Of a stretch of DNA of 64,000 bases, positions 1 through 64,000 are shown piece after piece. Under the pieces are notes generated by a model. The model did no database searches. It had not been told where the DNA came from and saw only the letters and a program-made list of their open reading frames with translations. The stretch is from NCBI GenBank assembly GCA_015057525.1, contig SVEE01000002.1, forward strand, positions 4,767 to 68,766. The letters are read 5' to 3'. The translations under genes were made by a program, and so were the position numbers. The first letter of the stretch is position 1, and each line of letters opens with the position of its first letter. Source of the stretch: Lachnospiraceae bacterium (lineage in GTDB: Bacteria; Bacillota; Clostridia; Lachnospirales; Lachnospiraceae).

Positions 1-1299
1 AAGGATATTGCTACTGAACAAACTCAGGCTGAGGCACAGTATAATATATTGACTAGCAATTTGACTAGAAGTATAGATAGTATGTATAAGCAGGGGGATG
101 TTACGGATGCAAAATTGCAAAAAGTTATAGAAAACTATGAAAATTATTATGATGATACTCTAGATTTAACTTTATGGCGTGGAGAAATAAGTGTATATCC
201 AAAAGATGAGGAAGTATTAAGAGATTGGAATCCTATAGCTGGTAAAAATGAACTCATAATAGAAGGCAAAGATAATAAGATAATTACAATTCAAGGTACG
301 CTGTATGAAGGTGATGAAATTCTTTTTTTACGTTGTGAAAAAAAATTAACAAAACTTGCACAAGTGTGGGATAAGCTTCAGGCTAAATATTTGGTAATCA
401 GCCTTTCTTTTTCTTTTGTTTTAGCTGTTTTTCTCTTCATATTATTAAAGAAGACTATGAAACCAATAGAGGAGCTAACACAGGTTGTTGATAATATGGC
501 AGAAGGCAATCTGGAAAGTCGAGCATTGGAGCATGGAAAAGATGAGATTGCAACTCTAGGAAGACATTTTAATCAGATGGCAGATAAGATACAGGAGAAT
601 ATTCTGTTGATTCAAAGTGAAGCAGCAGTGAAACAAGAATTTGTTGATAACTTTGCTCACGAATTAAAAAGTCCATTGACCAGCATATATGGATTTGCTG
701 AATATATTCAAAAGGCAAATGTGTCAGAAGACGAGAAGATACAGTGTATGAGCTATATTATGGAGGAATCTAAACTTTTGTTACAATTATCGTATTCCTT
801 ACTAGATATGGCTAAGATAAGAAATGAAGAAATTGATATAGAAGAAATTTCATTGGATGATATAGAAGAACAGATAAAAAAACGAATGGAGACATTGTGT
901 CAGCAACGAAAAGTTACACTTACTTGTAATAGAAGTGTGCAAAATATGTATGCTAAAGAAGATTTACTGTACAGTTTATTATGTAATCTTATTCAAAATG
1001 CCATATATTCTTGCGAAAATGGTGGTGCTGTATCCTGGGGCGTGGATGATAAGGATGATAAAATTCGAATTTTTGTTGAAGACAATGGTTGTGGCATGAC
1101 CAAAGAACAGGTAAAACGTGTAACGGAACCTTTTTTTAGGGTGGATAAGTCAAGAAGACGTGAAGAGGGTAGAACTGGTTTGGGTCTTGCAATATGTAAC
1201 CAAATTGTGGAGTATCACAACGGGCAGATGGACATTAAATCAGAAATTAACAAGGGAACCATAGTTACAGTTTTTATTCCAAAAAAGTTTACCGTTTGA
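1..1299 (+). CDS. Two-component sensor histidine kinase (HAMP-HisKA-HATPase_c), 5'-truncated by the window edge
   Basis: Frame is open from base 1 (KDIATEQTQ...). TM segment YLVISLSFSFVLAVFLFILL is followed by HAMP (KPIEELTQVV...DEIATLGRHFNQMA), H-box FAHELKSPL, N-box NLIQNA, G1 EDNGCG and G2 GLGLAI. Confidence 0.93.
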   Translation, partial: KDIATEQTQAEAQYNILTSNLTRSIDSMYKQGDVTDAKLQKVIENYENYYDDTLDLTLWRGEISVYPKDEEVLRDWNPIAGKNELIIEGKDNKIITIQGTLYEGDEILFLRCEKKLTKLAQVWDKLQAKYLVISLSFSFVLAVFLFILLKKTMKPIEELTQVVDNMAEGNLESRALEHGKDEIATLGRHFNQMADKIQENILLIQSEAAVKQEFVDNFAHELKSPLTSIYGFAEYIQKANVSEDEKIQCMSYIMEESKLLLQLSYSLLDMAKIRNEEIDIEEISLDDIEEQIKKRMETLCQQRKVTLTCNRSVQNMYAKEDLLYSLLCNLIQNAIYSCENGGAVSWGVDDKDDKIRIFVEDNGCGMTKEQVKRVTEPFFRVDKSRRREEGRTGLGLAICNQIVEYHNGQMDIKSEINKGTIVTVFIPKKFTV

Positions 1300-1314
1300 T
1301 TACTTTTTCTTTAT
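1288..1314 (+). promoter_or_regulatory. Candidate OmpR/PhoB-type direct-repeat box (TTTAC/ATTAC/TTTAT, 11-bp period)
   Basis: TTTAC 1288-1292, ATTAC 1299-1303 and TTTAT 1310-1314 overlap the kinase stop codon; a -10-like TATGGT follows at 1317-1322. Confidence 0.35.
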
Positions 1315-1390
1315 TGTATGGTTAGAAGGGTATTGTATCCTATATCTACCATGGTAAATAAAAGAAAAATAATGAAAAGGAGAAATTGAT

Positions 1391-2521
1391 ATGAGAAAGA
1401 AAAAGGGAACAATAGCAACTTTAGCATTAGCCAGTGCAATCGTGGTAAGTGGTGCTGTTGGATTACATGTAAGTATGGCACATGATATGCAAAAGGAACA
1501 GGTAACAGAGGTTGAACAGAATCTGGAAATAAGTACAGAGATGAGTACAGAGGAAACTGCTCAGGCAGATGCACTTCAGGAGGAAACTACTCAGACAGAT
1601 GCACCTCAGGAAGAAACTAGTAATCAGGTTTGGCTGGATGATGAAAGTATTTATTTGCCAGAAGGTGCTGAAATTGTATCAAAAAATGAATATAGCCATG
1701 AAATATCATGGGATAATTACGACATTTGCTATAAGCACTATTCAAATGAGACACAGGAGGATTTAGGATTAGGAAAGCTTAAAACAATTATCGAAGAGAC
1801 CATTGAAAAATATGCAGGTCAGGACTTAGGGGAGTGTTATATGGAAATATTCCTTGAGGACCCAGCAGCATACGAAGATGAAACCCAAGATAATGATGTT
1901 GATTACGATCCTGATATCAATTTTGAAGAAATAGCTGATAATGCTGGAGAAGATGGTGTAGTTGTTATTGAGACTGCAGATGGTGTAACAACTGTTATTG
2001 AGACTGAAAATGGTGTAGCAACTGTTGTTGATAGTTATACAATTGTGGTTGAAAATGAATCTATGCCAGAGGAAGTTCGTGATATGTACACTTTAGATTC
2101 AAAATGCTATCAAGTACATATTTTAACTGATAATCAAAGATATGATATATGGGTTGATAGCTTGACAGGAGAAGTGACTGTATTTAATTATGAGGATGAA
2201 ACATTAGGTACTTTCACTAATGGATGGGATATTTCGTATGAGGCTGACGCTGCGGAATGTCAGCTTTCAGACGAGGAGCAAAAGGAATATGATGCTATCA
2301 TAGAAAACTTTATTTCTGATGATTTAAAGTTAGGTAATGTAGAAAAAATCTATTCTCAGTATGCAGACGTAAGCTACAATGGTGTTAGTGGAAATAATAT
2401 ACGTGCTTATTATACAGTAGTATGTAAGACTGATGAAGGTGCTGTGGTAGAAGTCTCATTTGATATTGGAGAAAAAATAGTGACTTCATTTAGAACAAGC
2501 GTACAGTATTTGTCAGAATAA
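1391..2521 (+). CDS. Secreted or membrane-anchored acidic protein with PepSY-like motifs
   Basis: RBS AAGGAG. Basic N-terminus plus hydrophobic stretch (MRKKKGTIATLALASAIVVSGAVGL); very Asp/Glu-rich; PepSY-like segment YQVHILTDNQRYDIWVDSLTGEV. Confidence 0.75.
   Translation: MRKKKGTIATLALASAIVVSGAVGLHVSMAHDMQKEQVTEVEQNLEISTEMSTEETAQADALQEETTQTDAPQEETSNQVWLDDESIYLPEGAEIVSKNEYSHEISWDNYDICYKHYSNETQEDLGLGKLKTIIEETIEKYAGQDLGECYMEIFLEDPAAYEDETQDNDVDYDPDINFEEIADNAGEDGVVVIETADGVTTVIETENGVATVVDSYTIVVENESMPEEVRDMYTLDSKCYQVHILTDNQRYDIWVDSLTGEVTVFNYEDETLGTFTNGWDISYEADAAECQLSDEEQKEYDAIIENFISDDLKLGNVEKIYSQYADVSYNGVSGNNIRAYYTVVCKTDEGAVVEVSFDIGEKIVTSFRTSVQYLSE
1551..1620 (+). repeat. 30-nt in-frame tandem repeat (about 2.3 copies)
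   Basis: aggaaactgctcaggcagatgcacttcagg / aggaaactactcagacagatgcacctcagg / aagaaactag, encoding ETAQADALQE-ETTQTDAPQE-ET. Confidence 0.9.
1952..2035 (+). repeat. 27-30-nt in-frame tandem repeat (3 copies)
   Basis: Encodes DGVVVIETA / DGVTTVIETE / NGVATVVDS. Confidence 0.85.
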
Positions 2522-2545
2522 GAGATTTATAATTGTATTTAAAGG

Positions 2546-2587
2546 GCTCTAAACTTTACTTGGGGGGTAAGGTTTAGAGCTTTTTTT
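2546..2587 (+). terminator. Rho-independent terminator
   Basis: GCTCTAAACTTTAC pairs with GTAAGGTTTAGAGC (one G-U), followed by T7. Confidence 0.9.
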
Positions 2588-2606
2588 AAAACGGATAGTA
2601 TTGTAG

Positions 2607-2634
2607 TGGCAAGAAAGACGAAATTCTGATATAA
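2607..2634 (+). promoter_or_regulatory. sigma-A promoter (extended -10) for the EAL-protein operon
   Basis: TGGCAA-16-TATAAT with a TGn extension (TGaTATAAT, 2626-2634). Confidence 0.55.
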
Positions 2635-2708
2635 TAGTAGATAGATGATTTAAGGAACGGCGAATATTGTCTTGATAATATGGTTTGCTGTTTTTGGGGG
2701 AGAAATTA

Positions 2709-4700
2709 ATGAGTTATTATAAAGAGAAAAGAATACGAAAACTTAAGAAAAAACGTATATGGCCATCTATACTTGGCTTGTTTTTGATTGCAATTATATT
2801 AGAAACTATTGTTTTTGCATTTTTGGGATTATATGTCATGGACTTGATAGATAGAAAATTCCATGATTCATATAAATCCTCTTATAATATTGCCGAATTA
2901 ATGTTTTCTGACGGTTTGGAAAACTTTACTGCTGAAGACTTGGAACAATATATATATATGGACAATAAAATTTTAGCAGTGTCCGTTATAGACAGCAATA
3001 ATGAAGTAGTATGGTCTAACAATAACTACAAACCAGACATAAATGATATTCGCATTTATTATGATCAGCTGGGGATTTATGGGGATAATTTCGAACTGAT
3101 TATTGAGTCTGATGGACGTGATATATTTGAAGAATTAATTGATGAAGTAGCTTTATCTGATGATGTTTTGACTTGTATTGGTAATGATTTTATTACAGAT
3201 GGTCAGCGACTTCTCACTGAGAGAAATGTTCCTATTATCAGCTCTGATATATGGATGGCAATATATTACGAAGATTATTATGTTTTAGTTTTGAATGAAA
3301 TTTCAGTACTAAATAATGATATATATATGGTAGTCATTACAATTGTATTGATGCTTATTCTTTCTCTGGTATTTATAATTTATTATATTGCATCTATAGT
3401 TGGCATTATTCATAATCAGAAAAGAATTACCAAGGTTCTTTATACAGACATTGTTACAGGTGGATATAACTGGCTTTATTTTACTAAAAAGGGAGACAAA
3501 CTTCTTAAGAAAAATAAAGGTAAGTATAATTATGCCATGGTAGCAGTAAGAATGGAAAAATATAGAAGCTTCTGTACTTGCTTTGGTGTAAAAGAGGGAG
3601 AAGAACTCTTAGAAAACTTTTACTGGTCCTTAAAGAGAATAATCAAGAAAAAAGAATTTATGGCACATCATGATGAAGCAGATTTTGGTATTTTGCTTAC
3701 ATATTTGGATGAAGAAGAGCTATATTCAAGAATCAACTATATTGAGCAGGTACTTAAAAATGTAGTACCCAATATAAAGATGTATTTTAGGTTTGGTGTA
3801 TGTATAGCAGATTCCAATGACAGGTCCGTTGATAGTTTATATAACAATTCAATAACAGCTTTAGATTTATTGGCAGAAGATTCAGAACAAAAGATTACAT
3901 CTTACGATGTTGAGATGAAAAAACAACAGCTTTGGGAGCGCAAGGTTGAGAATGAGATGGATAAGGCACTTGTTACTAGGCAGTTTAAGCTTTATCTCCA
4001 GCCTAAATATAGTACTAAGGAAGAAAATCTTGCAGGTGCAGAGGCATTAGTAAGATGGGTACATCCAGAAGATGGTCTTATTCCGCCTAATAAGTTTATT
4101 CCTATATTTGAACGTAATGGATTCATACTTCAATTAGATGACTATATGATTGAAGAGGTTGCAAGACAGCAATCAAAATGGCTTGGCGAAGGGAAAGAGT
4201 TGTTCCCTATATCTGTAAATGTTTCTCGTGCACATTTTACAAGAGAAGATTTAGCTGGACATATATGTGGAATTGTAGACAGATATAATGTGCCGCACAA
4301 ATTTATTGAGCTTGAGCTTACAGAAAGTGCATTCTTTGATGACAAATATGTGCTTATTGATACAGTTAAAAAGCTTAGAGAATACGGCTTTATTGTTTCT
4401 ATGGATGATTTTGGAGCAGGATATTCCTCTCTTAACTCCCTAAAGGAACTTTCCATAGATGTTCTTAAGATTGATGCGGATTTCTTTAGAGGTGTGGATT
4501 CAGTAGAGCGAGGTATGCTTATTGTTTCAGAGGTTATTGATTTAGCAAAGAAACTTGATATGAAGATTGTTGCAGAAGGTATCGAAAGTAAGGAACAAGT
4601 TGATTTCTTAACACAGCAGGAGTGTGATCTTATTCAGGGGTATTATTATGCTAAACCTATGTCTATAGACGAATTTGAAGAAAAATATAAAGAGATTTAA
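2709..4700 (+). CDS. Membrane-bound c-di-GMP phosphodiesterase (2 TM + extracellular domain, degenerate GGDEF, EAL)
   Basis: ATG 2709 follows GGGAGA. Two hydrophobic segments; GGDEF site replaced by HDEADF; intact EAL motifs AEALVRW, VNVS, ELELTES, DDFGAGYSS, LKID, AEGIE, QGYY. Confidence 0.9.
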   Translation: MSYYKEKRIRKLKKKRIWPSILGLFLIAIILETIVFAFLGLYVMDLIDRKFHDSYKSSYNIAELMFSDGLENFTAEDLEQYIYMDNKILAVSVIDSNNEVVWSNNNYKPDINDIRIYYDQLGIYGDNFELIIESDGRDIFEELIDEVALSDDVLTCIGNDFITDGQRLLTERNVPIISSDIWMAIYYEDYYVLVLNEISVLNNDIYMVVITIVLMLILSLVFIIYYIASIVGIIHNQKRITKVLYTDIVTGGYNWLYFTKKGDKLLKKNKGKYNYAMVAVRMEKYRSFCTCFGVKEGEELLENFYWSLKRIIKKKEFMAHHDEADFGILLTYLDEEELYSRINYIEQVLKNVVPNIKMYFRFGVCIADSNDRSVDSLYNNSITALDLLAEDSEQKITSYDVEMKKQQLWERKVENEMDKALVTRQFKLYLQPKYSTKEENLAGAEALVRWVHPEDGLIPPNKFIPIFERNGFILQLDDYMIEEVARQQSKWLGEGKELFPISVNVSRAHFTREDLAGHICGIVDRYNVPHKFIELELTESAFFDDKYVLIDTVKKLREYGFIVSMDDFGAGYSSLNSLKELSIDVLKIDADFFRGVDSVERGMLIVSEVIDLAKKLDMKIVAEGIESKEQVDFLTQQECDLIQGYYYAKPMSIDEFEEKYKEI

Positions 4701-4732
4701 ATATATTAATTAGGCACATGCGGGAGGAGCAG

Positions 4733-7700
4733 ATGACATCAAGGAAAAAGATAGCATTGCTATTGGGAAATCCAGAGGAAAAGTATCAAAGTCTTTTTAT
4801 TGAAGGATTTTTAAAACAGACGTTTTTTTATAATTATGATGTCTGTGTATTTGCCATGTACAATAAATACCAGGAAACTGAAGCTAGAGAAAAGGGTGAG
4901 TCAACTATCTTTTCTCTAGTTAATTATGCCCTTTTTGATGGTATTGTTATTATTTCAGATACTATTCAGACTCCTGGTTTAGTTGATAAAATTGAGGAAG
5001 ATTTAAAGAACAATTTTGATGGGCCAGTTATTTGTATTGATAAAGAAAGCAAATATTTTACATCACTCATGACAGATCATTATTCTGTTGTTAAAAAATT
5101 GATTTCTCATTTGATAGAGGTTCATGATTATGAAGATATTGCCTATTTAACAGGTAAGGAAGATAACTTTCATTCAAAAGCAAGGCTTGATGCTTATCTT
5201 GATTGTATGAAAGAGCATGATTTGCCAATAAAGGATAATCGTACTTTTTATGGTGATTTTTGGTATGGCTGTGGAGATAAGGTTGTTACAGAATTAATGC
5301 ATTGTCCTGAGGGTATGCCTCAGGCTATTGCCTGTGCAAATGATTGCATGGCTATAAGTGTTGCAGTTGCACTTGAGGCTAATGGTTTTGTAGTTCCAGA
5401 TGATATTGCAGTAATTGGATATGATTCCATAGATGAAGGAAGAAAAAGTCCTAAGCCTATAACATCAGCACCTATGCCTGCAAAAGAAAATGGTCGATAT
5501 GCAGCAAAAAGTATAAAGGCATTAATAGAAAATAAGGACATTACGGAATCGAAAGATGAGGTTGAGTTATTTATAGGTAAGAGCTGTGGTTGTAAGAATT
5601 GTGAGGAGCAGTTGATTTCGGGATTGAGGGATAGTTGGAAAACTGTTGATTTCCAAGAAAATTTCAGGTCTCGTTTCAATTATATGATGGAAGATGTACT
5701 TTCAAAATCGGATTTTCAGGATTTGATGAATACTGTTTTTGCGTATGTATATCATTTGGGTGAGTATGAAAGTTTTTCTTTATGTCTTAATTCACAGTGG
5801 TGTGATTTGGAACAGCTTCATAATGGCGAACAGGATTGGAGTGATTATACAGACAAAATTCTGCCGGTTATTAGATGTAGAAAGGATGGCTCCTTGAATC
5901 GAATTAACTATACTAGTACATTTGATAAGGGCTTACTTATTCCTGAGTTACATGAAAATAGAGATACACCTTCAGCATTTTTCTTCACACCTTTATATTT
6001 TGATGAGCGTTGTCTTGGATATGCTGTTGTTAGTTATGGTAACGAAATAAAAACGTATAATGAAACATATTGGTTATGGCTTAGAAATGTAATGCAAGGT
6101 CTTGAGAGCTTCAGAAGAGTTGATGAAATGAGACATAAGTATGAGCTTCTTGAGGCTAGTCAGACAAGAGACACCCTTACAGGACTCTATAATTATCAGG
6201 GAATGATGCATAATAACAGTGGTTTTGTTGGCAAATATGTGGGTGCTATTGTTATTGATATTCGTGGTTTGGCTGATATTAATGACAATTATGGACGAGC
6301 AGAAGGTAATTATGCTATTAAAACCGTTGCTGGAATTTTAAAAAACAAGATCGAACATGGTATGTGCGGTGTTCTTGGTAATGGTGAATTTGTTGGCGTA
6401 GAGATATTCGACGAAGCTGAAGATAACCAGATTCGTGAATTAAGAGATGAACTACTTGATAGACTTGTAGAAGTGGAAGGTTTACCATATACGCTGTCGG
6501 TATATGTAGGTTGTGAAAGTGCGTATATATCCACTGTAAAGGATTTAGAGCATTTAATTAATACAGCTGTTGCCCAGAAAAATGGTAACAAAATTTCTGA
6601 GCAGAAAATGATGAATAAAGAGCGACTTACAGATGAAGAATTCAAAGAAATGATGGTTGTGCAGGATATTATGGATAACAATCGTTTGAGTTATCATTTT
6701 CAGCCAATTGTCAATGCAAAAACGGGCGATATCTATGCATATGAAGCCCTTATGCGTGCAGAAGCTACACCTTATGTTTCTCCTCTTACTATTCTTAAAT
6801 ATGCAGATTATATGGGAAGATTATATGATGTTGAACGCTTAACTTTCTTTAATGTTTTGGAGAAAATAGGCGAGAACGAGGCACTTTTTGAAGGTAAGAA
6901 AGTATTTATAAATAGTATTCCTGATAATAGATTACAGGGACATGATGCTGATATATTAGAGCATAAGCTGAAAAAATATTCAGCTACAGTTGTTGTTGAG
7001 CTTACAGAGCAAGCAGAGGTTCCAGATGATGAGCTAGCTTTAATGAAAAAAATATATGCTTCAATGGGTATTGAGACTGCGGTTGATGATTACGGTACAG
7101 GGTACTCTAATGTAACGAATTTGCTTAGATATATGCCTGATTATGTGAAGATAGACCGTATGCTTCTTACTGAAATACAGGAGAGCCCTCAAAAGCAGCA
7201 TTTTGTTCGCGAGATAATAGATTTCGCCCATGACAATAACATCAAGACTCTTGCTGAGGGTGTTGAGACAATTGATGAGCTTCAAATGCTTATAAGACTT
7301 GGTGTTGACCTTATTCAAGGATATTATACTGCCAGACCAACAGAGAAAATTTTGCCTTGTATAGATAATATTGTTAAGGATGAAATTGTACGATGTTACA
7401 GACAGATGATGGCAGGAAAAGGTAGCAGAATCTATATAGCAGGAAAGGAAAGCAGAATCCATCTTGCTAAGCTTGTGGCGGATAAGTATTCAGGTATTGA
7501 AATTGTTCCTGATAATACCATACATAAAGATGTGACACTTTCGGGAATTGCTGGTGTCACCACAAACTTGGTTTTGGATGTAAGAGCAGGCTACAGTGGT
7601 AGAATAGTTCTTGATAATGTAAACCTCTCTGCAGGTAAGAGAAATGCTTGCATAAACATAGGTGAAAACTGTAAGGTTACTCTTGTATTGAAGGGAGATA

Positions 7701-8503
7701 ATCGTCTTAAGGATGGAGGTATAAGAGTTGCAGATGGCTCTGTGCTTGTTATTGAGGGAGATGGTGATCTTTGTATTAACAGTGAAAAGGATGATTATTT
7801 CGGTATAGGAAATGATGTTGAATCAGCTCACGGTTCAATTATATTTGACCAGGATGGATGTGTAGAAATTCGTTGCAATGGTGAAAAAGGTGTGGGAATT
7901 GGCTCTGGTAAGGGTGGTATAATTGATATTAGAAGAGGAAAATATATTATTGAGCTTACAGGAGAGAAAGGTGTTGGCATAGGTACACAGGATGGCGATG
8001 TTAATATTAATATTGCTATGTGCAATATAAGTCTTAGACTTGTAACAACAAATAATGTTGGTATTGGTTCTATGTACGGCAATGTGGATGTTACTATATC
8101 ACATATTCTTTTGAAGTGTGTATTTGGTGGAACATTTAGTGCAGGAATTGGAACATTATATGGTAATCGTTCTAATATCAATATTGCAAATTCTAATATT
8201 AGCTTGAATTTACGTGCTATAGAGATATCTGCCATAGGAGCAGCTAAAGAAGAGTCGTATATTGAAGTAAAAGAGTGTGGTTTAACCATAAAGGGTGAAG
8301 GCCGTGAGGCTATTTCCTTTGGTAATGCAAATAAGAATTGTAAAATGACATTTATTGATTGTGATGTTGATTCCGAGATTAAATCAAATTTGGAATCTGA
8401 TGTTGGCGCTCAGGAATCGGATATTAAGATACTTAATGGTCGTATGCAATTTGTATTAAATGGAAGAGAAATTATTAGAAAAGCTCAAAACGGCGACTTA
8501 TAA
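4733..8503 (+). CDS. Multidomain c-di-GMP phosphodiesterase: LacI-type sugar-binding sensor + GAF-like + degenerate GGDEF + EAL + C-terminal beta-helix-like domain
   Basis: ATG 4733 follows GGGAGG. LacI effector-domain motif AIACANDCMA...VPDDIAVIGYD with no HTH; DTLTGLYN...GNGEF; EAL motifs YEALMR, VELTE, DDYGTGYS, VKID, AEGVE, QGYY; about 330-aa Gly/Ile-rich repetitive tail (GVGIGSG, GVGIGT, NVGIGS, SAGIGT). Confidence 0.85.
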   Translation: MTSRKKIALLLGNPEEKYQSLFIEGFLKQTFFYNYDVCVFAMYNKYQETEAREKGESTIFSLVNYALFDGIVIISDTIQTPGLVDKIEEDLKNNFDGPVICIDKESKYFTSLMTDHYSVVKKLISHLIEVHDYEDIAYLTGKEDNFHSKARLDAYLDCMKEHDLPIKDNRTFYGDFWYGCGDKVVTELMHCPEGMPQAIACANDCMAISVAVALEANGFVVPDDIAVIGYDSIDEGRKSPKPITSAPMPAKENGRYAAKSIKALIENKDITESKDEVELFIGKSCGCKNCEEQLISGLRDSWKTVDFQENFRSRFNYMMEDVLSKSDFQDLMNTVFAYVYHLGEYESFSLCLNSQWCDLEQLHNGEQDWSDYTDKILPVIRCRKDGSLNRINYTSTFDKGLLIPELHENRDTPSAFFFTPLYFDERCLGYAVVSYGNEIKTYNETYWLWLRNVMQGLESFRRVDEMRHKYELLEASQTRDTLTGLYNYQGMMHNNSGFVGKYVGAIVIDIRGLADINDNYGRAEGNYAIKTVAGILKNKIEHGMCGVLGNGEFVGVEIFDEAEDNQIRELRDELLDRLVEVEGLPYTLSVYVGCESAYISTVKDLEHLINTAVAQKNGNKISEQKMMNKERLTDEEFKEMMVVQDIMDNNRLSYHFQPIVNAKTGDIYAYEALMRAEATPYVSPLTILKYADYMGRLYDVERLTFFNVLEKIGENEALFEGKKVFINSIPDNRLQGHDADILEHKLKKYSATVVVELTEQAEVPDDELALMKKIYASMGIETAVDDYGTGYSNVTNLLRYMPDYVKIDRMLLTEIQESPQKQHFVREIIDFAHDNNIKTLAEGVETIDELQMLIRLGVDLIQGYYTARPTEKILPCIDNIVKDEIVRCYRQMMAGKGSRIYIAGKESRIHLAKLVADKYSGIEIVPDNTIHKDVTLSGIAGVTTNLVLDVRAGYSGRIVLDNVNLSAGKRNACINIGENCKVTLVLKGDNRLKDGGIRVADGSVLVIEGDGDLCINSEKDDYFGIGNDVESAHGSIIFDQDGCVEIRCNGEKGVGIGSGKGGIIDIRRGKYIIELTGEKGVGIGTQDGDVNINIAMCNISLRLVTTNNVGIGSMYGNVDVTISHILLKCVFGGTFSAGIGTLYGNRSNINIANSNISLNLRAIEISAIGAAKEESYIEVKECGLTIKGEGREAISFGNANKNCKMTFIDCDVDSEIKSNLESDVGAQESDIKILNGRMQFVLNGREIIRKAQNGDL

Positions 8504-8519
8504 TTAAAGGAGATGTCTT

Positions 8520-9161
8520 ATGAAAGATAATAATAAAATAACAAGAAATAATCTGTTGGCAAATAAAGTTATTAAGGGCTTAGAATCCCGCAATATGTCA
8601 GGATATTATGCAAAGTCTAAGGAGGAAGCCTTGGCTAAGGCCTTAGAGCTTATACCGGAAGGCTCATCTATAGGTTGGGGTGGCTCTATGTCTGTAAGCG
8701 AAATTGGACTTAGAGATGCTGTTATTAATGGCAATTATGTGGTTTTTAATCGAGATGATTGTAAAACTCCAGAAGAAAAACGTGAGGTTGAGCTTAAGAT
8801 ATTTGGTTCAGACTATTTTCTTTGTAGCAGTAATGCTATAACAGAGGATGGAATTCTTGTAAATATTGATGGAAATTCTAACAGAGTTGCCGCAATTGCA
8901 TATGGCCCTAAAAAGGTAATTATGATTGTTGGTATGAATAAGGTGTCAAAGGACTTTGAATCTGCTCTCTCAAGGGCAAGAAATATTGCAGCACCTATAA
9001 ATGCTCAGAGATTTCCTCTTGATACACCTTGTAAGTTAACTGGTTCATGTGCAAATTGCAAATCAAGAGATACGATATGCTGTGAGTTTTTAGTTACTAG
9101 ATACTCAAGACATGCTGACAGATTCCATATTATACTTGTTGATGAGGATTTAGGTTATTAA
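8520..9161 (+). CDS. LUD-domain (LutC/YkgG-like) lactate utilization family protein
   Basis: Motifs GWGGSMS, SSNAITEDGILVNIDGNSNRVAA, GPKKVI.IVGMNK and a Cys-rich PCKLTGSCANC...IC segment. Confidence 0.8.
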   Translation: MKDNNKITRNNLLANKVIKGLESRNMSGYYAKSKEEALAKALELIPEGSSIGWGGSMSVSEIGLRDAVINGNYVVFNRDDCKTPEEKREVELKIFGSDYFLCSSNAITEDGILVNIDGNSNRVAAIAYGPKKVIMIVGMNKVSKDFESALSRARNIAAPINAQRFPLDTPCKLTGSCANCKSRDTICCEFLVTRYSRHADRFHIILVDEDLGY

Positions 9162-9166
9162 ATTTT

Positions 9167-9766
9167 ATGGCACTTATTGATTATAAATGGGACAAATTAT
9201 TGCGAATAAAGACAACGGGGTGGGATGCGTCTAATTCAGATAAAAACCATTATCCATATGAACCCACGTCCTATTCTGTATTAGAAAGATTAGCATTTAG
9301 TGGTTACATAAACAAAAAGAATGTTTTGCTTGATTATGGTTGCGGAAAAGGAAGAGTAGATTTCTTTATGTCGTATCAGACAAGGTGCAAAACCATAGGT
9401 GTGGAGTACGATGAGAGACTTTTTGTTGACGCAATAGATAATTCTAAATATGCTATTTCAGGCAAAAAAACTTCCTTTTGCTACGAGAATGCTGAGGATT
9501 ATGAGGTGCCAACAACTGTAGACAGATGTTACTTTTTTAATCCTTTTTCGGTGGAAATATTAAAAAAAGTAATTTCCAAGGTAATGAAATCATATTATGA
9601 CCGGCCAAGGGAGATTCTTATGTTTTTTTATTATCCCTCAGATGAATATGTTGCTCATTTGATGACAGAATCTGAATTAGAATTTTTAGATGAAATTGAT
9701 TGTACAGATTTATTTGACTCTTTCAACGAGAGAGAAAGAATAGTTATATTTAAGGTGGCACTGTAA
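9167..9766 (+). CDS. Class I SAM-dependent methyltransferase
   Basis: Motif I LLDYGCGKGR, acidic post-I GVEYD, YFFNPF. Confidence 0.8.
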   Translation: MALIDYKWDKLLRIKTTGWDASNSDKNHYPYEPTSYSVLERLAFSGYINKKNVLLDYGCGKGRVDFFMSYQTRCKTIGVEYDERLFVDAIDNSKYAISGKKTSFCYENAEDYEVPTTVDRCYFFNPFSVEILKKVISKVMKSYYDRPREILMFFYYPSDEYVAHLMTESELEFLDEIDCTDLFDSFNERERIVIFKVAL

Positions 9767-9768
9767 CC

Positions 9769-9811
9769 AAAAAAGAAAGCATTAATTTAACAGATTATGC
9801 TTTCTTTTTTT
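9769..9811 (+). terminator. Rho-independent terminator
   Basis: AAAAAAGAAAGCAT / ATGCTTTCTTTTTT inverted repeat ending in a T-run. Confidence 0.8.
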
Positions 9812-9933
9812 ATTAAAAACTTTCATTCAATGCTTGAGTTAATTTAATATAAGATATATAATAGTATATGTATGTTTAAAAATAGGATGACTATGTCTAC
9901 ATATAGATTAATATAGACAACTTGGAGGATATT

Positions 9934-11529
9934 ATGTCAGAGCAGTTTAAGAATGAAATAGAGAGAAGAAGAACCTTTGCTATTATTTCTCACCCAGATG
10001 CAGGTAAGACTACTTTAACAGAGAAATTTCTTTTATATGGTGGAGCAATTAATACAGCAGGTTCAGTAAAGGGTAAGGCCAACTCTAAATACGCAGTGTC
10101 TGACTGGATGGAGATTGAGAAGGAGAGAGGTATCTCCGTAACTTCTTCTGTATTACAGTTTAATTATGATGGGTATTGCATAAATATTCTTGACACGCCT
10201 GGACATCAGGATTTCTCTGAGGATACTTATAGAACTCTTATGGCTGCAGACTCGGCTGTAATGGTAATAGATGCATCAAAGGGTGTTGAGGCACAGACCA
10301 TAAAGCTTTTTAAGGTTTGTGTTATGAGACATATACCTATATTTACGTTTATTAATAAGATGGACCTTGAAGCAAGGGACCCATTTGAACTTTTAGATGA
10401 AATCGAAAATGTACTTGGGATTCGTACATGCCCAATCAACTGGCCTATAGGTTCAGGTAAGAGATTTAAGGGTGTTTATGATAGAAATGAGCAACAGGTA
10501 TCTATGTTTAAGGCTGTTTCTGTAGGTGGTGCTAAGAGTGCGGCTGAAACAGATTACGATGTTAACGACCCTGTTTTAAAGGCAGAAGTTGGTGATGAAT
10601 TGTATCAACAGCTTTTGGACGAGATAGAGCTTCTTGATGGTGCCAGTGATGAGTTTAATCAGGAGTTGGTAGATAAAGGTGAACTCTCACCTGTATTCTT
10701 TGGCTCCGCACTTACTACATTTGGTGTACAGACATTTTTGGAGCATTTCCTTAAGATGACTCAGTCACCTTTACCTAGAATGTCTAATGAAGGTCTTATT
10801 GAACCTGTATCAGATGCCTTCTCTGGATTTGTGTTTAAGATTCAGGCTAATATGAATAAAGCACATCATGACAGAATAGCGTTTATGAGAATTTGTTCAG
10901 GTAAGTTCGATGCCACGAAGGATATATATCATGTACAGAGCGGTAGAAAGATGAAACTTTCTCAACCTCAGCAAATTATGGCACAGGATAGAAAGGTTAT
11001 TGAAGAAGCCTATGCCGGCGATGTTATTGGTGTATTTGACCCGGGAATTTTCTCTATAGGAGATACCTTATGTCAGCCGGGCAAGAAGTTCCAATACGAA
11101 GGAATACCTACATTTGCACCTGAACATTTTTGTAGACTTGTAGCTCTTGATTCTATGAAGAGAAAACAATTTATGAAGGGTGTTACACAGATAGCACAGG
11201 AAGGTGCCATTCAGATGTTCCAGGATTATATATTGGGAATGTCAGAAATTATAGTTGGTGTTGTTGGTGTACTTCAGTTTGATGTATTAAAGTATAGACT
11301 TGAGAATGAATATGGTTGCGATGTCAGACTTGAACCACTTCCGTATAATTATATTAGATGGGTTAAGGATCCTTCCACAGATTTAAATAAGCTTAGAAGA
11401 ATAAGCGACTGTAAGAAGGTTAAGGATATGAAGGATAATCCATTGTTACTTTTCGCTAACGAGTGGTCTATAAGGCTTATGCTTGAGAATAACGAAGGAC
11501 TAGAGTTAGAGGATTTCCGTAAGAACTAA
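9934..11529 (+). CDS. prfC: Peptide chain release factor 3
   Basis: RRRTFAIISHPDAGKTT, ERGISV, DTPGHQDF, NKMD, GVLQFDV; ATG 9934 follows GGAGG. Confidence 0.97.
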   Translation: MSEQFKNEIERRRTFAIISHPDAGKTTLTEKFLLYGGAINTAGSVKGKANSKYAVSDWMEIEKERGISVTSSVLQFNYDGYCINILDTPGHQDFSEDTYRTLMAADSAVMVIDASKGVEAQTIKLFKVCVMRHIPIFTFINKMDLEARDPFELLDEIENVLGIRTCPINWPIGSGKRFKGVYDRNEQQVSMFKAVSVGGAKSAAETDYDVNDPVLKAEVGDELYQQLLDEIELLDGASDEFNQELVDKGELSPVFFGSALTTFGVQTFLEHFLKMTQSPLPRMSNEGLIEPVSDAFSGFVFKIQANMNKAHHDRIAFMRICSGKFDATKDIYHVQSGRKMKLSQPQQIMAQDRKVIEEAYAGDVIGVFDPGIFSIGDTLCQPGKKFQYEGIPTFAPEHFCRLVALDSMKRKQFMKGVTQIAQEGAIQMFQDYILGMSEIIVGVVGVLQFDVLKYRLENEYGCDVRLEPLPYNYIRWVKDPSTDLNKLRRISDCKKVKDMKDNPLLLFANEWSIRLMLENNEGLELEDFRKN

Positions 11530-11556
11530 TAGGTTTGGGGTATAAGGAGAATTATT

Positions 11557-14070
11557 ATGATACTTATTGATACGCAAAAAGAAGAATTTACAAAACTAAG
11601 GGATATTAGAATATTCGAAAAAATTGATGACGAGGACAAAAAGGTTAATGGGGACTTACTTGTAATCGGTCTTGGTGGACTGGGTAGTAAAGTTGTAACC
11701 AACTTAAAGATTATGCTTTCCGGTCAGCATACCTTGGAAGATAATATACACTTTCTCATGATTGATTCGGATATACCTGCTATGGAGCAGTCAATAGAGG
11801 ATAGTAAGGAAGGATTTGGTTTAAATGCTATGGAAATCATAAGTATTTACCGTCCTAATCTTGAGAATCTTCTTGCAAATGGAATTCAAAATAATACAGT
11901 CCATCCAAATCTTGCCAATTGGATGAGACCGGAATTCCCAACATTGTCCATTGGAATTGATGGAGCAAAGGGAAATAGACAGATAGGTAGACTTATGTTC
12001 TCTAATGCATACGAGGACATCAGAATTCTTTTGTTTGATAAATTAGAAGAAGTTAGAGCTAGGTCAACAACTGGCAAGCTTGATGTTATTCTTGTATCAA
12101 GTGTAGCTGGTGGAACAGGTTCGGGTATTCTTACAGATGTAGCCTATAATATTAGAGCTTTAGCTAAGGCAAGAAAGTGGCAAAATTTCAGACTTGGAGG
12201 TTGTCTTATTACTCCAGATGCACTTTTTGCTAATAGAAGTATTTCAGAGGATGAGAATCTAAAGGCGCTCCTTAATGCCAACGGATGTGCTACTTTGAAG
12301 GAAGTAGATTATTTTATGAGAGTCACTGAGAGAAATGATGGATATCTTTTCGAAAGTACAACTCATAAAATTGCAATTAAAGAAAATATATTTGATGCTT
12401 GTATGCTAGTTTCAGGTAAAAAAGATGAGCAGGGATACATTCCTGATAGTGTTATCTGCAGTGATACAGCATATTTCCTTTCTAAGCTTGCTGGTCATAA
12501 ATATATAGGTGGACAAGAAGGGGATGAGAACAGAACTCTTTTAAGAGATGTATTCTTTAATTCAGATGGTAAGGGTTATTATAAGATTATCAATGAATCT
12601 GATTACAGAGTTCCTGTTCGTGAAATGGAAAATATTTCAGAGTACGAGGTTTTTGTAGAAGCGTTCAAGAGACTTCATAATGCTCCTGTAGCCATTGAAC
12701 CAAATAGAAATCTTCAGGAATTAGAGTTGTTCTTATCTCAGGCTCCAGGAGATGCAATAAACCTTAGTGTGACAGGTCTTATTCGTATGGGACAGTTTGA
12801 AAGACCTGTTTATAAGCTTATTAAGAAGGGACAGGATGGTCTTAGAAGTTCTATGGGTAGAATGTTGTCTGACTTTAAACAGCAGATACCACTTACAGTT
12901 AAGACCTTGAAGAACCGACTTCGTGATTCATTGGATGATCAGCTTAATGAATATATGCAAAAATATGGTCCATATGCAGTTATGGATGTAATTGGTGCCG
13001 AGGGAATTGGCAATAACGAAAGAGATGGCGGAATGATTGCTCAGTTAAAGGCAATGGCTGAGCGTATAAAGCAGTATCAACCAACAAGTGAATATAGTCG
13101 AATTATTGAGTCTATTAAGGATATGGTTTCAAAGAAACTTTTTGCGTTCCCTTCAGCTAAGAAGGAGACAGAGAATGGTTACTACGAAGCTTGTATCAAG
13201 GAAACTCTTTCTACAGAGAGAAATATACTTATTGATGAGATTGATGGTCAGGATGTATTTGGTGATATGGCTCGTTATCTCAGACAGAAGGCAGAGCGTT
13301 TGGATGAATTATATGCTCAGTTTAGTGAAGACTTAAAGAATGCTGTTGAAGACTTAGCATTAAACGGTAAGAGAGTTGCCGGATATCTTCTTAAGGAAGC
13401 TAGACAGCAGAAATTCCTTCCATCAGATTATATTACAGAAGAGCGTATAGAAGAGTTTAAAGCTGGCTTGATTAGACTTATGGTTAATAATGAGTCTAAC
13501 ATTGACAATAGTCGTTTAGTTCAGGTTAAACCTGAGATGGAAAAAATATATAGAAATCTTCTTATTGGTGTGGGTATGTATGCCCCAGAGAAGTTTATTG
13601 CAGTTGCATTTGCAGATGAAACCCCTAACCTTCAGCAGACAAATATGATGTTTGTTTCACCTACTAATGAGGTTCGTGAGGAAATTATGAGTCGTGCTGC
13701 TAAGGCTTTTGTAGAGGGAGCTATCGAAAAGACACAGAAGAAGAAACTTTGTATCTTAAAGTCAGGATGTATGGGTATTCTTACAAACAAGAAATACATA
13801 TCCCTTCCTGCAGCAATGCCTTATTTCAGTAAGGGTGTTAAAGATTTACTTATTAGTGAGCCTTATAATGAGGCTGAGGACTCAATTACATTAAACAAAG
13901 GTGAACTTGAAATATCTGTAGACGATATGTTTGTTGGGGTTCCTCTTTACATGCTTGAGTGTGCAGGAGAAATGCAGAATGCATACAATGCGGTAGATCA
14001 GGAAACTTATTTTGGACTCCATTCAAATGAAGTTACTAAGGATATGAAGGGATATCCAAATATAATGTAG
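11557..14070 (+). CDS. Tubulin/FtsZ-like GTPase domain protein (Tubulin_2 / FtsZl1-like) with long helical C-terminus
   Basis: LLVIGLGGLG (GxGGxG loop), MIDSD, GAKGNRQIGRL, tubulin-signature-like VAGGTGSG, ANGCATLKEV; RBS AAGGAG. Confidence 0.82.
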   Translation: MILIDTQKEEFTKLRDIRIFEKIDDEDKKVNGDLLVIGLGGLGSKVVTNLKIMLSGQHTLEDNIHFLMIDSDIPAMEQSIEDSKEGFGLNAMEIISIYRPNLENLLANGIQNNTVHPNLANWMRPEFPTLSIGIDGAKGNRQIGRLMFSNAYEDIRILLFDKLEEVRARSTTGKLDVILVSSVAGGTGSGILTDVAYNIRALAKARKWQNFRLGGCLITPDALFANRSISEDENLKALLNANGCATLKEVDYFMRVTERNDGYLFESTTHKIAIKENIFDACMLVSGKKDEQGYIPDSVICSDTAYFLSKLAGHKYIGGQEGDENRTLLRDVFFNSDGKGYYKIINESDYRVPVREMENISEYEVFVEAFKRLHNAPVAIEPNRNLQELELFLSQAPGDAINLSVTGLIRMGQFERPVYKLIKKGQDGLRSSMGRMLSDFKQQIPLTVKTLKNRLRDSLDDQLNEYMQKYGPYAVMDVIGAEGIGNNERDGGMIAQLKAMAERIKQYQPTSEYSRIIESIKDMVSKKLFAFPSAKKETENGYYEACIKETLSTERNILIDEIDGQDVFGDMARYLRQKAERLDELYAQFSEDLKNAVEDLALNGKRVAGYLLKEARQQKFLPSDYITEERIEEFKAGLIRLMVNNESNIDNSRLVQVKPEMEKIYRNLLIGVGMYAPEKFIAVAFADETPNLQQTNMMFVSPTNEVREEIMSRAAKAFVEGAIEKTQKKKLCILKSGCMGILTNKKYISLPAAMPYFSKGVKDLLISEPYNEAEDSITLNKGELEISVDDMFVGVPLYMLECAGEMQNAYNAVDQETYFGLHSNEVTKDMKGYPNIM

Positions 14071-14086
14071 TACTATAAGAACATCT

Positions 14087-14123
14087 AGGCTGTCGTGTTT
14101 TTGACGCGGCAGCCTTTAGTTTT
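14087..14123 (+). terminator. Rho-independent terminator
   Basis: AGGCTGTCGTGT / ACGCGGCAGCCT stem (two G-U pairs) followed by TTAGTTTT. Confidence 0.75.
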
Positions 14124-14136
14124 ATGAGGTGACATT

Positions 14137-15012
14137 GTGAAAGAATTCGATGATGAAATAAATAAAGCTTTTAATAAAAAAATAAAAAACAACAGAAATA
14201 AGAAATATATTGTAATTATTTCTTGTCTGGCGATTGTTGTATTGATTGTTGTTTTGGTATTCATATTACATGATGATAAAACTATTAATTCGTCTACAAC
14301 AGAAGTAACAAGTGAACAAACAGAGGCTGTGGCAACACCTATGGAAGTTTCTACACCACAAGAACCCCAGGTGACAACAACTTCAGAACCGGAAGAAATA
14401 GATATATTAGAGGAACTGGGGATTGAAATTCCAGAAAAAGATTTGAATTTTGATGAGTTACATCAAGAAAATGAACACATTTATGCGTGGATATATGTAC
14501 CAGGCACATTGGTTGATTATCCTGTTTTGCAACATCCAACAGATAATGCCTTTTATTTGGAGCATAATATAGATGGAAGTGCAGGCTATCCAGGATGTAT
14601 TTACACTGAGCTATATAATAAAAAGGATTTTTCTGACAGAAATACCCTTGTATATGGGCATAATATGGCTAATGGAACCATGTTTGCTTCTTTACATTAT
14701 TTCGAAAATAGTCAGAATTTTGAAGAAAACCAGTATATTTACATATATACGGAAGACAAGGTTTACGTATATCATATATTTGCAGCGTATGCATTTCCAG
14801 GAATTCATCTTATGAAGCATTTTGATTATACAGATGACAAAGTGTATGAAGAATATCTTAATGATATTTTTAGTGGAAACTATTATGGTTTTATAAGAGA
14901 GGGCGTAGAAGTTACCATAGATAACAAAATAATTACTTTATCTACATGTATAGCTGGTCAGCCCGATATGAGATATTTGGTGCAAGGTGTATTGTTAAAC
15001 GAAGAAAAATAG
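14137..15012 (+). CDS. srtB: Class B sortase
   Basis: GTG start after GAGG; N-terminal TM anchor; YPVLQ..DN.FYL, NTLVYGHNM, catalytic TLSTC and downstream RYLV. Confidence 0.9.
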   Translation: MKEFDDEINKAFNKKIKNNRNKKYIVIISCLAIVVLIVVLVFILHDDKTINSSTTEVTSEQTEAVATPMEVSTPQEPQVTTTSEPEEIDILEELGIEIPEKDLNFDELHQENEHIYAWIYVPGTLVDYPVLQHPTDNAFYLEHNIDGSAGYPGCIYTELYNKKDFSDRNTLVYGHNMANGTMFASLHYFENSQNFEENQYIYIYTEDKVYVYHIFAAYAFPGIHLMKHFDYTDDKVYEEYLNDIFSGNYYGFIREGVEVTIDNKIITLSTCIAGQPDMRYLVQGVLLNEEK

Positions 15013-15023
15013 GGAGATATGAT

Positions 15024-15653
15024 ATGTCGAAGAAATATTATGCTGTGAGAGTTGGTGTAACACCGGGAGTTTATAATACTTGGGATGAATGTAAAGATAT
15101 GGTACATGGATACCCAGGAGCAATATATAAGAGCTTTTCTACAATGGAAGAGGCTGTAGCATTTGCACAGGTGGATAAGGTTGATTTATGTGAAGAAGAT
15201 TGTATTAAAGAAGAAGGTCTTGTGAAGCAGATTATTCAAGAAGGTTCCTATGCATTTGTTGATGGGTCATACAATATCAACACAAAGGTATATGGATATG
15301 GTGGCTTCTTAATCCATAATAACGAAAAACATATTGTTACTGGCTCAGGTGAAGATGAGGATATGGCTTCTATGAGAAATGTGGCTGGTGAAATTATGGG
15401 TTGCATGGCTGCTGTTAAGCTGGCAATTGAGTTGGGAATAAAAGAACTTGATGTTTACTACGATTATCTTGGTATTGAGATGTGGGCAACAGGTGCTTGG
15501 AAGCGTAATCTCAAGGGTACTATGGAGTACTATGATTATATGCAGAGCATAAAGGACATAATTAAGATACGTTTCGTTAAGGTAAAGGGACACTCAGGAG
15601 TAGAGGGGAATGAGGAAGCAGATAAGCTGGCCAAAACCGCAGTAGGGCTATAA
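15024..15653 (+). CDS. rnhA: Ribonuclease HI with N-terminal hybrid-binding (Cauli_VI/viroplasmin-like) domain
   Basis: KKYYAVRVG..PGVYNTWDEC...V.GYPGA.YKSF domain; RNase H residues FVDGS, AGEI, YYDY, VKGHSG..GNEEADKLA; ATG 15024 follows GGGAG. Confidence 0.88.
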   Translation: MSKKYYAVRVGVTPGVYNTWDECKDMVHGYPGAIYKSFSTMEEAVAFAQVDKVDLCEEDCIKEEGLVKQIIQEGSYAFVDGSYNINTKVYGYGGFLIHNNEKHIVTGSGEDEDMASMRNVAGEIMGCMAAVKLAIELGIKELDVYYDYLGIEMWATGAWKRNLKGTMEYYDYMQSIKDIIKIRFVKVKGHSGVEGNEEADKLAKTAVGL

Positions 15654-15707
15654 AAACACTACATAATTAAGTTAAAAATGCCACCTAACGTGGCTTTCAA
15701 CACTACC

Positions 15708-15737
15708 TTGACATTGGAAAAAACGTGTGTTTATAAT
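15708..15737 (+). promoter_or_regulatory. sigma-A promoter of the acc/fab operon
   Basis: TTGACA (15708-15713), 18-nt spacer, TATAAT (15732-15737). Confidence 0.75.
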
Positions 15738-15815
15738 GTTAAAGTGTGCTTCACAAGGAAGCAGTTTTATTAACTAAAAAATGGATATTAAATTATCCCA
15801 AAATGGAGATGAAAA

Positions 15816-16715
15816 ATGAAAATTCAAGTAAAAAAATTATTCCCTAAGAAAAAGGAAGAGTCATCAGAAATTACTGTATCAGTAGATGAAAAGTTTGTTA
15901 AGAAACCAGATTCTAACAAGGAAGATAAGCCTACTTCAGAGCTTACAACAACATGTCCTAAATGTAAGATGGAGTTTAACAAAGCAGAAGTTAAGGAAAA
16001 CATGAATGTATGTATGGCTTGTGGATATCATTACGTAATATCTGCTGAGAGAAGAGTAAAGTTCCTTGTTGATAAAGGTACTTTTAGACCATTAAAGTGT
16101 AAGGTTGCATTTGCAAATCCTTTGGATTATCCAGATTATGAGGATAAGATAGAAGCACTTAAGGATAAAACAGGCCTTGATGAAGCTGTGTATACAGGTG
16201 TTGGTAAGATTGATGGCATGGATGTGGTTATTGCTGTTATGAGCAGTAAGTTCCTTATGGGTAGTATGGGAATTGCAGTTGGTGAAAAGGTAACCAACGC
16301 ATTTGAATATGCAGATAGAAAAAAACTTCCTATTGTTGTATTTTGTGCAAGTGGTGGTGCAAGAATGCAGGAAGGTATCCTTTCCCTTATGCAGATGGCT
16401 AAGACTAGTGCAGCAGTTGAGAAGTTCAATAACAATGGTGGTTTATATATTTCCGTTTTGACACACCCAACAACAGGTGGTGTAACTGCAAGCTTTGCAA
16501 CTCTTGGAGACATTACACTTGCTGAACCAGAGGCACTTATTGGATTTGCTGGTCCGAGAGTAATTGAGCAGACTATTGGACAGAAGCTTCCAGAAGGATT
16601 CCAACGTTCTGAATTCCAGGTTGAGCATGGATTTGTTGATCAGATAGTTCCTAGAGACAAAATGAGAGAAACATTGGCTCACATTTTACGTCTTCACAGC
16701 AAGAGAGGTAAGTAA
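15816..16715 (+). CDS. accD: Acetyl-CoA carboxylase carboxyltransferase beta subunit
   Basis: Zn finger CPKC...CMACG; MGSMG..VGEK, SGGARMQEG, PTTGGVTASFA, GFAGPRVIEQT. Confidence 0.96.
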   Translation: MKIQVKKLFPKKKEESSEITVSVDEKFVKKPDSNKEDKPTSELTTTCPKCKMEFNKAEVKENMNVCMACGYHYVISAERRVKFLVDKGTFRPLKCKVAFANPLDYPDYEDKIEALKDKTGLDEAVYTGVGKIDGMDVVIAVMSSKFLMGSMGIAVGEKVTNAFEYADRKKLPIVVFCASGGARMQEGILSLMQMAKTSAAVEKFNNNGGLYISVLTHPTTGGVTASFATLGDITLAEPEALIGFAGPRVIEQTIGQKLPEGFQRSEFQVEHGFVDQIVPRDKMRETLAHILRLHSKRGK

Positions 16716-16717
16716 TA

Positions 16718-17659
16718 ATGATAAAAGAAATAGATGAAAGAATAATTGAAATTGATAAAGAAATAGAAGATATCAAGAGCAAAGATGTGGTAGATGAGGC
16801 TCAGATATATGTTCTCAAAAGAGAAAGACATGATTTAGTTAAAATGTGTAAGAATCTTAGTGCACACGATAAGGTATATGTTGCAAGACATAAGAAGAGA
16901 CCTAAGATCACTGAATATATAGATAATATATTCGAAGATTTCTTTGAGCAAAAGGGTGATGCATTAGGCAAAGAGGACGGAAGTATTTTCGGTGGTATTG
17001 CCATGTACAGAGGAGTTCCTGTAACTGTAATTGGTCACAGAAAGGGAAACGATTTAAACGAGAACTTAAAATGTAATTTTGGTATGCCTGGTCCTGAAGG
17101 ATATCGTAAGGCTTTAAGACTTATGAAGCAGGCTGAGAAATTTGGAAGACCAATTATTACATTTATAGATACACCAGGTGCTTATCCAGGTCTTGAAGCA
17201 GAGACTAACGGACAGGGAAGTGCCATTGCAGTTAATCTTGCTAAGATGAGTGCTTTAAAGGTGCCTGTAATTGCTATAGTAACAGGTGAAGGAAGTAGTG
17301 GTGGAGCTCTTGCAATCGGTGTTGCAAACAGCGTACTTATGCTTGAGAATGCAGTTTATTCAATCCTTTCGCCAGAAGGCTATGCAACAATCCTTTGGAA
17401 GGATTCAAGCAGAAGTGAAGAGGCTTGTGAGATGATGAAGCTTACTGCTCAGGACCTTAAGGAATTCAATGTAATAGATGATATTATTCCTGAGCCAATT
17501 GGTGGAGCACACCAGAATCCAAAGGCTATTTTTAAGACAGTTGACAAGCATCTTAAGAAGGAATTAGAGAAATATCTTAAGATGAGCCCAGAGGAATTAA
17601 GCAAACATAGATACAAAAAGTTTAGAAATATAGATTCCCAGTATTTGAAATTTTTATAA
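16718..17659 (+). CDS. accA: Acetyl-CoA carboxylase carboxyltransferase alpha subunit
   Basis: FGMPGPEGYRKALR, FIDTPGAYPG, GEGSSGGALA, YSILSPEG. Confidence 0.96.
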   Translation: MIKEIDERIIEIDKEIEDIKSKDVVDEAQIYVLKRERHDLVKMCKNLSAHDKVYVARHKKRPKITEYIDNIFEDFFEQKGDALGKEDGSIFGGIAMYRGVPVTVIGHRKGNDLNENLKCNFGMPGPEGYRKALRLMKQAEKFGRPIITFIDTPGAYPGLEAETNGQGSAIAVNLAKMSALKVPVIAIVTGEGSSGGALAIGVANSVLMLENAVYSILSPEGYATILWKDSSRSEEACEMMKLTAQDLKEFNVIDDIIPEPIGGAHQNPKAIFKTVDKHLKKELEKYLKMSPEELSKHRYKKFRNIDSQYLKFL

Positions 17660-17682
17660 TACAGGGTTAATGAGGAGAGATT

Positions 17683-18621
17683 ATGCAGATTAAAGAAGGA
17701 CTTCGCATTATAGGGACGGGTCACTACGTTCCTGATAATGTAGTTACAAATGATGATTTAAGTAAAATAGTTGATACAAATGATGAGTGGATTTCAAGTA
17801 GAACGGGAATAAGAAAGAGACATTTTCTCACTACAGAGAAGAATCAGGATATGGCTATTGCAGCAGCTAAGATGGCTCTTGAGAATTCAGGTATTGATAA
17901 GAACGAATTAGGTGCTTGTATAGTTGCTACAGTTAGACCTGATAACTACACTCCATCTGTTGCATGCATGGTTCAGAAATATTTAGAACTTCCAACTGAT
18001 ATGCCAAGCTTTGATATTAACGCAGCTTGTTCAGGTTTTATGTTTGGTATTCAGATAGCAAGAGGCTTGCTTATGCAGAGTGGAAAGAAATATGCGCTTA
18101 TAGTAGGAAGTGAGACTCTTTCAAAGCTTCTTGATATGACAGACAGAGGAAGTTGTATACTTTTCGGAGATGGAGCAGGTGCAGCGGTTATCGAGCTGAC
18201 AGACAATAAATATTATAGTGTTCTTGGAACAAAGGGTCATGAGGATGCAATTCGTTGTTCTACTGATGATGGTGAACATTTAAGTATGTTAGGAAGCGAT
18301 GTGTTTAAGTTCGCTGTTAGTACAGTTCCAAAGACTATTAACCAGCTTCTTGATAAGGCTGGTCTTACTGCAGATGACATTGACTTATATATCTGTCACC
18401 AGGCAAATTTAAGAATAATAGAATCAGTTGCCAAGAAGATTAATCAAAGCTTAGATAAATTCTATGTAAATCTTGATGAATACGGAAATACTTCTTCAGC
18501 AAGTATTCCAATAGCATTGAGTGAGATGAATCAAAAGGGATTAATCAAGCCAGGGATGAAAACAATTTGTGTTGGTTTTGGCAGTGGCCTCACTTGGGGT
18601 GGAGCATATATAGAGTGGTAA
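17683..18621 (+). CDS. fabH: Beta-ketoacyl-ACP synthase III
   Basis: Catalytic triad motifs INAACSGF, CHQAN, YGNTSSAS; FGDGAGA. Confidence 0.96.
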   Translation: MQIKEGLRIIGTGHYVPDNVVTNDDLSKIVDTNDEWISSRTGIRKRHFLTTEKNQDMAIAAAKMALENSGIDKNELGACIVATVRPDNYTPSVACMVQKYLELPTDMPSFDINAACSGFMFGIQIARGLLMQSGKKYALIVGSETLSKLLDMTDRGSCILFGDGAGAAVIELTDNKYYSVLGTKGHEDAIRCSTDDGEHLSMLGSDVFKFAVSTVPKTINQLLDKAGLTADDIDLYICHQANLRIIESVAKKINQSLDKFYVNLDEYGNTSSASIPIALSEMNQKGLIKPGMKTICVGFGSGLTWGGAYIEW

Positions 18622-18633
18622 GGAGAGTACATA

Positions 18634-19560
18634 ATGAAGTTAAATGAGTTTTTAAATATCAAATATCCTATTATTCAGGGTGGTATGGCAAATATTGCAA
18701 CAGGGGAGTTTGCAGCAGCAGTTTCTAATGCAGGTGGGCTTGGTCTTATTGCATCAGGTGGATTTGACGCAGAGAGAATCAGAGAAGAAATCAAGATTTG
18801 TAGAGCAAAAACAGATAAGCCATTTGGTGTTAACTTAATGCTTATGAATCCTGATGTAGACAATATAGCTAAGATGCTTGTTGAGGAGAAAGTTGATGTA
18901 ATTACAACAGGTGCAGGTAGTCCTGAAAAATACGTTGCTGATTGGAAGGCAGTTGGAACAAAGGTTATTCCTGTAGTTGCAAGTGTTGCACTTGCAAAGC
19001 GTATGGAGAGAATGGGCGTTGATGCAGTAATTGCTGAAGGTGGCGAGAGTGGTGGACATGTTGGTGAAATGACTACTATGGCTCTTGTTCCTATGGTTGT
19101 AGATGCTGTAGAAATTCCTGTAATTGCAGCAGGTGGTATTGCGGACGGACGACAGATGGTTGCAGCCATGGCTCTTGGTGCAATTGGTGTTCAGGTTGGT
19201 ACATGTCTTCTTGTCAGTGAGGAGTGTCCAATCCATGAGAATTATAAGCTTGCTGTTATTAAGGCAAAGGATAATGGAACAGCTGTAACAGGACGTTCAG
19301 CAGGAGCTCCTGTTCGTGTAATAAAGAATAATATGACTAGAGAGTACCTTAAGATGGAGGGTCAGGGTGTTTCGAGAGACGAGCTTGAGATGCTTACACT
19401 TGGTTCACTTAGAAAGGCTGTTCTTGAGGGTGATACAAAGAATGGTTCTCTTATGGCAGGTCAGGTATGTGGTTTAATTAAGGAGATTAAGCCGGTAGCT
19501 GCAATCTTAGAGGAAATGTACCAGGGTGCAAAAAAAGAACTTGCTAACCTTTCAATATAA
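18634..19560 (+). CDS. fabK: Enoyl-ACP reductase II (FMN-dependent)
   Basis: YPIIQGGMA, AEGGESGGH, IAAGGIADG, MAGQV; position within the fab cluster. Confidence 0.93.
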   Translation: MKLNEFLNIKYPIIQGGMANIATGEFAAAVSNAGGLGLIASGGFDAERIREEIKICRAKTDKPFGVNLMLMNPDVDNIAKMLVEEKVDVITTGAGSPEKYVADWKAVGTKVIPVVASVALAKRMERMGVDAVIAEGGESGGHVGEMTTMALVPMVVDAVEIPVIAAGGIADGRQMVAAMALGAIGVQVGTCLLVSEECPIHENYKLAVIKAKDNGTAVTGRSAGAPVRVIKNNMTREYLKMEGQGVSRDELEMLTLGSLRKAVLEGDTKNGSLMAGQVCGLIKEIKPVAAILEEMYQGAKKELANLSI

Positions 19561-19587
19561 ATTTTGTTTATGCTTTAGGAGGACAAT

Positions 19588-20532
19588 ATGAAAATAGGTT
19601 TTTTATATGCTGGACAGGGTAGTCAGCACGTAGGAATGGGTAAGGATTTATATGAGGCTTATCCAGAATTTAAAGAGACATTTGATAATTTAAATCTTGA
19701 TTATGATGTTAAGACATGTTGCTTTGAGGGACCAATCGAACAGCTTGGTCAGACAAGATATACTCAGCCATGTATGGTAGCTTTTGCAGTTGGTGTAACA
19801 AAGATTCTTGCTAACAAGGGTGTTAAGCCTGAAATAGCAGCTGGTCTTTCTCTTGGTGAGTATTCAGCTCTTTATGCAGCTGGTGTATTTGAAGAGAATC
19901 AGGTTATTGATCTTGTTGCGTACAGAGGAAAGTCTATGGAAGAGGCTGTTACAGGAAGAGATACAGGTATGATAGCTGTTATGAGTCTTGATAGAGAGTC
20001 TATCAAGGAATGCTGTAAGCAGGCAGAGGAAGAATTTAAGAATTCTCCTTATCATGTTGCTGAGGTTGCAAACTATAATACACCTGTACAGGTTACAGTT
20101 TCTGGTGATTCAGCTGTTATTAAGAGAGCTGGTGAGCTTATGACTGAAAAGGGTGCAAAGAGAATTGTTCCTGTTGCAGTAAGTGGTCCATTCCATACTT
20201 CACTTATGAAACCAGCAGGTGATAAGCTTGCAGAGAGATTTAAGAGTGAGAAGTTTGGTGAGATGTCATTCCCTGTACTTTTTAATGCAACAGGTAAAGA
20301 AATAGAGGCAGGAAAGACTATTCCAGAAATGCTTGAGCTTCAGGTTCAGAGCAGTGTTTATTTTGAGGATTCTATTAAGTATATGATAGAGCAGGGTGTT
20401 GATACATTTGTAGAAATCGGACCTGGAAAAACTCTTTCTGGCTTTGTTAAGAAAATTGATAGAAGTCTAACTACATATGCAGTTGAAGATGTTGATAGCT
20501 TAAATGCAACTCTTGAAGCACTTGGTTGTTAA
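19588..20532 (+). CDS. fabD: Malonyl-CoA:ACP transacylase
   Basis: AGQGSQ..GMG, GLSLGEYSA, VSGPFH, EIGPGK. Confidence 0.96.
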   Translation: MKIGFLYAGQGSQHVGMGKDLYEAYPEFKETFDNLNLDYDVKTCCFEGPIEQLGQTRYTQPCMVAFAVGVTKILANKGVKPEIAAGLSLGEYSALYAAGVFEENQVIDLVAYRGKSMEEAVTGRDTGMIAVMSLDRESIKECCKQAEEEFKNSPYHVAEVANYNTPVQVTVSGDSAVIKRAGELMTEKGAKRIVPVAVSGPFHTSLMKPAGDKLAERFKSEKFGEMSFPVLFNATGKEIEAGKTIPEMLELQVQSSVYFEDSIKYMIEQGVDTFVEIGPGKTLSGFVKKIDRSLTTYAVEDVDSLNATLEALGC

Positions 20533-20558
20533 TTAGATGTAAGGGAAGGGACAATAAT

Positions 20559-21302
20559 ATGTTATTAGAGAATAAAACAGCCATCGTAACAGGTGGTAGT
20601 AGAGGAATCGGAAGAAGCATTTGCTTAGAATTAGCTAAAGAAGGTGCTAACGTAGTTACTTGCTATGCATCAGGAGCTGCAGGTGCTGAGGAAACAGTTA
20701 AGCTTTGTGAAGAGCTTGGTGTTAAGGCTATGGCTATTAAGACTGATGTTGCAAATGGTGAAGAAGTAGCTGCTATGGTTGATAAGGTTAAAGCAGAATT
20801 TGGTAGCATCGATATTCTTGTTAACAATGCAGGTATAACTAAGGATAACCTTATGCTTAAGATGACAGAGGATGATTTTGAGCAGGTTATAGATACAAAC
20901 TTAAAGGGCGCATTCTTATTTACTAAAAATGTGTCTAAGATAATGTTAAAGCAGCGTGCAGGTAAAATTATAAATATCAGTAGCGTTGTTGGTGTAAGAG
21001 GAAATGCAGGACAGGTTAATTATTCGGCTAGCAAAGCTGGTCTTATAGGTATGACTAAGTCTGTTGCAAAGGAACTTGCATCAAGAGGAATAACTTGTAA
21101 TGCAGTAGCACCTGGTTTTATTGAAACTGATATGACTGCTAAGCTTCCAGAGGCAGTTGTGGATGAGATGAAAAAGACTATTCCTATGAAATGTATGGGA
21201 AGTGGTGAAGATATTGCTAATCTTGTAGCATTTTTGGCATCTGATAATGCCAGATATATTACAGGTCAGGTTATTTGTGTAGATGGCGGAATGGCAATGT
21301 AA
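20559..21302 (+). CDS. fabG: 3-oxoacyl-ACP reductase
   Basis: TGGSRGIG, NNAGIT.D, NYSASKAG, YITGQVI.VDGG; ATG 20559 follows GGAAGG. Confidence 0.96.
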   Translation: MLLENKTAIVTGGSRGIGRSICLELAKEGANVVTCYASGAAGAEETVKLCEELGVKAMAIKTDVANGEEVAAMVDKVKAEFGSIDILVNNAGITKDNLMLKMTEDDFEQVIDTNLKGAFLFTKNVSKIMLKQRAGKIINISSVVGVRGNAGQVNYSASKAGLIGMTKSVAKELASRGITCNAVAPGFIETDMTAKLPEAVVDEMKKTIPMKCMGSGEDIANLVAFLASDNARYITGQVICVDGGMAM

Positions 21303-21337
21303 TTATAAAGTTATATTTGTAAGATAAGGAGTATATT

Positions 21338-22573
21338 ATGAGAAGAGTTGTTATAACTGGTCTTGGAACAGTAAATCCAATTGGTAACAATGTAAAAGAT
21401 GCATGGGAGAATGCAAAAAAAGGGGTATGTGGTATAGCTCCTATTACTCGTATTGACGTAACAAACCACGCTGTTAAGGTTGCAGGTGAGGTTAAGGATT
21501 TTTCTATTGATGGAATAATTGATAAAAAAGAAGCTAGAAGAATGGATATGTACTCACAGTTTGCTATGGTAGCTGCTGTTGAGGCATTTGAGGACAGCCA
21601 GATTGATATGGAGAAGGAAGACGCTTTAAGATGTGGTGTTATTTTCTCAAGTGGTATCGGTGGTATGGAGACAACAGAGGCTAACTATGCTACAGGTGAG
21701 AAGAGAGGATACGATAAGGTTTCTCCTTTCTATATCCCAATGGGCATTTCTAATATGGCTGCTGGTAATATTGCAATTAGAACAGGTTTTAAGGGCATGT
21801 GTACATGTGTTGTTACAGCTTGTGCAAGTAGTAACAATGCTATAGGTGATGCATTCCACTATGTTAGAGATGGTTACGCAGAGGTTATGCTTTGTGGTGG
21901 TTCAGAGAGTGCAATCACTCATCTTGGCGTAGGTGGTTTCACATCTATGAAGGCTCTTAATACAACAGAGGATCCAAACAGAGCATCTATTCCTTTCGAT
22001 AAAGAGAGAGCAGGCTTTGTTATGGGTGAAGGTGCTGGAGCACTTATACTTGAGGAATATGAGCATGCTAAGGCTAGAGGTGCTAAGATTTACGCAGAGG
22101 TTGTTGGTTATGGTGCAACATGTGATGCTTATCATATTACAGCTCCATGTCCAGACGGAGCAGGCGGTGCTGCTGCAATGACAATGGCACTTAAGGATGC
22201 AAATATTGCTCCAGAGCAGGTTGGATACATAAATGCACACGGTACATCAACTCACTTAAATGATGCTGGTGAAACTATGGCTATTAAGACAGCATTTGGC
22301 GATCATGCTTATAAGCTTATGGTTAGCTCAACTAAGTCAATGACAGGACATCTTCTCGGTGGTGCAGGAGCAGTTGAGGCAGTATTCTCAACAATGGCAC
22401 TTAAGGATGGATTTATTCCTGCAACTATAAACTATCAGGTACCTGATGAAGAGTGTGACCTTGATATTGTTCCAAACGAAGGAAGAAATATTCAGGTAGA
22501 TTATGCACTTTCTAACTCACTTGGTTTTGGAGGACACAATGCAAGTGTTATCTTCAAGAGATGGGAGGACTAA
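21338..22573 (+). CDS. fabF: Beta-ketoacyl-ACP synthase II
   Basis: [41 protein letters not shown]. Confidence 0.97.
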
Positions 22574-22574
22574 T

Positions 22575-23000
22575 ATGGAACTTAATTCTAATCAGATTCA
22601 GGAAATATTGCCTCACAGATATCCTTTTGCACTTGTAGATAAGATAACTGATTATGAGCCAGGCAAGTTTGCTAAGGGTATTAAGTGTGTAACTGTTAAC
22701 GAGATGCATTTTTGTGGACATTTTCCACAGCAGCATGTTATGCCAGGTGTACTTATAATAGAAGCTCTTGCTCAGGTTGGTGCAATTGCAATCCTTTCAG
22801 AGGAAGAGAATAAAGGTAAAATTGCATTCTTTGGTGGAATCAAGAATGCTCGTTTTAAGAAGCAGGTTGTTCCTGGAGATGTCCTTGAGCTTGAGTGCGA
22901 GCTTACTGAGAGAAAAGGTCCTGTTGGATACGGTAAGGCAACTGCTAAAGTAGATGGTAAGGTAGCTGTTGTAGCGGAGCTTACATTTGCAGTAAATTAA
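22575..23000 (+). CDS. fabZ: 3-hydroxyacyl-ACP dehydratase
   Basis: [15 protein letters not shown]...[17 protein letters not shown]; ATG 22575 follows GGGAGG. Confidence 0.96.
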
Positions 23001-23028
23001 TATTTAAATATAATTACGAAAAAGTGAC

Positions 23029-23237
23029 GAAAAACGCAGTATGGCTATTGATATAAAACATATATTATGCAAACAACTGCAACGCGCTGACAAACTAACC
23101 AGTAACTACGACTAAGACTCTCAGGAATGCCTTCGAGCCTAAGTCTTCATAACTATTGGATTTTGTCAGTCGCTAAAACCGCAGTTCAAATATTTGCATA
23201 CTATATGTTTTATGCCAATAATCATACTGCGTTTTTC
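23029..23237. repeat. 209-nt long imperfect palindrome (candidate structured RNA or non-autonomous palindromic element)
   Basis: Perfect 15-bp ends GAAAAACGCAGTATG / CATACTGCGTTTTTC. Arms 23029-23073 and 23193-23237 pair at 40/45 positions. Inner stems AACTGC/GCAGTT, CTGACAAA/TTTGTCAG and AAGACT/AGTCTT. Confidence 0.85.
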
Positions 23238-23349
23238 TGTTTGATATAGGATATTTTTGTTTTAATTAATATTATATGTTTTCTAGGACATAGGGCTATT
23301 ATCCATAATAGAAATTATTGGCACATTATGTCAACTTAAATTGCTTTAC

Positions 23350-23596
23350 TGGGTCTATGGAAGAAAAGTTGTTATCAAGACCCACATGATGAGGTTTTAC
23401 TTGTATTATGTAAATTGAAGTATGCTTAAATGGGTCTCCATAAAAAAAGTTGTATTCTGTACCCAGATGTTTTTTGAAGTTTGGGTCTAGATAGCAGCTT
23501 TTTTTATAGAGACCCATAGTTGTTTTCTTACATGAGTTTGAGCGGTATATTTGCCAGAAAATGGGTCTGTGGAATAAGATTGTTTCCATAGACCCA
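23350..23596. repeat. Array of four 35-bp palindromic-ended units, TGGGTCT-N21-AGACCCA
   Basis: Units at 23350-23384, 23431-23465 (ends GTACCCA), 23482-23516 and 23562-23596; gaps of 46, 16 and 45 nt. Confidence 0.88.
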
Positions 23597-23622
23597 TTTG
23601 ATTTATGTGCAGAAATTCACTC

Positions 23623-23650
23623 TTGAAATAATACTTCTAGTTGTTATAAT
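23623..23650 (+). promoter_or_regulatory. sigma-A promoter (extended -10) for the HAD-DUF6472-aroK genes
   Basis: TTGAAA-16-TATAAT with TGt immediately upstream of the -10. Confidence 0.65.
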
Positions 23651-23704
23651 ATTAGAGATATTTACAACATTATATAGATTTATAATATGTTCAAAGGTGA
23701 TTTT

Positions 23705-24373
23705 ATGGATAGGGTTGAAGAAATTTTAAAGAATTTAGAACCTATAATTAAAGATAAAAAAGGTCTTATTTTTGATGTGGATGGAACTTTGCTTGATAGT
23801 ATGCCTATGTGGAAAAGGCTTGATGTTGAATATCTTTCAAGTTTAGGATTAATTCCAGAGCCTGATTTTCAAAATAAGGTTAAGATGATGACTATGCTAG
23901 ATGCTGCAAGGTACATAAATAACTATTTTGGTTTGGATAAAGAACCAGAGGTAATTGCTAAAGAAATTCAGGATATTGCCTATAGCTATTATGAGAACGA
24001 GCTTCTTATTAAACCAGGGGCATTTGAGCTACTTGCAGAATTAAAAAAACGTGGATATAAAATGGTTGTTGGAACCGCCAATGAGTATGATATGTGTAAG
24101 AGTGCATTGGTCAGAAATAATGTGATGGATTTTTTTGAGGATTTGGTGACGTGTTCTATGGTGGGCTGTAGCAAGGAAAGACCGGATGTATACTTACTTG
24201 CTTGCGAAAAGATGGGACTTAGCATGGAGGATTGCGTTATATTTGAGGATTCATATTTTGCCATAAATACAGCTACGAAAGCTGGATTTTCCGTAATAGG
24301 TGTATATGATGATACGGAAGAAGAAAATTGGGAAAATATTTGTAAAATAACAGATGGTCAGGTGGTGTTTTAA
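23705..24373 (+). CDS. HAD-superfamily phosphatase (beta-PGM/CbbY-like)
   Basis: Motif I IFDVDGTLLDS, motif III K(ERPDVY), motif IV IFEDS; ATG 23705 follows AAAGGTG. Confidence 0.9.
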   Translation: MDRVEEILKNLEPIIKDKKGLIFDVDGTLLDSMPMWKRLDVEYLSSLGLIPEPDFQNKVKMMTMLDAARYINNYFGLDKEPEVIAKEIQDIAYSYYENELLIKPGAFELLAELKKRGYKMVVGTANEYDMCKSALVRNNVMDFFEDLVTCSMVGCSKERPDVYLLACEKMGLSMEDCVIFEDSYFAINTATKAGFSVIGVYDDTEEENWENICKITDGQVVF

Positions 24374-24576
24374 TGGCTGATAAGAAAAAAGAAAGAGTAA
24401 GACCGTCTAATTGTGAATCATGTGCATATTACATGTATGATGATGAATATGAATGCTATGTATGTGATGTTAATTTGGACGAGGATGAGATGGCGAGATT
24501 TATGTCTGATACATACTATAATTGTCCATATTATAAATATGGCGATGAATATAGTGTTGTTAGAAAGCAGATGTAG
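24373..24576 (+). CDS. Small Cys-rich conserved protein (DUF6472-like)
   Basis: SNCESCAYY.YDDEYECYVC.VNLDEDEM..FM....NCPYY..GDEY..VRKQM; start overlaps the HAD stop (TAATG). Confidence 0.75.
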   Translation: MADKKKERVRPSNCESCAYYMYDDEYECYVCDVNLDEDEMARFMSDTYYNCPYYKYGDEYSVVRKQM

Positions 24577-24615
24577 AATACATATATGTGTAGCAATATA
24601 AAGAAAGGCATAAAA

Positions 24616-25134
24616 ATGAAAAATAATATAGTATTAATTGGTATGCCAGGAGCAGGCAAAAGCACAGTAGGAGTATTACTTGCTAAGGCAATGAATTACA
24701 GCTTTATGGATACGGACCTTACCATACAGCAGGAAAATGGTAAGAAGTTGTATGAAATAATAGCAGATAAAGGCATAGATGAATTTTTGAATATAGAAAA
24801 TGATGTTTTAAGCCATGTTGAAGCTAATCAGTCAGTTATTGCTACAGGTGGAAGTGCAGTTTATGGAGAAGAGGCAATGAAACATCTGTCTGATATTGGA
24901 CATATAGTTTATATAAAGCTTAGCTGTCAGGAAATAGTCAGAAGAGTAAGTAATATAAAAACAAGAGGAATAGCCATGAAAAAGGGTAAAACTATTTTTG
25001 ATATTTATGCAGAAAGAGTGCCTCTTTATGAAAAATATGCTGACATAATTGTAGATGGAGAAAACACTACTATTGAGGAATGTGTTGAAAGAGTAGTGGA
25101 TGCAGTAGCTTTTTTAGAGAACAAGAGATTATAA
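24616..25134 (+). CDS. aroK: Shikimate kinase
   Basis: NIVLIGMPGAGKSTVG Walker A, DTD, VIATGGSAV, R.PLYEKYAD. Confidence 0.93.
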   Translation: MKNNIVLIGMPGAGKSTVGVLLAKAMNYSFMDTDLTIQQENGKKLYEIIADKGIDEFLNIENDVLSHVEANQSVIATGGSAVYGEEAMKHLSDIGHIVYIKLSCQEIVRRVSNIKTRGIAMKKGKTIFDIYAERVPLYEKYADIIVDGENTTIEECVERVVDAVAFLENKRL

Positions 25135-25164
25135 TTTATCTTACATAAAATTCAATCAATTACG

Positions 25165-25198
25165 AAAAATACTTCTTATAAATATAAGGAGTATTTTT
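25165..25198 (+). promoter_or_regulatory. Hairpin covering the gpr ribosome-binding site (may also terminate aroK)
   Basis: AAAAATACTTCTTATA / TATAAGGAGTATTTTT stem (one G-U); the right arm contains AAGGAG and ends just before ATG 25200. Confidence 0.6.
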
Positions 25199-25199
25199 T

Positions 25200-26030
25200 A
25201 TGAGTAAAATTAGAACTGATTTAGCACTGGAGATTAAGGAGAATCTTCCTGAGGAAGATGGTTTAGAGGGGATAGATGTAGTAACTAAAAACTACAGAAA
25301 TGGTAAAATTAAGGAGACAATCATTAAGATAGAAAATGAAAAAGGAGCTATTGTTTTAGGTAAACCCATTGGAACATATATAACTGTTGAAAGTAAGCTT
25401 CTCAGGGATGTAGATCAAGATATATATGAACCTATAGTTGTTATTGTTCATAAAATTTTAAAGAAATTTATTGGTGATAAAAGTAGGATAATGGTTGTTG
25501 GTCTGGGAAATAGGGAGGTAACACCTGATTCTTTAGGCCCCAAGGTAATTGATAATTTGTATATTACCAGACATCTTGTTAAAGAAGGAATTGTAAGTGA
25601 TGTTAAGGAAATAAGTGCCTTATGTCCCGGTGTTATGGCACAAACTGGAATAGAGACACAGATTTTATTGAAAAGTATATGCAAGGATATAAGGCCGGAT
25701 GTAGTAATTGTGGTAGATGCTCTTGCCGCAGCAGAAGCAAGTAGGCTTAATTCAACAATACAGATATGTGATACTGGTATTTCTCCTGGTTCAGGAGTTG
25801 GCAATAACAGAAGCAAAATTAATGAAGAAACAATCGGTGTAAAGGTTATTGCTATAGGAGTGCCCACAGTTATTTCTATGAGTGCTTTATTAGGACAGTT
25901 TGGAATTGGGGCATTTGATATTAACGAAGAATTGGCAACAATGTTTGTAACACCTAAGAATATAGATGAATCCGTTAAGAGAGTAAGCTTTACAATATCA
26001 GAATCCATTAACAGGTTCTTTGAATTATAA
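25200..26030 (+). CDS. gpr: Spore germination protease GPR
   Basis: IRTDLALE, VVGLGN..VTPDSLGP, VDALAA, TGISPGSGVGN, IAIGVPTV. Confidence 0.93.
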   Translation: MSKIRTDLALEIKENLPEEDGLEGIDVVTKNYRNGKIKETIIKIENEKGAIVLGKPIGTYITVESKLLRDVDQDIYEPIVVIVHKILKKFIGDKSRIMVVGLGNREVTPDSLGPKVIDNLYITRHLVKEGIVSDVKEISALCPGVMAQTGIETQILLKSICKDIRPDVVIVVDALAAAEASRLNSTIQICDTGISPGSGVGNNRSKINEETIGVKVIAIGVPTVISMSALLGQFGIGAFDINEELATMFVTPKNIDESVKRVSFTISESINRFFEL

Positions 26031-26055
26031 TCCCAAAATTAGCATATATTTTAAT

Positions 26056-27297
26056 ATGGGTAAGTTCAGATTTGATTATAATAAATTATATATTTTGGCT
26101 TTTTTCGGTATGTTTTTTCTGCTATTGTTTCGAGATGATGTGCTTGGAAAATATATTTTATCCCAAATAAAAATGCAGATTTTCCCTATGTCCTTTGAAG
26201 ATAGTTATGCATGGGAGGGAGTAAAGCTAGAACTTTTGCCTACTATGGGCATTAAGGTTGACTTGTTTACCCTAGAAGGAGCTTGTTATGAGAACAAAGA
26301 TGACAGTGGTAGCAGTCATGAAGTGATGTATCTTGCAGAGGATTACTACGAGCAGTCTTTTGATGATGTTATTTATGGTGAAAGCATACCAGAGGATATG
26401 CTATATCAAGAAAGTCAGGAAAACATTGCCACAGCAACGGAGGCTCAAACTGAGGAAATTACAACCGCAGCTCCGACAACAGAAGCTGTTATGGAAGCAT
26501 CAACAACACCTGTTTCCTCAGCTATATCATATTCTATGGAGCAACTAAGTGATTTTGAGTTTCTAGTATCCAATTGCTATCTTGTAGATAGTTCAACCAG
26601 TGTTAACCCTGATGAGCTTAATGCTGAAAATCTTCTTGGAATGGATATGTCCATTGATTTATCTGGTGAAGATTATAAGGTGCTCATATATCACACCCAT
26701 GGAAGTGAAGCATTTGCAGATAGTAGACCTGGGGTAACAGAAGATACTGTAATCGGTGTAGGGGATGAGCTTGCTGTATTGCTAGAGTCATATGGAATAA
26801 AAGTATATCACGACAGAAATGTGTATGATACGGTGAACGGCGTACTTGATAGAAGCTATGCATATGATTTGTCTGGGGATGCTGTAGATGAGATACTTGC
26901 AGAGTATCCATCTATTGAGGTTGTTATTGATTTGCATAGAGATGGAGTAAGAGAGGATTTAAAGCTTGTAACGGATATTGATGGAAGACCTACGGCACAG
27001 ATAATGTTTGTAAACGGTGTAAGCAGATTAAATGTCAACGGTGACATTGACTATCTGTATAACCCAAATAAAATCGCTAATCTGGGTTTTAGTTTGCAAA
27101 TGTATTTGCAAGGTAAGGCTACATATGGAGATTTAATGAGAAGGATATATATTAGAGGATATTGCTTTAATTTAGATAGAATGCCTAGGGCAGCTTTGGT
27201 TGAGGTTGGTGCCCAGACAAATACGGTTCAGGAGGCAAAGAATGCTATGATTCCTCTTGCTGATATTATCTACAAAGTATTAAGCGGTAGTGAGTAA
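26056..27297 (+). CDS. spoIIP: Stage II sporulation protein P (start uncertain: 26020 or 26056)
   Basis: N-terminal TM; [29 protein letters not shown]; lies between gpr and lepA as in other Firmicutes. Confidence 0.88.
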
Positions 27298-27379
27298 AGC
27301 TAACGAAAATAATGTTGTCATGGTACATTTTCTTATGATATACTCTAATAAATATGTTTACAGTAGCGAGGAAGAGATA

Positions 27380-29194
27380 ATGGCCCATTTAGACCAAAAC
27401 AAGATTAGAAATTTTTGTATCATTGCCCATATAGACCACGGTAAATCTACATTGGCAGATAGAATAATAGAGAAAACAGGACTCCTTACTAGCAGAGAGA
27501 TGCAGGCTCAGGTTTTAGATAACATGGAGCTTGAACGCGAAAGAGGAATTACTATAAAGGCGCAGTCTGTTCGTATTGTATATAAGGCTAATGATGGAGA
27601 AGAATATATCTTCAACCTTATAGATACACCAGGACACGTTGATTTTAACTATGAGGTATCAAGAAGTTTAGCTGCTTGTGAGGGTGCAATACTTGTAGTC
27701 GATGCAGCACAGGGTATAGAGGCTCAGACTTTGGCTAATGTTTATTTGGCTCTTGACCATGACCTTGATGTTATGCCTGTTATTAATAAGATTGACTTAC
27801 CTTCAGCAGATCCTGACAGAGTTATCAATGAGATAGAAGATATTATTGGTCTTGAGGCTCAGGATGCACCTCTTATTTCTGCTAAGAATGGTTTAAATAT
27901 AGAAGATGTTTTGGAACAGATAGTAACTAAGGTTCCTGCACCATCAGGAGATGTTGATGCTCCTTTTAAGGCTCTTATATTTGACAGTTTATATGATTCT
28001 TATAAAGGTGTAATTATTTTCTGTAGAGTTTTTGATGGTGTTGTAACTAAGGGTACAAAAATTCGTATGATGGCAACTGAAGCTGAGGCTGAGGTTGTTC
28101 AAGTTGGAATATTTGGTGCTGGTCAGTTTATTCCTTGTGAAGAGCTTTCTGCAGGTATGGTTGGATATATAACAGCCAGCCTCAAGAATGTTAAGGATAC
28201 TACAGTTGGTGATACTGTTACAGATGCGGACAACCCATGTGAGGAGGCACTTCCAGGTTATAAGAAGGTCAACCCTATGGTTTACTGTGGACTTTATCCT
28301 GCAGATGGTGCAAAGTATCCGGATTTAAGAGATGCTTTAGAAAAGTTACAGCTTAATGATGCATCACTTAGCTTTGAACCAGAGACATCTATTGCTCTTG
28401 GATTTGGCTTTAGATGTGGATTCCTTGGACTTTTACATCTTGAAATAATTCAAGAGAGACTCGAAAGAGAGTATAATTTAGACCTTGTTACAACAGCTCC
28501 AGGTGTTATTTATAAGGTTCACAAGACAGATGGTGAGGTCATTGAGCTTACTAATCCATCAAACCTTCCAGACCCATCCATGATTGATTACATGGAGGAG
28601 CCATTTGTATCGGCGGAGATTATGGTTACAACTGAATTTGTGGGTGCTATTATGCAGCTATGTCAGGAAAGACGTGGTATATATAAGAGTATGGAGTATA
28701 TGGAGACAACTAGAGCACTCCTGAAATATGATTTGCCTCTTAATGAAATTATATATGATTTCTTTGATGCTCTTAAATCACGTTCAAGAGGTTATGCATC
28801 CTTTGATTATGAGTTAAAGGGATATGTTAAGTCTGATCTTGTTAAGCTTGACATGCTTATAAATAAAGAAGAAGTTGATGCACTTTCTTTCATTCTACAT
28901 AAGGATACAGCTTATGAGCGTGGTAGAAAGATGTGTGAGAAGCTTAAGGCAGAGATACCTAGACATTTGTTTGAGATACCTATTCAGGCTGCTATTGGAA
29001 GCAAGGTTATAGCCAGAGAGACAGTTAAGGCGGTAAGAAAAGACGTACTTGCTAAGTGTTATGGTGGTGATATCACCCGTAAGAGAAAGCTTCTTGAGAA
29101 GCAGAAGGAAGGAAAGAAGAGAATGCGTCAGGTTGGTAATGTAGAGATACCACAGAAGGCATTCATGAGCGTACTTAAGTTAGATGAGGAGTAG
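27380..29194 (+). CDS. lepA: Elongation factor 4
   Basis: [59 protein letters not shown]; ATG 27380 follows GAGG. Confidence 0.98.
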
Positions 29195-29200
29195 TTACCT

Positions 29201-30403
29201 ATGAGTAAATATGTGAGTTTATATATCCATATTCCTTTTTGTGCAGTAAAATGCAAATATTGTGATTTCCTGTCCTTCGATGGTGAAAGCTATGGAACTA
29301 TGCTTAGATACGTAGATTCTCTGTGTCAGGAGATAAAACTATATGCACCAATTGCTGATGATTACATTGTAAGAAGTGTGTTTATTGGTGGAGGAACACC
29401 ATCCTTATTAGATGAATCTCTTATAGTTAATATAATGGCATTTATAAGAAAGACATTTACACTAGATAAGGATGCGGAGGTTACAATTGAAGCTAACCCT
29501 GGAACCCTTAGACATCAGAAACTTAATGGTTATAAAACAGCAGGTGTTAATCGTATTAGTATTGGTCTTCAGTCTGCAGATGATGAAATGCTCAAAAAAA
29601 TGGGCAGATTACACAACTATGATCAGTTTGTTGCCAGTTACAATGCAGCTAGAAGAGCAGGTTTTAACAATATAAATATTGATATTATGTCTGGTCTGCC
29701 TGGACAGACTATACACACCTTTGTAGATACTTTATCTAAGGTAATCGACTATCAGCCAGAGCATATATCAGTATATTCTCTTTCTATTGAGCCAGGAACG
29801 CCATTTGCAAATGATCCTGAAATATTAGAATCACTTCCACCCGACATGATAGATAGAAGAATGTATGAGATTACTAAGAAACTTTTAGCTGCTCATGGAT
29901 ATGACAGATATGAGATTTCTAACTACGCTAAGTCTGGCTATGAATGTAAACATAATATGGTTTACTGGACAGGTGGAGATTATATTGGATTTGGTATCGG
30001 AGCATCTTCATATTTTCAAGGCAAACGTTTCAATAATATGACAGATATATTTAACTATATTGATATTATGGAAGATACAGCTGAAAAATTTGTTTCATAC
30101 GACAATATGGAGAAGCTTTATAACGAGACAACAAGTAAGATAAGACAAAATGTTACTCCTGTATATATTGATTCTCGTATGGAGGAGTTTATGTTCTTAG
30201 GACTTCGTATGATGTGTGGAGTAAGTCGCTCAGAATTTGAAGAGAGATTTAATAAGGATATATACGAGGTATATGGTACAGTATTAAATAACTATATAGG
30301 ACAAGGCTTCATGGCTGCTGTGGGAGATAGAATTATACTTACCGATGCGGGTATTGATGTAAGCAATGTAATTCTTGCGGACTTTATTCTGGATAAGGAG
30401 TAA
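29201..30403 (+). CDS. hemW: Radical SAM heme chaperone HemW (HemN-like)
   Basis: YIHIPFCAVKCKYCDF (CxxxCxxC), GGGTPS, EANP, YEISNY..GYECKHN; follows lepA. Confidence 0.92.
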   Translation: MSKYVSLYIHIPFCAVKCKYCDFLSFDGESYGTMLRYVDSLCQEIKLYAPIADDYIVRSVFIGGGTPSLLDESLIVNIMAFIRKTFTLDKDAEVTIEANPGTLRHQKLNGYKTAGVNRISIGLQSADDEMLKKMGRLHNYDQFVASYNAARRAGFNNINIDIMSGLPGQTIHTFVDTLSKVIDYQPEHISVYSLSIEPGTPFANDPEILESLPPDMIDRRMYEITKKLLAAHGYDRYEISNYAKSGYECKHNMVYWTGGDYIGFGIGASSYFQGKRFNNMTDIFNYIDIMEDTAEKFVSYDNMEKLYNETTSKIRQNVTPVYIDSRMEEFMFLGLRMMCGVSRSEFEERFNKDIYEVYGTVLNNYIGQGFMAAVGDRIILTDAGIDVSNVILADFILDKE

Positions 30404-30610
30404 AAATGGTTAACAGATATTTGTATTTATTGTATTTATAAAGGGGTTATATTAAATAGTACCTTATATCTTACAAAGAAACTGATAATCTTTTAATTGT
30501 ATTACTAAAAGGAAAAATGACAATTACATTAAAAAAAATTCTTTTCTTGAAGGAAGTATGAAAGAGTGTAAAGAACTGTTGGACGGTATATTAAACAGGA
30601 GATAAGGTGT

Positions 30611-31069
30611 ATGTCAAAAAAAGTAATTAAAATATTCTGTGTGACTTTGATAGCTGTATTATTGATTGGTATAGGATGTGTGGCTTATATATTAATCAAG
30701 CAATCAAAGGATGAAGACGGTGATACTAAAATTGTAGCAACAATGGTGGTAACATCTGATGCGTGGAGTGGATGGTCAGAAGACTACGAGGTGGAAACTG
30801 TTACAGAAGAATTTACTGTTAAGTCAGGTGATAAGGTAAAGGTTGATGACCTTATCAGTGATGAGGATTTTATAATTAAGGTTCTAGAGGTGACTGAAGA
30901 GAGCATTGTTATATCAACAAGAAATCCCATGTCTGTAAGCGAAGTGGATGAACACGGGATCGATTTATCTACTGATGAGACAGAGTTTGAGGTTGAAAAG
31001 GGTGAGAAAATAAAGTTAACGACACCATCAACAGATATGGGCTCAATATTCATAATCGAATATAAATAA
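30611..31069 (+). CDS. Hypothetical membrane-anchored exported protein
   Basis: RBS AGGAG/AAGGTG; N-terminal hydrophobic helix; acidic beta-rich remainder; followed by its own terminator. Confidence 0.75.
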   Translation: MSKKVIKIFCVTLIAVLLIGIGCVAYILIKQSKDEDGDTKIVATMVVTSDAWSGWSEDYEVETVTEEFTVKSGDKVKVDDLISDEDFIIKVLEVTEESIVISTRNPMSVSEVDEHGIDLSTDETEFEVEKGEKIKLTTPSTDMGSIFIIEYK

Positions 31070-31074
31070 ATTAC

Positions 31075-31109
31075 AAAAAACTTCTAAATTTACATTTAGG
31101 AGTTTTTTT
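31075..31109 (+). terminator. Rho-independent terminator
   Basis: AAAAAACTTCTAAAT / ATTTAGGAGTTTTTT stem plus T-run. Confidence 0.85.
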
Positions 31110-31149
31110 GCTTTTCACAAATTTTTCTTATATTTTCCTTTAAATCACC

Positions 31150-31178
31150 TTGACAAATACTATATGTAGTGATAGATT
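31150..31178 (+). promoter_or_regulatory. sigma-A promoter of the hrcA-dnaK operon
   Basis: TTGACA-17-TAGATT with a TGa extension, just upstream of CIRCE. Confidence 0.75.
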
Positions 31179-31190
31179 ATCAATTAGAGA

Positions 31191-31217
31191 TTAGCACTCG
31201 ATTTAAATGAGTGCTAA
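31191..31217. promoter_or_regulatory. CIRCE element (HrcA operator)
   Basis: Exact TTAGCACTC-N9-GAGTGCTAA upstream of hrcA. Confidence 0.98.
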
Positions 31218-31259
31218 TAAAACTAAAAACATTGCATATAATTATGAAAGGATGATTGA

Positions 31260-32309
31260 ATGGAGCTGGATGAGCGCAAGAAAAAAATCCTTAAAGCCAT
31301 TATAGCAAATTACCTGGAAACAGGAGAACCAGTTGGTTCAAGAACTATTTCGAAATATACTGATTTGAATCTTAGTTCTGCAACTATAAGAAACGAAATG
31401 GCAGATTTAGAGGAGCTTGGGTACATTGTTCAGCCACATACTTCAGCAGGCCGTATTCCTACAGATAAGGGCTACAGATTTTATGTAGATAATCTTATGG
31501 AAGAAAAGGAAGAGGTGGAAGAGGTTAAGAGCTCACTGCTCGAGAGAGTTGACAGAATGGAGCTTTTGCTCAAGCAGGTTGCCAAGGTGCTTGCATATAA
31601 TACCAACTATGCGACCATGGTTACTGCCCCAAACTACAACAAGACAGTTAAGTTTATTCAGCTGTCCCAGGTAGATATTGATAATTTACTTGCAGTTATA
31701 GTTGTTGAAGGTAACATTATTAAGAATCAGATGATTCGAGTTGATGTGGCACTTGATAATGAAGATGTATTGAAGTTTAACATATTACTCAATACATTCT
31801 TACAGGGAGCGAGCTTGGAGGATATTAACCTTGAAATGATTCAGGCTATGAAGAAACAGGCTGGTGAATATGAGGGAATATTAGACCAGATATTTCAGGG
31901 TATTGTTGATGCCATACATGAGGCTAAAGAACTTGAAATATATACAAGTGGTGCAACAAATATTCTCAAATATCCAGAACTTGGAGATATTAGTAAAACA
32001 AGCGAACTTCTTGAGAAATTTGAGGACAAAACAGAACTTACACACATTCTTGAAGAGACTGCTGGCAGAGAAGATAATGCAGGTATTCAGGTTTATATCG
32101 GTGATGAGGCACCTATGCAGGATATGCAGGATTGTTCACTTGTTACAGCCACATACAAGATGCCTGAGGGTGCAACCGGAACAATAGGAATCATTGGTCC
32201 AAAACGTATGGATTATAAAAAAGTTGTCAGCACACTTAAAAATTTGACAATAGAATTAGATGATATATTTAAGAAAGGCAAAGGGGTGAATCAGGATGGC
32301 GAGAACTAA
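31260..32309 (+). CDS. hrcA: Heat-inducible transcription repressor HrcA
   Basis: L.ERKKKILKAII..Y..TGEPVGSRTI, SSATIRNEMADLEE.GY..QPHTSAGRIPTDKGYR.YVD, IGPKRMDY. Confidence 0.97.
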   Translation: MELDERKKKILKAIIANYLETGEPVGSRTISKYTDLNLSSATIRNEMADLEELGYIVQPHTSAGRIPTDKGYRFYVDNLMEEKEEVEEVKSSLLERVDRMELLLKQVAKVLAYNTNYATMVTAPNYNKTVKFIQLSQVDIDNLLAVIVVEGNIIKNQMIRVDVALDNEDVLKFNILLNTFLQGASLEDINLEMIQAMKKQAGEYEGILDQIFQGIVDAIHEAKELEIYTSGATNILKYPELGDISKTSELLEKFEDKTELTHILEETAGREDNAGIQVYIGDEAPMQDMQDCSLVTATYKMPEGATGTIGIIGPKRMDYKKVVSTLKNLTIELDDIFKKGKGVNQDGEN

Positions 32310-32952
32310 AGCACAACCAAAGCAGACAAGTGTAGAAGAAACGGTGGAAGAACTTAAGGTAACAGAGGAAGCTACTGTTGAAGAAGGCACAGATGTTAAA
32401 ATAAACGAGACAGAGAATGTATCAGCAGAGGATGCAGAGGCTGTTGAGGCCGCTAAACCAAAGCCTGTTCCAAAGGGAAGCAGAAGAGGAAGTAAGGCTC
32501 TTCAGGTAGAACTTGAGAAGACAAAAGAGCTTGCCAAGGATAACGAAGAGAAATATAAGAGGCTCCTCGCAGAGTTTGAAAATGCTAGAGTCAGAAATGA
32601 AAAAGAATCTAAGAAATTATATGATATAGGAGCTAAGGATGCATTAGAAAAACTTCTTCCTGTTGTAGATAATTTCGAAAGAGCTCTTGCAAGTATCCCT
32701 GAGGAAGATAAGGATAGAGGATTTGAGCAGGGAATAGATATGATATACAAACAGCTCATGTCATCTCTTGAGGGCATAGGGGTAGTTCCTATGAATGCAG
32801 AAGGAAAGAACTTTGACCCTGATCTTCATAATGCAGTTATTCATATTGAAGATGAAAGCTTTGATGAGAATATTGTTGTTGAAGAAATGCAAAAGGGTTA
32901 TATGTATAAAGACCAAGTGTTAAGACACAGTATGGTTAAGGTTGCAAACTAA
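32296..32952 (+). CDS. grpE: Nucleotide exchange factor GrpE
   Basis: RLLAEFEN.R.R, LLPVVDNFERAL, FDPDLHNAV, QKGY....VLRHSMVKVAN. Confidence 0.95.
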   Translation: MARTKAQPKQTSVEETVEELKVTEEATVEEGTDVKINETENVSAEDAEAVEAAKPKPVPKGSRRGSKALQVELEKTKELAKDNEEKYKRLLAEFENARVRNEKESKKLYDIGAKDALEKLLPVVDNFERALASIPEEDKDRGFEQGIDMIYKQLMSSLEGIGVVPMNAEGKNFDPDLHNAVIHIEDESFDENIVVEEMQKGYMYKDQVLRHSMVKVAN

Positions 32953-32997
32953 CCATGAAACCTTAACGAAAATGAATAAGTAAATATAAAGATATAA

Positions 32998-34863
<1,866 letters not shown>

Positions 34864-34903
34864 TTGATACAAGAGGATAACAAATATAAAAGGGTGATTG
34901 CAG

Positions 34904-36070
34904 ATGGCTGATAAGAGAGATTATTATGAGGTGCTTGGCGTTACCAAGGGTGCAACAGATGCTGAAATAAAGAAAGCATATCGTGTTGTTGCAAAGAAGT
35001 ATCATCCAGATACTAATCCAGGAAACGCAGAAGCAGAAGAAAAATTTAAAGAAGCAGCCGAAGCTTATGCAGTACTTTCAGATCCTGAGAAAAAGGCTAA
35101 GTATGACCAGTATGGTCATGCTGCCTTTGAGCAGGGTGGCGGTCCTGGCGGCTTTGGTGGATTCGACTTTAGTGATATGGGAGATATCTTTGGAGATATC
35201 TTCGGAGATATGTTTGGTGGTGGCTCAAGACAGCGTCAGTCTAATGGACCTGTTAAGGGTGCCAATATTAAAACTACAGTGCGTGTAACCTTTGAGGAGG
35301 CTGTATTTGGTACTCAGACTGAGTTAGAGCTTCCGCTTAAGGATGAATGTGATGTATGTAAAGGAAGCGGCGCTCAGCCAGGACATTCTCCAGAAACATG
35401 TTCTAAGTGTGCAGGTAAAGGTCAGGTTGTATATACTCAGCAGTCTTTATTTGGTATGGCTAGAACAGTTCAGTCATGTCCTGATTGTGGTGGCTCAGGA
35501 AAGCTTATTAAGTTTAAGTGTAGTAACTGTGCAGGTTCAGGATTTGTTAAGAGTAAGAAAAAGATTCAGGTTGCTGTTCCAGCTGGTATAGATAACGGAC
35601 AGAGTATACGTATTCGTGAGAAGGGTGAGCCAGGTATTAACGGTGGTGGAAGAGGAGATCTTCTTGTTACTGTACTTGTGGATAGACATCCTACATTCCA
35701 AAGACAGGAATATGATTTATATTCTTCAGAGCCAATAAGCTTTACACAGGCAGCTCTTGGTGGAAAGATTACAATTACAACAATTGATGGAAGCTATGAT
35801 TTAGAGATTAAGCCTGGTACACAGACTGATACAAAGGTTAAGCTCAAAGGTAAGGGTGTTCCAACTCTTAGAAATAAGAATGTTCGTGGTGACCACTATG
35901 TAACTCTTATTGTTCAGGTACCTGATAAGCTTACAGAGGAACAGAAGTCAATTCTTAACCAGTATGCAAATACTACTACTGTAAATGCAAGATCATCTAC
36001 TGATGCAGCATCCTCAGGAAGCTCATTGTTTGGTGATCACAAAAAGAAAAAAGGTTTTAAGAAATTATAA
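34904..36070 (+). CDS. dnaJ: Chaperone DnaJ
   Basis: J-domain with HPD, G/F-rich region and four CxxCxGxG repeats. Confidence 0.98.
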
Positions 36071-36082
36071 GGAAAAATAAAT

Positions 36083-37048
36083 ATGGTGTGGACAAAATTA
36101 ACAATCGACACAACAGTTGAGGCTGTTGATATTCTCAGTGCCTTTCTTGATGATTTAGGTGTTGAGGGAATTATGATTGAGGATAATGTTCCACTTACAG
36201 ATGAAGAAAAACAGGCTATGTTTGTAGATATTCCTCTTATTGAAGGAGAGGATGATGGAACTGCAAAGGTTTCATGCTTTATAGATGATAGCTTTGATCT
36301 TGACACTTTAAAGGCGGATATAGTTGCAGAACTTACCCGCCTTGAAGAGTTTATACCTGTAGGTACAAAGGACATTTCCTTAAGCAATACAGAGGATAAG
36401 GATTGGATTAATAACTGGAAACAGTTTTTTAAACCATTCAGATTATATGACAATATAGTGATAAAGCCTACATGGGAGGAGCTTGATGATACAAAAGAGG
36501 GTGATATGATAGTTGAGATTGACCCTGGTATCGCTTTTGGAACAGGTTCCCATGAAACAACAAAGCTTTGTATCGGTCAGCTTAAAAAATATCTTAAGCA
36601 AGGTGATACAGTGTTTGATGTAGGTTCAGGAAGTGGCATTTTATCTATAATAAGCGTTATGCTTGGCGCAGGATTTGTACACGGTATGGATATAGATGAG
36701 GTTGCTGTACGTGCCAGTCTTGAAAATAGAGAAGTAAATAACATGACAGAAGAGCAGCTTGTTCTTACATGTGGAAATCTTCTTGGGGATGATGATGAGG
36801 CAGCAAAGATGGCACTTGATGTAAATAAAGGTGAGAAATATGATATTGTTGTAGCTAATATTTTAGCAGATGTCATAATTCCTCTTTCAGGAGTAATCAG
36901 ACCATTTCTTAAAGAAGATGGATATTTTATTACTTCAGGAATTATAAATATGAAAGAGGAGGCTGTTAAGGAAGCACTTCTTTCAAATGGATTTGAAATA
37001 GTAGATGTTGTTCATATGAACGACTGGGTTTCTATTATTGCCAAATAA
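36083..37048 (+). CDS. prmA: 50S ribosomal protein L11 methyltransferase
   Basis: W..NWKQFFKPF, IDPGIAFGTGSHETT, DVGSGSGILS, VANILAD, SGII. Confidence 0.95.
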   Translation: MVWTKLTIDTTVEAVDILSAFLDDLGVEGIMIEDNVPLTDEEKQAMFVDIPLIEGEDDGTAKVSCFIDDSFDLDTLKADIVAELTRLEEFIPVGTKDISLSNTEDKDWINNWKQFFKPFRLYDNIVIKPTWEELDDTKEGDMIVEIDPGIAFGTGSHETTKLCIGQLKKYLKQGDTVFDVGSGSGILSIISVMLGAGFVHGMDIDEVAVRASLENREVNNMTEEQLVLTCGNLLGDDDEAAKMALDVNKGEKYDIVVANILADVIIPLSGVIRPFLKEDGYFITSGIINMKEEAVKEALLSNGFEIVDVVHMNDWVSIIAK

Positions 37049-37079
37049 AAAAATAGCACTCTGTGAGTGCTATTTTTTT
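37047..37079. terminator. Terminator-like hairpin after prmA whose stem matches the CIRCE arms
   Basis: A7-TAGCACTC-TGT-GAGTGCTA-T7. Confidence 0.75.
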
Positions 37080-37155
37080 ACTTGTCGTTGTTTTTTGCCT
37101 GCATATCGTGATATACTATAGGACGGATAAAATCTTAAATATGATGGAGATAAAT

Positions 37156-37893
37156 ATGCATCGTTTTTTTGTAGATAATTTAAGTGGAGCAAGTGACAAC
37201 ATAATAATAACCGGAAGTGATGTTAATCATATTAAGAATGTACTCCGCCTAAGGGTTGGTGAAAAGATTATGGTTAGCGATGGTTCAGGGACAGATTATG
37301 AATGTAGTATCAGTGATATAGGTAGTGATGTGGTAACTGCTGATATTGAAGATGTATTTAAGAATGCTGCTGAACTTCCAATTAAGATTACATTATTCCA
37401 AGGTATGCCTAAGTCAGATAAGCTGGAGCTTATTATACAGAAGGCTGTTGAACTTGGGGTGTATGAGATTGTTCCAGTTATCACAAAAAGAACAGTAGTA
37501 AAAATAGATGACAAAAAGGTTGATAAAAAGCTTGATAGATATAATGGAATTGCAGAGTCTGCTGGTAAACAGTCAGGACGAGGTATAGTTCCTGTGGTTA
37601 AGCCCTTTATGAGCTTTAAACAAGCTTTGGAGTATGCTAAAACACTTGATATGAACCTTATTCCTTATGAGGAAGCAAGAGGTATGGAATATTCCAGAGA
37701 GGTAATAAAGGATATTCATGGCAAAAAAAGTCTTGGAATATTTATTGGACCGGAAGGCGGGTTTGCTAAAGAAGAAGTAGATATGGCTCTTGATATGGGA
37801 GCAAAGTGCATAACACTTGGCAATCGTATACTTAGAACGGAAACAGCAGGACTTGCCATTTTATCTATAATTATGTTTGAGGTAGATGAGTAA
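37156..37893 (+). CDS. rsmE: 16S rRNA m3U1498 methyltransferase
   Basis: MHRFF, HIKNVLRL, KSDKLELIIQKAVELGV, IFIGPEGGF, LGNRILRTETA; ATG 37156 follows GGAG. Confidence 0.95.
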   Translation: MHRFFVDNLSGASDNIIITGSDVNHIKNVLRLRVGEKIMVSDGSGTDYECSISDIGSDVVTADIEDVFKNAAELPIKITLFQGMPKSDKLELIIQKAVELGVYEIVPVITKRTVVKIDDKKVDKKLDRYNGIAESAGKQSGRGIVPVVKPFMSFKQALEYAKTLDMNLIPYEEARGMEYSREVIKDIHGKKSLGIFIGPEGGFAKEEVDMALDMGAKCITLGNRILRTETAGLAILSIIMFEVDE

Positions 37894-39035
37894 TGGAAGT
37901 ATATTTTGATAATGCTGCTACAACAGCAGTATTTCCAGAAGTTAAAAATTTAATGATAAAGCTTATGGAGGAGGATTATGGAAATCCCTCATCCCTCCAT
38001 ATGAAAGGTGTTGAAGCAGAGAGATATATAAAAACTGCAACATCGCAGATAGCTAAAGAACTCAAGTGTCAGGAGAAGGAAATTGTATTTACTTCAGGAG
38101 GAACAGAAGCTAACAATCTTGCAATAATAGGTGGTGCCATGGCTCACAGGAGAGCAGGAAAACACATTATAACATCTGAGATAGAGCATGCCTCAGTTTC
38201 AGCCACAATGGATTTTCTTGTCAAAGAGGGTTATGAAGTAAGTATTGTAGGTGTTGATTCAGAGGGAAAGCTTAAGCTTGATGAGTTAAAAGCTACACTC
38301 AGACCAGATACAATTTTAGTGTCTGTAATGTATGTAAATAATGAAATTGGTGCAATAGAACCTATAGAAGAAATAGGTAAGATAATAAAAGAATATAATC
38401 AGTCTATACTGTTTCATGTAGATGCAGTGCAAGCCTTTGGCAAGCTTAGGTTTACACCTAAGAAGCTTATGGCTGATTTAGTAAGTATTAGCGGACATAA
38501 AATACATGGCCCAAAGGGTTCGGGAGTATTATATATAAAGGATAAAACACTAATAAGACCTATTTTGTATGGTGGCGGCCAGCAAAAAGCCATGCGTTCT
38601 GGTACAGAAAATGTACCTGCAATCGCAGGTATGGGACTTGCTGCAGAGCTTATGTATAAAAATCATGAAGCTAAGATGGAACATATTTCTAATATAAAGA
38701 ATTCCTTTATTGATAAGGTTACCAAACTTGAAAATGTATTTAATAATTCTGGTGAAGCTCCTCATATTGCAAGTATTACATTTGTGGGCATACGAAGTGA
38801 GGTTATGCTACATGCTTTGGAGGACAAGGGCATATATGTGTCGTCGGGTTCAGCCTGTTCCTCAAATAAGCCTCATATAAGCAATGTTTTAAAGGCTATA
38901 GGTCTTGATTCCACTAAGCTTGAATCTACACTTAGATTTAGCTTCTCAGAGTTTAATACCATGGAGCAAGTTGATTATGCAGTACAGATGATAGAAGAGA
39001 TTCTACCTGTGTTTAGAAGATATATCAGAAAATAA
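37893..39035 (+). CDS. iscS: Cysteine desulfurase (IscS/NifS class, NifZ-like partner of ThiI)
   Basis: YFDNAATT, GNPSSLH, FTSGGTEANN, HVDAVQ, SGHKIHGPKG, catalytic SSGSACSS. Confidence 0.93.
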   Translation: MEVYFDNAATTAVFPEVKNLMIKLMEEDYGNPSSLHMKGVEAERYIKTATSQIAKELKCQEKEIVFTSGGTEANNLAIIGGAMAHRRAGKHIITSEIEHASVSATMDFLVKEGYEVSIVGVDSEGKLKLDELKATLRPDTILVSVMYVNNEIGAIEPIEEIGKIIKEYNQSILFHVDAVQAFGKLRFTPKKLMADLVSISGHKIHGPKGSGVLYIKDKTLIRPILYGGGQQKAMRSGTENVPAIAGMGLAAELMYKNHEAKMEHISNIKNSFIDKVTKLENVFNNSGEAPHIASITFVGIRSEVMLHALEDKGIYVSSGSACSSNKPHISNVLKAIGLDSTKLESTLRFSFSEFNTMEQVDYAVQMIEEILPVFRRYIRK

Positions 39036-39054
39036 TTTTTGAATGGAGAATATT

Positions 39055-40236
39055 ATGGATTACAAAATGTTTTTGATAAAGTATGCAGAAATAGGTACAA
39101 AAGGCAAAAACAGATATGTGTTTGAGGATGCTATGTGTAAGAGAATGCGTTCTCGCCTTAAGTCTCTTGGAGAATTCGATGTGAGAAGAGAGTATGGACG
39201 TATTTTTGTTGAGACCTTTTCTGAATACGATTACGACGATGTTATGGAAGTTTTGGGAAGTGTCTTTGGTATAGTTGGCATATGTCCTGTTGTAGTTGTT
39301 GAAGATACATCTTTTAATAATATTTCAGAGGCTGTAGTAGATTATATTGACAAAGAGTACTCAGATAAAAATTTTACATTTAAGGTTCATGCCAGAAGAA
39401 ATGATAAAAATTATCCAAAATCATCTATGGAGATTAACAGTGATTTGGGTGCTGCTCTTTTGGATAAGTTTTCAGGGCTCAGTGTAGATGTGCATAATCC
39501 TGATGTTATGGTTAATGTTGAGGTTAGAAATGTAGCATATATTTATTCTAAGACAATACCAGGACCAGGCGGTCTTCCTGTAGGTACTAACGGTAAAGGA
39601 ATGGTTCTTTTGTCAGGAGGAATAGATAGTCCGGTTGCTGCTTATATGATAGCGAAGCGAGGAGTTGAGCTTGAGGCTGTATATTTTCATGCACCTCCTT
39701 ATACAAGTGAGAGAGCTAAGCAGAAGGTTGTTGATTTAGGTAAGCTGGTATCAAAATATGCTGGAGTCATGAAACTTCATATAATTAATTTTACAGATGT
39801 TCAGCTTGCTATATATGACAATTGTCCACATGATGAGCTCACAATCATCATGAAACGTATTATGTACAAGATGGCACAGGAAATTGCCTTGAAGGAAGAT
39901 TGTCAATGTATTATAACAGGCGAGAGTATTGGTCAGGTATCTAGCCAGACAACCCAGAGTCTTATGGTTATTGATCAGGCGGCAGATAAACTTCCTGTCT
40001 TTAGACCTTGTATTGGTATGGACAAGCAGGAGATTATTGATATTTCTGAGAAAATTGGGACATATGAGACTTCTATATTGCCATACGAGGATTGTTGCAC
40101 AACCTTTGTTGCCAAGCATCCTGTTACAAGACCTAAGCTTGATGTTATTGAAAAGTCAGAGGAGGCCTTGGTTGGAAAAATAGAAGAGTTATATCAGAAA
40201 GCTATGGAAACTGTAGAGGTTGTATATTGTAGATAA
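39055..40236 (+). CDS. thiI: tRNA 4-thiouridine(8) synthase ThiI (no rhodanese domain)
   Basis: KYAEI.TKGKNR, THUMP domain, GGLPVG..GK..VLLSGGIDSPVA (PP-loop), GES.GQVSSQT, EDCC. Confidence 0.95.
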   Translation: MDYKMFLIKYAEIGTKGKNRYVFEDAMCKRMRSRLKSLGEFDVRREYGRIFVETFSEYDYDDVMEVLGSVFGIVGICPVVVVEDTSFNNISEAVVDYIDKEYSDKNFTFKVHARRNDKNYPKSSMEINSDLGAALLDKFSGLSVDVHNPDVMVNVEVRNVAYIYSKTIPGPGGLPVGTNGKGMVLLSGGIDSPVAAYMIAKRGVELEAVYFHAPPYTSERAKQKVVDLGKLVSKYAGVMKLHIINFTDVQLAIYDNCPHDELTIIMKRIMYKMAQEIALKEDCQCIITGESIGQVSSQTTQSLMVIDQAADKLPVFRPCIGMDKQEIIDISEKIGTYETSILPYEDCCTTFVAKHPVTRPKLDVIEKSEEALVGKIEELYQKAMETVEVVYCR

Positions 40237-40248
40237 TAAGTTTATGTA

Positions 40249-40301
40249 AAAAGAAGTGGAAAGAATAAGGTTTAAACAACCTTATTCTTTCCACTTCTTT
40301 T
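40249..40301. terminator. Perfect 24-bp inverted repeat between the convergent thiI and DGC genes
   Basis: AAAAGAAGTGGAAAGAATAAGGTT-taaac-AACCTTATTCTTTCCACTTCTTTT. Confidence 0.8.
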
Positions 40302-41345
40302 GCCTTCATACATTCTGGAATCAGCCAGTTTGAACAATTCTTCGTAATCATCAGTTTCTGTAGCTGATGAAACACCGAAGGTCATGGTGATATGCAGATT
40401 TTTATCTTCGAATTTAATCTCTGTTTCTTCGATTTTTTGTCTAATTCGTTCAGCAATATTTAATGCCATTTCTCTATCGATGTTTCTAAGGAAAACAATA
40501 AATTCTTCGCCACCCCAGCGACATAGAAAATCATGTCCTCTTGTAAGAGAAGATAAAACAGATGAAATGGTTTTTAAGACTTCATCACCACATTCATGAC
40601 CGTAGGTGTCATTAAATTTTTTGAAGTTATCTATATCACATACAATGAGTGAAAAAGGTTTTTGCGTTTTGTGATAGTCCTCGTACATATTTTGAACATG
40701 TACAGTCATGGTTCTTCTGTTATATAAACCAGTGAGTGGGTCGGTGTTTGCTAAATTGTCCAATTCTAAATTTTTATTGTATAAAGAGTTATAGGCTGAT
40801 TCAATTTCAATAAGGAAGAGAATTGAAAAACCAAGTAAAGCAACAAATGTAATAAACATATTTACAATATAAATATATGGTTTTAGGTTACTTAAAATAT
40901 CGGATTCATATAATGGTGTATGAAGGTTTGATATAATGTAGCAACCTGCAAACAAAACAAATGATATTATTGATAAAATAAAAGATTTTAGTATGTATTT
41001 ATTTGATTTTGCTGCATGTAGAAGGTTGAATGCCATAGGGACAAGTGCAATAAAATACATAGAAAATCCGAAACCATTTCCTACAAGAACAACTGAGATA
41101 AATGAATGCAATACAATTTCACCAAAACCGATGTAAAATACCTTTGCAGGATGCTTGGCCACAATGTAGATACAGTAAATATACAACAATATGCTGCATA
41201 GATTAAGGACAAGTAATGGAGTGATTTTAGTATATATAGAAAATATGGCTATCATCATGTGAATAACTATACAAAATAATGTAAACAGTTTGAGTATAGA
41301 TGACGTGTTGAGCGATAATTTTTTTGTACGATTAGTTTTAGCCAT
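40272..41345 (-). CDS. Membrane-bound diguanylate cyclase (multi-TM sensor + GGEEF)
   Basis: Real start ATG 41345 (MAKTNRT) follows AAAGGAGG; about six hydrophobic segments; DPLTGLYNR, DIDNFK.FND.YGH..GD, I-site RGHD, active-site RWGGEEF. Confidence 0.9.
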   Translation of the reverse strand: MAKTNRTKKLSLNTSSILKLFTLFCIVIHMMIAIFSIYTKITPLLVLNLCSILLYIYCIYIVAKHPAKVFYIGFGEIVLHSFISVVLVGNGFGFSMYFIALVPMAFNLLHAAKSNKYILKSFILSIISFVLFAGCYIISNLHTPLYESDILSNLKPYIYIVNMFITFVALLGFSILFLIEIESAYNSLYNKNLELDNLANTDPLTGLYNRRTMTVHVQNMYEDYHKTQKPFSLIVCDIDNFKKFNDTYGHECGDEVLKTISSVLSSLTRGHDFLCRWGGEEFIVFLRNIDREMALNIAERIRQKIEETEIKFEDKNLHITMTFGVSSATETDDYEELFKLADSRMYEGKRSGKNKVV

Positions 41346-41514
41346 GTGTCTACCTCCTTTTATTACTAAAATTATACTATTTTTCAATATAAAATCAATA
41401 AAAAACGAATAAAGTAAAAAAATATGAATTAGTGCTACATAAATTTTAAAAAATTTGATATAATACCCAAGGTGTTTGTGACAAACATTCAGTAACAATG
41501 TAGGAGATAATGAT

Positions 41515-43659
41515 ATGAATATTGAAAAAATTATTGCGGAAGAATTAAATGTAAAGGTATGGCAGGTAGAGAAAACTATTGAGCTTATTGACGAGGGAAA
41601 TACAATACCTTTCATTTCAAGATATAGAAAGGAAGTAACAGGTTCATTAAATGATGAGCAGTTGAGACAGCTTGATGAGAGACTTACATATTTAAGAAAT
41701 CTTGAAGACAAGAAAAAGACTGTTATATCAACTATTGAGGAACAGGGTAAGCTTACAGATGAGTTGAGAAAACAGATTGAAGATGCTATGACTATGGTTG
41801 CAGTTGAGGATTTATATAGACCGTATAAGCCAAAGCGTAGAACAAGAGCAACAATTGCCAAGGAAAAGGGCTTAGAGGGACTTGCTAATATTATAAGTCT
41901 TCAGATGACAAATAAAACAATAGAAGAAGAGGCTGAAAGCTATTTATCTGAAGAGAAAGAAGTAAATACAGTTGAGGACGCTATTGCAGGTGCAAAGGAT
42001 ATATTGGCTGAGGCATATGCAGATGAGGCTGAATATAGAACAAAGATAAGAGATTTGACAAGAAGTAAGGGTAAAATCAAGTCGGTTGCTAAAAATCCAG
42101 AAGAAAAGTCAGTATATGAAATGTATTATGATTTTGAAGAAAGCATTAGCAAGGCTGTTGGATACAGAGTTCTTGCAATTAACAGAGGCGAGACTGAGAA
42201 GATACTTACTGTTAAAATTGAGGCACCGGTTGATGATATAATAAAATATCTTAAAAAACAGATTATTAGTAAGCCTGACCATGCAAGTGCACCTTATATG
42301 GAGGCAGCTATTGAGGATAGCTATGAAAGACTTATTGCGCCGTCAATAGAAAGAGAAATAAGAAACGAACTTACAGATATGGCAGAAGAAGGTGCAATTA
42401 ATGTATTTGGTAAGAATTTACATCAGCTTCTTATGCAACCACCTGTTGCGGGACAGACTGTTCTTGGCTGGGACCCTGCATTCAGAACAGGATGTAAGCT
42501 TGCAGTTGTAGACCCTACAGGTAAGGTTCTTGATACTATTGTAATATATCCTACAGCTCCACAGAATAAGGTTGCTGAAGCAAAACAGATACTTAAGAAG
42601 CTTATAGATAAATATGGTATTACACTCATTTCTCTTGGTAATGGAACTGCCAGCCGCGAATCTGAGATGGTAATTGTGGAACTTTTAAAGGAGATTAAAC
42701 AGGATGTTAAATATGTTATAGTCAACGAAGCGGGAGCATCTGTTTATTCTGCTAGTAAGCTTGCTACAGAGGAATTCCCTAATTTTGATGTAGGACAAAG
42801 AAGTGCAACATCAATTGCGAGAAGAATTCAGGATCCATTAGCTGAGCTTGTTAAGATTGACCCTAAGTCAATAGGTGTTGGACAATATCAGCATGATATG
42901 AATCAGAAGAATCTTGGAAATGCACTTACAGGTGTAGTTGAAGATTGTGTTAATAGTGTTGGTGTTGATCTTAACACAGCATCTGCATCATTACTTGAGT
43001 ATATTTCTGGTATAAATAAGACTCTGGCTAAGAGCATTGTTTCATACAGAGAGGAAAACGGTCAGTTTAAGAATAGAAAAGAATTACTTAAGGTTCCTAA
43101 ATTAGGACCAAAGGCATACGAACAGTGTGCTGGATTCCTTAGAATTAATGGTGGTGATGAAATACTTGATAATACAAGTGTCCATCCAGAAAGCTATGAG
43201 GCAACTAAGAATCTTATTAATAAATTAGGTATAACTGATGATGAATTAAAGGGTGGTATGAAAAACTTAAGCAACAAGGTTTCTGACACAGGAAAGCTTG
43301 CCGAAGAATTAGGCTTAGGTGAACCTACACTTATAGATATCATTAAAGAGTTAGAAAAACCAGGCCGAGACCCACGTGAGGAAATGGAGAAACCAATCTT
43401 AAGAAGTGACGTCCTTGAAATGAAAGATTTGAAAGAGGGCATGGAGCTTAAGGGTACAGTAAGAAATGTAATAGATTTTGGTGCCTTTGTAGATATCGGT
43501 GTACACCAGGATGGTCTTGTACATATATCTAAGATGACAGACAGATACATAAAACATCCTCTTGAAGTAGTTTCAGTAGGAGACATAGTAGATGTAACTG
43601 TCATTGGAGTCGACATGGAGAAGAAGAGAATACAGCTTTCTATGGTCAAGGGCAAGTAA
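41515..43659 (+). CDS. tex: Tex-family RNA-binding transcriptional accessory protein
   Basis: GNTIPFI.RYRKE.TG.L, DP.FRTGCKLA, VNEAGASVYSAS, IDPKSIGVGQYQHD, HhH region, C-terminal S1 domain (RNVIDFGAFVDIGVHQDGLVHIS). Confidence 0.96.
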   Translation: MNIEKIIAEELNVKVWQVEKTIELIDEGNTIPFISRYRKEVTGSLNDEQLRQLDERLTYLRNLEDKKKTVISTIEEQGKLTDELRKQIEDAMTMVAVEDLYRPYKPKRRTRATIAKEKGLEGLANIISLQMTNKTIEEEAESYLSEEKEVNTVEDAIAGAKDILAEAYADEAEYRTKIRDLTRSKGKIKSVAKNPEEKSVYEMYYDFEESISKAVGYRVLAINRGETEKILTVKIEAPVDDIIKYLKKQIISKPDHASAPYMEAAIEDSYERLIAPSIEREIRNELTDMAEEGAINVFGKNLHQLLMQPPVAGQTVLGWDPAFRTGCKLAVVDPTGKVLDTIVIYPTAPQNKVAEAKQILKKLIDKYGITLISLGNGTASRESEMVIVELLKEIKQDVKYVIVNEAGASVYSASKLATEEFPNFDVGQRSATSIARRIQDPLAELVKIDPKSIGVGQYQHDMNQKNLGNALTGVVEDCVNSVGVDLNTASASLLEYISGINKTLAKSIVSYREENGQFKNRKELLKVPKLGPKAYEQCAGFLRINGGDEILDNTSVHPESYEATKNLINKLGITDDELKGGMKNLSNKVSDTGKLAEELGLGEPTLIDIIKELEKPGRDPREEMEKPILRSDVLEMKDLKEGMELKGTVRNVIDFGAFVDIGVHQDGLVHISKMTDRYIKHPLEVVSVGDIVDVTVIGVDMEKKRIQLSMVKGK

Positions 43660-43680
43660 CTTTATAATTATATAATGAAG

Positions 43681-43708
43681 TAAGTGGCTGTTTATAAACA
43701 GCCACTTA
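43681..43708 (+). terminator. Hairpin terminator downstream of tex
   Basis: TAAGTGGCTGTT-TATA-AACAGCCACTTA. Confidence 0.75.
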
Positions 43709-43718
43709 TTGTTGAATT

Positions 43719-43748
43719 AAAAAAACCGGTTATTTAACCGGTTTTTTT
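43719..43748. terminator. Bidirectional terminator downstream of rpmB
   Basis: A7-CCGGTT...AACCGG-T7. Confidence 0.85.
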
Positions 43749-43752
43749 AGAA

Positions 43753-43938
43753 TTATGCTCTTTCAATCTTTCCTGACTTTAAGCATGATGTACAAACATA
43801 TACTCTCTTAGGAGTACCGTTAACTACAGCCTTAACTGACTTAATGTTTGACTTCCACATTCTGTTTGATCTTCTATGAGAATGGCTCACATTGTTTCCG
43901 AAATGAGCGCCTTTATCACAAATACTACACTTTGCCAC
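43753..43938 (-). CDS. rpmB: 50S ribosomal protein L28 (Zn-ribbon form)
   Basis: GTG 43938 follows AGGAGG; AKCSICDK...GNNVSHSHRRSNRMWKSN...VCTSCLKSG. Confidence 0.96.
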   Translation of the reverse strand: MAKCSICDKGAHFGNNVSHSHRRSNRMWKSNIKSVKAVVNGTPKRVYVCTSCLKSGKIERA

Positions 43939-44225
43939 TGTTAGCACCTCCTTGACAACCTATTAAACCGTTGAAAAACTGGATATTCGTGTGTAAAAAC
44001 ACAAAATATTACAGTTAGTCACAAGTTCGCAACACGCATATTCTAACAAAAAAATATATAATATGCAAGAAGAATTTTAATATTTTTTGAAAAAATTTAA
44101 AACAATGCATATAGTGGGTATGTATTTGTTCATTTTAACTTGATTAAATATACTTCTATGGGTATAATTATAAAGATAGAGTTGATAAGAAAATGTTTAG
44201 TTTATATATAAGGAGGGTTATGTCT

Positions 44226-44585
44226 ATGAAGGGCTATATGTCTAATGATAACGGTGAAATTATTATTGAAAATGAAGTGATTGCTCAGTATGCAGGACAT
44301 GCTGCTTTGGGTTGTTTTGGTATAGTTGGTATGGCGACCATAAGTATGAGAGATGGTATCGCAAAATTACTTAAAGGTGACAGTATTAGTAAGGGTGTAA
44401 ATGTAGAGATTGATGAAGCAAATAATTTATCAATTGACTTCCATATTATTGTCGCATATGGTGTAAGCATTTCTACAGTATGTGATAACCTTATTAATAC
44501 AGTTAGATATTCAGTAGAAGAAATGACTGGTTTACCAGTTAAAGCCATTAACATCTTTGTTGAAGGTGTTAGGGTTATAGATTAG
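44226..44585 (+). CDS. Asp23/Gls24 family protein (YloU-like)
   Basis: G.IIIENEVIA..AG.AA..CFGIVGMA, IIVAYGVSI, INIFVEGVR; divergent from rpmB and upstream of fakA. Confidence 0.9.
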   Translation: MKGYMSNDNGEIIIENEVIAQYAGHAALGCFGIVGMATISMRDGIAKLLKGDSISKGVNVEIDEANNLSIDFHIIVAYGVSISTVCDNLINTVRYSVEEMTGLPVKAINIFVEGVRVID

Positions 44586-44601
44586 TAGGAGGAATTTAGA
44601 A

Positions 44602-46269
44602 GTGGCTATTAAGAAAATTGACGCGGAATTGCTTCAGAAGGCTTTTATTGCAGGTGCGCATAATTTAGAGAGAAATAAAGACTATATTAATGAATTGAAC
44701 GTATTCCCGGTACCTGATGGTGATACAGGTTCTAATATGTCCCTTACTATTATGGCTGCAGCAAAGGAAGTTGGAGCTCTTGTTAATCCAACAATTGAAG
44801 AATTAGCTAAGACTATGTCAAGTGGCTCATTAAGAGGTGCACGTGGTAACTCGGGAGTTATTCTTTCTCAGCTTTTAAGAGGATTCTGTAGAGAAATTAG
44901 AGAGAAAAAGGCTATTACAACAACTGTTTTGGCAGATGGTTTTGTTCGTGGTGTTGAAACAGCGTATAAGGCAGTTATGAAACCTAAGGAAGGTACAATC
45001 CTTACTGTTGCCAAAGGTGTTGCAGAAAAAGCTGTTGAGATGGCAGATAAGAGAGTTAGCATAGAGGAATTTGCGGAAGCTGTTATTGAACATGGAAATA
45101 TAGTTCTTGCTCAGACTCCAGAGATGTTACCTGTACTTAAGGAAGCAGGAGTTGTGGATTCTGGTGGACAAGGACTTATGGAATTCCTCATTGGTGCATA
45201 CAACGGTCTTATTGGTAAGGAGATTGTAGAAGTTAAGACTCTGGAAAATGCTCCTAAGGTATCTACAGTTAGCTCAGAGGATATTGATACTTCTCATATT
45301 ACATTTGGTTATTGTACAGAGTTTATAATAATGTTGGAAAAAGAATACAACATGGATATAGAAGAGAAATTCAAAGAATATCTTACTTCTATTGGAGATT
45401 CTCTTGTTGTTGTATCAGATGATGAGATAGTTAAGGTTCATGTTCATACTAACCATCCAGGTCTTGCATTTGAGAAGGGTCTTGAATTTGGTCAGCTTAC
45501 TAATATGAAGGTTGACAATATGAGAGAAGAGCATAGAGAAAAGGTTATCATGGAACAGGATAGAAAGGCTGCTGAAGAAGCAGAGGCTACCAAGAATCAG
45601 GAACCAGCCAAAGAGTATGGTTTTGTATCTGTTTCAGTAGGCGAAGGTCTTGATCAGATTTTCACAGAGTTAGGTGTTGACCATATAATCTCAGGTGGCC
45701 AGACAATGAATCCAAGTACAGATGATGTTCTTTCTGCTATTGAGAAAGTGAATGCTAAGAATATATTTGTTTTCCCTAATAACAAGAATATTATTTTAGC
45801 TGCTAATCAAGCTGCAAGTATAGAAAAAGAGAAAAATATTATTGTTATTCCGTCTAAGACAATTCCACAGGGAATAAGCGCGCTTATAAGTTTTGAACCA
45901 GAGTTGTCTGTTGATGAAAACAAAGAAAATATGACAGAAGCATTGTCTGCGGTTAAGTCTGGACAGGTAACATATGCTGTTAGAGACACATCTATTGACG
46001 GAAAAGAAATTAAAACTGGCGATTATATGGGTATAGATGATGCTGGAATTAAATCAGTTGGTACAGATATAACAGAAGTTGTTAAAGAACTTATCTCGGA
46101 AATGTCTGATGATAGTTCAGAACTTCTCAGTATTTACTATGGAAGCGATGTTTCAGATGAAGATGCATCTGCTATGGAAGCTGCTTTGTCAGAAGCATAT
46201 CCAGAATTAGAACTTGAGGTTCACTCAGGTAACCAGCCTGTATATTATTATCTTGTATCTGTTGAATAA
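44602..46269 (+). CDS. fakA: DAK2-domain fatty acid kinase catalytic subunit (YloV/FakA)
   Basis: GTG after AGGAGG; INELNVFPVPDGDTGSNM, GARGNSGVILSQ, KPKEGTILTV, VVDSGG.G, FGYCTEF, GGQTMNPST. Confidence 0.93.
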   Translation: MAIKKIDAELLQKAFIAGAHNLERNKDYINELNVFPVPDGDTGSNMSLTIMAAAKEVGALVNPTIEELAKTMSSGSLRGARGNSGVILSQLLRGFCREIREKKAITTTVLADGFVRGVETAYKAVMKPKEGTILTVAKGVAEKAVEMADKRVSIEEFAEAVIEHGNIVLAQTPEMLPVLKEAGVVDSGGQGLMEFLIGAYNGLIGKEIVEVKTLENAPKVSTVSSEDIDTSHITFGYCTEFIIMLEKEYNMDIEEKFKEYLTSIGDSLVVVSDDEIVKVHVHTNHPGLAFEKGLEFGQLTNMKVDNMREEHREKVIMEQDRKAAEEAEATKNQEPAKEYGFVSVSVGEGLDQIFTELGVDHIISGGQTMNPSTDDVLSAIEKVNAKNIFVFPNNKNIILAANQAASIEKEKNIIVIPSKTIPQGISALISFEPELSVDENKENMTEALSAVKSGQVTYAVRDTSIDGKEIKTGDYMGIDDAGIKSVGTDITEVVKELISEMSDDSSELLSIYYGSDVSDEDASAMEAALSEAYPELELEVHSGNQPVYYYLVSVE

Positions 46270-46357
46270 TATTTATATAAGATTAATGTGTATAATGATG
46301 GGCATGTAATCCTTGATTACATGCCTGTTGTGATTATAATGTAACTGGAGGTTTAGT

Positions 46358-48379
46358 ATGAATTTAAGCGATAATATTACATCCATAAAGGGTATTGGAG
46401 ATAAAACTGCGGCATCCTTTTCAAGACTTGGTGTTCATACTGTTAATGACTTAATACATACATATCCCCGTAATTATCTTTCCTATGGCGATGTGGTTGA
46501 TATTAAGGATACAATTATTGGGGAGCGTCATTCTGTTTGTGCTATAGTTAGCTCATATGTAGATGTAAGAAAAGTGAGAAGTCTTACACTTACTAATTTT
46601 ACCGTTAAAGATTCAACAGGAAACATAAAAGTTACATTTTTTAATTCTCCATTTTTAAGAAATGTTTTTCATAAAGGAGATACATATGTATTTGTAGGTA
46701 CAATAAAGGTTAAAAACAATATGAGGGTTATGGAAATGCCTGAATACTACAAGCTTTCCGTCTACGAAGGTATGAAGCAGGAAATGCAACCAGTATATAC
46801 CTTGACCCATGGACTATCAAATAAAACTATTCAAAAAGCAATTTCAAGTGTAAGAGAAACCATATTCTCTATGAAGGATTATCTTTCAGATGATATTTTA
46901 AGAGAATATGGCTTAATGGATATTTCAGAAGCCTACGAAAATATTCATTTTCCAATGAATGAAGGTGTGTTAAGAAACGCAATTCGTAGACTTGCTTTTG
47001 ATGAATTTTACAAATTTATTTATGATATGAATAAGCTTAAGGTTGAAAATGTTAAGCTTATGAATTCTCATGAGGTTGTACAAGGTAAGGCTGTAGCTGA
47101 GTTTATAGATAAATTACCCTACAAGCTTACTAAGGGGCAGGCTGAAGCTATTGAAGATATTTTGAAGGATATGGGGTCTGATAATGTTATGAACAGACTT
47201 GTACAGGGTGACGTTGGTTCAGGAAAAACCATCGTTGCAATGGCGGCTTTATTTGCCTGTGTAAAACAAGGATATCAAGGAGCATTAATGGTTCCTACTG
47301 AGGTTTTGGCAAAACAACATTATGAGGAACTTACACGAATGTTCTCACAGTATGGAATAAGCTGTGAATGTTTAGTTGGCTCAACTTCAATGAAAGATAA
47401 ACGTAAAATATATGAGTCTATATCAACAGGAAAAACAGATATTGTAATTGGAACTCACGCTCTTATTGAAGACAAGGTGGAATTTTTAGATTTGGGACTT
47501 GTGGTTACTGATGAGCAACATAGATTTGGTGTTAACCAAAGGAGGAAATTATCTGCTAAGGGAAATTATCCACATACACTTGTTATGAGTGCCACACCTA
47601 TACCAAGAACATTAGCGATTATAATGTACGCAGATTTGGACATTTCTGTTATTTCTGAGCTTCCAAAGGGAAGGAAGCCAATAAAGAATTGTGTAGTAGG
47701 AACAAACTATAGAAATACGGCGTATAAATTTATAGCTGGGCAGGTTTCTGAAGGAAGTCAGGTATATGTAATTTGTCCTATGGTGGATGAGAGTGATAAT
47801 TTAGATGTTACTAATGTAATAGAATATACTGATACATTGCGAAGTGCATTGCCACAGAATGTAGTGGTTGAGTCATTGCATGGCCAAATGAAGTCAGAAG
47901 AGAAGAACAGTATAATGGAAGCTTTTATTAAAGGGGATATTCATGTCCTTGTATCTACAACAGTTATTGAGGTTGGTATTAATAATCCTAATGCTACGGT
48001 AATGATGGTTGAGAATGCTGAGAGATTTGGACTTGCACAGCTACATCAGTTGAGAGGTAGAGTAGGAAGAGGAAAGAAGCAGTCCTATTGTATATTTATA
48101 AGTGGTAAGGAAAGTGATGAAGCAAAAGAAAGACTTCAGGTTCTTGAAAATTCCAATGATGGATTCTTTATTGCCAGTGAAGATTTAAAACTTCGAGGTC
48201 CGGGTGATTTCTTTGGAATTAGACAAAGTGGTGAAACTTTGTTTAAACTGGCAGATATATATAATCATTCTGATATGCTTCGTATGGCACAGGAAATACT
48301 AGAAAAATATGGTGATGTAATCAATATTACAGATAGTACAACAATGAACTTAAAAACTGACAACAGTACTATATTATAG
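46358..48379 (+). CDS. recG: ATP-dependent DNA helicase RecG
   Basis: RRLAFDEF, RLVQGDVGSGKT, PTEVLAKQH, DEQHRFGV, MSATPIPRTL, HQLRGRVGRG, DLKLRGPGDF.G.RQSG. Confidence 0.97.
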   Translation: MNLSDNITSIKGIGDKTAASFSRLGVHTVNDLIHTYPRNYLSYGDVVDIKDTIIGERHSVCAIVSSYVDVRKVRSLTLTNFTVKDSTGNIKVTFFNSPFLRNVFHKGDTYVFVGTIKVKNNMRVMEMPEYYKLSVYEGMKQEMQPVYTLTHGLSNKTIQKAISSVRETIFSMKDYLSDDILREYGLMDISEAYENIHFPMNEGVLRNAIRRLAFDEFYKFIYDMNKLKVENVKLMNSHEVVQGKAVAEFIDKLPYKLTKGQAEAIEDILKDMGSDNVMNRLVQGDVGSGKTIVAMAALFACVKQGYQGALMVPTEVLAKQHYEELTRMFSQYGISCECLVGSTSMKDKRKIYESISTGKTDIVIGTHALIEDKVEFLDLGLVVTDEQHRFGVNQRRKLSAKGNYPHTLVMSATPIPRTLAIIMYADLDISVISELPKGRKPIKNCVVGTNYRNTAYKFIAGQVSEGSQVYVICPMVDESDNLDVTNVIEYTDTLRSALPQNVVVESLHGQMKSEEKNSIMEAFIKGDIHVLVSTTVIEVGINNPNATVMMVENAERFGLAQLHQLRGRVGRGKKQSYCIFISGKESDEAKERLQVLENSNDGFFIASEDLKLRGPGDFFGIRQSGETLFKLADIYNHSDMLRMAQEILEKYGDVINITDSTTMNLKTDNSTIL

Positions 48380-48398
48380 AAATGAGAGGAACACATGC

Positions 48399-48878
48399 AT
48401 GAAAGTTGAAGTTGGATATATTACAGCGTGGAGAAGGGCTATATTTTTTACATTTATTTTTTCTATCATATTATTTGGTACAGTTTCTTCAATTGCATCA
48501 GCATATATTGGAGGAATAGTCAGCAATATTATTAGTGTTGGAATTTTACTTGTTTGTATTGCTCTTTTTATTCTTGTATTAGCTGATAAATGGGATAAAT
48601 ATTCCGGTTTAGGTATTGCAGAAATTAAGGATGGAGTATTTATATATGATGATAAAAAAAGACATTATAAAATTAAACTTGAAGATATAAAGAAAGTAGA
48701 TATTGAAAATGTAAAAACTGGTGAAAATTTAAAGACTATATTAGCTTATAGAATATTAATACAAACAGTTAAGAATAAAAAATATTATATAGAGTCGGAT
48801 AGAGCTTCAGGTAGAGAATATAATGAGATGGATATTTACAATTTATATCTGTATTTAATGGAAAATACAAATAAGTAA
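48399..48878 (+). CDS. Hypothetical AT-rich membrane protein (2 TM + cytoplasmic domain)
   Basis: RBS GAGG; two hydrophobic helices followed by a basic beta-rich region. Confidence 0.65.
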   Translation: MKVEVGYITAWRRAIFFTFIFSIILFGTVSSIASAYIGGIVSNIISVGILLVCIALFILVLADKWDKYSGLGIAEIKDGVFIYDDKKRHYKIKLEDIKKVDIENVKTGENLKTILAYRILIQTVKNKKYYIESDRASGREYNEMDIYNLYLYLMENTNK

Positions 48879-48963
48879 ATTAGTTATTAAATAGATATAC
48901 TTGCGATATATAATATTTCTTGATAAACTATTTAGGATTTTAAATTATATTTAGGGGGCTAAC

Positions 48964-50616
48964 ATGGAAGAAAATAAGAATATACCTGCCGAGGTAGATA
49001 ACAATAATGAAAGTAAAACTGATATATACAAAAGTGGAAAATCAAATAAGATTATGCTTGGAATTATTGTGGCTTTATCAGTTGCAATAATTGGATTGTG
49101 CATTTTTATATTTGCAGGAGGAAAAAATAAAAAAGACAGTACAACTACCGAGACTACTGTGGATAATGCTACAAGTCAAGATGCTTCTAGTGAAGGGGGA
49201 AGCGCAGAAACTGCCACAACACAGGCAGAACAACAAGAAACTGGAGAACAGTTATCATGTTATGTTTCCATGGACGCTGGTGACGGTTGGGAAGGAAGTG
49301 GAAAGTATTATAATCAGTATACAGTTAGTATACATAACAATACTTCTTACGATATAAAGAATTGGAGTATTAAGATTCCTGTTGCTGGTGATGTAACTAT
49401 TGATAGTTCTTGGAATGGTACATTTTCTAATGATGGGGGAACAATTACCATTACTCCAGTTGAATATAATGGAACTGTTGCAGCTAACTCCACACTTGCA
49501 GATATAGGTTTTATTGTTGTTGCATCGTCAAAGAGTGATATTGACGCTATGGCATCTGCAGCGGAGCTTTATGTTGACGGTCAGTTGTATGTAAGTACTG
49601 CTGTTGATGAAGGACAGGATAACACAGAGGAAACTGCTACAGAAACTACAGAGGAAACTACTACAGAGGCTCCTTCAGTTCCAGCGGAAGCTGAAACAGG
49701 AACTCCGTTGGATAATCATGGTAAGTTAAGTGTAGAGGGAACTAATATAGTTGATGAAAATGGTGATGTATACCAGCTTAAGGGTGTAAGTACACATGGT
49801 ATGGCGTGGTTTCCAGACTATGTAAATAAAGATGCATTCCAGACATTTAGAGATGACTGGGGAGCTAATATTATTAGACTTGCCATGTATACAGCTGAAT
49901 ATGCCGGATACTGTGAAGGTGGAGATAAGGAATATTTAAAGAGTCTTATTGACACAGGAGTTCAAGCTGCTACAGAGCTTGGTATGTATGTAATTGTTGA
50001 TTGGCATATACTTCACGATTTGACTCCTCATAAGTATAAGGACGATGCTAAGGCATTTTTTGAAGAAATGTCAGCTAAGTATAAAGATTACGATAACGTA
50101 ATATACGAAATATGTAATGAACCTAATGGAGGAACTACTTGGGCAGATGTAAAATCCTATGCAGAGGAGATTATACCTATAATAAGAGCAAACGATCCAG
50201 ATGCTATTATTATTGTAGGAACTCCTAACTGGTCACAGGATGTAGATATTGCGGCTCAGGATCCTATTACAGGTTATGATAATATAATGTATGCTGTTCA
50301 TTTTTATGCGGCTACACATACTGATAACATAAGAAATAAGGTTACAACAGCTCTTGATGCTGGCTTGCCTATAATCGTAAGTGAATTTAGCATTTGTGAT
50401 GCATCAGGTAATGGAGCTATTGATTACAATCAGGCTGATTTATGGTTTGATTTAATTGAGGCTAATAATATGTCTTATGTAGGATGGAATATTTCAAATA
50501 AGGATGAGACATCGTCTATTATCAAATCTTCTTGTACAAAGCTTAGCGGCTGGACAGAAGATGAGTTGTCTGAATCAGGTGTTTGGTTACGTAACCAAAT
50601 TAAAGGAAATAATTAA
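48964..50616 (+). CDS. Membrane-anchored CBM2 + GH5 endoglucanase (GH5_2-like)
   Basis: TM anchor IMLGIIVALSVAIIGLCIFIFA; CBM2-like W..SG...QYTVSIHNNTS....W...SSWNG; T/E-rich linker; GH5 motifs QLKGVSTHG, IRLAMY, IVDWH, YEICNEP (acid/base), HFYAATH, VSEF (nucleophile). Confidence 0.9.
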   Translation: MEENKNIPAEVDNNNESKTDIYKSGKSNKIMLGIIVALSVAIIGLCIFIFAGGKNKKDSTTTETTVDNATSQDASSEGGSAETATTQAEQQETGEQLSCYVSMDAGDGWEGSGKYYNQYTVSIHNNTSYDIKNWSIKIPVAGDVTIDSSWNGTFSNDGGTITITPVEYNGTVAANSTLADIGFIVVASSKSDIDAMASAAELYVDGQLYVSTAVDEGQDNTEETATETTEETTTEAPSVPAEAETGTPLDNHGKLSVEGTNIVDENGDVYQLKGVSTHGMAWFPDYVNKDAFQTFRDDWGANIIRLAMYTAEYAGYCEGGDKEYLKSLIDTGVQAATELGMYVIVDWHILHDLTPHKYKDDAKAFFEEMSAKYKDYDNVIYEICNEPNGGTTWADVKSYAEEIIPIIRANDPDAIIIVGTPNWSQDVDIAAQDPITGYDNIMYAVHFYAATHTDNIRNKVTTALDAGLPIIVSEFSICDASGNGAIDYNQADLWFDLIEANNMSYVGWNISNKDETSSIIKSSCTKLSGWTEDELSESGVWLRNQIKGNN

Positions 50617-50651
50617 CAAAAAAGTTGACAAATTTTGAGAGGTTGTACATA

Positions 50652-51200
50652 ATGAGAGTTATTGCAGGAACCGCAAGAAGTTTATTACTTAAGTCTTTAG
50701 AGGGTTTGGATACACGCCCAACTACAGACAGAATCAAGGAAACATTATTTAATATGCTTACAAGTTACACATTTGAAGCTAAGTTTTTGGATTTGTTTGC
50801 AGGAAGTGGTGGTATTGGAATAGAGGCTTTAAGTAGAGGTGCACAGCACTGTACATTTATTGAGTTAAATCCAAAGGCTGTAAATATAATAAAGGATAAT
50901 CTTGTTCATACAAAACTAATGGACAGGGCTGATGTGTTAAAATACGATGCAGTTAGCTATGTTAATGGTTTAAAGGAAATCGATTATGATGTTATATTTA
51001 TGGATCCTCCATATGGTAAGGAATTAGAAAAGAACGTATTGACAATTCTTTCTGATAAAACTTTTACTACTGATACATTGATTGTAGTTGAAGCTGCACT
51101 AGATGAAGACTTTGATTATGTTCAGGATTTAGGCTTCGATATTATTAAAGAGAAAAAATACAAGACAAATAAACATATATTTATGGAGAAAAGAGAGTAA
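50652..51200 (+). CDS. rsmD: 16S rRNA m2G966 methyltransferase
   Basis: MRVIAG.AR...L, TRPTTDRIKETLFN, LDLFAGSGGIGIEALSRGA, FMDPPY. Confidence 0.95.
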   Translation: MRVIAGTARSLLLKSLEGLDTRPTTDRIKETLFNMLTSYTFEAKFLDLFAGSGGIGIEALSRGAQHCTFIELNPKAVNIIKDNLVHTKLMDRADVLKYDAVSYVNGLKEIDYDVIFMDPPYGKELEKNVLTILSDKTFTTDTLIVVEAALDEDFDYVQDLGFDIIKEKKYKTNKHIFMEKRE

Positions 51201-51203
51201 GAT

Positions 51204-51680
51204 ATGAGTGTTGCTGTATATCCAGGAAGTTTTGACCCGGTAACCCTTGGTCATTACGATATCATTAAAAGATCGGCTAAAATGTTTGACCATGTAATCA
51301 TAGGAGTTTTGAATAATACTTCAAAAACACCATTGTTTTCTTTGGAAGAACGTGTTAATATGTTGAAGGATACAGTTTCAGACTTAGATAATGTTTCAGT
51401 AGAATCATTTAATGGTCTGTTGGTTGATTTTGTACGACAAAAGAATACAAACATTATAATTAGGGGTTTGAGAGCTTTAACAGATTTTGATTTAGAGATG
51501 CAGATGGCGCAGAGCAATCGTATGGTAGCACCTGATGTAGATACTGTATTTCTTTCTACTAGCTTGGAATATTCATATTTAAGCTCAAGTGTTGTTAAGG
51601 AATATGCCAGATATGATGTTGATTTAAATGAATTTGTACCTAAGTGTGTAGTTTCTAAACTTTTAGATAAGATGAAATAA
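51204..51680 (+). CDS. coaD: Phosphopantetheine adenylyltransferase
   Basis: [37 protein letters not shown]. Confidence 0.97.
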
Positions 51681-51699
51681 CCATGGGAGGAAATATAAA

Positions 51700-52428
51700 A
51701 TGGGAAAAAAAGGCGTAGAAGAGATGATTGATCAGATAGAGATATTTATTGATAACTGTAAGTATCAGCCTCTATCTCAGAATAAGATAATTGTTCATAA
51801 GGATGAACTTGAGTCTATGATCCACGAGTTAAAGCTTAAGCTTCCAAGTGAGATTGAGAGATGCAAAAAGATTATGCGTAACAAAGAAGCTATTCTTGCA
51901 GATGCAAGAACACGTTCTGACGCAATAATCACAGAATCTGTTAACGAAGCTAATCGTTTGGTAGATCAGCATCAGATTACAGAGCTTGCAAATATTAGAG
52001 CTAATGAAATTCTTGAGATGGCAAGAAATCAGGCACAGCAGATTGTTGATCAGGCATCTGAGGAAGCAACAGAAATTCGTCTCGGCGCTATGTACTATAC
52101 AAAGGATAAGCTTGCAGAAATGAGAGATATCTTTAATAGAATACATGATATTGAGAAGGAGAACTATAGAACTCTCATCGAATCACTTGAGAACGATTCG
52201 TACATTGTCGAAACTAATATGAGTGAGATGGAAGCTAATATTAATCTTCTTACAGCATCAAGTAAGATGTCTTATGCGTCAGAGGAGGATGCTCTTGACA
52301 GCGCATTTTCAGCACCTGATGCACCTGCAGCAGCTATGGCATCTAATGATTCTGTGTTTGATGACCCAGATGAAGAAGAGTATGAAGATGAGGATGATTT
52401 TGAGGATGACGACTTTTTAGACGAATAA
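51700..52428 (+). CDS. Conserved coiled-coil protein of the clostridial coaD locus (often labelled ATPase/ATP synthase b-like) with acidic tail
   Basis: IE..IDNCK..PLS.NKIIV.KDEL, LPSEI, helical A-rich repeats, GA..Y; ends DDPDEEEYEDEDDFEDDDFLDE. Confidence 0.75.
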   Translation: MGKKGVEEMIDQIEIFIDNCKYQPLSQNKIIVHKDELESMIHELKLKLPSEIERCKKIMRNKEAILADARTRSDAIITESVNEANRLVDQHQITELANIRANEILEMARNQAQQIVDQASEEATEIRLGAMYYTKDKLAEMRDIFNRIHDIEKENYRTLIESLENDSYIVETNMSEMEANINLLTASSKMSYASEEDALDSAFSAPDAPAAAMASNDSVFDDPDEEEYEDEDDFEDDDFLDE

Positions 52429-53337
52429 TATAGTAAGATAAAAAGTTGTAACTGAGCAAATTATTTTAAAAACAGTATAATATATTAAAGAAAGTCCTGG
52501 CTTTTTTATGACTTTGTTGGTTTGTAATATGGCAGATATGCCTCCAAATGAAGTTATAGCAAGTATAAGGGCTTTTTTTATATCACTTTCAAATATGATT
52601 GAACCTGAAATCTGAGATAATCCTCTGGTTATTTCTGTGATTCCTGTAATAAGTGGAATCATATATGTAGGAATAAAATTAAGAGAATTAATAAATTCTA
52701 TTAAAATTGAACAAATCATTATGTAGACACCTACATAAGTGATTTGCGTAATACCAGTCATAATTAAATCGCTATCCTCTTTTTTTTGGTTGGATGTTGA
52801 TTGTATTTTTGATAAGTGTTCTGTATAATTTATGCTTTTTTTACTTGATATATTTGATGTTTTTGTGATTATACATCTTAATATTATTAATATTGTCAGA
52901 AAGAATATGTATGGTGTGTAGATGAGTAGAATTGTTTTATAAAATGAAATAGAGTCTTTTAAAATAATATGAATTACATAGCCTGATATAAACATGGGGC
53001 TACAATTATTGCAAATTGGAAGGATAATGTTTCCTGTTGCTTTTGAAAATATCCCTGCTTTAACGTAATCAGAGGTGGTTTTAGCACCTAGGGGATAACC
53101 GCACAGTAAACCTAATAGAAAAGTTGATATAAGTGCATACAGTGATTTTGTTGAATGAGGAACAGATATGGAATTGACTTTTTTGACAATGATGTTAGAA
53201 ACCAACATGAATGGAAGAAGGATTGGCAATACATTTGTGTACCACAGCATAAGTCCTTTTGATGCACCAGATATTACTAAGGGACTATTGTATACCAAGC
53301 CAAGGAGTATGATTATGAATGCAAATAATGAAATCAT
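52417..53337 (-). CDS. YlbJ-like sporulation integral membrane protein
   Basis: GL.LWYTNVLP.LLPFM, GLLCGYPLGAK, NNCSPMFI.G, GITEIT.G, SFGG..AILQ; ylbJ syntenic position. Confidence 0.78.
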   Translation of the reverse strand: MISLFAFIIILLGLVYNSPLVISGASKGLMLWYTNVLPILLPFMLVSNIIVKKVNSISVPHSTKSLYALISTFLLGLLCGYPLGAKTTSDYVKAGIFSKATGNIILPICNNCSPMFISGYVIHIILKDSISFYKTILLIYTPYIFFLTILIILRCIITKTSNISSKKSINYTEHLSKIQSTSNQKKEDSDLIMTGITQITYVGVYIMICSILIEFINSLNFIPTYMIPLITGITEITRGLSQISGSIIFESDIKKALILAITSFGGISAILQTNKVIKKPGLSLIYYTVFKIICSVTTFYLTILFV

Positions 53338-53425
53338 AAATACTCCGTACAGATAGCTTTGTATATTATATTAAATAAATAATAGATTTATGATATTAAA
53401 TTGTAGAAACATATTATTATGAATA

Positions 53426-54691
53426 TCATAAAATAGGCAATTTTTGTGTGTAGTCGTTAGGAGTTTTAGTGTGGTAGCTGTTATAAATAAGGCAGTTATA
53501 AAGCTTAGTTGCATCTGTGTCTAGCTGCCACATTCTTTTTGCATTATCTGTATTTATGTCAGAAAATGAACATATAACGTCATTAAAGTCAGCCTTCTTA
53601 GTGATAAGTGGAATAGAAGAAGACTCGTGTATTGACTTGATTAGGGTTGAACTGTCTTTTTTAAAACATAGTATATTAGCATAATATGCATAGTTATCCT
53701 GAATAAAACAGCGTCTGTCATCTTCGGTATAATCTAGTAGAAGATGAATAAGGCATCTTGATATTCTAGAATGAGTTATATTTTTTGTTTTGACAGAGTT
53801 AATTATCTCATTGTATGTTGCAGATAAATCTGTGTTTAAAAGTTTGTTTGAAAGTTCAGGAGTCATATCGCATATATGAGACAGATTCCTTGTTGTTAAC
53901 AGTTTGCTCTGAAGAAATGGTGTGAGGGCATCCGTAAACACTGGTGAAGTTTTATTGTATGTTGACTTTATAATACTAAAAACCTGTGGCAAGACACTGT
54001 CGGAAATATCAGATAAGATGTCTTTGGTTGCAAGTTCTGGAGTGTAATTTTGTAAAAAGTTACGAATGGAAGTTGCGGAAGAAATTCCTTTGCGGAGAGT
54101 ATCTTCATGATATCCGGCTGTTTTTCTTTCTACTAAAAGAGGTTTAATAGTAGAATTAATTTTCTTTAATGCACAAATGTATTCAATTGCCAAAATATTG
54201 TTTGGCAGTGATAATATATCAGAATATTTTGAATTATGCGTATAATCATAGATTGCTTTTTCACGGGCAGATGGATATGATACACCTGATGATATATAAT
54301 CTGTCAGTCGATTCTTGTATAAATCCGGTTCGTCTAAAATAATAGAAGCAACTTGTTCCAGTAAAGTTATGTCTGAGGTTTCAGCACCAAAGCAGAGATA
54401 GTCCACGGAATTAAGTCTATCAATTATATTAATCGCACCAGTTGAAAAATCCATAGCACTACCTGTTGCATATGGAAAAGGTAATTCTATGGCAAGGTCA
54501 ATGCCAGAAGAAACACACATACTTCCTCGTGTGTATTTGTCCCACATTGCAGCTTGACCACGTTGCAAAAAATTACCTCCCATAAGGGCGATAGAATAGT
54601 TGGCACCTGATAATTCTAAAGCATTCTTAAGATGGTACTCGTGTCCAATATGAAATGGATTATATTCAGCTATTATAGCAACTGTCTTCAT
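53426..54691 (-). CDS. tmcAL: tRNA(Met) cytidine acetate ligase (YlbM/HIGH nucleotidyltransferase)
   Basis: IIAEYNPFHIGH, MGGNFLQRG, ELPF.YA.GSA..F..GA, PNNILAIEY, SATSIR, T.SRISR.L. Confidence 0.9.
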   Translation of the reverse strand: MKTVAIIAEYNPFHIGHEYHLKNALELSGANYSIALMGGNFLQRGQAAMWDKYTRGSMCVSSGIDLAIELPFPYATGSAMDFSTGAINIIDRLNSVDYLCFGAETSDITLLEQVASIILDEPDLYKNRLTDYISSGVSYPSAREKAIYDYTHNSKYSDILSLPNNILAIEYICALKKINSTIKPLLVERKTAGYHEDTLRKGISSATSIRNFLQNYTPELATKDILSDISDSVLPQVFSIIKSTYNKTSPVFTDALTPFLQSKLLTTRNLSHICDMTPELSNKLLNTDLSATYNEIINSVKTKNITHSRISRCLIHLLLDYTEDDRRCFIQDNYAYYANILCFKKDSSTLIKSIHESSSIPLITKKADFNDVICSFSDINTDNAKRMWQLDTDATKLYNCLIYNSYHTKTPNDYTQKLPIL

Positions 54692-54864
54692 AAAAAACCT
54701 CTCTAATTACACATATGTGTATATCATACCCCAGTAATACAATCATATCAAGTTCAAAAAATATACATTTGTATACAAAATGTATACAAAATCTAAAGTG
54801 AACTGTCTTTACAAAAGCTTTGTTAGTGATATAAAATTATTTAAGCATACTATCAAATAAAAAT

Positions 54865-54878
54865 CGAACATAAATTCG
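54865..54878. promoter_or_regulatory. LexA/DinR SOS box upstream of recA
   Basis: CGAAC-ATAA-ATTCG, one mismatch to the Firmicutes GAAC-N4-GTTC core, immediately upstream of the -35. Confidence 0.75.
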
Positions 54879-54887
54879 AAAAAACTA

Positions 54888-54916
54888 TTGACAACATGTT
54901 AAACATGTATTATATT
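54888..54916 (+). promoter_or_regulatory. sigma-A promoter of recA
   Basis: TTGACA-17-TATATT. Confidence 0.8.
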
Positions 54917-54927
54917 AATAAAAAAGC

Positions 54928-54939
54928 AAACATATGTTT
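54928..54939. promoter_or_regulatory. Second, variant SOS box
   Basis: AAAC-ATAT-GTTT palindrome between the -10 and the RBS. Confidence 0.5.
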
Positions 54940-54955
54940 TATTTAGGAGGATGTT

Positions 54956-55966
54956 ATGGCGAACGAAGATAAGATTAAAGCGTTAGATGCCGCATTGGCA
55001 CAGATAGAGAAACAGTATGGTAAGGGTTCAGTTATGAAGCTTGGCGATAAGTCAGCTAATATGAATATAGAGGTTGTTCCTACAGGTTCATTGAGTCTTG
55101 ATCTTGCTCTTGGTCTTGGTGGAATGCCAAGAGGAAGAATTATTGAGGTTTACGGTCCAGAGTCAAGTGGTAAGACTACAGTTGCTCTTCACGTTGTTGC
55201 AGAGATACAGAAACAGGGAGGTATAGCAGGATTTATTGATGCAGAGCATGCTCTTGATCCTGTTTATGCAGCTAATATTGGTGTTGATATAGATAACTTA
55301 TATATTTCACAGCCAGATAACGGAGAACAGGCATTAGAGATAACTGAGACTATGGTTAGATCTGGTGCAGTAGATGTAATTATTGTTGACTCTGTAGCTG
55401 CTCTTGTTCCTAAGGCAGAAATAGATGGAGAGATGGGTGACTCTCATGTGGGACTTCATGCCAGACTTATGTCTCAGGCTTTAAGAAAGCTTACAGGTAT
55501 AATCAGTAAGTCTAATTGTGTTGTTATTTTTATCAATCAGCTTAGAGAGAAGGTTGGTGTTATGTTTGGTAACCCTGAGACAACTACAGGAGGTCGCGCA
55601 CTTAAGTTCTATGCTTCTGTAAGATTAGATGTAAGAAGAATAGAGACTCTTAAGGTTGGCGGAGAGGTAGTTGGTAACAGAACAAGAGTTAAGGTTGTTA
55701 AGAATAAAGTTGCACCTCCTTTTAAGGAAGCTGAGTTTGATATTATGTTTGGCAAGGGTATTTCAAGAGAAGGAGATATACTTGATTTAGCTGTATTACA
55801 TGATGTAGTTGTTAAGGCTGGAGCATGGTATTCATACAATGGCGAGAAAATTGGTCAGGGTAGAGAAAATACAAAACTTTATATGCTTAACAATCCTGAA
55901 TTTATGGCTGAAGTTGAACACAAGGTTAGAGTTAAGTGTGGTATGTTAGAGGAAGAAGCAGAATAA
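54956..55966 (+). CDS. recA: Recombinase RecA
   Basis: [68 protein letters not shown]. Confidence 0.99.
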
Positions 55967-55967
55967 T

Positions 55968-56435
55968 ATGAATAAGTCAAAAGCTACCTATAGTGCTTTT
56001 GATACAGCAGCTTATTATATTACATATAAGGACAGAACCGAAAAAGAAGTATATGATAAGTTGAGAGAAAAGGGATATAGTTCTCAAGATATAGAAGAAT
56101 CCATTCAGAAACTTAAGATGTATGGATATCTTAGTGATGAGAATTATACCCTTTCTTATATTAAAAGCAATATAAATAAAAAAGGTGTAAGGCGTATATC
56201 TATGGAACTTGCTCAAAAGGGTATACATAGAGATATAATATCAGGACAGCTAGATGAGATTACTGTAGATGAAGTTGGCACCATAGAAGAAATTTTGTAT
56301 AAAAGATATAGAAATATTGATTTCTCAGATGAAACTCAAAAAAGACGTGCCTATGGATACTTTATGAGACGTGGTTTTAAGCAGGATTCTATATCTAAGG
56401 CTATTACAAATTATAAAAAAAATAATGAATTATGA
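55968..56435 (+). CDS. recX: Regulatory protein RecX
   Basis: DRTEKEV..KL..KGY, L...GYLSD..Y, KG..RI..EL..KGI, YFMRRGF; immediately after recA. Confidence 0.88.
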   Translation: MNKSKATYSAFDTAAYYITYKDRTEKEVYDKLREKGYSSQDIEESIQKLKMYGYLSDENYTLSYIKSNINKKGVRRISMELAQKGIHRDIISGQLDEITVDEVGTIEEILYKRYRNIDFSDETQKRRAYGYFMRRGFKQDSISKAITNYKKNNEL

Positions 56436-56478
56436 TTTGATTTATGTTACAAATTGCATAAAAATATTCATTATTTTC

Positions 56479-56507
56479 TTGACACTTATATAAAAAAAGT
56501 ATAATAT
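56479..56507 (+). promoter_or_regulatory. sigma-A promoter of rny
   Basis: TTGACA followed by overlapping TATAAT (15-nt spacer) and TAATAT (17-nt spacer). Confidence 0.6.
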
Positions 56508-56559
56508 TTAACTGTTGTTTTTTTTATTCAACGAAAACTTAATAAGGAGGTGCTCCTGA

Positions 56560-58110
56560 GTGGAAGGTTCTATTATCGTGATCTTTGCTGTAGCCATTGT
56601 ACTCACAATAGTCATTACCTGGTTCGCTGCTGTTGCATACAGAAAGAACATAGCAGAGGCTAAGGTTGGTAAGGCTGAAGACAAGGCTAGGGAGATTATA
56701 GATGAGGCACTTAAAAGTGCAGAAGCTAAAAAGCGTGAGACACTTCTTGAAGCTAAGGAAGAAGCTCTGAAGACTAAGAACGAGATGGACAAAGAAGTCA
56801 AGGATCGTCGTAATGAGTTACAGCGTATGGAGAAAAGAGTTCTCTCTAAAGAAGAGAATCTTGAGCGCAAGAGTGAAGCTATTGAGAAGAAAGAAGCTTC
56901 CCTTGCTAAGCGTGAAGCAGAGCTTGAGGCTAGTAGAAGTGCAGTTGCTGAATTAGAAGCGAAAAGAACTCAGGAACTGGAGCGAATTTCCGGATTAACC
57001 TCTGAACAAGCAAAAGAATACTTAATAAAGACTGTTGAAGACGATGTTAAACACGAAATTGCAGTCATGATCAAAGAATTAGAAACACGAGCAAAAGAAG
57101 AAGCTGACAAAAAGGCAAAGGATTATGTTGTTACAGCAATACAGAAGTGTGCTGCTGACCATGTGTCAGAGACAACAATTTCTTTAGTACAATTACCAAA
57201 TGATGAGATGAAGGGTAGAATAATAGGTAGAGAGGGAAGAAATATCAGAACTCTTGAAACTATGACTGGTGTTGACCTTATTATTGATGATACACCAGAA
57301 GCTGTTATTCTTTCAAGTTTTGATCCTGTCAGAAGAGAGGTAGCGCGAATTGCCCTCGAGAAGCTGATAGTAGATGGTAGAATTCATCCAGCAAGAATCG
57401 AAGAAATGGTTGAAAAAGCCCAGAAGGAAGTTGAGACTATGATGCGCGAAGAGGGTGAAAATGCAACTCTCGAAGTTGGTGTTCATGGTATACATCCTGA
57501 ACTTGTTCGATTACTTGGTAAGATGAAGTTTAGAACAAGCTATGGACAGAATGCACTTAAGCATTCTATTGAAGTAGCACAGTTATCTGGCTTATTAGCT
57601 GGAGAGATAGGTGTCGATGTTCGTTTGGCAAAACGTGCAGGTCTTTTGCACGATATAGGTAAATCTATTGATCATGAGATGGAAGGTTCTCATGTAACTA
57701 TTGGTGTTGATTTATGTAGAAAATATAAAGAATCTGCTACTGTTATTAATGCAGTAGAAGCGCATCATGGTGATGTTGAGCCTCAGAGTTTAATTGCTTG
57801 CATTGTACAGGCTGCTGATACTATTTCGGCTGCACGTCCTGGTGCAAGAAGAGAGACGTTGGAAACATACACTACTCGTCTTAAGGCGTTAGAGGATATT
57901 GCTAATAACTTTAAGGGTGTAGAGAAGACTTTTGCTATTCAGGCTGGTAGAGAAATTCGTGTCATGGTAGTTCCAGAGCAGGTGAATGATGCCGAGATGG
58001 TATTACTCGCTAGAGACATTTCTAAGCAGATTGAAGCAGAGCTGGAGTATCCTGGTCAGATAAAGGTTAACTTGATTAGGGAATCCAGAGTTACAGATTT
58101 TGCAAAATAG
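56560..58110 (+). CDS. rny: Ribonuclease Y
   Basis: GTG after AAGGAGG; N-terminal TM and coiled coil; KH motif [14 protein letters not shown]; HD motif AGLLHDIGK; [12 protein letters not shown]. Confidence 0.97.
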
Positions 58111-58121
58111 TTAAAATCTAT

Positions 58122-58150
58122 GGGTGTGAACAAAGTTCACACCCTTTTTT
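58122..58150 (+). terminator. Rho-independent terminator
   Basis: GGGTGTGAAC-AAA-GTTCACACCC-T6. Confidence 0.92.
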
Positions 58151-58365
58151 GTTGAAAAAAGGTTCTCACTTGTTTTTTTATAGTTATTTTGCTAGTTTGC
58201 TTGATTATTTTTGCTGAAAATTGTATTTAATTAATAAAAAAAATATATTCCCTTGAAATATGTCCGTTTATATATTATATTAGTAAAGAATTTTGAAATT
58301 ATTTAAAGTTAAATTTGATTTATCAATATTTAACAGTTAAGAATTATAAATTAAGGAGAATAATT

Positions 58366-59565
58366 ATGTCGTTAAGTTTATCAAAAAAGGCACAGGCAGT
58401 AAAACCATCATCAACTTTAGCAATTACTGCTAAGGCAAAGGAATTAAGAGCGCAAGGGATTGATGTAGTAGGTTTTGTTGCAGGCGAACCAGATTTTAAT
58501 ACTCCTGAGAATATTAGAAAGGCCGCTATTGATGCTTTGGAAGATGGATTTACAAAATACACACCAGTTCCAGGTATTATGGAACTTAGACAGGCTATTT
58601 CGGATAAGTTTGCTAGTTTTAATGGTCTCACATATAAGCCTGAACAGATTGTTGTAAGTAATGGTGGTAAACATTCTCTTACTAATGCGATTATTGCAAT
58701 AACTAATCCTGGGGATGAATTCATTATCCCTGCGCCATATTGGCTTAGCTATCCAGAGATGGTGAAGTTGGCGGATGGTGTGCCAGTAGCTGTAAATACT
58801 AAAAAAGAGAATGGTTACAAGGTTACAGTTGAAGAGCTTGAGTCTGTATACACTGACAAAACAAAAGCTATTATTTTAAATACGCCATGTAATCCAACAG
58901 GTAGCATATATACAGAGAATGAGCTTCGCGCAATTGCTGATTTTGTTGTTGAGAAGGATATATATATTATCTCGGATGAAATGTATGAATATCTTGTTTA
59001 TGGCAATGAAAAGCACGTGAGCATCGCAAGCTTTAATGATGAAATATATAAGAGAACAATTACATGTAGTGGTCTTTCTAAGAGCTATGCAATGACTGGA
59101 TGGAGAATCGGTTATGTAGGAGCGCCTATTGAGATTGCTAAGCTTATGAGTAGTGTTCAAAGTCATCAAGCATCAAATCCTAACTCTATTGCTCAAAAGG
59201 CAGCTCTTGAGGCAATGAGTGGACCACAGGATGAACTTAAGAAGATGGTAGAGGAGTTTGAGAAGAGAAGTAAGTTCTTATATGATGAGATCTGTAAACT
59301 TCCATATATTGACTGTATTGCTCCTCAGGGTGCATTTTATGCATTTGTTGATTGTACTAACCTTATTGGCAAATCATATAAGGGAGAAGAGATTAAGAAT
59401 GCTGCTGATATTGGAAGAATGCTTATTGAAGACTTAAATGTTGCAGTTATTCCATGTGATGACTTTGGTATCGAGAATCACATCAGACTTTCATATGCCA
59501 TATCTATGGAGCAAATCAAAACAGGTGTGGAGAGAATTGGCAAATTCTTGAATGAATTAGTATAA
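58366..59565 (+). CDS. aspC: PLP-dependent class I aminotransferase (aspartate aminotransferase-like)
   Basis: PSSTLAITAKAKEL, AGEPDFNTP, NTPCNPTG, ISDEMYE, SGLSKSYAMTGWRIGY; ATG 58366 follows AAGGAG. Confidence 0.9.
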   Translation: MSLSLSKKAQAVKPSSTLAITAKAKELRAQGIDVVGFVAGEPDFNTPENIRKAAIDALEDGFTKYTPVPGIMELRQAISDKFASFNGLTYKPEQIVVSNGGKHSLTNAIIAITNPGDEFIIPAPYWLSYPEMVKLADGVPVAVNTKKENGYKVTVEELESVYTDKTKAIILNTPCNPTGSIYTENELRAIADFVVEKDIYIISDEMYEYLVYGNEKHVSIASFNDEIYKRTITCSGLSKSYAMTGWRIGYVGAPIEIAKLMSSVQSHQASNPNSIAQKAALEAMSGPQDELKKMVEEFEKRSKFLYDEICKLPYIDCIAPQGAFYAFVDCTNLIGKSYKGEEIKNAADIGRMLIEDLNVAVIPCDDFGIENHIRLSYAISMEQIKTGVERIGKFLNELV

Positions 59566-59581
59566 AATTTATGGTGATACT

Positions 59582-60142
59582 ATGTTGGAATTTATAAAGA
59601 AGAAACAAGAACTTTTATATGATTCAAAAATTGTAGCTTTATATAAAGATTATTTAGAAACTCCTAAGGGGAATATTGTAGAGTATGATTATATAAAGCA
59701 TAAGTCTGGCGGGGGTGCAGGAGTACTACTTGTGGACGAAAATGAATACACATATTTGGTTAGGCAATATAGAAATTCTTTGGATGCTGTTAATATAGAA
59801 ATTCCAGCAGGTGGTTACTCATATAATGGTGAGCCAGGTGAGCTATGTGCTATTAGGGAAGCTGAGGAGGAATCTGGTTTTATTCCAGAAGAGCTTTACC
59901 ATGTGTCTAATATAATATCCTCTGTAGGTACTTTTGATGAAAAGACAGATATATATATAGGGACCAAACTTACGCCAGGGAAAATTAAATATGACCCTGA
60001 TGAGTATATTGAATTGATACATTTGCCTGTAGATGATGCGGTTTCTATGATATATGAAGGGAAGATTATTGATAGCAAAACTATAATAGCCTTGCTTGCA
60101 TACAAAGATATGAGACAAAAAGGAATAATAAAAGAAATATAA
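59582..60142 (+). CDS. Nudix hydrolase (ADP-ribose pyrophosphatase NudF-like)
   Basis: LVRQYR, EIPAG, Nudix box ...AIREAEEESGF, I.DSKTIIAL; nudF-spoIIM-xerD synteny. Confidence 0.88.
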   Translation: MLEFIKKKQELLYDSKIVALYKDYLETPKGNIVEYDYIKHKSGGGAGVLLVDENEYTYLVRQYRNSLDAVNIEIPAGGYSYNGEPGELCAIREAEEESGFIPEELYHVSNIISSVGTFDEKTDIYIGTKLTPGKIKYDPDEYIELIHLPVDDAVSMIYEGKIIDSKTIIALLAYKDMRQKGIIKEI

Positions 60143-60192
60143 TCATAAAAAAGTAGAGAGGGATACTCTCTATTTTTTTATGGTGGTGAAAT

Positions 60193-60744
60193 ATGTCAAA
60201 TATTATGAAACTAAGAAAAAATATTTTTGCAGTATATGTTGTTACGGTAGTGGTTGCCTCTATGCTTGTGAACATACTTTTAAAATTAAATATTGACATG
60301 AATTATTTATCTATAGATATATATGAAATTATTAGTGTTCATAAGAGTAATATGTTTGATGTGTTTTTGTACCTGTTTATAGAAAGAGGTAAACAATTGA
60401 TAGTTATTTATCTTTTGTCCAAAGTAATAAATCCCAATATATTACAAAATATAATTATTGTATTGTTGATGTTTTGTCTTGGGGTGTTTTTGACAATACA
60501 AACATTTTATTATGGATTTGCCGGAATTCTAATCCTTTTAGCCAGTATTTTTCCTCAATATTTCGTATATATATTCCTTGTAAAATATTTATGTCAAAGG
60601 TTTAATGGAGAAAAATATAACAAAAATAAGTATGTCTATTACGTAAATGTAATGTTATTGTTACTTCTTGGAGTGGTGTTAGAAGAAATTTTTTTAATAT
60701 TTTTTTTAGGTGACATACAACAATATATTGTCCTTAGAATTTAA
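60193..60744 (+). CDS. Multi-pass membrane protein, probably a divergent SpoIIM
   Basis: About five hydrophobic helices, IFPQY.VY segment, E..F near the C-terminus; located between nudF and xerD as spoIIM is in other Firmicutes. Confidence 0.6.
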   Translation: MSNIMKLRKNIFAVYVVTVVVASMLVNILLKLNIDMNYLSIDIYEIISVHKSNMFDVFLYLFIERGKQLIVIYLLSKVINPNILQNIIIVLLMFCLGVFLTIQTFYYGFAGILILLASIFPQYFVYIFLVKYLCQRFNGEKYNKNKYVYYVNVMLLLLLGVVLEEIFLIFFLGDIQQYIVLRI

Positions 60745-60813
60745 TGACTTCCGATATTTTGTAGAATTAAAAAAAAACAGCTTAAAACCTTGAAAATTCA
60801 AGAAAAATTATGT

Positions 60814-60842
60814 TTGATTTTATGTAAATTAGTCATTATAAT
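60814..60842 (+). promoter_or_regulatory. sigma-A promoter upstream of xerD
   Basis: TTGATT-17-TATAAT. Confidence 0.55.
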
Positions 60843-60912
60843 AATTGTATCTGATTGCGTCGAAATGTATCGGAAAGATTACATATAGATACCAAAACAA
60901 GGGGTTTAGTTA

Positions 60913-61797
60913 ATGAAAAGCTATGTAGATGATTATATAAATTATCTTAATACAGTAAAGCGTGCCAGTGTTAATACAGTGGCATCTTACAAAAGAGATT
61001 TGATGAAGTTATGTTCGTATTTTGAGAGCATAAACTGCAATAGTCTCTCGGATATCAATTCTACAGATTTAAGTTCCTATGTAATCAGCATTGAAAAACA
61101 GGGAATGTCATCTGCAACTGTATCTAGAAATATTGCTAGTATTAAGTCGTTTTTTCTTTATTTATTAAAACAGGGTAAGATATCATCTGATTATACAGAA
61201 CATTTGAGACCACCTAAAATAGAAAAGAAGATTCCGGAAGTACTCACAATTAAGGAAGTTAATCTTTTACTTGAGCAACCTTCCAAATCTAATCCAAAAG
61301 AAATAAGAGATAAGGCAATGCTTGAACTTTTATATGCTACAGGCATGAGAGTTTCAGAATTAATATCTCTTAAATTAGATGATGTTAATTTGCCTATGAG
61401 CTATATTCTTTGTAGAGATGCAAATAAAGAAAGAGTTATTCCGATTGAAAATGCAGCTAAGATTGCTTTGGAGACTTACATAAAAGGTAGCCGAGAGTCT
61501 ATGTGTGAGGGAAGTCCTTATTTGTTTACAAATTTAAAGGGACAACCTATGACACGTCAGGGCTTTTGGAAACTTATTAAGGCATATGCTAAAAAGGCTG
61601 GTATTAACAAAGATATAACACCACATATGATTAGACATTCATTTGCGTCACATCTTGTGAGCAATGGTGCTGACCTTAAAGCAGTGCAGGAGATGCTTGG
61701 ACATTCGGATATTTCAACAACTCAGATATATTTAAAGAGTAGACAGAGCAAAATTAAAGAAGAGTATGATAAAGCACATCCTCGTGCAAGAGCATAA
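60913..61797 (+). CDS. xerD: Site-specific tyrosine recombinase XerD/RipX
   Basis: NTVASYKRDL, RDKAMLELLYATGMRVSEL, HMIRHSFASHL, VQEMLGHSDISTTQIY (R-HxxR-H-Y residues intact). Confidence 0.92.
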   Translation: MKSYVDDYINYLNTVKRASVNTVASYKRDLMKLCSYFESINCNSLSDINSTDLSSYVISIEKQGMSSATVSRNIASIKSFFLYLLKQGKISSDYTEHLRPPKIEKKIPEVLTIKEVNLLLEQPSKSNPKEIRDKAMLELLYATGMRVSELISLKLDDVNLPMSYILCRDANKERVIPIENAAKIALETYIKGSRESMCEGSPYLFTNLKGQPMTRQGFWKLIKAYAKKAGINKDITPHMIRHSFASHLVSNGADLKAVQEMLGHSDISTTQIYLKSRQSKIKEEYDKAHPRARA

Positions 61798-61834
61798 AAA
61801 AACCACTAATTAATAACATGATTAGTGGTTTTTT
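61797..61834. terminator. Bidirectional terminator between xerD and aroC
   Basis: AAAAAACCACTAAT / ATTAGTGGTTTTTT. Confidence 0.88.
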
Positions 61835-61841
61835 GTTTAGT

Positions 61842-62939
61842 TTATTTGTAAATTTTTACAAGGTTATCTATCTTAGATGTGGCGTTAATCATAAGTAAAT
61901 CAAGAATTGTTATTGCACACATTGCTTCAACTACAACAACGGCTCTTGGACCGATGATTGGATCATGTCTACCCTTGATTGCAAGTTTAATATCTTCACC
62001 ATTTTTGTTTACTGTATTTTGTTCCTTAAAGATTGAAGGAGTTGGTTTAAATGATGCACGAACTAAAACATCTGAACCATCGCTTATTCCACCAAGTGTT
62101 CCACCTGAATGATTGGTTGATTTGGAAATAAATCCATCATTATTAAAGAAGTTATCATTATTCTCTGAACCAACTGCTTGGGAAACCTTGACACCATCGC
62201 CAATTTCTACAGCTTTAACTGCTCCTATAGACATAATGGCCTGGGCTAAAATAGCATCTAATTTGTTAAATACAGGTTCTCCAATACCAGCAGGCACACC
62301 ACTAATAATACATTCCACAGAGGAACCAACAGAATCTAATTGACTCATAATTTCTTTTAAGTATTCTGATGATTTCTGGGCACATTCCTTATCTGGCATA
62401 TAGTGTGGATTGTTGGAAATTTCATCCTTATTGAACTTGGAATAGTCTATTACGTTTGGACCAATGGAACGTGTATATGTAGTAAAGGATATTCCAAGAG
62501 TATTTAATGCTTTTATTGCAATTGCACCTGCGGCAACTCTTCCAATAGTTTCTCTGCCTGATGAACGACCGCCGCCTCTATAGTCTCTGAAACCAAACTT
62601 TTCATCGAAACAATAATCAGCATGTCCTGGTCTGTAGCTATTAGCTATTTCTCCATAGTCCTTTGATTTTTGATCCTGATTATATACAACTAAAGAAATG
62701 GGAGTACCTGTAGTTTTGCCTTCAAATACACCTGAGAGAATTTCAACTTTGTCAGCCTCATTTCTTTTGGTCGAAAATTCACTTTGTCCAGGTTTACGTC
62801 TATTTAAGAAGATTTGTATATCATCTTCACATAATGGAATACCGGCAGGACAGCCGTCAACCACAACACCTAAGCCTTTGCCGTGGGATTCGCCCCATGT
62901 ACTTATTGTAAAAAGTTTTCCGAATGTTGAACCAGCCAT
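61842..62939 (-). CDS. aroC: Chorismate synthase
   Basis: TWGESHG, RRKPGQS, GKTTGTPI, RPGHAD, RGGGRSSGRET..RVAAGA, NHSGG.LGGIS.G, GRHDP.I.PRA. Confidence 0.97.
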   Translation of the reverse strand: MAGSTFGKLFTISTWGESHGKGLGVVVDGCPAGIPLCEDDIQIFLNRRKPGQSEFSTKRNEADKVEILSGVFEGKTTGTPISLVVYNQDQKSKDYGEIANSYRPGHADYCFDEKFGFRDYRGGGRSSGRETIGRVAAGAIAIKALNTLGISFTTYTRSIGPNVIDYSKFNKDEISNNPHYMPDKECAQKSSEYLKEIMSQLDSVGSSVECIISGVPAGIGEPVFNKLDAILAQAIMSIGAVKAVEIGDGVKVSQAVGSENNDNFFNNDGFISKSTNHSGGTLGGISDGSDVLVRASFKPTPSIFKEQNTVNKNGEDIKLAIKGRHDPIIGPRAVVVVEAMCAITILDLLMINATSKIDNLVKIYK

Positions 62940-63095
62940 AGTGTTATCCTTTCTCTATTACAGTAAATTATATTGGTTGTAATATTATATTTAATTCCGT
63001 GAATATTTAATTTGGAATTAATGATATTATATTATACATATTTTATCTGAAAAGATAAAGTAGTAGTTTTATAAAAGAAAAAAGGCAAAACGGGG

Positions 63096-63124
63096 TTTAC
63101 AAGAATAAAGGTTTATGCTAATAT
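63096..63124 (+). promoter_or_regulatory. sigma-A promoter of rpsO
   Basis: TTTACA-17-TAATAT with a TGc extension. Confidence 0.7.
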
Positions 63125-63184
63125 ATCTGTTGCCGTCACTTAGTTATAGGATTACTCCAACCATAACCCAGTGATTGGACAGAT
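63125..63184 (+). ncRNA. Probable S15 (rpsO) autoregulatory leader
   Basis: Nested stems ATCTGT/ACAGAT, TCACT/AGTGA and GTTAT/ATAAC with a CTCCAACC loop, in the 5' UTR of rpsO. Confidence 0.55.
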
Positions 63185-63209
63185 TTTTATTTTAACGGAG
63201 GAAAGTAAT

Positions 63210-63476
63210 ATGATTACTGCAGAAGCTAAGAAAGAAATTATGGAAAAGTATGCTCGTTGTGAGGGAGATACAGGTTCTCCAGAGGTTCAGGTTGCATTAC
63301 TTACAGCTAGAATCAACGATCTTAATGAGCACTTCAAGGCTCATCCAAAGGATCACCACTCAAGAAGAGGTCTCCTTAAGATGGTAGGTCAGAGAAGAAA
63401 CCTTTTAGCTTACTTAAAGAGCAAGGACATTGAGCGTTACAGAACACTCATCGAGAAGCTTGGTCTTAGAAAATAA
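63210..63476 (+). CDS. rpsO: 30S ribosomal protein S15
   Basis: [48 protein letters not shown]; ATG 63210 follows GGAGG. Confidence 0.98.
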
Positions 63477-63490
63477 TCACACTAAACAAG

Positions 63491-63520
63491 AAACCGCAGG
63501 TCTTAGACTTGCGGTTTTTT
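63491..63520 (+). terminator. Rho-independent terminator
   Basis: AAACCGCAGGTC-TTA-GACTTGCGGTTT followed by T-run. Confidence 0.9.
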
Positions 63521-63608
63521 CTTTGTTCTAAAATATTGCAGATGAAAAACCAAAATGTTATATTAAATTATAGTTGTTACAATGAGAATTACTCTTGGAG
63601 GATTTAAA

Positions 63609-64000
63609 ATGGACATAATGCAATTTGCAATTGAAGGATATAAGAATATAAATGCAAAAAAATACATTGGTATTTTTGGTAATCCAATTAAGCATACATT
63701 GTCACCAGTGATTCACGATACAATTAGTAGAGAGTTAATGGTTGATGAGAGATATATACCATTTCATATAACTGATGGTTTGGGTAAAGCAGTGAAAATG
63801 GCATACAAGGACAGTATATTGGGACTTAATATAACTGTGCCATATAAACAGGATGTAATGGAACATTTGGTTGATATTGATAAAGCGGCAAAAGCAATAG
63901 GAGCGGTTAATACTTTGGTAAGAGTAGATGGAGGCTATAAAGGATATAACACAGATATGCCTGGCCTTGCCAAAGCTATTTTTAGTGAAGGAATAGATTT
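63609..64000 (+). CDS. aroE: Shikimate dehydrogenase, 3'-truncated by the window edge (absent from the ORF track)
   Basis: My translation from ATG 63609 (after GGAGG): ...GIFGNPIKHTLSPVIH...GLNITVPYKQDVM...IGAVNTL...GYNTDMPG. Confidence 0.92.
   Translation, partial: MDIMQFAIEGYKNINAKKYIGIFGNPIKHTLSPVIHDTISRELMVDERYIPFHITDGLGKAVKMAYKDSILGLNITVPYKQDVMEHLVDIDKAAKAIGAVNTLVRVDGGYKGYNTDMPGLAKAIFSEGID

What the first reader, a model, noticed from the sequence alone, without database searches (positions are those of the whole stretch)
23029..23237. 209-nt long hairpin starting 29 nt after the fabZ stop codon
Seen: perfect 15-bp terminal inverted repeat; 45-nt outer arms with 40 Watson-Crick pairs plus 2 G-U; inner helices AACTGC/GCAGTT, CTGACAAA/TTTGTCAG and AAGACT/AGTCTT separated by asymmetric loops (1x6, 6x11). 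The tip carries a near-direct repeat, CTAAGACT (23112) / CTAAGTCT (23139). Most mismatches are transitions, as expected for a maintained or recently decaying stem. No TSD. Established: a ~190-200-nt rod with a central bubble is the 6S RNA architecture, and long palindromes also typify REPIN/MITE-like elements. Inference: it is either a rod-shaped ncRNA or a dispersed non-autonomous element, and it may stand in for the canonical terminator I cannot find after fabZ.
Basis: partly seen in the sequence, partly recalled or inferred. Interest (0 to 1): 0.65.

Follow-up and report, generated by a model that had tools for sequence, protein, structure and literature searches.

The report
Repeat hairpin nested in fab terminator
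The long hairpin after fabZ is one copy of a previously uncatalogued family of palindromic repeat elements scattered about 30 times through related gut Lachnospiraceae genomes; it sits inside the fab operon's terminator, and the family matters because its hairpins appear to grow by copying their flanks backwards and shrink by losing their centres.

Summary
Window 23029-23237 folds into a 209-nt rod (-80.6 kcal/mol, z -11.8), with the stated 15-bp perfect base and 40 WC + 2 G-T pairs in the 45-nt outer arms.

It is not a 6S-like RNA. There is no Rfam hit, and the inner about 157 nt (23055-23211) is a dispersed repeat. Its depth in gut metagenomes is 50-200x that of the flanks. A sister Wujia MAG holds at least 28 copies, and other Lachnospiraceae carry it too.

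The family has a 129-nt asymmetric core. Its helices covary strictly Watson-Crick (23 of 36 pairs, 97.7% of cells paired). It has about 21-nt inverted termini and no direct target duplication.

Each copy has its own near-perfect basal arms of 20-100 nt. At two loci the arms include inverted copies of the conserved 3' ends of neighbouring genes (cobB, prs), and these copies are absent from the orthologous empty sites. The palindromes therefore grow by inverted duplication.

Sister lineages at the fabZ site carry centrally deleted remnants. All of them keep the basal stem and T-run, which is the likely fab terminator.

No transposase partner was found, and transcription could not be tested.

Verdict: a new variant of the MITE/REP/SPRITE kind of repeat, of moderate to good interest.

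The parts
22575..23000 (+). fabZ, the last gene of the fab cluster. The hairpin begins 29 nt after its stop codon.
   Evidence: ORF list; 141-aa FabA/FabZ-family product; 99% identical to FabZ of Wujia sp. MAGs.
23029..23237 (+). The whole 209-nt hairpin, which is the finding.
   Evidence: Fold at -80.6 kcal/mol, z -11.8; arm count.
23029..23043 (+). 5' half of the basal stem (GAAAAACGCAGTATG). It is the ancestral terminator stem with an A-run.
   Evidence: Present in all sister alleles whether or not they carry the core.
23223..23243 (+). 3' half of the basal stem (CATACTGCGTTTTTC) running into the T-run TTTTTCTGTTT. This is the inferred fab-operon intrinsic terminator.
   Evidence: Conserved in L001, L113-116 and L127-131. 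The changes seen in relatives are C>T changes that give G-U pairs on the transcribed strand. No other terminator lies between fabZ and the next promoter.
23044..23054 (+). Locus-specific inner arm, 5' side (GCTATTGATAT).
   Evidence: Not shared with other copies. It differs concertedly from the 'type B' arms of L130/L001.
23212..23222 (+). Locus-specific inner arm, 3' side (ATGCCAATAAT).
   Evidence: Same as for the 5' inner arm.
23055..23211 (+). The family-conserved repeat unit, made of the inverted termini plus the core.
   Evidence: BLAST to 30 other copies covers hairpin positions about 23-187. Metagenome depth over this stretch is 50-200x that of the flanks.
23055..23075 (+). Left inverted terminus, AAAACATATATTATGCAAACA.
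   Evidence: 20 of 21 positions complementary to 23191-23211. The family consensus is A(A/T)AACATATAA-ATGCAAACA.
23191..23211 (+). Right inverted terminus, TATTTGCATACTATATGTTTT.
   Evidence: Remnants of it are retained in the core-less alleles L128 and L130.
23069..23197 (+). The 129-nt asymmetric core rod: six helices with conserved internal loops.
   Evidence: Covariance model R1 scores 144 bits on the + strand and 27 bits on the - strand. 36 pairs, 23 with compensatory changes, 97.7% of cells paired.
23110..23145 (+). Apical hairpin GACTAAGACTCTCAGGAATGCCTTCGAGCCTAAGTC, the most conserved part of the family.
   Evidence: Invariant in 31 copies from several genera. Variant subfamilies change it in a compensatory way: CTC/GAG to CGC/GCG and AGG/CCT to AAG/CTT.
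23623..23650 (+). Promoter-like site TTGAAA-16-TGTTATAAT of the downstream HAD-hydrolase gene (23687-24373). It shows that the fab transcript should end before it.
   Evidence: Promoter scan, 11 of 12 matches with an extended -10. The site is conserved in L001 and the other relatives.

Best explanation
The hairpin is one copy of a dispersed, non-coding palindromic repeat family of gut Lachnospiraceae, lying inside the intrinsic terminator of the fab operon.

Shown:
(1) The inner about 157 nt (23055-23211) is multi-copy. A sister Wujia genome holds at least 28 copies, and several other genera carry it. It consists of about 21-nt inverted termini and a 129-nt asymmetric rod whose helices are kept by strictly Watson-Crick compensatory changes.
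(2) Copies sit almost always just past gene 3' ends, often between convergent genes. They lie in either orientation, next to unrelated housekeeping genes.
(3) Each copy has its own basal arms of 20-100 nt, almost perfectly complementary and unrelated between copies. At two loci the arms contain an inverted copy of the conserved 3' coding end of the neighbouring gene, and that copy is missing from orthologous empty sites. So the arms are made by inverted duplication of flanking DNA.
(4) Copies decay by loss of the centre. This leaves shorter hairpins that keep the arms and pieces of the termini.
(5) At the fabZ site all alleles keep the basal stem and T-run.

Inferred:
- The unit is selfish or structural DNA that must fold as a hairpin (single-stranded DNA or cruciform) to be propagated by a trans-acting activity not yet identified.
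- Arm growth and the 'compensatory' changes come from replication template switching within the palindrome.
- In this window the base of the rod plus UUUUUCUGUUU terminates fab transcription, with the element as a passenger in what was the terminator loop.
For: Multi-copy status:
- Metagenome contig depth is 540-3000 over 23072-23205 against 12-40 in the flanks, with many different flanks.
- There are 29 loci with the exact apex 24-mer and 8 further copies in the same MAG.

Structure:
- 36 pairs, 23 with double changes, 97.7% of cells paired against 25-41% for slid controls. Only 6 G-U cells against 123 double-change cells.

Context:
- About 19 of 22 copies lie at gene 3' ends and about 10 lie between convergent genes.
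- The 78 neighbouring proteins are housekeeping proteins; none of the 25 most frequent Pfam families listed (of 121 matched) is a transposase or recombinase family.

Arms:
- 1303 WC, 30 G-T and 50 A-C appositions.
- No similarity between the arms of different copies.
- Ordinary terminators in the window have stems of 17-24 bp.

Inverted duplication:
- L086: the arm carries the cobB end GEVFSQI*, which is the conserved C-terminus. Empty sites L171-176 have only a 33-40-nt terminator.
- L162: the arm carries the prs end TITANYKPPVVD*, also conserved. Empty sites L177-179 have a 32-nt terminator.

Central deletion:
- L130, L128, L001 and L127/131 form an allelic series at fabZ.
- L162 has a core-deleted remnant in the same intergenic region.

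Terminator:
- The basal stem and T-run are conserved in all alleles, and the downstream gene has its own promoter.

Background:
- Template switching can create and perfect hairpin stems in single events (PMC8794818).
- Terminator-like interspersed repeats enriched between convergent genes are known (SPRITE, PMC3049150).
Against: - No transposase, parent IS or RAYT was found near any copy, so mobility is inferred from distribution only.
- There is no direct target duplication, and no clean pre-insertion site was recovered for the fabZ copy. The 'empty' alleles there look like deletion derivatives.
- The core keeps asymmetric internal loops and is conserved in an orientation-specific way. This would also fit a functional RNA.
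- Fragments of other copies occur in metatranscriptome contigs.
- Inverted duplication of a coding end is documented at only two loci. Its polarity relative to the core differs between them, so the mechanism is not pinned down.
- Termination at this hairpin was not measured.
- Most data come from MAGs and short-read assemblies, which break at such repeats.
Confidence: 0.75

Rival explanations
1. It is a family of structured non-coding RNAs, for example 3'-UTR-embedded or RNase III-processed rods. The conserved 129-nt core acts as RNA, and the variable stems only provide a closing helix or terminator.
For: Covariation supports all six helices, and the internal loops are conserved and asymmetric. 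The model is strongly strand-specific, 144 against 27 bits. In tandem gene contexts the core is more often sense to the upstream gene, 7 against 2. Pieces of copies occur in metatranscriptome contigs, including a group-2 copy at contig depth 104 inside a flagellar operon.
Against: There are about 30 copies per genome, with presence/absence and deletion polymorphism between close relatives. Copies lie in either orientation between convergent genes. No conserved promoter was seen. G-U pairs are almost absent (6 cells against 123 double changes), which is unusual for RNA-level selection. The mismatches that do occur favour A-C on this strand. The arms are built by DNA-level inverted duplication. 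No Rfam family matches.
Confidence: 0.12
2. It is a host-used DNA site: a protein-binding or cruciform-forming element at the ends of transcription units, in the way REP/BIME bind gyrase, IHF or Pol I. It would be kept for chromosome or topology management rather than as selfish DNA.
For: The apex is invariant over several genera. Watson-Crick pairing is strict, so both strands can extrude. Copies are placed between convergent genes, where positive supercoils accumulate.
Against: Copies are lost by central deletion in close relatives without replacement. The distribution among Lachnospiraceae is patchy: no copy was found in about 0.5 Mb of fabZ loci from 80 other species. No binding protein is known.
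Confidence: 0.08
3. It is merely an unusually long, locally evolved fabZ terminator hairpin (or an inert decaying palindrome) with no relation to other loci.
For: The basal stem and T-run are a bona fide terminator signature and are conserved in relatives.
Against: The inner 157 nt recurs at 85-92% identity at dozens of unrelated loci and in other genera.
Confidence: 0.02

Closest known systems
[quoted passage not shown]
   Same: A small AT-rich interspersed repeat of a Firmicute with about 30 copies per genome. It has a long duplex flanked by an A-run and a T-run. It is strongly enriched close to CDS 3' ends and between convergent genes. No TSD and no matching IS were identified, and a possible co-option as a terminator has been proposed.
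   Different: SPRITE is one 18-bp duplex plus a U-rich tract. Here the rods are 194-390 nt long, with a 129-nt conserved asymmetric core, covarying helices, and copy-specific arms made by inverted duplication of the flanks. Sequence relatedness to SPRITE was not tested.
MITEs (e.g. Correia, RUP, Chunjie, QMITEs; review PMC10969869)
   Same: Non-coding, under 300 bp, with terminal inverted repeats, multi-copy and intergenic, folding into stable hairpins, and with truncated or decayed copies.
   Different: MITEs are defined by TIRs shared with a parent IS and by direct target-site duplications. Here the most conserved part is the centre, the termini differ between subfamilies, the flanks are inverted rather than direct repeats, and no parent IS was found.
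REP / REPIN-RAYT systems (PMC2817692, PMC5581495)
   Same: Extragenic palindromic repeats that fold as hairpins, are presumably recognised as single-stranded DNA structures by a single-copy trans-acting enzyme, and lie at the ends of transcription units.
   Different: REPs are 20-40 nt units, and REPINs are inverted REP doublets of about 100 nt present in hundreds of copies. Here there is a single long asymmetric core. No RAYT was seen in the neighbourhoods, and the whole genome could not be searched.
Quasipalindrome template-switch mutagenesis and inverted-repeat expansion (PMC8794818, PMC7202029, PMC13100816)
   Same: A replication-based process that copies one arm of an inverted repeat onto the other. 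It perfects stems, produces apparent compensatory double changes in one step, and can lengthen arms. This matches the strict Watson-Crick pairing and the inverted copies of gene ends seen here.
   Different: The process is described as a mutational mechanism acting on short repeats. It has not been described as the life cycle of a dispersed element family with 20-100-nt arms.
6S RNA
   Same: A rod about 200 nt long.
   Different: 6S RNA is single-copy, with a large central bubble and its own promoter, and it has Rfam models. None of these apply here.

Membership tests
6S RNA | Matches the Rfam 6S covariance models | tested here: not met
   No hit at gathering score in the window. No 6S hit at E<=10 in 22800-23800.
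6S RNA | Single-copy gene | tested here: not met
   At least 28 copies in one sister MAG. Metagenome depth is 50-200x that of the flanks.
6S RNA | Large central bubble mimicking an open promoter | tested here: not met
   The centre is a tight hairpin with 1x1 and 2x2 loops and a 4-nt apical loop.
MITE | Terminal inverted repeats | tested here: met
   23055-23075 against 23191-23211, 20 of 21 complementary. The termini differ between subfamilies (Wujia-type against Dorea-type).
MITE | Direct target-site duplication | tested here: not met
   No direct repeat flanks any copy. The flanks are inverted repeats instead. A palindromic 2-bp AT/TA duplication cannot be excluded.
MITE | Small, non-coding, multi-copy, with presence/absence polymorphism | tested here: met
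MITE | Parent insertion sequence with the same termini | tested here: inconclusive
   None of the 25 most frequent Pfam families listed for the 78 neighbouring proteins is a transposase family. A 19-mer scan found only short copies. Whole genomes could not be searched.
REPIN / REP-RAYT | Inverted doublet of short REP units | tested here: not met
   The centre is one asymmetric 129-nt core, not two REPs.
REPIN / REP-RAYT | Cognate RAYT (HUH Y1) gene flanked by the repeats | tested here: inconclusive
   No Y1_Tnp family appears among the 25 most frequent Pfam families listed for the neighbours. A genome-wide search is not possible with these tools.
Intrinsic (Rho-independent) terminator | Stem directly followed by a U-run, just after the last gene of an operon | tested here: met
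   The basal stem ...CAUACUGCG is followed by UUUUUCUGUUU, 29 nt after fabZ. The simple scanner misses it only because the loop exceeds 8 nt.
Intrinsic (Rho-independent) terminator | Conservation of stem and U-run in relatives | tested here: met
   All 5 allele types keep AAAAACGCAGTAT/ATACTG(C/T)GTTTTT plus the T-run. The variants are G-U compatible.
Intrinsic (Rho-independent) terminator | Transcript 3' ends at the U-run | tested here: inconclusive
   Only three metatranscriptomes hold the locus, at depth 0-4, as contigs without strand information.
SPRITE-like terminator-like interspersed repeat | Enrichment near CDS 3' ends and between convergent genes | tested here: met
   About 19 of 22 copies lie at 3' ends and about 10 of 22 are convergent.
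SPRITE-like terminator-like interspersed repeat | Sequence homology to the SPRITE model | not tested
   No SPRITE model or sequence was available in the tools.

The most novel reading that the evidence does not exclude
This may be the first described member of a class of 'self-extending palindromes'. A conserved 129-nt asymmetric hairpin core lands at the ends of transcription units. It seeds outward growth of a near-perfect palindrome by inverted duplication of whatever flanks it, including the last codons of neighbouring genes. It then collapses by central deletion into a long-stemmed terminator. This would be a birth-growth-decay cycle that supplies and remodels terminators in Lachnospiraceae, possibly driven by an unidentified structure-specific enzyme.
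Probability: 0.3. Interest if true: 0.75.

Novelty: new variant of a known kind. Interest (0 to 1): 0.55.

Why it matters
Small interspersed palindromic repeats are among the least understood parts of bacterial genomes, and almost nothing is known about them in the abundant gut Lachnospiraceae.

This family offers three things that can be tested:
1. A conserved structured core with unusually clean, purely Watson-Crick covariation. It can be used to ask whether covariation reflects RNA selection or DNA template switching.
2. Direct comparative evidence that long perfect palindromes in a bacterial chromosome arise by inverted duplication of flanks and are trimmed by central deletion.
3. A link between such elements and the origin and turnover of intrinsic terminators.

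In practice, the family also breaks short-read assemblies and could be mistaken for an sRNA or miRNA-like hairpin in annotation pipelines.

Tried and rejected
- Rfam at gathering score over the whole window, and at E<=10 around the hairpin, gave only generic miRNA-precursor noise.
- An exact search for the two 15-nt ends with a 150-180-nt gap found nothing in 185k genomes.
- BLAST of the unit against plasmids and phages, and exact scans of viral contigs, found no match.
- The JGI metagenome scan with the apex gave only 10 loci, mostly one orthologous flagellar-operon site.
- I first read L001 as a pre-insertion empty site, meaning the element had inserted in the loop of a 24-bp terminator. I rejected this for the fabZ site because L130 and L128 keep pieces of the element's termini, so these alleles are deletion derivatives.
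- I tested the idea that the arms are pre-existing terminator stems. It is rejected as a general rule. The arms reach 45-100 nt, include coding ends absent from empty sites, and in L168 the element lies between two separate terminators.
- I tested for a fixed polarity of the duplication, which a one-ended HUH-type transfer with fold-back priming would predict. It is not supported: L086 and L162 have opposite core orientation with the original arm on the same side.
- G-T against A-C asymmetry as a strand indicator gave only a weak excess of A-C, 50 against 30 in the arms.
- The search for a partner protein among 78 neighbouring ORFs listed no transposase family among the 25 most frequent of 121 Pfam families matched.
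- RNA evidence was too sparse.
- Laying metagenome contigs on another copy (L106) gave no empty allele, because the assemblies break at the arms.
- A small ORF starting at the apical ATG was rejected. It has no spacing from the AGGA motif, no fixed stop, and changes between families are paired rather than codon-like.

Full report
**1. The observation**

- fabZ is 22575-23000, and the hairpin 23029-23237 begins 29 nt after its stop codon.
- As RNA it folds into one continuous rod of -80.6 kcal/mol. Dinucleotide shuffles give -33.5 +/- 4.0 (z = -11.8), and 0 of 200 do as well.
- The 45-nt outer arms have 40 Watson-Crick, 2 G-T, 2 A-C and 1 other apposition.
- It is the longest inverted repeat in the window and occurs once there.
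- Three further independent assemblies encoding an identical FabZ (L110-L112) carry it at 98% identity with both flanks, so it is real and fixed in that species.
- The organism is a Wujia-like Lachnospiraceae from gut metagenomes.

**2. Not a catalogued RNA**

- No Rfam 15 family reaches its gathering score anywhere in the window.
- A permissive scan of 22800-23800 gives only sub-threshold plant and animal miRNA-precursor models, which is generic hairpin noise, and no 6S model.

**3. The inside of the hairpin is a dispersed repeat**

- I laid the contigs of four gut metagenomes on 22800-23800. Word depth is 12-40 on fabZ and downstream but 540-3000 over 23072-23205. Dozens of contigs leave the core into different flanks.
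- An exact scan of one genome per species with the apical 24-mer found 29 loci. Of these, 19 loci (20 copies) are in one MAG, Wujia sp. JAZSEO01. Its fab region is 93% identical in DNA to the window.
- A second scan with a 19-mer from another helix added 8 more copies in that MAG. One is truncated. It also found copies in Acetatifactor and other Lachnospiraceae MAGs.
- Further copies occur in 'Dorea' MAGs and in mouse-gut Lachnospiraceae. In the latter, one copy sits at a conserved site between flgE and motA.
- BLAST of the window hairpin to these copies covers hairpin positions about 23-187, which is window 23051-23215. The outer about 22 nt on each side are specific to the fabZ locus.
- There is no match in plasmids, phages or viral contigs.
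- Covariance model R1 found no further copy in about 0.62 Mb of other loci, including the fabZ regions of 80 other species. The family is therefore lineage-restricted and sparse, roughly one copy per 100 kb.

**4. Anatomy of the family**

- The conserved unit has about 21-nt imperfect inverted termini. In the window these are AAAACATATATTATGCAAACA at 23055-23075 and its complement at 23191-23211.
- Between them lies a 129-nt asymmetric rod (23069-23197). Its apex is GACTAAGACTCTCAGGAATGCCTTCGAGCCTAAGTC (23110-23145).
- On 36 distinct cores, the consensus structure has 36 pairs in six helices. Of all cells, 97.7% are standard pairs, against 25-41% when partners are slid by 1-3 columns.
- 23 pairs show changes on both sides (123 cells). 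The covariation score is 0.296 against 0.114 in shuffles, and 0 of 500 shuffles reach it.
- Even the apex covaries in variant subfamilies: CTC/GAG becomes CGC/GCG and AGG/CCT becomes AAG/CTT.
- Only 6 cells are G-U. The few broken pairs are mostly A-C.
- The internal loops are asymmetric and conserved. As a result the model scores 144 bits on the window + strand and 27 bits on the - strand.
- The termini differ between subfamilies (Wujia-type against Dorea-type). The centre, not the ends, is therefore the conserved part.

**5. Context**

- About 19 of 22 copies examined lie within tens of bases of a gene's stop codon. About 10 lie between convergent genes. The core is found in either orientation.
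- The 78 neighbouring proteins are unrelated housekeeping enzymes. None of the 25 most frequent Pfam families listed (of 121 matched) is a transposase or recombinase family.
- About 13 copies have an A-run, a GC-richer stem and a T-run embedded in their arms, as bidirectional terminators do. In L168 the element lies between two separate canonical terminators, so terminator loops are not the only landing sites.

**6. Copy-specific arms, and how they arise**

- Every Wujia-type copy is a rod of 194-306 nt, and up to about 390 nt.
- Outside the conserved termini, each copy has arms of 20-100 nt that pair almost perfectly: 1303 WC, 30 G-T, 50 A-C, 80 other and 62 gap columns in total. The arms share no similarity between copies.
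- Ordinary terminators in the window have stems of 17-24 bp, so these arms are not simply pre-existing terminators.
- Two loci show where the arms come from.
  - **L086.** The element lies between convergent cobB (a Sir2 deacylase) and a membrane-protein gene. One arm contains the last seven codons and stop of cobB (GEVFSQI*), which is the conserved C-terminus of more than 100 orthologues. The other arm is its inverted copy. Orthologous sites in two related species have only a 33-40-nt bidirectional terminator between the two stop codons and no inverted copy.
  - **L162.** One arm contains the last about 13 codons of prs (TITANYKPPVVD*), again the conserved C-terminus. The opposite arm holds a partly decayed inverted copy. 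The empty site in a relative is a 32-nt terminator.
- The arms are therefore produced by inverted duplication of flanking DNA.
- The core has opposite orientation at these two loci while the original arm is on the same side. The duplication thus has no fixed polarity relative to the core. This argues against a directional, element-encoded step.
- It favours generic palindrome extension by replication template switching, a mechanism known to create and perfect stems in single events (PMC8794818; also PMC7202029 and PMC13100816 from their abstracts). The same mechanism would explain the near absence of G-U intermediates. This step is inference.

**7. Decay by central deletion, and the fabZ site**

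Among lineages whose FabZ is 99% identical to the window's, the site after fabZ exists in five states:

| Allele | State |
|---|---|
| window, L110-112 | Full 209-nt hairpin |
| L130 | 98-nt hairpin. It keeps both outer halves of the termini (AAAATATATAATATG ... CTTATTATATATTTT, 16/21 and 17/21 identical to the window's termini) but has no core |
| L001, L113-116, L129 | 56-nt hairpin, equal to L130 minus its central 35 nt |
| L128 | Equals the window minus 23049-23204, between two CTAT repeats. It retains ATATGTTTT from the right terminus |
| L127, L131 | 38-nt stem-loop |

- On a tree of the adjacent 1.65 kb, the full copy is nested among these alleles and L130 is basal. The simplest reading is an occupied ancestor followed by independent central deletions.
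- A core-deleted remnant with its own arms also lies next to the full copy in L162.
- More distant relatives (FabZ 93-94%) have unrelated ordinary terminators at this position.
- All five alleles keep the basal stem AAAAACGCAGTAT/ATACTG(C/T)GTTTTT followed by a T-run. The two substitutions seen in that stem are C>T changes that leave G-U pairs on the fab-sense strand.
- The next gene (HAD hydrolase, 23687-24373) has its own strong promoter-like site at 23623-23650, which is conserved in relatives.
- I therefore infer that the base of the rod plus UUUUUCUGUUU is the fab-operon terminator, with the repeat unit as a passenger inside it.
- Transcript data could not test this. The three metatranscriptomes that hold the locus cover it at depth 0-4, as unstranded contigs.

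**8. Comparison with known kinds**

- The closest described thing is SPRITE of S. pneumoniae. It has about 30 copies, a long duplex flanked by an A-run and a T-run, and the strongest enrichment between convergent genes near 3' ends. No TSD and no partner IS are known for it, and a terminator role has been suggested (PMC3049150).
- The present family shares all of those properties. It differs in four ways: rods that are many times longer, a conserved asymmetric core with covarying helices, arms made by inverted duplication, and an allelic series of central deletions.
- It passes some MITE criteria (inverted termini; small, non-coding, multi-copy). It fails the direct-TSD criterion, and no parent IS was found.
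- It is not a REP doublet, and no RAYT was seen nearby (PMC2817692, PMC5581495).
- It fails every 6S criterion tested.
- I file it as a new variant of the interspersed palindromic repeat kind, not as a member of any named family.

**9. What remains open**

- How the core gets to new sites.
- Whether one strand functions as RNA. This rival has weak support from the strand-specific loops and the sense bias in tandem contexts.
- Whether growth is stepwise or tied to insertion.
- Whether the hairpin really terminates fab transcription.

The evidence rests largely on MAGs and on only two loci for the duplication mechanism. Overall confidence in the identification as a copy of a dispersed palindromic element nested in the terminator is high. 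Confidence in the mechanistic parts is moderate.

Noticed in passing
window 23351-23595 (units at 23351-23383, ~23432-23464, 23483-23515, 23563-23595): There are four 33-35-nt palindromic units of the form TGGGTCT..(21)..AGACCCA, in orientation + + - -, between the hairpin and the HAD-gene promoter (6 matches against 0.07 expected). Among 1.1 Mb of fetched loci they occur only at this intergenic region. Their number varies between close relatives: 0 in L001, 1 in L127/L128/L131 and 4 in the window species. They could be an operator array or a locally expanding palindrome. The 87-aa ORF on the minus strand over them (23326-23589) looks spurious.
   Followed up: partly
L180:2410-2795 (GCA_965358015, intergenic region between prs and the convergent AAA_23 gene): At the same intergenic site where L162 carries this family, a genome with 96%-identical prs has an unrelated rod hairpin of about 385 nt (-152 kcal/mol). 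It has no Rfam match, and its apex has no exact match in the genome collection. It may be a second family of long-hairpin elements.
   Followed up: partly
L162 (reverse strand), about 150-300 nt beyond the full copy, before the convergent gene's stop: A second, core-deleted remnant of the family lies here (…ATATGCAAACA-TTTGACTGC-GTT-GCAGT-TGTTTGCATATAT…). It has its own unique arms of about 45 nt, in tandem with the full copy.
   Followed up: partly
L084, L087, L098, L108, L132-L140 (flgE-motA intergenic region of mouse/human gut Lachnospiraceae): A GC-richer subfamily copy sits at one conserved site inside a flagellar operon in several species-level genomes, antisense to the operon. Some alleles have an intact 3' arm and others a replaced one. 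A 631-nt contig containing it has word depth 104 in a probable RNA run (X26).
   Followed up: partly
L117:2234-3151 and L120:2295-3218: In relatives with 94%-identical FabZ, a roughly 305-aa PDDEXK_2 gene (Rpn-type recombination-promoting nuclease or putative transposase) is inserted between fabZ and the HAD gene. So this intergenic region is a repeated landing site for different insertions.
   Followed up: no
window 40249-40301, 37042-37084, 9764-9815, 63484-63524, 60144-60182: Ordinary terminators of this genome are bidirectional types with unusually long stems (17-24 bp including paired A/T runs); 40249-40301 is a perfect 24-bp stem. Given the central-deletion series seen at fabZ, some of these may be relics of such elements. 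No terminus-like signature was seen in them.
   Followed up: no
window 23044-23054 / 23212-23222 compared with L130 and L001: The inner arms at the fabZ site differ at 6-7 of 16 positions between lineages (type A, GCTATTGATAT, against type B, ATAGTTATAAT). Within each lineage the two arms still match each other. The A/B distribution does not follow the flanking-gene tree, which suggests concerted arm turnover or recombination.
   Followed up: partly

Follow-up and report, generated by a model that had tools for sequence, protein, structure and literature searches.

A dispersed intergenic repeat family of Lachnospiraceae linked to a gene for a protein with a predicted PD-(D/E)xK nuclease fold

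The four-unit array between fabZ and a HAD hydrolase gene in the 64-kb stretch of Lachnospiraceae DNA analysed here (the window) is one module of a dispersed, intergenic and apparently undescribed repeat family. In related genomes such arrays are linked to a gene for a ~250-aa protein, the C-terminal domain of which is predicted to adopt a PD-(D/E)xK nuclease fold. Lachnospiraceae are dominant gut and rumen bacteria, and what is known of dispersed repeats that have an enzyme of their own comes, to our knowledge, mostly from work on REP/RAYT in Proteobacteria. The literature that we searched (for the heptamers, for REP, RAYT/REPIN and intergenic repeats in Lachnospiraceae or Firmicutes, and for PDC-S68) does not describe the family, which is absence of evidence only. 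We consider it reasonably probable that the units are duplex sites for a dimeric or oligomeric PD-(D/E)xK protein encoded elsewhere in the genome, that is, a REP/BIME-like system that would use another enzyme.

Results

The array is intergenic and occupies part of the 686 nt that separate fabZ (ending at 23000), with which a fabG-fabF-fabZ run closes, from the HAD hydrolase gene (starting at 23687). The latter is followed by DUF6472, shikimate kinase, germination protease, spoIIP and lepA. A sequence-only reading of the window had described four units of inverted heptamers, and both its coordinates and its gaps were re-found exactly (Table 1), as was the GTACCCA end of unit 2. Allowing up to two mismatches, the pattern TGGGTCT-N21-AGACCCA has only four sites in the 64 kb, all of them in the array, whereas the chance expectation from dinucleotide shuffles is 0.06 and none of 100 shuffles reaches four. 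Outside the array the heptamers occur rarely in the window, TGGGTCT once and AGACCCA twice. The nested inverted symmetries that had been noticed between units were borne out by a repeat finder: unit 2 is 81% complementary to unit 3 over 36 nt, and unit 1 is 80% complementary to unit 3 and 74% to unit 4. Three contigs from other samples carry a module identical to that of the window.

Table 1 Features of the four-unit module, in window coordinates
Feature	Position	Strand	Description
Whole module	23350..23596		247 bp; 8 heptamers in alternating orientation; dyad at ~23473
Unit 1	23350..23384	+	TGGGTCTAT-N19-AGACCCA; extended ('strong') arm on the left; 0 mismatches
Long linker 1	23385..23430		46 nt; across genera the length is kept, the sequence is not
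Unit 2	23431..23465	+	TGGGTCTCC-N19-GTACCCA; right arm degenerate; 2 mismatches
Short central linker	23466..23481		16 nt; dyad centre of the module
Unit 3	23482..23516	-	TGGGTCT-N19-AGAGACCCA; mirrors unit 2
Long linker 3	23517..23561		45 nt
Unit 4	23562..23596	-	TGGGTCT-N19-ATAGACCCA; strong arm at the right end; orthologous to the only unit of L053

A strong sigma-70-type promoter (TTGAAA-16-TGnTATAAT, 23623-23650) lies 27 nt past unit 4. Other candidate features of the region were considered and rejected. The 87-aa minus-strand ORF over the array (23326-23589) is uncalled on every source contig and is probably spurious. The long hairpin upstream of the array, a candidate for 6S RNA, is actually the fabZ terminator, which carries a nested palindromic insertion. 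A replication terminus or fork trap was rejected from the sequence, given that the genes on either side share their direction. The unit is not known to match the operators of CtsR, VirR/LytTR, ComK, BirA or FapR/FabT.

To find relatives of the array, one genome per GTDB species was scanned with the two-unit pattern TGGGTCT-N21-AGACCCA-N16..46-TGGGTCT. The scan returned 49 loci with about 200 units in total, against about 8 loci expected by chance (an estimate with equal base frequencies). All but three of these loci (46 of 49) are located in 21 MAGs with Lachnospiraceae-type names (Butyrivibrio, Faecalimonas, Acetatifactor, Wujia, Oliverpabstia, Lachnobacterium, Tyzzerella, Eubacterium sp. and Lachnospiraceae), often several per genome, and the other three are single units in Proteobacteria, consistent with chance. 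The Lachnospiraceae arrays are intergenic without exception and adjoin genes in every orientation, convergent pairs included. The largest arrays, in one Butyrivibrio MAG, have up to 16 tandem units at a period of 51, with two unit types alternating at a period of 102. With the same two-unit pattern, viral contigs gave 0 matches, and metagenome contigs gave 22 loci that mostly have odd gaps and are probably due to chance. Hence, a pattern search of the kind that the sequence-only reading had proposed shows a multi-copy, intergenic element that is not confined to this site, and its first candidate, a REP/BIME-like family, agrees with the 46 intergenic loci in 21 MAGs and their arrays with fixed linkers. 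The same reading had also suggested a check for co-occurrence with a transposase, recombinase or DNA-binding gene; Pfam annotation of 83 flanking genes shows housekeeping functions with no common theme, and neither a transposase nor a recombinase recurs among them.

The four-unit module of the window is found at ten other loci in Faecalimonas, Acetatifactor, Wujia and unnamed Lachnospiraceae. Across the 11 loci, the window included, the start-to-start spacings are 80-82, 51-52 and 80-81, and the units have right-right-left-left polarity. This layout had been read from the window alone, and the ten other modules agree with it, with TGGGTCTAT on the left in units 1-2 and ATAGACCCA on the right in units 3-4. 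Conservation in the module alignment is limited to the heptamers, the TAT extension and a few flanking T/A positions. The consensus unit has the arms TGGGYMT and AKRCCCA placed 21 bp apart, one of which is extended by TAT. The cores are AT-rich with an AnTn pattern and are not palindromic, given that beyond the arms 2.7 of 9 positions pair, which is the chance level. Family-wide, the commonest spacing is 80-82 (n = 34), followed by 51 (n = 21), 70-71 (n = 12) and 91-93 (n = 3), and these classes differ by about one or two helical turns.

Orthologous modules indicate which parts of this architecture are maintained. Two such modules are common to two Faecalimonas species (L008 and L025), for which the flanking metY is 89.5% identical overall and 71% identical at third codon positions. 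Within the modules the heptamers are 89-91% identical, the cores 37-49% and the linkers 45-54%; counted as changes, this is 11 of 112 heptamer positions compared with 205 of 384 positions in cores and linkers (Fisher p = 5e-18). None of the seven segments (21/46/21/16/21/46/21) differs in length by more than 1 nt, whereas the intergenic DNA just outside the modules varies in length (80 vs 132 nt and 76 vs 36 nt). A comparison of the window with a closer relative (L059, 96% HAD identity) gives 1 change in 56 heptamer positions and 24 in 191 positions elsewhere (p = 0.02), and unit 2 is identical in the two. As judged from these substitution patterns, the heptamers and the spacing of the units are under selection and the core sequence is free. 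The patterns argue strongly for strong purifying selection on heptamers and segment lengths. Selection on spacing had been proposed from the fixed unit length in the window, and the orthologous modules bear this out, given that they hold their segment lengths with cores and linkers that are near random.

These observations leave practically no room for the array being a decayed local duplication or a chance arrangement without function. Such a reading could appeal to units 2 and 3 as recent mirror copies (81%) and to the variable number of units in relatives, but it is refuted by the chance expectation of 0.06 in the window, by the 46 loci in 21 genomes, by the identical module architecture in several genera and by the purifying selection on heptamers and lengths.

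Another question is whether the conserved arms act as a duplex or as a folded single strand. A 7-bp stem is possible in every unit, and the units could be hairpins, either in RNA (as a 3' stabiliser, terminator helper or sRNA) or in single-stranded DNA for a hairpin-binding enzyme, with units 2 and 3 forming a REPIN-like pair. The frequent position of arrays after terminators, tRNA genes or the RNase P RNA gene would suit this explanation. However, the stem is limited to 7 bp around a loop of 21 nt, with no extension into the core, and one-sided changes in the arms far outnumber two-sided ones. Among 151 non-consensus arm pairs, 143 are changed on one side and 8 on both, and the one-sided mismatches include 32 G-T and 32 A-C pairs with no strand bias, so that wobble is not strand-specific. 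The RNAalifold covariation term is 0.04, and Rfam searches, at a lax threshold on the window region and at the gathering threshold on 12 array loci, returned nothing relevant. Complementary changes do occur in 6 of the 8 two-sided cases, and a few mirrored changes between the arms of units 2 and 3 are found in two or three lineages; pairing would produce both, but a symmetric dimer site or gene conversion explains them as well. The core complementarity of units 2 and 3, as read from the alignment, is not general either (16/21 in the window but 9/21 in L025a). Among the ORFs of ~350 kb of array loci, an IS200 TnpA probe detected no Y1 homolog, and a screen for the HUH-plus-Y motif was likewise negative. 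A search of RNA runs gave one run of unknown type for the window region and only tRNA-level word matches for the Butyrivibrio array.

Hairpins of either kind are thus very improbable, and the multi-hairpin small RNA that the sequence-only reading had listed as a candidate is disfavoured by the lack of an Rfam match, the low covariation and the equal G-T and A-C counts. We favour a protein-binding array, given that a stem of 7 bp closing a loop of 21 nt is a weak structure and that linker lengths in helical turns fit duplex DNA only and have no rationale in RNA. The evidence points to the units being a binding array for a protein on double-stranded DNA. Binding by a protein had been among the original candidates, and it has gained from the helical-turn spacing, the AT-rich cores and a gene for a putative cognate protein.

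That gene was recognised from four Pfam-negative ORFs that have arrays nearby on both sides and are homologous to each other at 37-80% identity. Using tblastn, two further homologs were found at array loci (L045 and L068), one of them in the Butyrivibrio MAG. The gene, which encodes a protein of ~250 aa, is next to arrays in 10 of 10 loci examined, including 4 of 4 loci that were reached from the protein first; only these four constitute an unbiased test of linkage, given that the other six were found via the repeats. At all four protein-first loci, units of the form 7-N21/22-7 lie 20-340 nt downstream of the gene, and the unit detector used there found nothing in 32 kb of array-free loci. The arms at these loci are TGGGTAT/ATACCCA (L084), TGGGCAT/ATGCCCA (L085, Roseburia sp.), TGGGTCT units together with hybrid TGGGCAT/AGACCCA units (L087) and an eight- or nine-unit TGGGCAG-N22-ATGCCCA array (L088). 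Hence, the gene and the repeats are linked in related genomes. In four MAGs, the gene-linked array and the unlinked arrays have the same heptamer. The arm variants do not simply track protein divergence, given that TGGGTCT arrays accompany ~250-aa proteins of only 31-80% mutual identity. The protein family is large, with 3004 clusters at 90% identity and 5817 at 50%, and matches no Pfam or NCBIfam model; its members are named 'ATPase' or 'hypothetical' in GenBank, the former being a mislabel. The 64-kb window contains no homolog of the protein, in line with the original remark that the array has no partner gene there, and the partner family exists in related genomes.

In an AF2 model of the protein (pLDDT 88), an N-terminal helix is followed by a three-stranded sheet and a long helix (residues 51-87), and then by a C-terminal alpha/beta domain. 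The top Foldseek matches are Bax1, the R2 endonuclease domain (RLE), Can2/Cdn1, AF1548, BamHI, OkrAI, Hjc and FAN1, which have a restriction-endonuclease-like fold throughout, at weak E values (6e-3 to 0.3) and probabilities of up to 0.99. The C-terminal domain also matches the C-terminal end of the PADLOC candidate PDC-S68 (E down to 1e-31) as well as HEAT_CxxC_PD-DEXK. The N-terminus has a weak match to a phage 'transcriptional regulator' family, and no significant match was obtained when PDB sequences were searched with the protein profile. Invariant residues are found in the motifs RSKSE (146-150), RYE (165-167), PDFT (179-182) and YWEHFG (193-198), and include E150, D180 and E195. The canonical lysine of (D/E)xK is Phe197 in this protein, and K148 may be its replacement. 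The model and these matches show the C-terminal domain as a predicted PD-(D/E)xK nuclease fold, and catalysis is likewise a prediction.

The linked gene also bears on the possibility that the units bind a host architectural or regulatory protein, such as a nucleoid-associated protein, a topoisomerase or a global regulator, with the nuclease-like gene as a bystander or target. Conserved heptamers and spacing around freely drifting cores would be expected of such sites, as would spacings that step by helical turns and arrays placed between the terminators and promoters of housekeeping operons. In E. coli, IHF and gyrase bind to BIMEs, and the window contains a module in spite of lacking the nuclease gene. 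Against a host protein are the gene linkage at 10 of 10 loci (4 of 4 when reached from the protein), the fact that three of the four protein-first loci have arm variants of their own (TGGGTAT, TGGGCAT and TGGGCAG) and the arrays of up to 16 units in any gene orientation, convergent pairs included, which are unlike a promoter operator. On balance, we regard this explanation as unlikely, and a cognate PD-(D/E)xK protein as the better candidate.

The number of units varies between close relatives of the window. The sequence-only reading had suggested aligning the fabZ-HAD interval of such strains in search of an empty site, and with synteny kept a unit-free site was found: a relative with 73% HAD identity has a 140-nt spacer and 0 units. 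At 82% HAD identity, a lone TGGGTCT is fused to the -35 box; at 88% (L053) there is one unit, orthologous to unit 4; and four units are present both at 96% (L059) and in the window. The one-unit and four-unit states differ by an indel of exactly 212 bp, which corresponds to units 1-3 plus their linkers and has its breakpoints at heptamers. No target-site duplication had been seen in the window, and none rises above the null in 11 modules, for which the longest flank repeats average 1.5 nt compared with 1.4 nt for mismatched flank pairs. The earlier suggestion of a MITE is therefore not supported, given the lack of duplications above the null, the non-uniform copies and an indel of three units rather than of the whole module.

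Modules also accompany rearrangement. In Faecalimonas-type genomes the tepA-nuclease gene pair lies between inverted modules, which match over 174 nt at 94% identity in L087 and over 223 nt at 78% in L025. The orientation of the pair relative to metY and ftsK in L087 is opposite to that in L008 and L025. The inverted flanking modules and the inverted segment between them together suggest that the modules take part in recombination. No strand-switch joints were seen at the window array in the DNA contigs of four metagenome runs, although contigs drop rare variants.

Another interpretation is that the gene and its flanking arrays form an active mobile element with a PD-(D/E)xK transposase, and that solo modules such as that of the window are non-autonomous, MITE-like derivatives that are still transposing. 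The TG...CA ends with inverted heptamers fit this, as do the arrays on both sides of the nuclease gene in L009 and L018 (in L018 the same array as a direct repeat), the variable unit content of close relatives and a protein family as large as 5817 clusters at 50% identity. But flanks lack target-site duplications above the null, copies within a genome are non-uniform, and orthologous modules have outlasted species divergence. In addition, the tepA-metY-ftsK neighbourhood of the nuclease gene is kept in three genomes, the indel in the lineage of the window is three units bounded by heptamers rather than a whole element, and viral contigs have no copies. An active element of this kind is quite unlikely in our judgement.

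Discussion

Here, we report a dispersed family of intergenic heptamer arrays in Lachnospiraceae together with a candidate partner protein. In the scheme that we favour, the ~250-aa protein would recognise heptamer pairs on duplex DNA as a dimer or oligomer. Nicking, cutting or recombination at the heptamer pairs could then lead to the gain, loss, homogenisation and inversion of units, and the protein, or selection at the level of the host, would keep heptamers and spacing intact. Binding, dimer geometry, catalysis and propagation, together with any influence on the neighbouring terminator of fabZ or promoter of the HAD gene, are what we infer in this scheme. A stronger version has about an even chance of being correct: an independently arisen parallel to REP/REPIN-RAYT, in which dimeric PD-(D/E)xK nucleases of a large, unannotated family would recognise heptamer pairs 21 bp apart on duplex DNA and would spread, homogenise and invert the arrays between operons, each nuclease lineage co-evolving with a heptamer variant of its own. 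The window module, between the terminator of fabZ and the promoter of the HAD gene, would be one such site.

The closest likeness is to REP, BIME and REPIN-RAYT systems of Proteobacteria. These too are made of short units bounded by inverted ends that recur at many intergenic positions in a genome, form mosaics in which alternately oriented units are joined by fixed-length linkers, and persist vertically at orthologous sites. As with RAYTs, a dedicated protein gene adjoins the repeats, and different genes go with different repeat variants. However, the partner has a predicted PD-(D/E)xK fold instead of that of a Y1/HUH transposase. The unit is not a full imperfect palindrome but has conserved arms of 7-9 bp around a free 21-bp core, it lacks a conserved GTAG-type tetranucleotide, duplex recognition is favoured and the host is a member of the Firmicutes.

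Other small repeats share some of these features. BOX, RUP and SPRITE elements of pneumococci, Correia elements of Neisseria and MITEs are likewise small, modular sequences that lie between genes, code for nothing and end in inverted repeats, and their module number varies between strains. However, MITEs are near-uniform and have target-site duplications, whereas the cores here are free and no duplications were seen, and compared with all of these elements the unit is only 35 bp long and shares its ends with no IS-type transposase. The res sites of serine resolvases and invertible segments resemble the modules in being arrayed dimer sites of short inverted arms at set spacings, and the tepA-nuclease segment, flanked by inverted modules and inverted between species, strengthens the resemblance. 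In contrast to those systems, no serine or tyrosine recombinase is linked, dozens of copies are dispersed per genome and in the window the inverted units are separated by only 16 bp. CRISPR arrays are also regular, with conserved palindromic elements, variable segments of fixed length and an adjacent nuclease-family gene. Here, though, conservation extends over only 7-9 bp, the cores are related, low-complexity and AT-rich (and alternately repeated in Butyrivibrio), there are dozens of arrays per genome, the flanking genes include no cas families, and the repeat is neither an Rfam family nor of CRISPR type. On the protein side, Tn7 TnsA, Rpn/YhgA and the R2 endonuclease have the same catalytic fold as that predicted for the partner and are associated with DNA rearrangement, but there is no sequence match through Pfam or NCBIfam, the N-terminal domain differs and no TnsB-like partner is present; we know of no link to dispersed repeats as a feature of these enzymes. 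We have not filed the family under any existing name, given that it differs from REP/RAYT (full palindrome, Y1 enzyme), MITEs, CRISPR and small RNAs in their defining features.

If the proposed system is correct, it would provide the first functional context for a protein family that has thousands of members and no Pfam or NCBIfam model, and it would identify a sequence-specific nuclease for which the unusually long, split recognition site is already known. It would also account for intergenic length differences, inversions and assembly breaks that recur in these genomes, and the arrays could serve as strain-level markers. More generally, it would mean that repeat-enzyme systems of the REP/RAYT type can use a different catalytic fold.

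The module and its neighbourhood

Several features of the module and its surroundings could be placed by coordinates, both in the window and at loci from relatives (L-handles). An open reading frame that covers the module has no gene call on any source contig and is composed of repeat units, and it is therefore probably spurious.

Coordinates of features in the window and at related loci
Feature	Location	Strand	Remark
87-aa ORF	window 23326-23589	-	spans whole module; made of repeat units
Hairpin 3' of fabZ	window 23029-23237 (core 23070-23203)
Strong HAD gene promoter	window 23623-23650		TTGAAA-16-TGTTATAAT; kept in L053, L054, L055, L059
Unit 4 end	window 23540-23620; L059 435-505
Long Butyrivibrio MAG arrays 3' of RNA genes	L052 4051-4727; L005 6176-7098; L013 1-1320	that of RNA gene
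Second Butyrivibrio repeat	L013 ~490-670; L049 1-50		at array edge
Direct repeat of unit set	L018 5059-5426 and 6304-6716		either side of nuclease-like gene
ClpP-like (tepA-type) and nuclease-like gene pair	L008 2073-4235; L025 4558-6658; L087 1481-3542		between inverted four-unit modules
Hybrid units	L087 1520-1675 and 3348-3573

Between the window and L059, the syntenic relative with 96% HAD identity, the rest of the module is conserved at approximately 90%, but the unit 4 core (14 of 21 positions identical) and the stretch that follows it (24 nt in the window versus 13 nt in L059) are far more diverged. This confined divergence suggests that the unit 4 end has been replaced or converted. 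The HAD promoter is conserved in all syntenic relatives, and gain and loss of units takes place directly 5' of its -35 box; a solitary TGGGTCT in L054 overlaps the TCT just before the -35.

Directly 3' of fabZ, the window contains a very stable rod-like hairpin (-82.7 kcal/mol, z = -10.9) that has no match in Rfam. The corresponding position in L053 is occupied by no more than a short terminator hairpin, AAAAACGCAGTAT-loop-TATACTGCGTTTTT, and in L054 by an AT-rich palindromic insert unlike that of the window; the hairpin in the window is therefore the terminator of fabZ carrying a nested insertion. Depth over its inner ~134 nt is 50-100 times that of the flanks in four gut metagenome runs, where this segment is joined to many different flanks; it is therefore a high-copy element. 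Could this be a palindromic element that targets terminator loops?

Arrays in relatives

Long arrays in the Butyrivibrio MAG lie directly after a tRNA gene terminator in two cases and ~450 nt after the RNase P RNA gene in a third, all three on the strand of the preceding RNA gene. Two Butyrivibrio arrays are bordered by a second repeat. Part of it is GGGACCCACCGAAGGTGGGAGGAGTCCTGATGCCACT, in which a CCCACC-GAAG-GTGGG hairpin is embedded, and in L013 short tandem repeats of GGCATGAGAAYAG lie ahead of it. This second repeat may be either a 'leader' of the arrays or an element in its own right.

In L018, from a Lachnobacterium MAG, the same ordered set of units lies on either side of the nuclease-like gene in direct repeat, an arrangement that would reflect either duplication of a gene-plus-array block or insertion of the gene into an array. 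L087 has hybrid units, with TGGGCAT(AT) on one arm and AGACCCA on the other; the CA variant occupies the outer ('strong') arms and TC the inner arms, which hints at two half-site types inside one module.

Around the tepA-nuclease pair, the arms formed by the inverted modules share 94% identity across 174 nt in L087 and 78% across 223 nt in L025. With metY and ftsK as reference, the pair runs one way in L008 and L025 and the opposite way in L087. Together, the inverted modules and the flipped pair suggest inversion or gene conversion between the modules that flank these genes.
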